Shown one piece after another: positions 1 to 32,000 of a stretch of 32,000 nt of DNA (positions are counted from its first letter, which is position 1; every line of letters starts with the position of its first letter). The DNA comes from Xanthomonas campestris pv. campestris str. ATCC 33913 (GTDB taxonomy: Bacteria; Pseudomonadota; Gammaproteobacteria; Xanthomonadales; Xanthomonadaceae), in NCBI RefSeq assembly GCF_000007145.1, contig NC_003902.1, positions 30,001 to 62,000 on the forward strand, in the 5' to 3' direction. The notes under the pieces are model-generated. The model searched no databases. It saw only the letters and a list, made by a program, of their open reading frames with translations, and had not been told where the DNA came from. A program made the translations under genes and the position numbers.

Positions 1-28
1 GCTGCGCGCAAGCGTTAGGCGGGAGCAA

Positions 29-475
29 TCAATCGTTATCCACGCTCACCACGTGCCCATCTTCCGGGTCGACGTGCAGGTCTACCTTCTGCCCACCGCT
101 TTGTTCGGCATCGGCCTTCCACAGGCCATCTTCGAACTTGAGGTCATGCACCTTGGAATAGCCCTTGGTGGAGAGCGCTGCACGAATGTCGGCCTCGCTC
201 ATCTTGGAGGTAGTCTGGTCGCCATACACGCGGCCGGTCGTCGGGTCGATCCGCACATCCACATCCTTGCCGTCGCCGCTGCGCGCATCGGCCGTCCACA
301 CGCCGTGCTCGAACTTGATGTCGTGCACCTTCGTGTAGCCCTTGGCCGTCAACATGCTGCTGACTTCGGCGGAAGTGAGTGCCTTTGCCGGCTTGGCGGC
401 GTCCTGCGCAAACGCACCGTGTGCGGTGAGGGCAAGTGCGCCAACCAGCGCGATGGTCATCAAACGCTGTGCCAT
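29..475 (-). CDS. Secreted protein with two PepSY-like repeats
   Basis: The ORF has its ATG at 475-473, preceded by AGGAG. The N-terminus (MAQRLMTIALVGALALTAHGAFA) looks like a signal peptide. Two internal repeats, KGYTKVHDIKFEHGVWTADA... and KGYSKVHDLKFEDGLWKADA..., each followed by V(D/H)VDP..G.V, fit the PepSY pattern. Confidence 0.8.
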   Translation of the reverse strand: MAQRLMTIALVGALALTAHGAFAQDAAKPAKALTSAEVSSMLTAKGYTKVHDIKFEHGVWTADARSGDGKDVDVRIDPTTGRVYGDQTTSKMSEADIRAALSTKGYSKVHDLKFEDGLWKADAEQSGGQKVDLHVDPEDGHVVSVDND

Positions 476-892
476 GAGAGTGCTCCTAGCAGTGAAGTGC
501 GTCCATGCTGGGCGTGGGCAGATCGCGGCGTGGTGAAAAAAACGACCTTATGTATTGCAAAAGTTCAGTTAGCTGACAACCGGGGAGCCTGTTCACCCGT
601 GCTGCACGTAGCGTTTACACCTGCGAATGAGGTCGCTAAAAACGGTCGATACAGCCTAGCGCGGTCGTTGACCTCGAAAGCGCTCGATCGTGTGGGCGAG
701 CAAGCAGAGAGCCGCTGTGCACCGGCGGCAATCGATTGCCACGACTGCCACGGCAGCCACGCGTACGTCATCGTCGCAATTCAGCAGAAAAATCTGCAGG
801 AGCGCCCTGGGCGCGATGAAGCCCTACCGACCACGGTAACGCTCCATCGCGCCCAGGGGCGCTCCTACGAAAGGCGGGCATGCGACAACGTG

Positions 893-1942
893 TCAGCGTG
901 TAGCGCGCGCGGCCTGCGGCGAGAGGATGACCATCTGCGGCTTGTCGGTGCCGTCCTTGTTCGGATGCACGTTGTAGGCGTAGCTGGTGTTCCACCATGC
1001 GCCCGCTGCCCACCATGTCCAGCCCAGCCAGACATCGGCGTAGTTTTCCATGTAGGCCAGCATGCCTTGCAGCGCGGTATTGCAGACGGCGTTGTTGGCG
1101 GTGCCGAACTCACCGAGAAAACCACGCTTGTTGTTGGTGCGTAGCCATTCGGTGAACGCACGCAGGCGATCGGCGCCGATGGTTTCACTGACGCAGACAC
1201 TTGAGGTGCCGCTGGAATCGGCATCCAGATATTGATGCACTTCGAACGCATAGCGATTGAGAGGGTCGCTGATCGATGCCAACGCGGTTGCATTGGAATA
1301 CCCATCGCTGGTCAGCGAGTGCCAGCTGTGTGCGCCGGTCCACAGCGCGCCCGGTACCAGGATCAGATTGTTGGCGCCGGTGGCACGGATCGCATCGATG
1401 CCTGCCTGCGCTGCACCGGCCCATTCGCTGGCAGAGATGTTGTTGGGCTCATTCATCAGCCCGAAGATCACGGCGTTATCGCTGTTGAAGATCACCGCCA
1501 GGCGCCGCCACAGATCGGCAAAGGTGGCGAGCGGCACTTCCGGCCCACCCATTTTATAACCGTAGTACTTGCTGTAGTTGTGGATATCCAGCACCAGATA
1601 CATGCCCGATGCCTTGGCGCGTGCCACCGCTTGCTGCACCAGTGCCAGCTGCGCCGGATCCAGCTCGCCGCGTGCGGCAGGTTGCAGACGTTCCCACAGG
1701 ATCGGCAGGCGAATCACGTTCATTCCAGTCCCAGCGAAATAGCTGTAATCGGTGCTGGCGGGATACATGTAGTCCTTGTTGAGGACGCCAGGTTTTTTCG
1801 ATGACGCAAATTCCGCACCCGCCAAATTGACGCCGGCGTACTTGAGTGCACGCGTTTGTGCATGGCCCATCGGCAGAACACCGAGCAGCAGGAAGAACAC
1901 CGCGCAGGACATTAGCCTGCGCAACCACAGAGAACACGACAT
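893..1942 (-). CDS. GH5 family endoglucanase (cellulase), paralog 1, secreted
   Basis: The long ORF 893..2254 is trimmed to the ATG at 1942-1940, which sits 9 nt after GAAGGAG and begins a signal peptide (MSCSLWLRRLMSCAVFFLLLGVLPMGHA/QT). GH5 hallmarks are present: IRLPILWERLQP, HNY, LMNEP (acid/base Glu), HQY, and FLGEFG (nucleophile Glu). Confidence 0.88.
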   Translation of the reverse strand: MSCSLWLRRLMSCAVFFLLLGVLPMGHAQTRALKYAGVNLAGAEFASSKKPGVLNKDYMYPASTDYSYFAGTGMNVIRLPILWERLQPAARGELDPAQLALVQQAVARAKASGMYLVLDIHNYSKYYGYKMGGPEVPLATFADLWRRLAVIFNSDNAVIFGLMNEPNNISASEWAGAAQAGIDAIRATGANNLILVPGALWTGAHSWHSLTSDGYSNATALASISDPLNRYAFEVHQYLDADSSGTSSVCVSETIGADRLRAFTEWLRTNNKRGFLGEFGTANNAVCNTALQGMLAYMENYADVWLGWTWWAAGAWWNTSYAYNVHPNKDGTDKPQMVILSPQAARATR

Positions 1943-2350
1943 GGAAACCACTCCTTCGACGACGGAAAAGATGCATCGCAGCCCCATGGCGTGCGATCGA
2001 CGTTCGTTACGCTGCATCTGCCCGTTCAATGCATCACGCGTGCCAGCCGCGCATCGCGCGGTGGTTAAAGATGATGTGCGCAGGGGCTCACAAACAAACT
2101 GCGTTGTGGCCTGCACTTTATGCGGCGTGGGAGGAGCTGGCACCGGGTTCGTGCGGTTGTGCCTGCTTTCAAGGGAGATTGCGCTTTCACGCGTGACGCG
2201 ACCGCGACGAAATCTCGACATGCGATTTGCTAGGCGACGAAAGCGTGACGCCAAATCTCCGGCTGCGCATGCAACCGACGCACTAGCAGTACAGGTCTAC
2301 TGCGTGCGCCGGCTGCTGCGGTTGTACACAAGCGAACTGATCGATTGCCG

Positions 2351-3403
2351 TTATCGGGTGACGCGATGCGCGCGTGCGCTCAGGGTTTTCATCTGCGGCT
2401 TGTCGCGGCCTTGCGCATCGGGCTGCACGTTGAACGGATAGCTGGTTTTCCACCACGCGCCCGCGGCCCAGAACGTCCAACCGATCCACACATCGTGGTT
2501 GGTTTCGAGATAACCGAGCATGCCGTCGAGCGCCGCAGTGCAGGTTGCGTTATTGGCGGTGCCGAATTCGCCAAGAAAACCGCGCTTGCCTTGCGCGCGC
2601 AGCCAGCCGGTGAAACTGCGCAAGCGCTCCGCGCCGATCGTGCGGCTCACACAACCGGCACTGGTGCCGCTGGAGTCGGTATCCAGGTATTGATGGACTT
2701 CGATCGCATAGCGATTCAGTGGGTCGCGGATGTTCGCAAGCGCCACTGCATTGGACTGCCCGGCCACGGTGGAATACCAGCTGTGTGCGCCCGACCACAA
2801 TGCACCGGGCACCAGAATCAGGTTGGTGGCACCGGTGGCACGAATGCTGTCGATGGACGCCTGCGCGGCGGCGGCCCAACTCTCTGGCGAGATGTCGTAC
2901 GGCTCGTTCATCAGCCCGAAAATCACGGCGTTGTCGCTCTTGAACGCGATGGCCAGACGGCGCCAGAGATCGGTGAACGTGCGCACCGGCACCCGCTTAC
3001 TGCCAATCTTCTGGCCGTAGTACTTGGCGTAGTTGTGCACATCGATAATCAGGTATTGATTGGCGGCCTTGGCGTTGGCCACTGCCTGCTTCAGCAATGC
3101 CAGTTGTGCCTGATCCAGCGGACCTTGAGCTTTGGGCTGCATGCGCTCCCACAGGATCGGCAGGCGCACGATGTTCATTTGCTTGCCCGCGAAGTACCTG
3201 TACTCGGACGCGGTTGGATAGCGGTAGTCGATATTGAGCACGCCCGGTTTTTTGGACGACTGGATCTCCGCACCGGAGATGTTGACGCCTGCGTATTTCA
3301 GACGATTGGGGCTTTGCGCCTGTGCGATGGACATCGTGGCGATGCACAGCATGACCAACGCGCAGCGCAGCAGCTGGCGTGGCCAGGAGGGGGAGGCAGA
3401 CAT
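2351..3403 (-). CDS. GH5 family endoglucanase (cellulase), paralog 2, secreted
   Basis: The ORF 2351..3469 is trimmed to the ATG at 3403-3401, which follows AAGGAAC. The signal peptide is MSASPSWPRQLLRCALVMLCIATMSIAQA. It has the same GH5 motifs (VRLPILWERMQP, LMNEP, HQYLD, FLGEFG) and is collinear with paralog 1 along its whole length. Confidence 0.88.
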   Translation of the reverse strand: MSASPSWPRQLLRCALVMLCIATMSIAQAQSPNRLKYAGVNISGAEIQSSKKPGVLNIDYRYPTASEYRYFAGKQMNIVRLPILWERMQPKAQGPLDQAQLALLKQAVANAKAANQYLIIDVHNYAKYYGQKIGSKRVPVRTFTDLWRRLAIAFKSDNAVIFGLMNEPYDISPESWAAAAQASIDSIRATGATNLILVPGALWSGAHSWYSTVAGQSNAVALANIRDPLNRYAIEVHQYLDTDSSGTSAGCVSRTIGAERLRSFTGWLRAQGKRGFLGEFGTANNATCTAALDGMLGYLETNHDVWIGWTFWAAGAWWKTSYPFNVQPDAQGRDKPQMKTLSARAHRVTR

Positions 3404-4033
3404 GGGGTGTTCCTTGCAGTTGCGGGGGAGATACGCTGCCCGCAACGTCATGCCGCGCGACGCGGCCAACAGCGCATCTGTCTCTACCCTAGGCGCAACG
3501 GCACGCTGAAACTACAGATGCGAGGTATCACTCTTCCAAGCTGTGCGGTGTTTCGCAGTGGCGGCAGGATCTGGTCGACGCATCCGCGACAGAGGCACGT
3601 TTTCATGCCCATGTATGGAAGCGTGTGCGCAGCTTGAAACGGCGCGCGTGGCGCGTCGGCCAAGAGACCTGTGGCGAAAAAACTGCCTGGCTAAAAACAC
3701 GGCATGCGGTGATCACTGCATGCACGGGCAGCCACACCGCAACGACCGCGGTGCGCCCGCGTGATCACGGTTGCCTATGTGGCTGCGAGCCGATGCACGC
3801 GCACGTGGCAGTTCCACCTACACGCCGCACAAACGGCGTGCCAGGTGACAGACACCGCCAACGTCGCGCGTGCGGCGCTCGCATTCGGCTGCGCTAAAGC
3901 GGCCAGGAAGCAGAGACGCAGACGCCAGGCAGGCGCGAGCGTGGAGGTGCATCGGTATGGACTGAGTGTCCACGCCAACGGCTCCGCGCATGCGCCTGCC
4001 TGGCGTTTGCTCGCTACATGGTGCTTGGGGCGC

Positions 4034-5098
4034 TTACTTGCCGGCGCGACGCGCGTGCTCGCTCAGGATCGACATCTGCGGCTTCTCGCTGCCGTCCTTG
4101 CCCGGCTGCACATTGAACGGGTAGTCCGGCTTCCACCACGCGCCGGCCGCCCACCAGGTCCAGCCCAGCCACACGTCGCTGTTCTTTTCCATGTAGCTCA
4201 GCATGCCTTTCAGCGCGTCGTTGCAGACCGCATTGTTGGCCGTGCCGAACTCGCCCAGGAAGCCTTTCTGCTTGTTCTCGCGCAGCCAGTCGGTAAAGCC
4301 GCGCAACTTGTCTGCGCCCACCGTGGCACTGGTGCATTCGGGCTTGGTGCCGCTGTAGTCGCCGTCCAGGTATTGATGCGCTTCGAAGGCCAGATTGTTG
4401 CCGGGGTCCTTGAGAATCTGCAGGGCCTTGGCATTGGAGACGCCGTAGCTGGTGCTGCGCCAGCTGTGCGCGCCGGTGTAGGCCGTGCCAGGCACCAGAA
4501 TCAAATTGTTCGCGCCGGTCTTGCGGATGGTGTTGATCGCCGCTTGTGCGGCCGCGGCCCAGTCGGTGGAGGAGATGCCATTGGGCTCGTTCATCAGCCC
4601 GAAGATCACCTGCTTGTCGTCCTTGAACTCCAGCGCCAGGCGGCGCCACAGATCGGCCAGTGCTGCAGGCGGCACCTCGTCGGTGCCGATGCGCTTTCCG
4701 TTGTACTTGGCGTAGTTGTGCAGGTCCAGGATCAGGAACTGCTTGTTGGCCTTGGCGGCGGCCACGGATTTTTTGATCAACGCCAGTTGCGCCGCATCCA
4801 GCTCGCCATTGAGGGTTGGCTGCAGGCGCTCCCACAGAAACGGCAAGCGAATGGTGTTCATGCCCTTGCTGGCGAAATAGCTGAAATCCGCCGCCGCCGG
4901 GTAGGTGTAGTCCTTGTAGAGCGTGCCGGGCTTCTTGCGCGAGTTGAACTCGGCGCCGGAGATGTTGACGCCCACGTACTTCAATCCGCCGCGGGCGTTG
5001 TCTGCCTCCTTGGCATGCGCCAACGGCAACGTGGCGAGCAGGGCCAGCGCCAGTGCGGCAGCGTGGGTGCGGGTGGAGCGGGGGAGAGATGGGAACAT
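4034..5098 (-). CDS. GH5 family endoglucanase (cellulase), paralog 3, secreted
   Basis: The ORF 4034..5179 is trimmed to the ATG at 5098-5096, which follows GAAGGAGG. The signal peptide is MFPSLPRSTRTHAAALALALLATLPLAHA. GH5 motifs are IRLPFLWERLQP, LMNEP, HQYLD, and FLGEFG. It is the most divergent of the three paralogs. Confidence 0.88.
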   Translation of the reverse strand: MFPSLPRSTRTHAAALALALLATLPLAHAKEADNARGGLKYVGVNISGAEFNSRKKPGTLYKDYTYPAAADFSYFASKGMNTIRLPFLWERLQPTLNGELDAAQLALIKKSVAAAKANKQFLILDLHNYAKYNGKRIGTDEVPPAALADLWRRLALEFKDDKQVIFGLMNEPNGISSTDWAAAAQAAINTIRKTGANNLILVPGTAYTGAHSWRSTSYGVSNAKALQILKDPGNNLAFEAHQYLDGDYSGTKPECTSATVGADKLRGFTDWLRENKQKGFLGEFGTANNAVCNDALKGMLSYMEKNSDVWLGWTWWAAGAWWKPDYPFNVQPGKDGSEKPQMSILSEHARRAGK

Positions 5099-5411
5099 GG
5101 GGGAGCCTCCTTCGGCAGTCGACGTAGGCGGCCGCAGGGGGAGGGCACGGCCAGCGAGGATGGTGCAGCGCCACACCATCGATGGTCAGCCTAGGGGCCT
5201 CGGCGTTAGCGCGCCATTCACGCGGGCAACGCTGATTTGATGATGCGCGAACGTCCAAAGCGCCATGCTGGCGCCACGGTCGAGTTCGCAAGCCGACTGG
5301 CAAGACGCACTGTCGCAGGAGTGCGACGGAGCGGTGTCCTAAGCTAACGCACCTACTTTTTTGCTGTCTGCGCCCTGCGCGGGCGGCGTTTCCGTCCCCT
5401 GGAGTATTCCC

Positions 5412-6470
5412 ATGAGCAAAGCCCACGCCTACGCCGCCCAAACCGCCGACCAGCCGCTGGCGCCGTTCGTCTTCGAACGTCGCGCGCCCGGTCCCGACGA
5501 TGTGCAGATCGACATCGCCTACTGCGGTGTGTGCCACTCGGACCTGCACACCGCACGCAACGAATGGCACAACACGGTGTATCCCTCGGTGCCGGGCCAC
5601 GAGATCGTGGGCCGCGTCACTGCCGTCGGCAGCGCCGTGACCAACTTCAAGGTCGGTGACCTGGCCGGTGTGGGTTGCATGGTCGACAGCTGCCGCAGCT
5701 GCGCCTCCTGCCAGGAAGGCGAGGAGCAATATTGCGAACAGGGCTTCACCGGCACCTACAACGGCCCGATGTTTGGCGGCGGCGAGAACACCTATGGCGG
5801 GTACTCCGACCATATCGTGGTGGACCAGAAGTACGTGCTGCACATTTCCCACAGCGACAACCTGGCCGCCGTGGCCCCGTTGTTGTGCGCGGGCATCACC
5901 ACCTATTCGCCACTGGCGCATTGGAAGGTTGGCCCCGGGCAGAAGGTGGGCGTGGTCGGCCTGGGTGGCCTGGGCCACATGGCGGTGAAGATCGCCAAGG
6001 CCATGGGCGCCACCGTGGTGCTGTTCACCACCTCCGAAAGCAAGCGCGCCGATGCGCTGCGCCTGGGCGCCAGTGAAGTGGTCATTTCCAAGGACGAGGC
6101 GCAGATGGCCGCGCAGTACAACACCCTGGATTTCATCCTCAACACCGTGGCCGCGCCGCACAACCTGGACCCGTTCCTCAATGCGCTCAAGCGCGACGGC
6201 GCGATGGTGCTGGTGGGCGTGCCCGAACATTCGCATCCGTCACCGGCGGTGTTCAACCTGGTAATGAAGCGCCGCACGCTGGCCGGTTCGTTGATCGGCG
6301 GCATCCGCCAGACCCAGGAAATGCTCGATTTCTGCGCCAAGCACAACATCGTCTCCGACATCGAAACCATCCGCGCCGACCAGATCAACGAGGCCTACGA
6401 GCGCATGCTCAAGGGCGACGTGAAGTACCGCTTCGTAATTGATATGGACACGCTGGCCAAGGCGGCCTGA
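5412..6470 (+). CDS. Zn-dependent NAD(P)-alcohol dehydrogenase (YahK / cinnamyl-alcohol-dehydrogenase-like MDR family)
   Basis: The ATG at 5412 follows GGAG (5401-5404). It carries the catalytic-zinc motif GVCHSDLH, a structural-zinc Cys cluster (CRSCASCQEGEEQYC), and a Rossmann motif (GVVGLGGLGH). Confidence 0.9.
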   Translation: MSKAHAYAAQTADQPLAPFVFERRAPGPDDVQIDIAYCGVCHSDLHTARNEWHNTVYPSVPGHEIVGRVTAVGSAVTNFKVGDLAGVGCMVDSCRSCASCQEGEEQYCEQGFTGTYNGPMFGGGENTYGGYSDHIVVDQKYVLHISHSDNLAAVAPLLCAGITTYSPLAHWKVGPGQKVGVVGLGGLGHMAVKIAKAMGATVVLFTTSESKRADALRLGASEVVISKDEAQMAAQYNTLDFILNTVAAPHNLDPFLNALKRDGAMVLVGVPEHSHPSPAVFNLVMKRRTLAGSLIGGIRQTQEMLDFCAKHNIVSDIETIRADQINEAYERMLKGDVKYRFVIDMDTLAKAA

Positions 6471-6493
6471 TCGCTGTTGTAGCAGGTGTAATG

Positions 6494-6537
6494 CCACCGC
6501 TTGCGTCGCTTATGACGCAGGCGTTGGTCAACGGTGG
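6494..6537. terminator. Imperfect long hairpin just downstream of the adh stop (possible terminator or islet boundary structure)
   Basis: CCACCG (6494-6499) pairs with CGGTGG (6532-6537). An inner stem, CTTGCGTC (6500-6507) with GACGCAGG (6514-6521), matches 7 of 8 around the loop GCTTAT. There is no downstream T-run, so it is not a canonical intrinsic terminator. Confidence 0.3.
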
Positions 6538-6713
6538 TCAGTTGACCTAGGGCTGAAGGAATATCTATCTACGCCGCAGTTTACTTGCAGTTTGGCACAA
6601 TCTCGCGATTAGGCAATTAATGCTTGAATAGCTAGCTACTAGATCGTTCTTAAGTCGCTCATAGTTTAAGGCGACGAAAAATACTTGCAGCTCTGCGAAG
6701 GAACTCACCGAAA

Positions 6714-7447
6714 TCAATTAGCCGGCAAGTTTGTCTTGAATGAGCTTCTAGATTTCCTATAAGTCGCAATGATACTTAAGATGTACTTAGATCCATACGC
6801 AATTAAGAATCCAGTGTTGTAAGGCACTGTCATTCCTGTAGGTTCACCGTTCTCATCAATAACATTCTCATATTCAACGCGAAACTTGGAGACGACACCC
6901 GCGACGCGAACTTCTTCGGGCTTGCCAGCAGGGTAAAAGAATAGTGGGCCTCCAGAAAATCCTTCGTTGTTAATGGCATCTATGTGGAGAATTTGCGGGT
7001 CATCGAGCTGGTATGAAGAAACGGTACCTTTCTTCGCATACGGACATGGCATGCCACCCATTAAATTCCCAACGTTTCCCCACATCTTGTATGGAAATCC
7101 AAGGAAGTATATATCTTGCCCCCAAGCAAGGCCCGCAATGGTTGGCGTTACAGGATAGCCAGCCGGACTGAGGCGTTGCGGTAACCTAAGGACTGAAATG
7201 TCTATTTCGCCCCTGCCATGTCCAACGACCTGAGCATTTAAGCTCTGCCACTTCTCGTCATGGAAGACCAGAATTTGAAATTCTTGATGCTCCTGACTAA
7301 GGAGGTGGCGCGCAGTACCAGAAATTCTTCTCCATCAATTTCTAAAGTAAAAGCAGTGCCATATGCCTCCGCTTTGATGAAAAATGTACGTAGTAGGATG
7401 TTAGAGACAACCATATAGCCGAGAGCCTCAAGTAAGTCATCGAGCAA
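6714..7447 (-). pseudogene. Trypsin-like (S1 / Trypsin_2-type) serine protease, interrupted by one frameshift
   Basis: Two minus-strand frames join to give ...AYGTAFTLEIDGEEFLV|TARHLLSQEH...GRGEIDISVLRLPQ...GFPYKMWGN...INNEGFSGGPLFFY... The His (TARH), Asp (DISVLRL) and Ser (GFSGGP) triad contexts are in canonical order. The frame changes at about 7314-7318, where one extra base would restore FLV-TARHLL. My own translation shows the downstream frame is open from 7334 down to 6714. The start is TTG at 7447 or ATG at 7414. Confidence 0.7.
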
Positions 7448-7450
7448 AGA

Positions 7451-7957
7451 TTAGTAATTAAATGGACTGTTCGGCAGCGACAGTAGCCATACCAGATGAG
7501 ACTGCCTTAGAGAGGTATGGTTTTGGCGAATCATGCCCCTTAGATATGCGAGACGCATATGGCCCTCTATCAGTTGATTTGAACGCATCGTTGCGCCTTT
7601 TGGATGCATCAAGCCTGATGAGTTTGCAGCAACTATAATTGGGACGGGCGACGTGCCGTTGGTCAGCATATATGTCGCCAGCCAAGTACTTCTGCGAATC
7701 TGGTCCCGGAAGAGTTCGTCTCCCCAGTAATCGAGGGTTTCTAGCCACTCGTCGAAGTGGCCAATGTGCATGATTTCTGCATTGGTTAGGTTAGCTTGCG
7801 CAAAGACGAGCTGATCGATTGACCTATTCAGCCAATCGCGCTCGAACTCCTGCCAATGCCGGTGGACCCAGCTTTCGACGACATTGTGGAAAATTACTGA
7901 GCTGTTTCGGCCATCGAGCGTAGTAATCGTCGAACGACTCAGCGCCAGAGTCACCAT
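7451..7957 (-). CDS. Hypothetical 168-aa protein, first gene of the AT-rich islet cassette
   Basis: The ORF starts at the ATG at 7957-7955 and is uninterrupted in AT-rich DNA, where random ORFs tend to be short. Its stop (7453-7451) lies 3 nt before the protease start, which suggests an operon. I recognise no family. There is no signal peptide or transmembrane segment. Confidence 0.55.
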   Translation of the reverse strand: MVTLALSRSTITTLDGRNSSVIFHNVVESWVHRHWQEFERDWLNRSIDQLVFAQANLTNAEIMHIGHFDEWLETLDYWGDELFRDQIRRSTWLATYMLTNGTSPVPIIVAANSSGLMHPKGATMRSNQLIEGHMRLAYLRGMIRQNHTSLRQSHLVWLLSLPNSPFNY

Positions 7958-8001
7958 ACCCTTTGACGGTAGGGGCGATCATATCTTTGGTTAGCGAACG
8001 C

Positions 8002-9596
<1,595 letters not shown>

Positions 9597-9604
9597 GGCG
9601 GCGG

Positions 9605-14077
<4,473 letters not shown>

Positions 14078-14279
14078 GTCTGCCTCTTTGCGATCCGGGA
14101 AAAACGGCGACGACGTTGCACCGCTCGACCATGGAGCGGTGCAGGAGATCACCGGATCATCGACTAAAACACAGTTGATGCGGTGCCGCAATACACCGTT
14201 ACAGCTGCAACGAGAGCGGCCTGAATCCCTTGTGCCAGCAGGCTTGGCGCCCGATGGGAGCGCCAGGCCTGCTGGGTGC

Positions 14280-14660
14280 TCAGCCGCAGCGGACCGAGGT
14301 GATCATGTTCTTGGCGTCCACTTCCAGATTGAGCCGTTCGCCGTTGAACTCCATCGTGGTCATCTGGCCGGGTTTGAGCACACGCACCGCCTTGGCACCG
14401 GCGTCGTTGCGGGCTTGTTCGCTCACGGTTTCGGTCAAGGGCTGACCCACCAGCGATTGCACCTGGGTGGCATCGCAGGTGCCGATGGGCGGTGCGTCCG
14501 GTGCGGCAGCCGGTGCCGGGGCGGAGGCCTGTTCGGCGGCTTGCTGCGCCTTGGCGGAGACGGCTTCCTGCTCGTCCGGTTGCGGCTTGTTACAGGCGCT
14601 GAGTGCGGCCAGCACAACCAGCGTGCAGGCCAGGCGGGCGGTAGGCAGGACAAACCTCAT
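14280..14660 (-). CDS. Lipoprotein, peptidase-inhibitor I78-like
   Basis: The ORF is trimmed to the ATG at 14660, which gives a lipobox signal (MRFVLPTARLACTLVVLAALSAC). After an Ala/Pro/Gln linker, the C-terminal domain is C-DATQVQSLVGQ...VRVLKPGQMTTMEFNGERLNLEVDAKNMITSVRCG. This matches the I78 pattern as I remember it (C...G...VR.l.PG...T.d....RLN...D....I....CG). Confidence 0.7.
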   Translation of the reverse strand: MRFVLPTARLACTLVVLAALSACNKPQPDEQEAVSAKAQQAAEQASAPAPAAAPDAPPIGTCDATQVQSLVGQPLTETVSEQARNDAGAKAVRVLKPGQMTTMEFNGERLNLEVDAKNMITSVRCG

Positions 14661-14806
14661 CGATGACTCCAGCACAGGGGGATGGCCCAAGCATAAGCAC
14701 AAACGCCGCCGCAGGCATTGCTTGCGCACGCTGCGTTGCCATGACGTTGACGCGGCCTAGTCCGGCCCGGCCCAACAATCGGCGCCAGCCTTCCGATGTG
14801 TGCGCC

Positions 14807-16072
14807 ATGAAAGCCAACCGTGTTATTCGCAATGCCGCCGTCGCTGCCAGCACCGCGGGCAAGCTGGCCACCGTCGCCACCACTGCGGTGGCCGCCACCG
14901 CCGCCGTCACCACCGCTGCTGCGGTGGCCCAGGCCAAGGCCACCGCGCGTGCGGCCGGCCTGATCTATGTCAACGACCAGCAGCCCGGGATCAGCCGCCG
15001 CAAGGCTGGCAAAAACTTCAGCTACCGGGACGCGGACGGGCAGCGGGTGACCGATGCCGACACCTTGCAGCGGATCCGCGCGCTGGCCATTCCGCCGGCG
15101 TATACCGAGGTGTGGATCTGCGCCAAGCCCAACGGCCATCTGCAGGCCACCGGCCGCGATGCACGCCGGCGCAAGCAGTACCGCTACCACGCCGATTGGG
15201 CGCAGGTGCGGGGCGAAGGCAAGTTCGAGCGTGTGATCGCCTTCGGCGAAGCACTGCCGAAGTTGCGCCGCCGGCTGCGCCGCGATCTGCTGCTGCCGGG
15301 CTTCCCGCGTGAAAAAGTACTGGCCATCGTGGTGGCGTTGCTGGCTGACACGCTGGTGCGTGTGGGCAATGCCGAATACTCGCGCAGCAATCGCTCCTAC
15401 GGGCTGACCACGCTGCGCAACCGGCACATGGAATTTCTGAAAGGCGGCCGCGCGCGGCTCAAGTTCCGCGGTAAGAGTGGCCAAGAACATGAGATCGAAG
15501 TCGACGACAAGCACCTGGTCAAACTGATCCGCGAATGCCAGCAGCTGCCGGGGCAGTCGCTGTTTCAGTACAAGGATGATGACGGCCAGCTGCAGCCGGT
15601 GGATTCGGGCGAGGTCAACGACTATCTGCGCGAGGCGATGGGCGAGGACTTCACCGCAAAGGACTTCCGCACCTGGGGCGGCACGCTGGCGGCGTTGCAG
15701 CGCCTGGCGCGGCTGCCCGTGCCCGAGCGCAGCAGCGAGCGGGCACTCAAGCAGGTGCAGAACGATGTCATTCGCGAGGTGGCCGATGCACTGGGCAACA
15801 CGCCGTCGGTCTGCCGCAAAGCCTACATCGACCCTTGCGTGTTCGAAGGCTGGCGCGCTGGCGAGTTGCAGACCCTGGCCACCGGTGTGCGCGGCGAACG
15901 GCAATGGGAAGCGGCCACGCTGCGGTTCTTGAGCGCCTCGCGCGCCAAGGTGCGCAAGGTGGTGAAAGCGGCGAAGTCCTCGGCCACATCGGTCAAGCCA
16001 GCCAAGCGTGCGAGCAAGTGTGCCATCAAGCGGCCGACCACCACGAAGGCTGGAGCACGCAAGGCAGCGTGA
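14807..16072 (+). CDS. DNA topoisomerase IB
   Basis: The conserved bacterial TopIB core is present (IPPAYTEVWICAKPNGHLQATGRDARRRKQYRYH, LRVGNAEYSRSNRSYGLTTLR, FTAKDFRTWGGT, and SVCRKAYIDP, which holds the catalytic Tyr context). The start is tentatively the ATG at 14807. The alternative in-frame start at 14741 (first residue of MTLTRPS) is not excluded. Confidence 0.85.
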   Translation: MKANRVIRNAAVAASTAGKLATVATTAVAATAAVTTAAAVAQAKATARAAGLIYVNDQQPGISRRKAGKNFSYRDADGQRVTDADTLQRIRALAIPPAYTEVWICAKPNGHLQATGRDARRRKQYRYHADWAQVRGEGKFERVIAFGEALPKLRRRLRRDLLLPGFPREKVLAIVVALLADTLVRVGNAEYSRSNRSYGLTTLRNRHMEFLKGGRARLKFRGKSGQEHEIEVDDKHLVKLIRECQQLPGQSLFQYKDDDGQLQPVDSGEVNDYLREAMGEDFTAKDFRTWGGTLAALQRLARLPVPERSSERALKQVQNDVIREVADALGNTPSVCRKAYIDPCVFEGWRAGELQTLATGVRGERQWEAATLRFLSASRAKVRKVVKAAKSSATSVKPAKRASKCAIKRPTTTKAGARKAA

Positions 16073-16187
16073 TGCGGCGCGTGTCCTGGCGTGGTGCCGA
16101 GGCGATGGCGGTGTGCATTGCTTCGGGTGCCTTGTGCGTTTGTCGCGCGACCTGTTGTGCGCGCGGTGCGTGACCGGATTGCGCGAA

Positions 16188-16769
16188 TCAGCAGGCGTAC
16201 GAACGGCGCTGCAGGCGGTAGGTAGTCGCCGGCGGCAGGTTGCGATACGTGCGCCCGATTTTGACGGCCTCCAGATCGAGCTGGTCGAGAATGCAGTCGG
16301 GCACCGAGCACTTCAATCCGTAGGTAAACAGATACATGCGGCCATCATCCTTGAGATGCAGGAAGGCACCGCGCACGATCGCCGCCACCTGGTGCATGGG
16401 CATGGTCAGCAAGCCCAGGCCGCAGATCACCGCATCCACGCGCCCGCCGTCGATGCGCGGCAGTGCTTCCAGGCCGGTCACATCCATCTGCAGCAGGTTG
16501 GCACGGGGAAACCGCTGTTTGAGCAATGCGGAAAACGCCGCGTTGTACTCCAGCAGCACCAGATTGTTTTCCTGCACACCCCTGTCGAGCATCGCTTCGG
16601 TGAACACACCGGTGCCGGGGCCGAGTTCGAGCACCCGCTCGGTGGTATGCGAGAGCTCGGAGGTGATCACCGCGGCCAGCGCGCGCCCGGATGGAAGGAT
16701 CGCCGCAACCGATGCGGGCGCAGTGATCCATTCGCGAAAAAATGAAGTCCTGTACGAACGCGCCATCAA
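16188..16769 (-). CDS. Class I SAM-dependent methyltransferase (phospholipid N-methyltransferase-like, COG3963-type)
   Basis: The 193-aa ORF carries SAM motif I (VLELGPGTGVFT). The N-terminus FFREWITAPASVAAILPSGRALA is typical of the small phospholipid / rRNA-adenine methyltransferase-like group. Confidence 0.75.
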   Translation of the reverse strand: MMARSYRTSFFREWITAPASVAAILPSGRALAAVITSELSHTTERVLELGPGTGVFTEAMLDRGVQENNLVLLEYNAAFSALLKQRFPRANLLQMDVTGLEALPRIDGGRVDAVICGLGLLTMPMHQVAAIVRGAFLHLKDDGRMYLFTYGLKCSVPDCILDQLDLEAVKIGRTYRNLPPATTYRLQRRSYAC

Positions 16770-17690
16770 TCCTCACACCGGTTGCAGAGTCTGGCTCAGG
16801 CACCTGCCGCCTACCTTGTGGATGCAGTGTGCCAGCACGCCGCGCAAGGCATCCACGCAAGGATGAGTCCGCCGGCAGTCTGTCGCGGGCGGTGGGATGT
16901 TTTCAACCGTTTGTGGCTGGGCGGGTGTTCGCGGTGGTGCGTGCGTTCAGTGCGCGCGCGATGTCTTTGTGGAGTAGCAACGTCGCGAAATGCATCCGCG
17001 CATTGGTCACGGCGCTGCACTGTGCGCGGTTGCTGACAGGGCTTCAGAGCGAGCGGCAACGGGCACTGCGGGGCGATGCGAACGCTCGGTCATGCAAGGA
17101 TGTGCAGTGTGGATGGCAGCAGAAGACAGCTGCTGCCAACTAGACGACAGCTCAGCCGGCGACGTCGCACGGTCGCATGTGCATGTGCGTAGGCATTGTG
17201 TGGCGTTGCATACCGGCGCGATGCGTTAGCGACCGGCAACGGTCGGGACCATCGGAAAGGGTCGGGTGGCTGCCGGAGACACCGGGAAGAGCCAAGCGGC
17301 TGCCACAACGGCTCGCAGCCAGACCTTGCTCATGTTGGGCGACACGCCGTCTTGCGCGCATGCGGATGCCACTGCTTGCCGATGCCGCAGCCCAGCCTTG
17401 CTGGCGCTGCGCCAATTTTCGCCTGTCGGATCGTGTGGCACAGCGTTGCTGTGCGCGACGGTCGTTTGGAGAGCACTTCAACGTATCGGCATCAGGCGAA
17501 CTGCAGGGCCGCAACCTGCGCGCATCGGCGTGGCTTCAACGCAATTCGGACCGATGCGCCATGCGTATGGTCCGCGCGTTGTGCCGCATGGCTTTATCCA
17601 ATGCCATCGGCGCCCAGCAGACGTATGCGAATGCGCCGCGCTGGCGAGACGCCAGGCGGCGATGGCGCGCCGAAGCGCGTGCGGGCCTGC

Positions 17691-18035
17691 TCAGCCGCAA
17701 TAGATGGCGGTGATGTTGTCGTTCGGGCCGGTCTCGATGGTGAGGTGATCGCCGCCGGTTTCGCTTGCGCCCTGGGCCGGGTCGGCCAGGCCGCTGGCGG
17801 TGGTGCCGCCGGTGCTGCGCTCGCCACGGCGCACGCTGACCTGCAGGCTGTCGCTATCCACGCGGGCGCGTTCCACGGTCTGCGCCGCGGCGGCCAGACC
17901 CACGGCGCCGCGTACTTTGTCGGTATGGCACTGGCCGGAGATCACGCCATCGATCGGCTGCACCTGCGCAACCTGGTTGGTGCTGCACGCCGACAGCAGC
18001 AGGACGGCGGCAAGCGGGGCGAGGGTGCGGACCAT
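17691..18035 (-). CDS. Small lipoprotein, distant I78-like
   Basis: The ORF is trimmed to the ATG at 18035, which follows GGAG. The lipobox signal is MVRTLAPLAAVLLLSAC. A Cys opens the domain and the ending is ...DHLTIETGPNDNITAIYCG, parallel to the gene at 14280..14660. The central part is much more divergent. Confidence 0.5.
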   Translation of the reverse strand: MVRTLAPLAAVLLLSACSTNQVAQVQPIDGVISGQCHTDKVRGAVGLAAAAQTVERARVDSDSLQVSVRRGERSTGGTTASGLADPAQGASETGGDHLTIETGPNDNITAIYCG

Positions 18036-18574
18036 GGCGATCTCCAGCGGGAAGAATGGCCGCAAGCGTGAAGGCCGCGCTGTGGGGATTGGATGAAGAC
18101 GCCGGTGCTTGCGACGCGTGTAGCGAACCGTTGAGCAGATGTCGCGCGCTGGTTGGGGCATCGGGTTCGCATGTGCTGCTGTCACAGCCAGTTGGAGGAG
18201 CGTGCCGCGATCAGTAGTCAGCGGTCAGCACGATCAAGCCTCCTTTGCAACGCGGAAGGACGCATATACGTTGCCGCTGTCCGCTCCAGTTGGTGCGAGG
18301 CGGCCATCAGCTATCAGCAGCCAGCGTCACGAAGGCCCTACCGTACTGCAACAGATGCCTACGCTATGTGCTGCGCAGCAGGCAATGACGCAACGCGCGC
18401 TGCGATCTAGGCGGCTCAGAGCCAAGCCGGCTGGCCACTGCCAGCAACCAGTCGATTACTTCGAATAGTGGACGACTTCACTCCAAATCTTCCGTCTAGT
18501 CGATCAATGCGGCGGCGCCTAGTCTTTCCCTCACCGGAGCAGACCGCTCCACCAACACCCCAAGGGGAACCGAC

Positions 18575-19465
18575 ATGAACGCACAACTGGCCTCCTTCCA
18601 CGCCGATCCGCCGTCGCAGGGCGCGCCGACCGTGCCGTCCGCCGCCCGGCCGCGCCCGGTGGTGTTCCGTACCAGTGGCACCCGTCGCGGCCCGATCACC
18701 CGGCTGATGAGCCCGGGCGACCTGGGCCAGCTGGTCAAGCCGTTCGTGTTCCTGGACCTGTTCACCGTCAAGCCGACGGTTGGCGGGGCGCCGATGGGCA
18801 TGCATCCGCATTCGGGTATCGCCACGCTGACCTACCTGATGGAGGGCGAGGTGGGCTACGAAGACAGCACCGGCAAGCACGGCACCCTGCCCACCGGCGG
18901 AGTGGAGTGGATGCGCGCCGGCAACGGCGTCTGGCACGACGGCATGCCGGTGGGCGGCGCGTCGGCGGTGGGTTTCCAGCTCTGGGTGGCGCTGCCGGCC
19001 GCCGAGGAGAACGCCCCGGCGCAAAGCCTGTATCTGTCGCCCGAGCAGGTGCCCAGCGTGGGCCCGGCGCGGGTGTTGCTGGGGCGCTATGGCCAGGCGC
19101 AGAGCCTGATCCCGGCACCGGCCGACATGACCTACCTCCGCGTGCAGCTGGCCGACGGCGAGCGTTGGCGCTACGTGCCGCCGGCCGGCCACGACGTGGC
19201 CTGGATCGCGGTGCACGGTGGGCAGCTGGAGGCGGCCGAAACCATCGCCAGCGGGCACATGGCGGTGTTCAAGGACGGCGAGCAGGCGATCGAGGTGACT
19301 GCGGTTGGCCCGACCACCTTCGTGCTCGGCTCGGCGGTCAAGCATCCGCACGATCTGGTGATGGGCCATTACTCGGTGCACACCAACGCGGCCAGCCTGG
19401 CCCAGGGCGAAGCGGAGATCCGCCGCATCGGCGCGCAGCTGCGCAGCCAGGGGCGCCTGGGTTGA
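18575..19465 (+). CDS. Pirin family (bicupin) protein
   Basis: The 296-aa ORF has the N-terminal cupin metal-site context (MGMHPHSGIATLTYLMEGEVGYEDSTG). The overall length and C-terminal cupin are typical of pirins. Confidence 0.85.
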   Translation: MNAQLASFHADPPSQGAPTVPSAARPRPVVFRTSGTRRGPITRLMSPGDLGQLVKPFVFLDLFTVKPTVGGAPMGMHPHSGIATLTYLMEGEVGYEDSTGKHGTLPTGGVEWMRAGNGVWHDGMPVGGASAVGFQLWVALPAAEENAPAQSLYLSPEQVPSVGPARVLLGRYGQAQSLIPAPADMTYLRVQLADGERWRYVPPAGHDVAWIAVHGGQLEAAETIASGHMAVFKDGEQAIEVTAVGPTTFVLGSAVKHPHDLVMGHYSVHTNAASLAQGEAEIRRIGAQLRSQGRLG

Positions 19466-19789
19466 GCAACGCGATCGGCGGCATGCGTGCCGCCGATCAC
19501 TGCGCTGCACCCAGGACGGAGCAGCGCAACGCGCTGATGCCATTGCCCGCAGGAATTGCGCCACGCCACGCATCTCAGCCGTGCGCTGCAGTGCAGATGC
19601 GTCTTCGCACGATGTAGCCACGGCCTGACGCGCTGCAGCTTGCGCTGTTCTCCGCTTTCAACAGGGCGCTGTGACCACCACCCGTGTGCACAGCGCTCCA
19701 TGACTCACCGCCAGACCACCGCAGCAACGCCTTCGGGCGTTGCCGCACCCCGCGCATCACTTTCCATCACTTCCATCAGAGACATCACC

Positions 19790-20403
19790 ATGAAACTGCT
19801 CCATCTCGATTCCAGCATCCTGGGCGACTATTCCGCCAGCCGCCAACTCACCGCCAGCATCGTGGCCAAGTTGCAGGCCGCCGATCCGGCGCTGCAGTAC
19901 ACCTACCGCGACCTGGCGGCCAACCCGATCGGCCACCTGTCCGGCGCACATCTGGCGGCCGCGCAAAACCCACCGGCGACCAGACGCCGGAGCTGGCCAA
20001 CGACCTGGCGCTAGGCGTGCAGGTGCTGCAGGAATTCCTGGATGCCGACACGGTGGTGATCGGCGTGGCGCTGTACAACTTCACCATCTCCACCCAGCTC
20101 AAGGCATGGATCGACCGCGTGCTGGTGGCCGGCAAGACCTTCCGCTACACCGCCGAAGGCGCGCTCGAAGGGCTGGCCGGCAACAAGCGGGTGATCCTGG
20201 CGGTGGCGCGCGGTGGCCGCTATGGCGAAGGCTCGCCGACGGCGGCACTGGAGCATGCGGAAACCTACATGCGCGCCGCGCTGGGATTCGTTGGTCTGCA
20301 TCAACCGGAAGTGGTGGTTGCCGAAGGCCTGGCCCTGGGCCCGGAGGCACGCGCCGCCGGCATGGCCGCTGCGCAGGCGCAGATCGACGCCTTGCCGGTG
20401 TGA
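19790..20403 (+). pseudogene. azoR: FMN-dependent NADH-azoreductase (AzoR/AcpD family), frameshifted
   Basis: The N-terminal part, [21 protein letters not shown]...[11 protein letters not shown], is in one frame and stops at 20014. The C-terminal part, ...[52 protein letters not shown]...FRYT..., continues in another frame to 20403. The frames switch within about 19950-19980, a stretch that contains an A4 run at 19965-19968. Confidence 0.75.
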
Positions 20404-20485
20404 TCCGGTGCTGGCGGTTGCATGCCGCTCGCAGCAACCGGTTGGCGCGGTGAGGTATCGCTGCGCCGACGTGATCTTCAAGCAG

Positions 20486-20516
20486 ACACATCGAGCGATT
20501 GCATCGCTCGACGTGT
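20486..20516. terminator. Strong hairpin in the convergent azoR / LysR intergenic region
   Basis: ACACATCGAGCGAT (20486-20499), loop TGC, ATCGCTCGACGTGT (20503-20516). The stem pairs at 13 of 14 positions. There is no flanking T-run on either strand. Confidence 0.35.
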
Positions 20517-20747
20517 GTTGTGGAAAGCGGTACAGACACCACTTGCGTACGCCTTGGCGCAGCGATCAACACGATTGCGCAGCCACCAGGCGGGCGTGGC
20601 TGGCGCTTGGAATCTGCAAGTACCCGTACACCCAGGTTCCCTGCGCGCGTCTGACGGTTGCGCGCTACGTTTTGTTAGCTGCACTTAGTCGCAAAACGCG
20701 CGCAGGAAATCATCGATCATCTACTCAACCAATGCCCGCGCACCGCG

Positions 20748-21650
20748 CTACATCGCATTCAAGCGCGCGCTGACCGCCTCGATAAACGCCGTCACCGCGC
20801 GCGGCTGATGCCGCCGGCTGGGATACAGCGCATGCACGCCCTGGCCATTGCGCTGGAAATCCGGCAACACCGTGACCAGGCGGCCTTCGGCCACATCCGG
20901 CCAGGTCAGTGCCTGCGGCAACAAGGCGATTCCCAGCCCGGCCACGGCCGCCAAGCGTAGCGCGCGCGCTGTATTTGCGGCAAAACGGGTGGGCACCTGC
21001 ACTGTCTCGGCAAGCCCGGACGGACCTACCAGCGTCCAGCTGACGTGCCCGCTGGGATGCGGAATGCCCAGGCAATCGTGCTGCGGCAGCTCATCCAGGC
21101 GCAGCGGCCTGCCACGTGCCTGCAGATAACCTGGGCTCGCCACCAGCACATCGCGGTTGTCGGCCAGGATCGGCCGCCCCACGTAACTGGAGTCGGCCAG
21201 GATGCCGGCGCGAAATGCCACGTCGATGCGCTCGGCAATCAGATCCGCGCGCGCATCGCTGAGCAAGAATTCCAGGCGCACGCGCGGATGCGCGGCCAGG
21301 AAGTCGGCCACCCATTCGACCCGGAAGAAATCCAGGAAATCCGCCGGCGCTGCCACCCGCACCAGGCCAGCGACCTCCTCGCCACCGGCCACCAGCGATT
21401 GCCCGGCATCGGTCAGCCCGTCCACCGCATCGCCGCAACGTTCGTAAAACGCCTGCCCGGCATCGGTCAGGGTGAGCTTGCGGGTGGAGCGCTGCATCAG
21501 CCGCGTATCCAGCTGCGCTTCGAGCTGCTGCACGCGCCGGCTCACGCTATTGGGCGCGGTGCCCAGCCGGCGCGCGGCCTCGGCAAAACTGCCGCTACGC
21601 ACGACCTGCACATACAGCGCAATGTCATTGAGGTCGATCACGGCAGGCAC
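20748..21650 (-). CDS. LysR family transcriptional regulator
   Basis: The 300-aa ORF has an N-terminal wHTH (LNDIALYVQVVRSGSFAEAARRLGTAPNSVSRRVQQLEAQLDTRLMQRSTRKLTLTDAG) followed by a LysR substrate-binding domain. It uses a GTG start at 21650; there is no upstream in-frame ATG. Confidence 0.88.
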   Translation of the reverse strand: MPAVIDLNDIALYVQVVRSGSFAEAARRLGTAPNSVSRRVQQLEAQLDTRLMQRSTRKLTLTDAGQAFYERCGDAVDGLTDAGQSLVAGGEEVAGLVRVAAPADFLDFFRVEWVADFLAAHPRVRLEFLLSDARADLIAERIDVAFRAGILADSSYVGRPILADNRDVLVASPGYLQARGRPLRLDELPQHDCLGIPHPSGHVSWTLVGPSGLAETVQVPTRFAANTARALRLAAVAGLGIALLPQALTWPDVAEGRLVTVLPDFQRNGQGVHALYPSRRHQPRAVTAFIEAVSARLNAM

Positions 21651-21940
21651 ACCTTTGTCGGTCTGCGGTGAGTTTAAGCGCGCCGGGGATCAGGTGTTGT
21701 GCGTCGGACGGCAGGCGCTGATCAGGCCCGACGCGTCCCTGCATGGATGCGGTTGAACCGGTGTGCAGGCAAGCAAACAGCCAATTACGCGTAAGTGCCA
21801 ACGTCGAGCACGGAGCGCGCAATGCCGAGTAGGAGCGCATTTGCGCGCGATGAAGCCTTCTCGGGAACGCCCCCTCGCGCGCAAGCGCGCTCCTACAAAA
21901 GCCACGGGCCATCGTCCCTGACAGCCCGCATGACAACGGC

Positions 21941-22246
21941 TCAGTCGAGCGTCTCCAGCAGATCCACCTGCCGGCTGCTCAGCAGCGGCACGATGCGTTC
22001 GACCACCAGGCTGCTGTAGTGCGTGCTGCTGCGGTGCGCTTCGATGGCAGCGCTGTCGCGGTAGCGTTCGATCAGCACGATGCACTCCAGTGCTTGCGGT
22101 GCATGCAGCACCTCGTATCCGAGGCAGCCGGGTTCCTGCAGCGACTGCCGCTGCAGCTCTGGCAGCAGCGCCAGCACTATGGCGCGCGCGCTGGCAGGCA
22201 CGCTCCAGCGCGCCACCACCACGATGGGGCGGGCCGGCGCGCTCAT
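21941..22246 (-). CDS. ABM-domain (antibiotic biosynthesis monooxygenase / YgiN-like quinol monooxygenase) protein
   Basis: The 101-aa ORF shows a ferredoxin-like ABM pattern (IVVVARWSV...EPGCLGYEVL......VLIERYRDSAAIEAHRSSTHY). Its ATG overlaps the upstream gene's stop codon (ATGA at 22243-22246). Confidence 0.75.
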   Translation of the reverse strand: MSAPARPIVVVARWSVPASARAIVLALLPELQRQSLQEPGCLGYEVLHAPQALECIVLIERYRDSAAIEAHRSSTHYSSLVVERIVPLLSSRQVDLLETLD

Positions 22247-22920
22247 GCCTGCACCTGCAGTGCGGCCACCAGTGCGTGCGCAAGCGGGCCGGCAGAGGCG
22301 GGGTTCTGGCCGGTGATCAGCGTGCCGTCCACCACCACATGCGGCTGCCAGTCTGCGCCGGCAACGTACAGCGCACCTTCCTCGCGCAAGGCGGATTCAA
22401 GGTCGAACGGCACATCGGCGCGCGCGTAGCCGTCCTCCTCGGCGGTGGAAAAACCGGTGACGCGACGGCCCTGGACCAAAGCGGTGCCATCGTCCAGCGT
22501 GATGCCCAGCAGCGCGGACGGGCCGTGGCAGACAGCGGCGACCAGCATGTCGGCCTCCCACGCCTGCTTGATCAACGCCTGCACATCGCGGTTCCCGCTG
22601 ACATCCACCATCGGGCCCAGCCCGCCGGGCACGAACACGGCGTCGTAATCGCGCACGTCCACTTCCGACAACTTGCGGCTATGCGCCATGCGGCCGAAAG
22701 CCCTGCTGTGGCGAAACGCCAGCTGCGCCGCATCAGACGCGTCGTAGCCATCCTCCGGTGCCGCGCCACCGGCAGGCGAGGCGAATTCGATCGCGATGCC
22801 AGCCTGCTCCAGCACCTCGACCGGGTGCGCCACTTCCGGGAAGAAGTAGCCGGTGGGGCGCTGATGGGGACCGATCTGGCCGGCGTTTGTCAGTACGAAC
22901 AAGACATGCTTGATGTGCAT
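22243..22920 (-). CDS. DJ-1/PfpI (type 1 glutamine amidotransferase-like) family protein
   Basis: The 225-aa ORF has its ATG at 22920, preceded by AAGGAG. It has the nucleophile-elbow context AAVCHGPSALL and the N-terminal VLFVLTN...G.FF.E pattern typical of the Hsp31/DJ-1 class. Confidence 0.85.
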   Translation of the reverse strand: MHIKHVLFVLTNAGQIGPHQRPTGYFFPEVAHPVEVLEQAGIAIEFASPAGGAAPEDGYDASDAAQLAFRHSRAFGRMAHSRKLSEVDVRDYDAVFVPGGLGPMVDVSGNRDVQALIKQAWEADMLVAAVCHGPSALLGITLDDGTALVQGRRVTGFSTAEEDGYARADVPFDLESALREEGALYVAGADWQPHVVVDGTLITGQNPASAGPLAHALVAALQVQA

Positions 22921-23015
22921 TGCGCTCTCCTTGAGGGTGGTTGAGTCCGGCAGCAGCCGGTGGAGAGACGATAGAAGGCGTGCAGTGCTGGCAGTAGACA
23001 GCGAGCGGCTGACAG

Positions 23016-23030
23016 ATTGTAAAATTCAAT
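23016..23030. promoter_or_regulatory. Candidate LysR box (T-N11-A dyad) in the divergent DJ-1 / LysR intergenic region
   Basis: ATTGTAAAATTCAAT is the dyad ATTG-N7-CAAT and contains T-N11-A. It is an AT-rich patch in an otherwise GC-rich 134-bp divergent promoter region, 25 bp upstream of the LysR ATG. Confidence 0.45.
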
Positions 23031-23054
23031 AAGACAAATGCACTTGAGGCTGCC

Positions 23055-23945
23055 ATGGCTCTGCTGGACGAACTGCGCGCCATGGCGATCTTCGCCACGG
23101 TGGTCCGCTGTGGCAGTTTCGCCGCGGCCGCGCGCGAACTTGCGCTGACCCGCGCAGTGGTCAGCCATCACGTGGGCGCGTTGGAAGCGCGCCTGGGCGT
23201 GCCGTTGGCGTACCGCAGTACGCGCAGCTTCAGCCTGACCCCGGCGGGCGAGGCGTTTCGCGTGCATTGCGAGCGCTTGCTCGACGAAGCCTCGGACGGC
23301 TTGCGCGGCATGGAGCTGTTGCGCGCCGAACCGCAGGGCGAAGTGCGGCTCACCTGCTCGCACCATTTCGGCAACAAACGCATCCTGCCCGCGCTGCTGG
23401 CCTTTCGCCGCCGCTACCCGGCGATCCGCCTGCACATCGCGATGGGCGATGCCAACGTGGATCTGGTGCAGCAGGGCGTGGATCTGGCGGTGCGTGCCGG
23501 CCCGCTGCCGGATTCCACGCTGTACGCGCGGCCATTGGTGCGTGAAGCCACCTTGCTGTGCGCGTCACCGGCGTATGTAAAGCGCTACGGCATGCCCACC
23601 ACGGCCGCTGCGCTCAAAGAGCATCGCTGGGTGATCTACCCGCCCAGTCAGCGGCAGACGCAGATTCAGATCGACGGCGAACGCATCGACATCCCGGTGC
23701 AGGGCGACATCGTCACCGACAGTGCGGTGTCACGGCTGGCCTTCGTGCTTGCCGGCGAAGGCATCGCGCGCCTGCCCGGCTACGATGCCGCCGCCCCGCT
23801 GGCCGCAGGCGAACTGGTGCAGGTGCTGCCGCAGGCACAGACCGCACCGCTGGAGATCTACCTGGTGCATTCGAAAAAGATCGGCCCCAGCGCCCGATTG
23901 CTGCGCGACTTTCTGCTGGAGGTGGCGCGCGAGGGTGGCTGGTAG
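23055..23945 (+). CDS. LysR family transcriptional regulator (divergent from the DJ-1/ABM operon)
   Basis: The 296-aa ORF has a wHTH (LDELRAMAIFATVVRCGSFAAAARELALTRAVVSHHVGALEARLGVPLAYRSTRSFSLTPAG) followed by a LysR effector domain. Confidence 0.88.
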   Translation: MALLDELRAMAIFATVVRCGSFAAAARELALTRAVVSHHVGALEARLGVPLAYRSTRSFSLTPAGEAFRVHCERLLDEASDGLRGMELLRAEPQGEVRLTCSHHFGNKRILPALLAFRRRYPAIRLHIAMGDANVDLVQQGVDLAVRAGPLPDSTLYARPLVREATLLCASPAYVKRYGMPTTAAALKEHRWVIYPPSQRQTQIQIDGERIDIPVQGDIVTDSAVSRLAFVLAGEGIARLPGYDAAAPLAAGELVQVLPQAQTAPLEIYLVHSKKIGPSARLLRDFLLEVAREGGW

Positions 23946-23982
23946 TGGCTAGCGGAAAAAACGCCGTGCGCCAAGGAGCCCG

Positions 23983-24584
23983 CTAGCGGGCGTGCATGTC
24001 CCACAGCTGCATGAGTTGCGTAATGGCCGCATCCATCGCCTTGAAGGTTTTGCCGTCCCTGGCGAGCGTGGATAGCCCGAGCATGAAGCTGTCGAACACG
24101 CACGTCAGCGCGGCCGCGTCGAGACCCGCTGCTAGGCTTCCATTGGCGATGGCGCGGTCCACGCACGCGCGGATGCCGGCGCGTGTGTGCGCACGCGAGC
24201 GCGTCAGCGGGGCAGAGAGCGCGGAGAACTCCGGCGACGGCGTGCTCATGACGCCAAGCGTCACCATGCAGCCCTTGGGATGGCCGCGTTCGCACTGCAT
24301 CCTGGCCGAACGGCGCAGCGCAAGCTCCACGGCCTGCTTTGGCTCAAGCGAGGTGTCCCAAAATTGAACGGTGGCAGGGAACATCCGCCGACAGCGCGGT
24401 GGTGAAGCGCTGACCTGATGACCATTTGCACGCGGGCAACGCAGCAAGCCCGCAGTGGATGTAGCAAATAGTGCCTTCCAGTTAGAGAGCCTTTGCAAAA
24501 CAGGCAGGCATCGAACCCGTGGTTTCTTTCGCGCGCGCACGCTGCAGGGCATCTTTGACTCGCGCGTGACTTGTACTCGCCCAT
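23983..24584 (-). pseudogene. TetR/AcrR-family regulator remnant (C-terminal ligand domain intact, N-terminal HTH not in frame)
   Basis: The ORF 23983..24552 encodes a TetR_C-like region (...KGCMVTLGVMSTPSPEFSALSAPLTRSRAHTRAGIRACVDRAIANGSLAAGLDAAAL...). Upstream of it, this frame reads as non-HTH sequence. HTH-like fragments (DALQRA, ATSTAGLL, IRSALHH) are scattered across the other two frames, down from an ATG at 24584. A total span of about 200 codons fits a TetR regulator. Confidence 0.45.
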
Positions 24585-24755
24585 CCAGCCGTATTGGCCG
24601 AGGCTAGCGGAACTTAAGACCGTAGCAGTCGTTTTGCACTGCCACTGAGCAGTCGTTGCGCCACTCACGCCCGCAGGCTCGCGCACAGCAACGCCGGTCG
24701 ACCTTGCTGTCACCTCCTGCCCAAGCCCACCAACGGCACCCTGCCATCCGACCTA

Positions 24756-24802
24756 TTGACTACACCTGTCGTCAGGCCTAGCGTAGCGACAACTGTAGTC
24801 AG
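24756..24802 (+). promoter_or_regulatory. Candidate promoter plus BlaI-type operator dyad upstream of the blaI-like gene
   Basis: TTGACT (24756-24761), a 17-nt spacer, then TAGCGT (24779-24784) resembles a sigma70 promoter. The inverted repeat GACTACA (24758-24764) / TGTAGTC (24794-24800) extends imperfectly inwards (CCTGTCG / CGACAAC). It contains the TACA/TGTA half-sites typical of BlaI/MecI operators. Confidence 0.5.
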
Positions 24803-24812
24803 GGAGTCGGAC

Positions 24813-25199
24813 ATGCGCGGCAAGACCATCGGGGACCAGGAACTGGCCCTGCTGCAACACATCGAAGAACAACGGCACGCCAGCGTCGGCGAAGTGGCGG
24901 CTGCGTTCGGTGAGCCGCGCGGGCTGGCGCGCTCCACCGTGCTGACCATGATGGAGCGCCTGCGCGCCAAGGGCTTCCTGCGCCGCAAACAGGCCGGTGG
25001 CATGTACCGCTACAGCGCCACCGCCGGCCAGGACGACGTGGTGCGCGGTGCGGTGGGGCAGTTCGTGGAGAAGACCTTGCAGGGCTCGGTCTCGCCTTTC
25101 GTGGCGTGGATGTCGCAGCGCGCCGAGGTCAGCGATACCGAACTGGCCGAACTCGAAGCCCTGGTTGCCAAGCTGCAATCGCAGCGCAAGGAGGATTGA
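24813..25199 (+). CDS. BlaI/MecI/CopY-family winged-helix transcriptional repressor
   Basis: The ORF is trimmed to the ATG at 24813, which follows GGGAG. The pattern is ELALLQHIEEQRHASVGEVAAAF...ARSTVLTMMERLRAKGFLRRKQAGGMYRYSA. Its stop lies 3 nt before the M56 gene's start. Confidence 0.85.
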   Translation: MRGKTIGDQELALLQHIEEQRHASVGEVAAAFGEPRGLARSTVLTMMERLRAKGFLRRKQAGGMYRYSATAGQDDVVRGAVGQFVEKTLQGSVSPFVAWMSQRAEVSDTELAELEALVAKLQSQRKED

Positions 25200-25202
25200 G
25201 CC

Positions 25203-26915
25203 ATGTCGCCTCTGATCGAATCGCTGTTATGGAAACTCGGCGCCACCAGCGTGCAGACCGCGGTGCTGACACTGGCGGTGTGGGGGCTGTGTCGCGGGGT
25301 GAAGCGCTTGCCGGCCGCCACGCAGACCTGGCTGTGGTGGCTGGTGGGCGTGCAGGCCGTGGTGGGCCTGTTGTGGAGCAGCCCGGTGCAGCTGCCGGTG
25401 CTGCCAGCGCATCACCTGACCACTGCGCTGGGTTCGGCCGACAGCCTGGCCCCGATGGCAAACGCCGCCGCGGCATCCACGGCCGCACATGCCAGCGCCA
25501 CCGCGCAGGCGATGCAGGTCGGCGTCTGGCCCACCGTTGCGATGGCATTGCTGGCGCTGTGGGCGGCGGGCGTGCTGGTGCTGGCTGCCGGCACGGCGCG
25601 CGCCTATCTGCGCAGCCGTGCACTGGTGCGTGCGGCCGAGCCCTGCACCGACCACGCCTTGGTGCAGGCGTTGCAGATGGCCTCCGAAGCGCATGGCTTA
25701 TCGCGCCCGCCGGCCCTGCGGTTGTCATCGCAGATCGATTCGCCGCAGTTGATCGGCCCGTGGCAACCGGTGTTGCTGTTGCCTGCTGCACGTCTGCCGC
25801 ACATGGCCGATGACGATCTGGACATGGCGCTGACCCACGAGTTGATCCATCTGCGCCGTGGCGATCTGTGGTGGGGCTTGTTACCGGCATTGGCGCAGCA
25901 CCTGTTCTTCTTCCACCCGCTGGTGCATCTGGCCGCGTGCGAATATGGCATCGCCCGCGAAGCCGCTTGCGATGCTGCCGTGGTCGCCGGGCACCGCCAT
26001 TGCCGCCACGAGTACGGCCGCTTGTTGCTGCAACTGGGTGTGGCGCCGCGCCCACGCGGTGGCGTGGCGAGCGCGTCGCCCTCGTTTATCAGTTTGAAGC
26101 GCAGGCTGTCGATGTTGCAGGACACCCGCGCGTTTCCACGGCTGGCCGCCGCGATGATTTTGGCCGCAGTAGCGGTGTGCGGTGTGCTGCCGCTGCGTCT
26201 TGTGGCCAAGCCGGTACCGGTGACGTCTCCGCGCATGCAGCCGGTTGTGGTCACTGCCCCGGCAGCAGCACGCGCTGCACGCGCACAGGTCAACCCTGCA
26301 GACGCTGCAGCACCGATGACCGCGTTGCCTGCACCGGCGCTGCCGGCTGCGCCGGCGGAAGCGGCCGCCCCTGCCACGCACGGTGTCATCGCCGATGTGC
26401 TGGGTGCCGAGCCGCTGCATGACGCGGATGCGGACCCAGCGGACAGCGGCTGGAATCTCGACCTGGACCGCATCCGCCGCGATGCCACCCGTGGCGCGCA
26501 AGCCGCGGTGCACGATGCGCTCGCTGCCAACAACCAGGACCTTGAGATGCAGCAGGAGCGGATGCAGGACGCACAGGACGCATTACAGGAAGCACGCGAA
26601 CAACTGGCCTCGTTGGGCCCGGAATTGGCCCAAGCCAAACAGGACGCGCAACAGCAAGCACGCGAAGCCGAGCAACAGATTCGCGAAGTGGCACAGCAGC
26701 ATCGCCAGGCGCAATACGCGTATGCCGCTGCGGTGCGCCAAGCGGCCGCGCTGTCCCGGCAGCAGGCCGAGATGGGCAAACAGGCCGCACGTCAGGCCCG
26801 CATTGAGGCTGCGCGCGGGCAGCAGCAAGCGGCGCAAGCGCAACGGGAGGCGGCGCAAGCACAGGCAGATGCCGAACAAGCGCAAGCAGAGGCCGAACAG
26901 GCGCAAAACAACTAG
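25203..26915 (+). CDS. BlaR1-like M56 family membrane metalloprotease / signal transducer with a Pro/Ala linker and a Gln/Ala-rich coiled-coil C-terminus
   Basis: The 570-aa ORF has N-terminal transmembrane helices and the HEXXH motif in the M56 context (DLDMALTHELIHLRRGDLWW). No penicillin-binding sensor domain is visible. Instead the C-terminal ~190 aa is low-complexity and helical (…QQQAREAEQQIREVAQQHRQAQ…AQAQREAAQAQADAEQAQAEAEQAQNN). Confidence 0.85.
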   Translation: MSPLIESLLWKLGATSVQTAVLTLAVWGLCRGVKRLPAATQTWLWWLVGVQAVVGLLWSSPVQLPVLPAHHLTTALGSADSLAPMANAAAASTAAHASATAQAMQVGVWPTVAMALLALWAAGVLVLAAGTARAYLRSRALVRAAEPCTDHALVQALQMASEAHGLSRPPALRLSSQIDSPQLIGPWQPVLLLPAARLPHMADDDLDMALTHELIHLRRGDLWWGLLPALAQHLFFFHPLVHLAACEYGIAREAACDAAVVAGHRHCRHEYGRLLLQLGVAPRPRGGVASASPSFISLKRRLSMLQDTRAFPRLAAAMILAAVAVCGVLPLRLVAKPVPVTSPRMQPVVVTAPAAARAARAQVNPADAAAPMTALPAPALPAAPAEAAAPATHGVIADVLGAEPLHDADADPADSGWNLDLDRIRRDATRGAQAAVHDALAANNQDLEMQQERMQDAQDALQEAREQLASLGPELAQAKQDAQQQAREAEQQIREVAQQHRQAQYAYAAAVRQAAALSRQQAEMGKQAARQARIEAARGQQQAAQAQREAAQAQADAEQAQAEAEQAQNN

Positions 26916-27441
26916 GAGCCATCAACGACACGACGGCGCTCACGTCAGGCCGGCGCGTCCGGTGCCCGGAGCCGGCATGGACCACGCGCAGGCTCCGGCT
27001 CTGGGCGAAGCCGCTTCTCAGCGCGCCAGCTACACCGGTCGACGGCGCTCGCACCGTCTTGCCTGCCGCTGCAGCTACCGAACAGAGAAAGCCAATCGCA
27101 GCGGATTCGCTGCAGACCGCAGGTCGCGTCGGCAACCGTCTCTAGCGGCCACGCCTGTGCAACGCGTGGCGGACAGCCCCCGATCCGCTCCCGGCCGTGC
27201 ACGGCCGGCAGAGCTGCGGGAGCGGTAAGCACTGCCTGACACCAGGCACCTGCCGGCGTCGTGCGATGGCAGCGCGCCAGGCAGCACCTGCATGACACGG
27301 GCCCGCCACAGCCCGGCACTTCCCGCGTGACGACGCTGCGCAGCGTCGGCAACGCCGTGGCCGCGTGATCGCTGTTTCCTCCCCCGCCGGTGCTTTACGC
27401 AGGCGGCACCTACCGAGCTGTGACCTTCGTGGAGATCTCCC

Positions 27442-28293
27442 ATGATCCAGACCGCTTCCCCATTGCTGTGCCTACGCACCGCGTTGCTGCTGGCCATCGC
27501 CGCACTCGCCGGCCCCTCGCTGATCGCAACCGTATCCGCATCTGAACCCTCATCTGCATCGCATCCGCTTGCGTTGGCTGTGGTGCCGGCAGCGCCCGCC
27601 ATACCGGTGCCGCCAGCATCTGCGGCGTCTCCTATCGCGCCAGCAGCCATCGCGCCAACAGTGCCTTTGGCACCTGTCGCACCCACCGGGCCCAGTGCAG
27701 CAGCCCCGGCAACACCGCGTGCCAGCGCAAACGCAGCGTGCGGCAAAACCGCCGCAATCACCCAGGACGAGGGCGATGCCTATGTGTTGGTGCACGGCGA
27801 GCAGCAGGTCATGCATGGCTCACGCAGCGATCTGCAGACCGCACGTGCCTACGCCGGTAATGGCCAGCGCGTGTTGTGGTTCCGCGCCGATGGCGTGCAA
27901 TACCTGGTGCGTGATCCGGCGCTGATGCATCGGCTGAGCGCGGCACACGTCCGCAGCCGGCAACTGGCCGACGCCCAGGCCACCTTGGCGGCGCGTCAGC
28001 AGGAAGTGGGCGAGCGCCAGGCCGCACTGGCCGCGCAGCTCTCTGCGCAGACCGAGCCGCGCGCGCTTCAGGCCTCGACACGCATGCCCCCGGCCGCTGC
28101 GTCCGCATCCTCGCAGCAGGGCGCAATGCCCGACGCGCTGCAGGCGTTGGTAAAGGAGCAGCGTGCATTGGCCGACAGGCAGGCCGCGTTGGCGACCAAG
28201 CAGGCCGGTGCCTCCAAGCTCGCCACACGCGAAGCGCTAAAGGTGCTGCGCGAGGCATTGGCCCGTGGTCTGGTCACACGGGTTTCCGGTTAG
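27442..28293 (+). CDS. Secreted hypothetical protein (signal peptide, Pro/Ala-rich spacer, small globular segment, Ala/Gln coiled coil)
   Basis: The ATG at 27442 is 8 nt after GGAG. The signal peptide is MIQTASPLLCLRTALLLAIAALAGPSLIATVSA/SE. The coding strand was chosen over the overlapping antisense ORF 27075..27761 because of the RBS, the signal peptide and the ordered domain layout. Confidence 0.6.
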   Translation: MIQTASPLLCLRTALLLAIAALAGPSLIATVSASEPSSASHPLALAVVPAAPAIPVPPASAASPIAPAAIAPTVPLAPVAPTGPSAAAPATPRASANAACGKTAAITQDEGDAYVLVHGEQQVMHGSRSDLQTARAYAGNGQRVLWFRADGVQYLVRDPALMHRLSAAHVRSRQLADAQATLAARQQEVGERQAALAAQLSAQTEPRALQASTRMPPAAASASSQQGAMPDALQALVKEQRALADRQAALATKQAGASKLATREALKVLREALARGLVTRVSG

Positions 28294-28309
28294 AGCAGCT
28301 AATAAAAAA

Positions 28310-28337
28310 ACTGCGCTCACCGCCAGGCGGGCGCAGT
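28310..28337. terminator. GC-rich hairpin flanked by an A7 run (reads as a canonical intrinsic terminator on the minus strand)
   Basis: ACTGCGC (28310-16) TCA CCGCC A GGCGG GCGCAGT (28331-37), preceded by AATAAAAAAA (28301-28310, last A shared with the stem). On the minus strand this is hairpin + TTTTTTTATT. On the plus strand the hairpin lies 17 nt after the 27442..28293 stop but has no T-tail. Confidence 0.5.
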
Positions 28338-28534
28338 CGGTGCTCGGAATCGGCATGTACCCCTCGCACACGCCGGTTCTGAGCGCGCCGCCCACACCCG
28401 CCTGACGACCGCTCGCTACGTTGTGTCAGCCGCGCCTGGTCGCACCGTCTCGCCATCGTGCGTGGGCAAGCCGGACGCGCTGGTGCCGGTCTGCTCGCCG
28501 ATACTGTGCAACAGGCGCAGACGGCGAGCGGACA

Positions 28535-29665
28535 ATGACGTACCGGGTGGTGGTGTTGGGGGGCTTCGGGCATTTCGGCGCACGCATCGTGCGGGCGCTG
28601 GCGGCAACGGCGCAACTGCAGGTGATCGCGGCGGGACGGCATCCCGGCGATGTGGCGGCCCGGTGGCCGGATGTGGCGCCCGGTCGCATCGCGTGCTGTC
28701 GCCTGGATATCGACGCAAGCGATTTTGCCGCGCAATTGGCGGCCACTGCCGCCGATGCGGTAGTGCATACCGCAGGCCCGTTCCAGGGCCAGGATTACGC
28801 CGTGGCGCACACCTGCCTGCAGGCCGGCATGCACTACATCGACCTGGCCGACGGCCGCGCGTTCGTTCGCGATTTCCCCGCGGCAATGGATGCAGTGGCA
28901 AGGCAAGCGCAGCGTGTGGCCATCAGTGGCGCCAGCACCTTGCCCGCGCTGTCGAGTGCCGTCATCGATGCCTTGCTGCCGCGTTTTTCGGCGTTGCATG
29001 GCATCCGCATGGTGATCGCGCCCGCGCAAGGCACACCGCTTGGCCTGGCCACCGTGCGTGCGGTGTTGTCGTACTGCGGCACGCCGTTCGACTGGTGGCA
29101 CGACGGCCGCTGGCAAACGGTGGTGGGCTGGGCCAGACCCACGCCCGTGCAGTTCGCGCAGCTCGCGCCGCGGCTTGCGTCGCCATGCGATGTGCCCGAT
29201 CACGATCTGCTGCCGCTGCGCTATCCCGGCGTGCAGAGCGTGCAGTTTCGCGCAGCGTTGGAGGTGCCATTCCTGCAGCGCTGCCTGGCCGTTGTCGCCT
29301 GGCTGCGTCATCACGGTGTGCCATTGCCGATGGCGCGCCTGGCCGAGGTGTTTGCACGTGTGGCACGCTGGTTTGATCGCTTCGGCACCGACCTGGGTGG
29401 CATGCGCGTGGAGCTGCGTGGCACAAGCCATCCCCGGACCGGCGATCCCCGGCCGCTGCAACTGCAGTGGGACCTCACCGCCCCGATGCTGCACGGCCCG
29501 GAAATCCCGTGTTTCGCCGCGATCCTGCTGGTACGCAAACTTGCCGAAGGGCAGGCGTTACCGATCGGCGCGCATGCCTGCATGGGCTTGTTGACCCTGG
29601 CCGAATTCGAGCAGGAGTTTGCAGCGTGGCAGATGGAGACCGAGGTGTCGGACGTGCGTGTCTGA
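28535..29665 (+). CDS. Saccharopine dehydrogenase-like NAD(P)-binding protein
   Basis: The ORF is trimmed to the ATG at 28535, which gives MTYRVVVLGGFGHFGARIVRAL (a Rossmann GxGxxG at the extreme N-terminus). The following ...VVHTAGPFQGQDYAVAHTCLQAGMHYIDLADG is typical of the Sacchrp_dh_NADP family. Confidence 0.75.
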   Translation: MTYRVVVLGGFGHFGARIVRALAATAQLQVIAAGRHPGDVAARWPDVAPGRIACCRLDIDASDFAAQLAATAADAVVHTAGPFQGQDYAVAHTCLQAGMHYIDLADGRAFVRDFPAAMDAVARQAQRVAISGASTLPALSSAVIDALLPRFSALHGIRMVIAPAQGTPLGLATVRAVLSYCGTPFDWWHDGRWQTVVGWARPTPVQFAQLAPRLASPCDVPDHDLLPLRYPGVQSVQFRAALEVPFLQRCLAVVAWLRHHGVPLPMARLAEVFARVARWFDRFGTDLGGMRVELRGTSHPRTGDPRPLQLQWDLTAPMLHGPEIPCFAAILLVRKLAEGQALPIGAHACMGLLTLAEFEQEFAAWQMETEVSDVRV

Positions 29666-29760
29666 GGACACGCTGTGCACGAGCGCTGCAGACGCACGAA
29701 TCACCACTGTGCGCAACACCTAGCACCAGTAGGTCACAACCAACGTGCAAGCGAGTAGAG

Positions 29761-29794
29761 CCCCTCTCCCCACGGGAGCGGGGTGAGGGTAGGG
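29761..29794. repeat. REP-like GC-rich palindromic element, copy A
   Basis: CCCCTCTCCCC-ACG-GGAGCGGGG hairpin followed by TGAGGGTAGGG. Confidence 0.6.
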
Positions 29795-29938
29795 CCGCTA
29801 AAGATCTCAACGTCCTCCATCAACCACGCGCAACGTTGTTGCCATCACATGCAGCATGTAACGCGCTGCAGACGACTGTACAAACGAAATAGTATGGTTT
29901 GGCGCTATTGCAGATGCGCCGGCGATTGCGAATGGGCG

Positions 29939-29984
29939 AGGGTACGTACCCTCACCCCAACCCCTCTCCCGAGGAGAGAGGGGC
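29939..29984. repeat. REP-like GC-rich palindromic element, copy B (inverted relative to copy A)
   Basis: It begins with the perfect palindrome GAGGGTAC/GTACCCTC. CCCTCACCCC follows, then the hairpin CCCCTCTCCC-GAG-GAGAGAGGGG. The CCCTCACCCC + hairpin part matches the reverse complement of copy A. Confidence 0.6.
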
Positions 29985-30083
29985 TTTAGGGCGCTGCGCG
30001 TCCATACACACGGCCAATGATCAGCTTGCAGCGCCGCAGCAGGTGTCGTTACACGCACAACAGATGGCCCTACGCACTCAACT

Positions 30084-30872
30084 TCACACCTCGCGGAGCG
30101 TACGAAACGCATACATGTCGTTGAACGTGCAGAAGTGGAAACGCGGCACAGTGATCGGGCCGGCGGCAGCCAGGCGCTTCAGCCACACGCCCACCGCAGC
30201 GTGGTAGTCCGCCTGTTCGTCGGCATCGAGCGTTTCGCACAGATAGGCCAGCGAGATGTGGAACCGGTAGTGGCTGTAGTCCGGGCGCTGCAGCAGCGTC
30301 AGCGCCATCAGGCCCTTGCGCGCCGTCTCCAGCCGCTGCGCGGTGGCCGCATCGGCAGGCAGCAACGGAATCAGCAGATTGTCGTTGCTGCCGGTCATGG
30401 CCGCGGTGGGGTCGACCACAAACCGGCACGCCCCCAGCGGCGTGGTGTTGCGCTGCTGCAACCGCGACAGGAAGCTGGCGTTGATGTCGGCCAGCGCAGC
30501 ATCGCGCGCCAGATCGCTCGGCCACGGCCCGTGCGCGCGGTCGGTTTCATTGACCCCGCCCAGCAAGGTCACGTGATAGCTGCTGGGCGGCAGCACGGCG
30601 AGCTTGTTGGCAAAGCCGTGCTCGGGCAGCTCGCGGTAGATGTCCAGCACCCGGTCGAAGCTGGCGTAGCCATCGCCCTGCTGCTCGAGATGGCCGACAA
30701 ACGTGTTGCCGGCAAACGGCATCGGCCGCCTGGAGCGCAGGAACTTGCGGCCCACATCCGCAGGCGGCGCTGCACCGGCAAGCGAGGGTAGTGCGGTTGC
30801 CAGCAACGAGGCGCCGGCGGCGCCGGTGAGCAGGCGACGGCGGCTGAAGGTGGTATCCAGACATGACGACAT
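30084..30872 (-). CDS. Tat-signal protein of the 2H phosphoesterase (LigT / DUF1868-like) superfamily
   Basis: The ATG at 30872 follows GAGGAG. The twin-arginine signal is FSRRRLLTGAAGASLLATALPSLAGA. There are two H-x-T/S-x motifs in hydrophobic contexts: SSYHVTLLGG (His100) and YRFHISLAYL (His205). Confidence 0.65.
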   Translation of the reverse strand: MSSCLDTTFSRRRLLTGAAGASLLATALPSLAGAAPPADVGRKFLRSRRPMPFAGNTFVGHLEQQGDGYASFDRVLDIYRELPEHGFANKLAVLPPSSYHVTLLGGVNETDRAHGPWPSDLARDAALADINASFLSRLQQRNTTPLGACRFVVDPTAAMTGSNDNLLIPLLPADAATAQRLETARKGLMALTLLQRPDYSHYRFHISLAYLCETLDADEQADYHAAVGVWLKRLAAAGPITVPRFHFCTFNDMYAFRTLREV

Positions 30873-30882
30873 GCTTAGCTCC

Positions 30883-32000
30883 TCAAAGTTTGACGTTGAC
30901 GCCGACCATCACGGTGGGGGCCATCTTCCAGGCCGATTGCACATACTCCTGATCGCGGCCGATGCGGTATTGGTAGCCCTGGCCAGCCAGGTTGAGCACG
31001 TCCAGGCTCAGCGACACTGCCGGGGACACGTCCCAGCCCAGTTTCAGATCGATGCGGTCCAGCGGTTGCTGGTAACGGTTGCGATAGAACTCCTGCAGGC
31101 TGCTGTAATTGGGAAAGCGGTCATCCCACAGCTCGCCGGTGCGGCTCCAGGCCAGCGTGGCGCGCAGCGGCCCACGGGCGTAATTCAGGGTCAGATTCCA
31201 CAACTGTTTGGGCTGCTGCGGCAGCACGTCCAGGGTGGTGCGGGTGCCATCGCCGAGCACCACCGGGTAGTCCACGTCCAGGAACGTGACATTGGCGGTC
31301 ACCGACAAGCCGGCCAGCACGGGCAGCCACGGCCCCAGCTCCTTGATGGCCCCCAGCTCGGCGCCGCGCAGGCGTACCGGTCGGTCCACATTGCGCGGCT
31401 GGGTGACCAGCACCTGCTCGCCGTCGATGCTGTCCATCTGGCCGTAGCGGAAGATTTCATCGTCGATGGTCTTGTGGAACAGCGCGATCGACAGCAGGCT
31501 GCCGCCGTCGTCAAAGCTCCAGTCGTGGCCAAGGTCCAGGTTCTGCGAGCGGCGCGGCTGCAGGTCCGGGTTGCCCTGGTTGAGCGTGGGCGGTGTGCTG
31601 CCCAGCGTGAGCACGCCGCCGTTCAAGGCCATCTGGTCCAGGCGCGGGCGCCCGATCGAGCGCGAGACGCCAACGCGCAGCGTGCCGTTGGCGCTGGTCT
31701 GTAGTTGCCCGCTGAGCGAAGGCAACCAGTTGCGGTAGGTGCGCACCGCGCTGACCGGTGTCCAGGTGGTTCCGCTGAGCTGCTGGCCGGCGCTGGCAAA
31801 GCGTGTCTGTTCCAGACGGATGCCGCCAGCCAGCAGCCAGCGCTCGCCGCGCCATTGCGCCTGGGCAAAGCCGGCGCGCACCTGTTCGTCGACCCCATAG
31901 CTGCCGCTGTTCTGCGCGGTGGTGTCCACCACCCCGCGCGCCTGGCCGGCCAGGGCATCCCAGCGTGCATCGGCCAATGCCGGCTCGATGGTCATCATCT
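30883..32000 (-). CDS. TonB-dependent outer-membrane receptor, C-terminal beta-barrel part (5' end lies beyond the window)
   Basis: The frame is open to the window edge. It shows TBDR barrel signatures (GFAQAQWRGERWLLAGGIRLEQTRF, GNPDLQPRRSQNLDLGHDW, SIALFHKTIDDEIF, and alternating-residue terminal strands). The stop at 30883 lies 10 nt before the next gene's ATG. Confidence 0.85.
   Translation of the reverse strand, partial: MMTIEPALADARWDALAGQARGVVDTTAQNSGSYGVDEQVRAGFAQAQWRGERWLLAGGIRLEQTRFASAGQQLSGTTWTPVSAVRTYRNWLPSLSGQLQTSANGTLRVGVSRSIGRPRLDQMALNGGVLTLGSTPPTLNQGNPDLQPRRSQNLDLGHDWSFDDGGSLLSIALFHKTIDDEIFRYGQMDSIDGEQVLVTQPRNVDRPVRLRGAELGAIKELGPWLPVLAGLSVTANVTFLDVDYPVVLGDGTRTTLDVLPQQPKQLWNLTLNYARGPLRATLAWSRTGELWDDRFPNYSSLQEFYRNRYQQPLDRIDLKLGWDVSPAVSLSLDVLNLAGQGYQYRIGRDQEYVQSAWKMAPTVMVGVNVKL

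What the first reader, a model, noticed from the sequence alone, without database searches (positions are those of the whole stretch)
6540..8001. AT-rich islet behind gltD with a two-gene cassette (168-aa unknown protein + S1 protease): best candidate for an undescribed accessory system
**Composition.** Base composition collapses between the adh stop (6470) and the gltD stop (8002). My hand count of 6601-6660 gives 25/60 G+C, while the flanking genes are visibly well above 60%.

**Gene layout.** The islet holds exactly two same-strand ORFs that are almost abutting: stop at 7451-7453, next start at 7447 or 7414. This reads as an operon of an unrecognisable 168-aa cytoplasmic protein followed by a trypsin-like serine protease of about 240 aa with no signal peptide.

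**Transcription context.** The first ATG (7957) is only 44 nt after the gltD stop, with no hairpin in between. The cassette could therefore be transcribed by read-through from gltBD.

**Interpretation.** No integrase, transposase or tRNA is present. Compact foreign-composition cassettes that pair a small unknown protein with a cytoplasmic protease are a recurring layout of anti-phage, abortive-infection and toxin-antitoxin-like modules. I cannot assign this pair to any named system.
Basis: partly seen in the sequence, partly recalled or inferred. Interest (0 to 1): 0.75.

Follow-up and report, generated by a model that had tools for sequence, protein, structure and literature searches.

The report
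Decayed foreign two-gene islet behind gltD
A 1.5-kb AT-rich insert between two core genes of Xanthomonas campestris carries a small ParB-like protein gene of an unnamed family and a cytoplasmic serine-protease gene; both families belong to the phage-defence-island gene pool, but both copies here are broken by frameshifts, so this copy is a relic.

Summary
Window 6528-8001 has 48% G+C against a window median of 66%. It is the only such trough in 32 kb, and it holds two same-strand genes.

- **Both genes are pseudogenes here.** The "168-aa protein" is itself a frameshift product. The true gene starts at ATG 7982 and encodes about 181 aa; a 2-bp deletion near 7881 breaks it. The protease has a 1-bp deletion at 7315/7316. 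Intact copies exist in X. bromi-type genomes.
- **The site is a cargo-replacement hot spot.** Other X. campestris strains carry different genes at exactly this position.
- **Gene A** belongs to an unnamed family with 553 representative clusters and no Pfam, NCBIfam or PADLOC model. A confident model gives weak but consistent ParB/sulfiredoxin-like fold matches. Members lie directly next to Avs2, PD-T7-4, CBASS and MADS genes, in a prophage moron slot, or in tight operons with HEPN-like or nuclease-like genes.
- **The protease** has an HtrA-like catalytic domain with no PDZ domain and no signal peptide.
- **The pairing is local.** A next to this protease family was seen only in this Xanthomonas islet, so a dedicated two-gene system is unproven.

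Verdict: ordinary decayed defence-island-type cargo that points to an uncharacterised gene family.

The parts
6528..8001 (.). Variable AT-rich islet: the cargo segment of a replacement hot spot between the gltD stop codon and the adh 3' flank.
   Evidence: G+C is 0.48 against 0.64-0.69 in the flanks. BLASTN of the alternative X. campestris alleles L072 and L073 against the window loses homology at 8001 and regains it at 6527. No repeats, tRNA or integrase are present.
7451..7982 (-). Gene A pseudogene. The ancestral protein is about 181 aa, from an unnamed family with a ParB/Srx-like core and an EGHMR motif. The true start is ATG 7982-7980 and the stop is 7453-7451.
   Evidence: The family alignment shows the conserved N-terminus MIAPTVKGYGDSGAESFDDYYARWPKQLSNFPQC in a different frame from the rest of the gene. 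The in-frame allele is P0002/L022, and intact orthologues are in L001 and L079-82. The AF2 model has pLDDT 96.3. Fold hits are ParB-N, ParB/Srx, GmrSD-N and DndB, at E 0.006-0.05.
7880..7884 (-). Site of the 2-bp (GT/TG) deletion that frameshifts gene A. The exact position is ambiguous within the TGTG run.
   Evidence: DNA alignment with L022 and X. bromi gives CCACAA--TGTCGTC. The deletion is present in the window and in all 8 X. campestris loci with identical GltD that carry the cassette.
7451..7957 (-). The 168-aa ORF as read by the first-stage reader. Residues 1-25 are out-of-frame; residues 26-168 correspond to residues 35-181 of the real protein.
   Evidence: The same ORF is annotated as a 168-aa hypothetical protein in Xcc genomes.
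6714..7414 (-). Protease pseudogene. The ancestral protein is a 233-aa cytoplasmic S1/Trypsin_2 serine protease. Catalytic codons are H37 at 7307-7305, D72 at 7202-7200 and S154 at 6956-6954.
   Evidence: Pfam PF13365, E 4e-11. H37, D72 and S154 are invariant in 46 homologues. The AF2 model has pLDDT 92.9, and its best PDB fold matches are the HtrA/DegQ/DegS protease domains (E 5e-9, TM about 0.6). Intact 233-aa copies are in L022 and L069, with a 233-235-aa orthologue in L001 and L079-82.
7315..7316 (-). Site of the 1-bp (A) deletion that frameshifts the protease (GTAACT becomes GTACT, between V33 and T34).
   Evidence: The deletion is present in the window and in 7 of the 8 related loci; it is absent from L069 and L022.
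8002..9483 (-). gltD (glutamate synthase small subunit), the core gene upstream. Its stop codon (8004-8002) is the left boundary of the hot spot.
   Evidence: Pfam Fer4_20 and Pyr_redox_2 on the identical protein. Between X. bromi and X. campestris, dS is only 0.26.
5412..6470 (+). Zinc-type alcohol dehydrogenase, the convergent core gene on the other side. Its 57-nt 3' flank (6471-6527) is conserved between alleles.
   Evidence: (ADH_N and ADH_zinc_N on the 352-aa product).

Best explanation
Window 6528-8001 is the cargo of a small replacement hot spot between the core genes gltD and adh of Xanthomonas campestris pv. campestris. It is identical here to strain 8004.

The cargo is a horizontally acquired pair of conflict-type genes, probably transcribed by read-through from gltBD.
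- **Gene A** encodes a protein of about 181 aa from an unnamed family. Its core resembles the ParB/sulfiredoxin fold and carries an invariant E-G-H-x-R motif.
- **Gene B** encodes a 233-aa cytoplasmic serine protease with an HtrA-like catalytic domain and no PDZ domain.

Both families are patchily distributed. Gene A is part of the defence-island and prophage-moron gene pool.

The most likely ancestral role (inferred, not shown) is phage or mobile-element defence. I infer that A acts as an NTP- or nucleic-acid-binding ParB/Srx-type enzyme or switch. I infer that the protease is a self-contained or A-assisted effector, in the way trypsin-like domains serve Lamassu, Avs and RT-protease systems.

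In this window nothing works as designed. A was inactivated first by a 2-bp deletion and the protease later by a 1-bp deletion. The islet is therefore a decaying relic.
For: **Shown**
- The composition trough is real and unique within the window.
- Both frameshifts are defined against intact alleles and are shared by 8-9 independent complete genomes. They are nested: every locus with the protease deletion also has the A deletion, while L069 has only the A deletion.
- An independent nonsense mutation hits A in L022, and IS elements have inserted in L068, L071 and L074-76.
- Intact copies in X. bromi-type genomes have evolved under purifying selection: dN/dS is 0.14 for A and 0.04 for the protease.
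- The hot spot holds three alternative cargoes with identical break points.
- The A family has 553 clusters at 50% identity and no Pfam, NCBIfam, PADLOC or PHROGs hit.
- The A model is confident (pLDDT 96). All of its best fold matches are ParB, ParB/Srx, GmrSD-N or DndB. The residues E and R of the EGHxR motif are invariant in 95 diverse members.
- A-family genes lie directly beside Avs2, PD-T7-4, PDC-S15, mad3, a CBASS-type E1-E2/JAB-patatin gene, a GajB-like helicase and CBASS. One lies between the Q antiterminator and the endolysin of a prophage.
- A-family genes overlap (ATGA) or abut HEPN-like and nuclease-like genes, and once an unrelated Trypsin_2 gene.
- The protease has an invariant catalytic triad and a chymotrypsin/HtrA-like fold. 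It gives weak PADLOC hits to the LmuA and RT-Protease_XI effector domains.

**From the literature**
- ParB/Srx domains act as NTP-regulated DNases in conflict systems and occur as solo genes in prophages (PMC5512222).
- Trypsin-like proteases serve as exchangeable defence effector modules (PMC9226505).
Against: - No experiment and no formal enrichment statistic supports a defence role. The neighbourhood evidence comes from about 48 distinct loci, with ORFs called by hand.
- The ParB/Srx assignment is weak. Foldseek E-values are 0.006-0.05 and TM-scores 0.25-0.36. No Pfam ParBc hit was found, and profile searches of PDB sequences found nothing.
- The A-protease pairing is confined to one locus in one genus. 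A functional link between the two genes is therefore not shown.
- About a third of A genes have no tight neighbour at all.
- The truncated 168-aa ORF might retain some activity, because the ParB-like core is still in frame.
Confidence: 0.6

Rival explanations
1. A and the protease form a dedicated two-gene defence or abortive-infection system. A senses infection, through its ParB/Srx-like NTP- or DNA-binding site, and activates the protease, which then cleaves host or phage proteins. The window holds a dead copy of that system.
For: - The genes are on the same strand, 29-36 nt apart, with similar low G+C.
- They are retained together, both under purifying selection, across alleles that have diverged to dS above 1.
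- The decay order fits loss of a sensor followed by neutral loss of the effector: A broke first, the protease later.
- Elsewhere A sits in overlapping operons with other effector-type genes, HEPN-like and PD-(D/E)xK-looking, and once upstream of an unrelated Trypsin_2 gene. This resembles a conserved module with swappable effectors.
Against: - None of the six non-Xanthomonas protease-family contexts contains an A gene (Lysobacter x2, Pseudomonas, Desulfobacula, Comamonas and a Logan contig). None of the roughly 46 other A contexts contains this protease family.
- A is often solitary or sits beside complete single-gene systems such as Avs2 and PD-T7-4.
- A occurs alone in a prophage moron slot.
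Confidence: 0.3
2. The pair is a toxin-antitoxin or addiction module, with the protease as toxin and gene A as its antitoxin or immunity protein.
For: - The layout is compact and two-gene, with foreign composition.
- Elsewhere A pairs on either side with HEPN and nuclease-like genes, which are typical toxin domains. This recalls promiscuous antitoxin domains.
- In Lysobacter antibioticus, A lies in a co-oriented run of small genes that includes DUF4259.
Against: - A is frameshifted while the protease is intact in L069, and an intact protease cluster (P0206, 41 member sequences) is on record. Losing an antitoxin while keeping an active toxin should be lethal.
- A has invariant catalytic-type residues (E, H, R) and an enzyme-like fold.
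- A is frequently solitary.
Confidence: 0.07
3. The two ORFs are ordinary housekeeping or virulence genes of Xanthomonas, for example a secreted protease, and the low G+C is incidental.
For: The islet lies in a core metabolic neighbourhood (gltBD, adh, cellulases), and the protease fold is HtrA-like.
Against: - The locus is polymorphic between strains that share an identical GltD.
- Both genes are pseudogenes in most X. campestris pv. campestris genomes.
- The protease has no signal peptide and no PDZ domain.
- No PIP-box lies near the islet.
- The families are scattered across unrelated phyla.
Confidence: 0.03

Closest known systems
Solo ParB/Srx-superfamily DNase/NTPases of mobile elements (Osa of plasmid pSa; DdrB-like ParB domains of prophages), as reviewed in PMC5512222
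   Same: Gene A is a small protein of about 20 kDa with no ParA partner and no HTH domain. Its strand-strand-helix core carries a [D/E]-G-x-x-R motif with an invariant arginine. It is found as a solo gene in prophages and in conflict loci.
   Different: No sequence-level relationship to any ParB, Srx or DUF262 model could be detected. Gene A has a family-specific N-terminal helical part with a W-x-x-R-H-W motif. Its activity is untested.
Trypsin-like protease effector modules of defence systems (protease-type LmuA of Lamassu, RT-Protease class XI, Avs1/UG9 protease domains)
   Same: The protease is a cytoplasmic Trypsin_2 domain with an intact H/D/S triad, occurring in accessory and defence contexts. 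It gives weak PADLOC hits to LmuA (E 1e-7) and RT-Protease_XI (E 3e-7).
   Different: Here the protease is a free-standing 233-aa protein. It is not fused to, or adjacent to, an SMC-like LmuB, a reverse transcriptase or a STAND ATPase. The hits cover only the generic protease domain.
HtrA/DegP/DegS (S1C) protease domain
   Same: These are the best structural matches to the predicted fold (E 5e-9 to 1e-7, TM about 0.55-0.61).
   Different: The window protease has no signal peptide and no PDZ domain, is only 14-19% identical, carries a C-terminal amphipathic helix instead, and is not a core gene.
Defence islands and variable-cargo hot spots between conserved core genes
   Same: The flanks are fixed (gltD and adh), the break points are precise, the cargo genes alternate between strains, no integrase is present, IS elements accumulate nearby, and the cargo genes decay.
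   Different: The islet is very small, with one or two genes and 0.6-1.5 kb of cargo. The cargo is placed to be co-transcribed with a housekeeping operon, gltBD.

Membership tests
S1 / Trypsin_2 serine peptidase (PF13365) | Profile match above the curated threshold | tested here: met
   44.2 bits against a cut-off of 27.6, E 4e-11, for the frame-repaired protein. The intact alleles are annotated PF13365.
S1 / Trypsin_2 serine peptidase (PF13365) | Catalytic His-Asp-Ser triad and chymotrypsin fold | tested here: met
   H37, D72 and S154 are invariant in 46 homologues. The AF2 model has pLDDT 92.9, with 385 PDB matches at E <= 0.001; the top-listed ones are serine-protease domains, chiefly HtrA/Deg.
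S1 / Trypsin_2 serine peptidase (PF13365) | Intact reading frame in this window (a functional member) | tested here: not met
   A 1-bp deletion at 7315/7316 separates the N-terminal 33 codons from the rest, which includes the catalytic His.
HtrA/DegP family (S1C) | Periplasmic targeting signal and one or two C-terminal PDZ domains | tested here: not met
   Only the protease domain is present. No PDZ hit was found in Pfam, and the N-terminus MVVSNILLRTFFIKAEAYG has no signal-peptide character.
ParB/sulfiredoxin superfamily (for gene A) | Alpha+beta core with strand-loop-strand followed by a helix that starts with the [D/E/G]-G-x-x-R motif and has a conserved active-site Arg | tested here: inconclusive
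   The predicted elements are strand 116-120 (PIIVA), strand 136-140 and helix 142-153, with EGHMR at 140-144; E and R are invariant. The Foldseek best hits are all ParB, Srx, GmrSD-N or DndB but weak (E 0.006-0.08, TM 0.25-0.36).
ParB/sulfiredoxin superfamily (for gene A) | Sequence-profile match to ParBc, DUF262, Srx or solved ParB structures | tested here: not met
   No Pfam hit for any of 51 members, even at E <= 5. Profile searches of PDB sequences returned only chance hits.
Known anti-phage systems in PADLOC-DB v2 | Gene A or the pair matches a system model | tested here: not met
   Gene A gave only a chance-level Cas10d hit (E 0.08). The protease gave domain-level hits only, and the obligatory partners (LmuB, RT) are absent from the islet.
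Lamassu (LmuA protease type + LmuB) | An adjacent SMC-like ATPase LmuB | tested here: not met
   The islet holds only two genes, flanked by gltD and adh.
Type II toxin-antitoxin module | The antitoxin is indispensable while the toxin is intact | tested here: not met
   L069 carries the A frameshift with an intact 233-aa protease. L022 has a truncated A with an intact protease. Caveat: the truncated A may retain some function.
Conserved two-gene system (A + this protease family) | The two families co-occur as neighbours in unrelated genomes | tested here: not met
   Co-occurrence was seen only at the Xanthomonas gltD-adh site (L001, L022, L067-76, L079-82). It was absent from 6 other protease contexts and about 46 other A contexts. 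One A gene sits next to an unrelated Trypsin_2 gene (L011).
Classical genomic island | Integrase, tRNA target, flanking direct repeats | tested here: not met
   No tRNA in the window, no flanking repeats, and no integrase or transposase ORF in the islet.
Defence-island resident gene family (for gene A) | Members recurrently adjacent to known defence genes in unrelated genomes | tested here: met
   Neighbours include Avs2 (E 8e-157), PD-T7-4 (1e-79), PDC-S15 (2e-57), E1-E2/JAB-patatin (1e-78), mad3 (1e-32), a GajB-like helicase (7e-33) and CBASS Cap15 + CD-NTase. No formal enrichment test against a background was possible.

The most novel reading that the evidence does not exclude
Gene A represents an unrecognised, widespread family (at least 553 clusters at 50% identity, across many phyla) of ParB/Srx-like anti-phage genes. 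The family would work either alone, as in the prophage moron slot, or as a conserved NTP- or DNA-sensing module that teams up with interchangeable effectors: HEPN RNases, PD-(D/E)xK-like nucleases and Trypsin_2 proteases. The Xanthomonas A + protease cassette would be one such combination.
Probability: 0.3. Interest if true: 0.6.

Novelty: new member of a known kind. Interest (0 to 1): 0.38.

Why it matters
For this genome the finding matters little. The islet is a decayed pair of pseudogenes at a strain-variable site, and current annotations (a 168-aa hypothetical protein plus a truncated peptidase) should be read as pseudogene fragments.

The wider value has two parts.
- The gltD-adh junction of X. 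campestris is a clean small hot spot, with at least three alternative cargoes inserted exactly behind a stop codon. It could serve as a strain marker and as a natural expression slot.
- Gene A points to an unnamed family with a confidently modelled structure. The family keeps company with Avs2, PD-T7-4, CBASS, MADS and prophage lysis-region morons, and it is absent from Pfam, NCBIfam, PHROGs and PADLOC.

If the family proves to be a defence gene or a modular sensor, it would add a ParB/Srx-type component to the defence repertoire. Intact alleles to test are available in X. bromi LMG947 (L001); the other intact X. bromi-type loci (L079-L082) come from assemblies and sequencing-run contigs whose species was not identified here.

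Tried and rejected
**Family and structure searches for gene A**
- Pfam, NCBIfam, PADLOC and PHROGs scans found nothing.
- Profile searches of PDB sequences with 51- and 95-member alignments gave only chance hits: thioredoxin, eL39 and TRAIL.
- Pfam on ten longer, fusion-like family members gave one weak CTP-dependent riboflavin kinase hit and nothing else. The extra domains remain unidentified.

**Tests of the A-protease link**
- phmmer and an HMM of the protease family against all ORFs of 61 A-family loci hit only the Xanthomonas islet.
- All-against-all BLAST of the neighbours of A found no conserved partner.
- The A-family HMM against protease-family loci from other genera found nothing.

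**Sequence features of the islet**
- Scans for promoters, terminators, repeats, Rfam families and tRNAs found nothing meaningful in the islet.
- A PIP-box search, testing the idea of a type III effector, found no site near the islet.

**Wider collections**
- tblastn of A against GenBank phages gave no match. Against plasmids it gave only distant Hymenobacter and Aeromonas matches.
- Literature searches for a ParB + trypsin-like defence pair, or for this X. campestris locus, found nothing specific.

**Ideas rejected**
- Sequencing error as the cause of the frameshifts: the lesions are identical in 8-9 independent complete genomes.
- Core or housekeeping status for the genes: the locus is polymorphic between strains.
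- A classical toxin-antitoxin module: A is broken while the protease is intact.
Full report
**1. The observation**

The composition trough is real and stands out. G+C of 6471-8001 is 0.478, against 0.642 for adh, 0.685 for gltD and 0.650 for the whole window. In 1500-bp windows the minimum (0.476) lies here, and no other part of the 32 kb falls below 0.58.

The islet holds two minus-strand genes. No tRNA, integrase, flanking repeat, consensus promoter, Rfam match or convincing terminator was found.

**2. Organism and the state of the two genes**

The nearest protein hits place the window in Xanthomonas campestris. Over the islet it is base-for-base identical to X. campestris pv. campestris 8004 (CP000050.1, locus L067).

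*Gene A.* Alignment of the 168-aa ORF with its homologues showed that its first 25 residues match nothing. The conserved family N-terminus (MIAPTVKGYGDSGAESFDDYYARWPKQLSNFPQC) is encoded in another frame, starting at ATG 7982, which is 19 nt after the gltD stop. DNA alignment with an in-frame X. campestris allele (L022) and with X. bromi (L001) pins the cause: a 2-bp deletion in a TGTG run at about 7880-7884.

*The protease.* It carries a 1-bp deletion at 7315/7316 (GTAACT becomes GTACT) just before the catalytic His.

*Distribution of the lesions.*
- The window and all eight cassette-bearing X. campestris loci that share its exact GltD carry the A deletion.
- The window and seven of the eight loci also carry the protease deletion. 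L069 has an intact protease.
- L022 has an independent TCG>TAG nonsense codon at codon 169 of A, with the protease intact.
- L076 has an IS element inserted between the two genes; IS-type transposase genes lie just beyond the cassette in L068, L071 and L074.

The lesions are therefore real mutations, not sequencing errors. They are nested, with A broken first and the protease later.

*Intact copies.* Intact copies of both genes exist at the same gltD-adh junction in X. bromi and in other genomes with the X. bromi-type allele (L001, L079-82). Between the two allele types both genes show purifying selection: dN/dS is 0.14 for A and 0.04 for the protease. Their synonymous divergence (about 1.0 and 2.3) is four to nine times that of the flanking gltD (0.26) and adh (0.48). 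I could not tell whether this reflects allelic replacement at the site or weaker codon constraint in AT-rich genes.

**3. The site is a replacement hot spot**

Among X. campestris genomes with the identical GltD protein, the junction carries one of three cargoes:
- the A + protease cassette;
- a 117-aa signal-peptide protein plus a 142-aa NttA-like protein (L072);
- a single 186-aa low-G+C protein with an RNKVGH, HEPN-type motif (L073).

Homology between these alleles and the window stops exactly at 8001, the base after the gltD stop codon, and resumes at 6527, which is 57 nt past the adh stop. All three cargoes begin 13-19 nt after the gltD stop on the gltD strand. This part is inference; no expression data were available.

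**4. What gene A is**

*Family.* The family has no Pfam, NCBIfam, PADLOC or PHROGs model. It is not small: a profile search found 553 representative clusters at 50% identity, mostly proteins of 170-190 aa. Members are scattered over Xanthomonadales, Burkholderiales, Kangiella, Acidobacteriota, Chloroflexota, Chlorobiota and Hymenobacter plasmids.

*Structure.* An AlphaFold2 model built from 51 sequences is very confident (pLDDT 96.3, pTM 0.89). Its fold matches are weak, with E-values of 0.006-0.08 and TM-scores of 0.25-0.36. They are, however, consistently members of the ParB/sulfiredoxin superfamily: the pNOB8 ParB N-domain in the PDB, and ParB, ParB/Srx, GmrSD N-domain and DndB-like proteins in BFVD.

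*Motif.* The sequence fits the same picture. A strand (PIIVA), a loop and a second strand run into a helix that begins E-G-H-M-R. The E and R are invariant, and the G and H nearly so, across 95 diverse members. This corresponds to the DGHHR, DGQQR and DGQHR motifs of ParB-like nucleases, DUF262 and DndB; that comparison rests on my own knowledge and on PMC5512222.

*Limit of the evidence.* Sequence profiles do not connect the family to any solved ParB structure. I therefore call gene A ParB/Srx-like, not a proven member.

**5. Where gene A lives**

I examined about 48 distinct loci.

*No conserved partner.* No gene is a conserved neighbour of A across these loci.

*Known defence genes as direct neighbours*:
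- Avs2 (E 8e-157, 30-nt gap)
- PD-T7-4 (E 1e-79, 12-nt gap)
- PDC-S15/FRG (E 2e-57)
- mad3 (E 1e-32)
- a CBASS-type E1-E2/JAB-patatin fusion (E 1e-78)
- a GajB-like helicase (E 7e-33)
- CBASS Cap15 + CD-NTase, within about 1.3 kb

A SymE toxin gene and a Fic/VbhA pair also lie nearby in two loci.

*Prophage slot.* In Stenotrophomonas terrae the gene sits alone between the Q-like antiterminator and the endolysin of a lambdoid prophage, the classical moron slot.

*Tight operons.* In several loci A overlaps or abuts a second gene of similar composition:
- a 190-aa protein with an RNAFAH motif and weak HEPN/Cas13b-HEPN hits (ATGA overlap; L003, L026, L030);
- a 210-aa HEPN-like protein (L017);
- a 236-aa protein with a PD...EVR motif (L004; assigned by motif only);
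- an unrelated Trypsin_2 protease (L011).

*Tally.* A tight co-oriented downstream ORF was present in 16 of 40 loci and a tight upstream ORF in 21 of 39. Some of these are plainly host genes (argininosuccinate lyase, gltD). About a third of the loci have no tight neighbour.

**6. What the protease is**

- It matches Trypsin_2 above threshold.
- Its H37/D72/S154 triad is invariant in 46 homologues.
- It models confidently (pLDDT 92.9). Its best structural matches are the protease domains of DegQ, DegP, DegS and HtrA1 (E about 5e-9, TM about 0.6). It has no PDZ domain and no signal peptide, and it ends in a long helix.
- PADLOC gives only domain-level hits to protease-type LmuA and RT-Protease_XI.

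The family, of about 222 aa, is common in Lysobacter, Pseudomonas, Comamonas, Desulfobacula and many metagenomes. In six contexts outside Xanthomonas it has no A-family neighbour. Instead it sits next to a HEPN-motif protein near an Rhs gene, next to a DUF2971 protein, next to an integrase, or with no notable adjacent gene.

**7. Mechanism, with shown and inferred steps marked**

*Shown.* The islet is strain-variable foreign cargo. Both genes are inactivated here. Their intact forms were maintained by selection. Gene A belongs to a defence-island and prophage-moron family. The protease is an active-type cytoplasmic serine protease.

*Inferred.* The ancestral cassette served in conflict with phages or other mobile elements. 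A would act through an NTP- or DNA-binding ParB/Srx-type site, and the protease as an effector.

Whether the two proteins cooperate is open. The pairing is unique to this islet, which speaks for two independent neighbours. A's habit of forming operons with effector-type genes, and the A-first order of decay, speak for cooperation. I give the dedicated two-gene system 0.3, and the toxin-antitoxin reading 0.07 because the protease stays intact after A is broken.

**8. Comparison with known systems, and novelty**

The closest known things are:
- solo ParB/Srx DNase/NTPases of mobile elements, such as Osa and DdrB-like domains (PMC5512222);
- trypsin-like effector modules of Lamassu, Avs and RT systems (PMC9226505);
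- the HtrA protease domain, as a structural match;
- variable-cargo hot spots between core genes.

None of the defining partner genes of those systems is present, so the cassette is not a member of any named system.

As a feature of this window it is a new, and dead, member of a known kind: defence-island-type cargo. The A family itself is undescribed and is the only part that deserves follow-up.

**9. Verdict**

- Observation: partly confirmed. It is real, but the 168-aa ORF is a frameshift artefact of a pseudogene.
- Interpretation: partly supported. The region is accessory, foreign and defence-flavoured. It is not functional here, and it is not a recurrent pair.
- Interest: 0.38.

Noticed in passing
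window 6527/6528 and 8001/8002; loci L072 5484-6996 and L073 5484-6107: The gltD-adh junction of X. campestris is a cargo-replacement hot spot with base-precise break points. Alternative cargoes are a 117-aa signal-peptide protein plus a 142-aa NttA-like protein, or a single 186-aa low-G+C protein with an RNKVGH (HEPN-type) motif. All cargoes start 13-19 nt after the gltD stop, on the same strand.
   Followed up: partly
L068, L071, L074, L075, L076 (X. campestris genomes, islet region): IS-type transposase genes (DDE_Tnp_1, rve, HTH_Tnp_1 families) lie inside or beside the islet in several strains. In L076 one sits between gene A and the protease; in L074 no adh gene is called within the locus.
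   Followed up: no
L002 / L061 (Stenotrophomonas terrae; IMG/VR UViG 2675903279_000002), 4272-6336: An A-family gene sits alone between a Q-like antiterminator and the endolysin of a lambdoid prophage, which also carries CI-like repressor, O/P-like replication and large-terminase genes. This is the classical moron position.
   Followed up: partly
L012, L019, L011, L015, L014, L036, L026: A-family genes lie directly beside known or candidate defence genes: Avs2, PD-T7-4, PDC-S15 (FRG), mad3, an E2-E1-JAB-patatin fusion, a GajB-like UvrD helicase and CBASS (Cap15 + CD-NTase).
   Followed up: partly
L001 compared with L022 (islet genes and flanks): Synonymous divergence of the islet genes (about 1.0 and 2.3) is 4-9 times that of the flanking gltD (0.26) and adh (0.48). 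This could mean independent acquisition or replacement of the same cassette, or relaxed codon constraint.
   Followed up: partly
L062 (Lysobacter terrae) 3470-5214: The closest non-Xanthomonas protease homologue is flanked by a 157-aa protein with a C-terminal hydrophobic segment and a 164-aa protein with an IRNSFGH (HEPN-type) motif, a few kb from an Rhs-repeat gene.
   Followed up: no
L085 (Lysobacter antibioticus) 2921-5213: An A-family gene lies in a co-oriented run of small genes (180 aa, 138 aa, A, then a DUF4259 protein). The layout resembles arrays of immunity or accessory genes.
   Followed up: no
proteins P0093, P0122, P0148, P0151 (C-terminal) and P0111, P0136, P0183 (N-terminal): Some A-family members carry an extra helical extension of about 120 aa with no Pfam match. 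These are possible fused partner domains.
   Followed up: partly
window 16734-16758 (-): A single PIP-box-like match (TTCGT-N15-TTCGC). This is at chance level: 34 of 100 shuffles give at least one match.
   Followed up: no
window 4034-5179 (-); L022 10686-12507: A family-5 cellulase gene lies next to adh, and other X. campestris strains have two or three cellulase genes in tandem. This is ordinary core context and unrelated to the islet.
   Followed up: no
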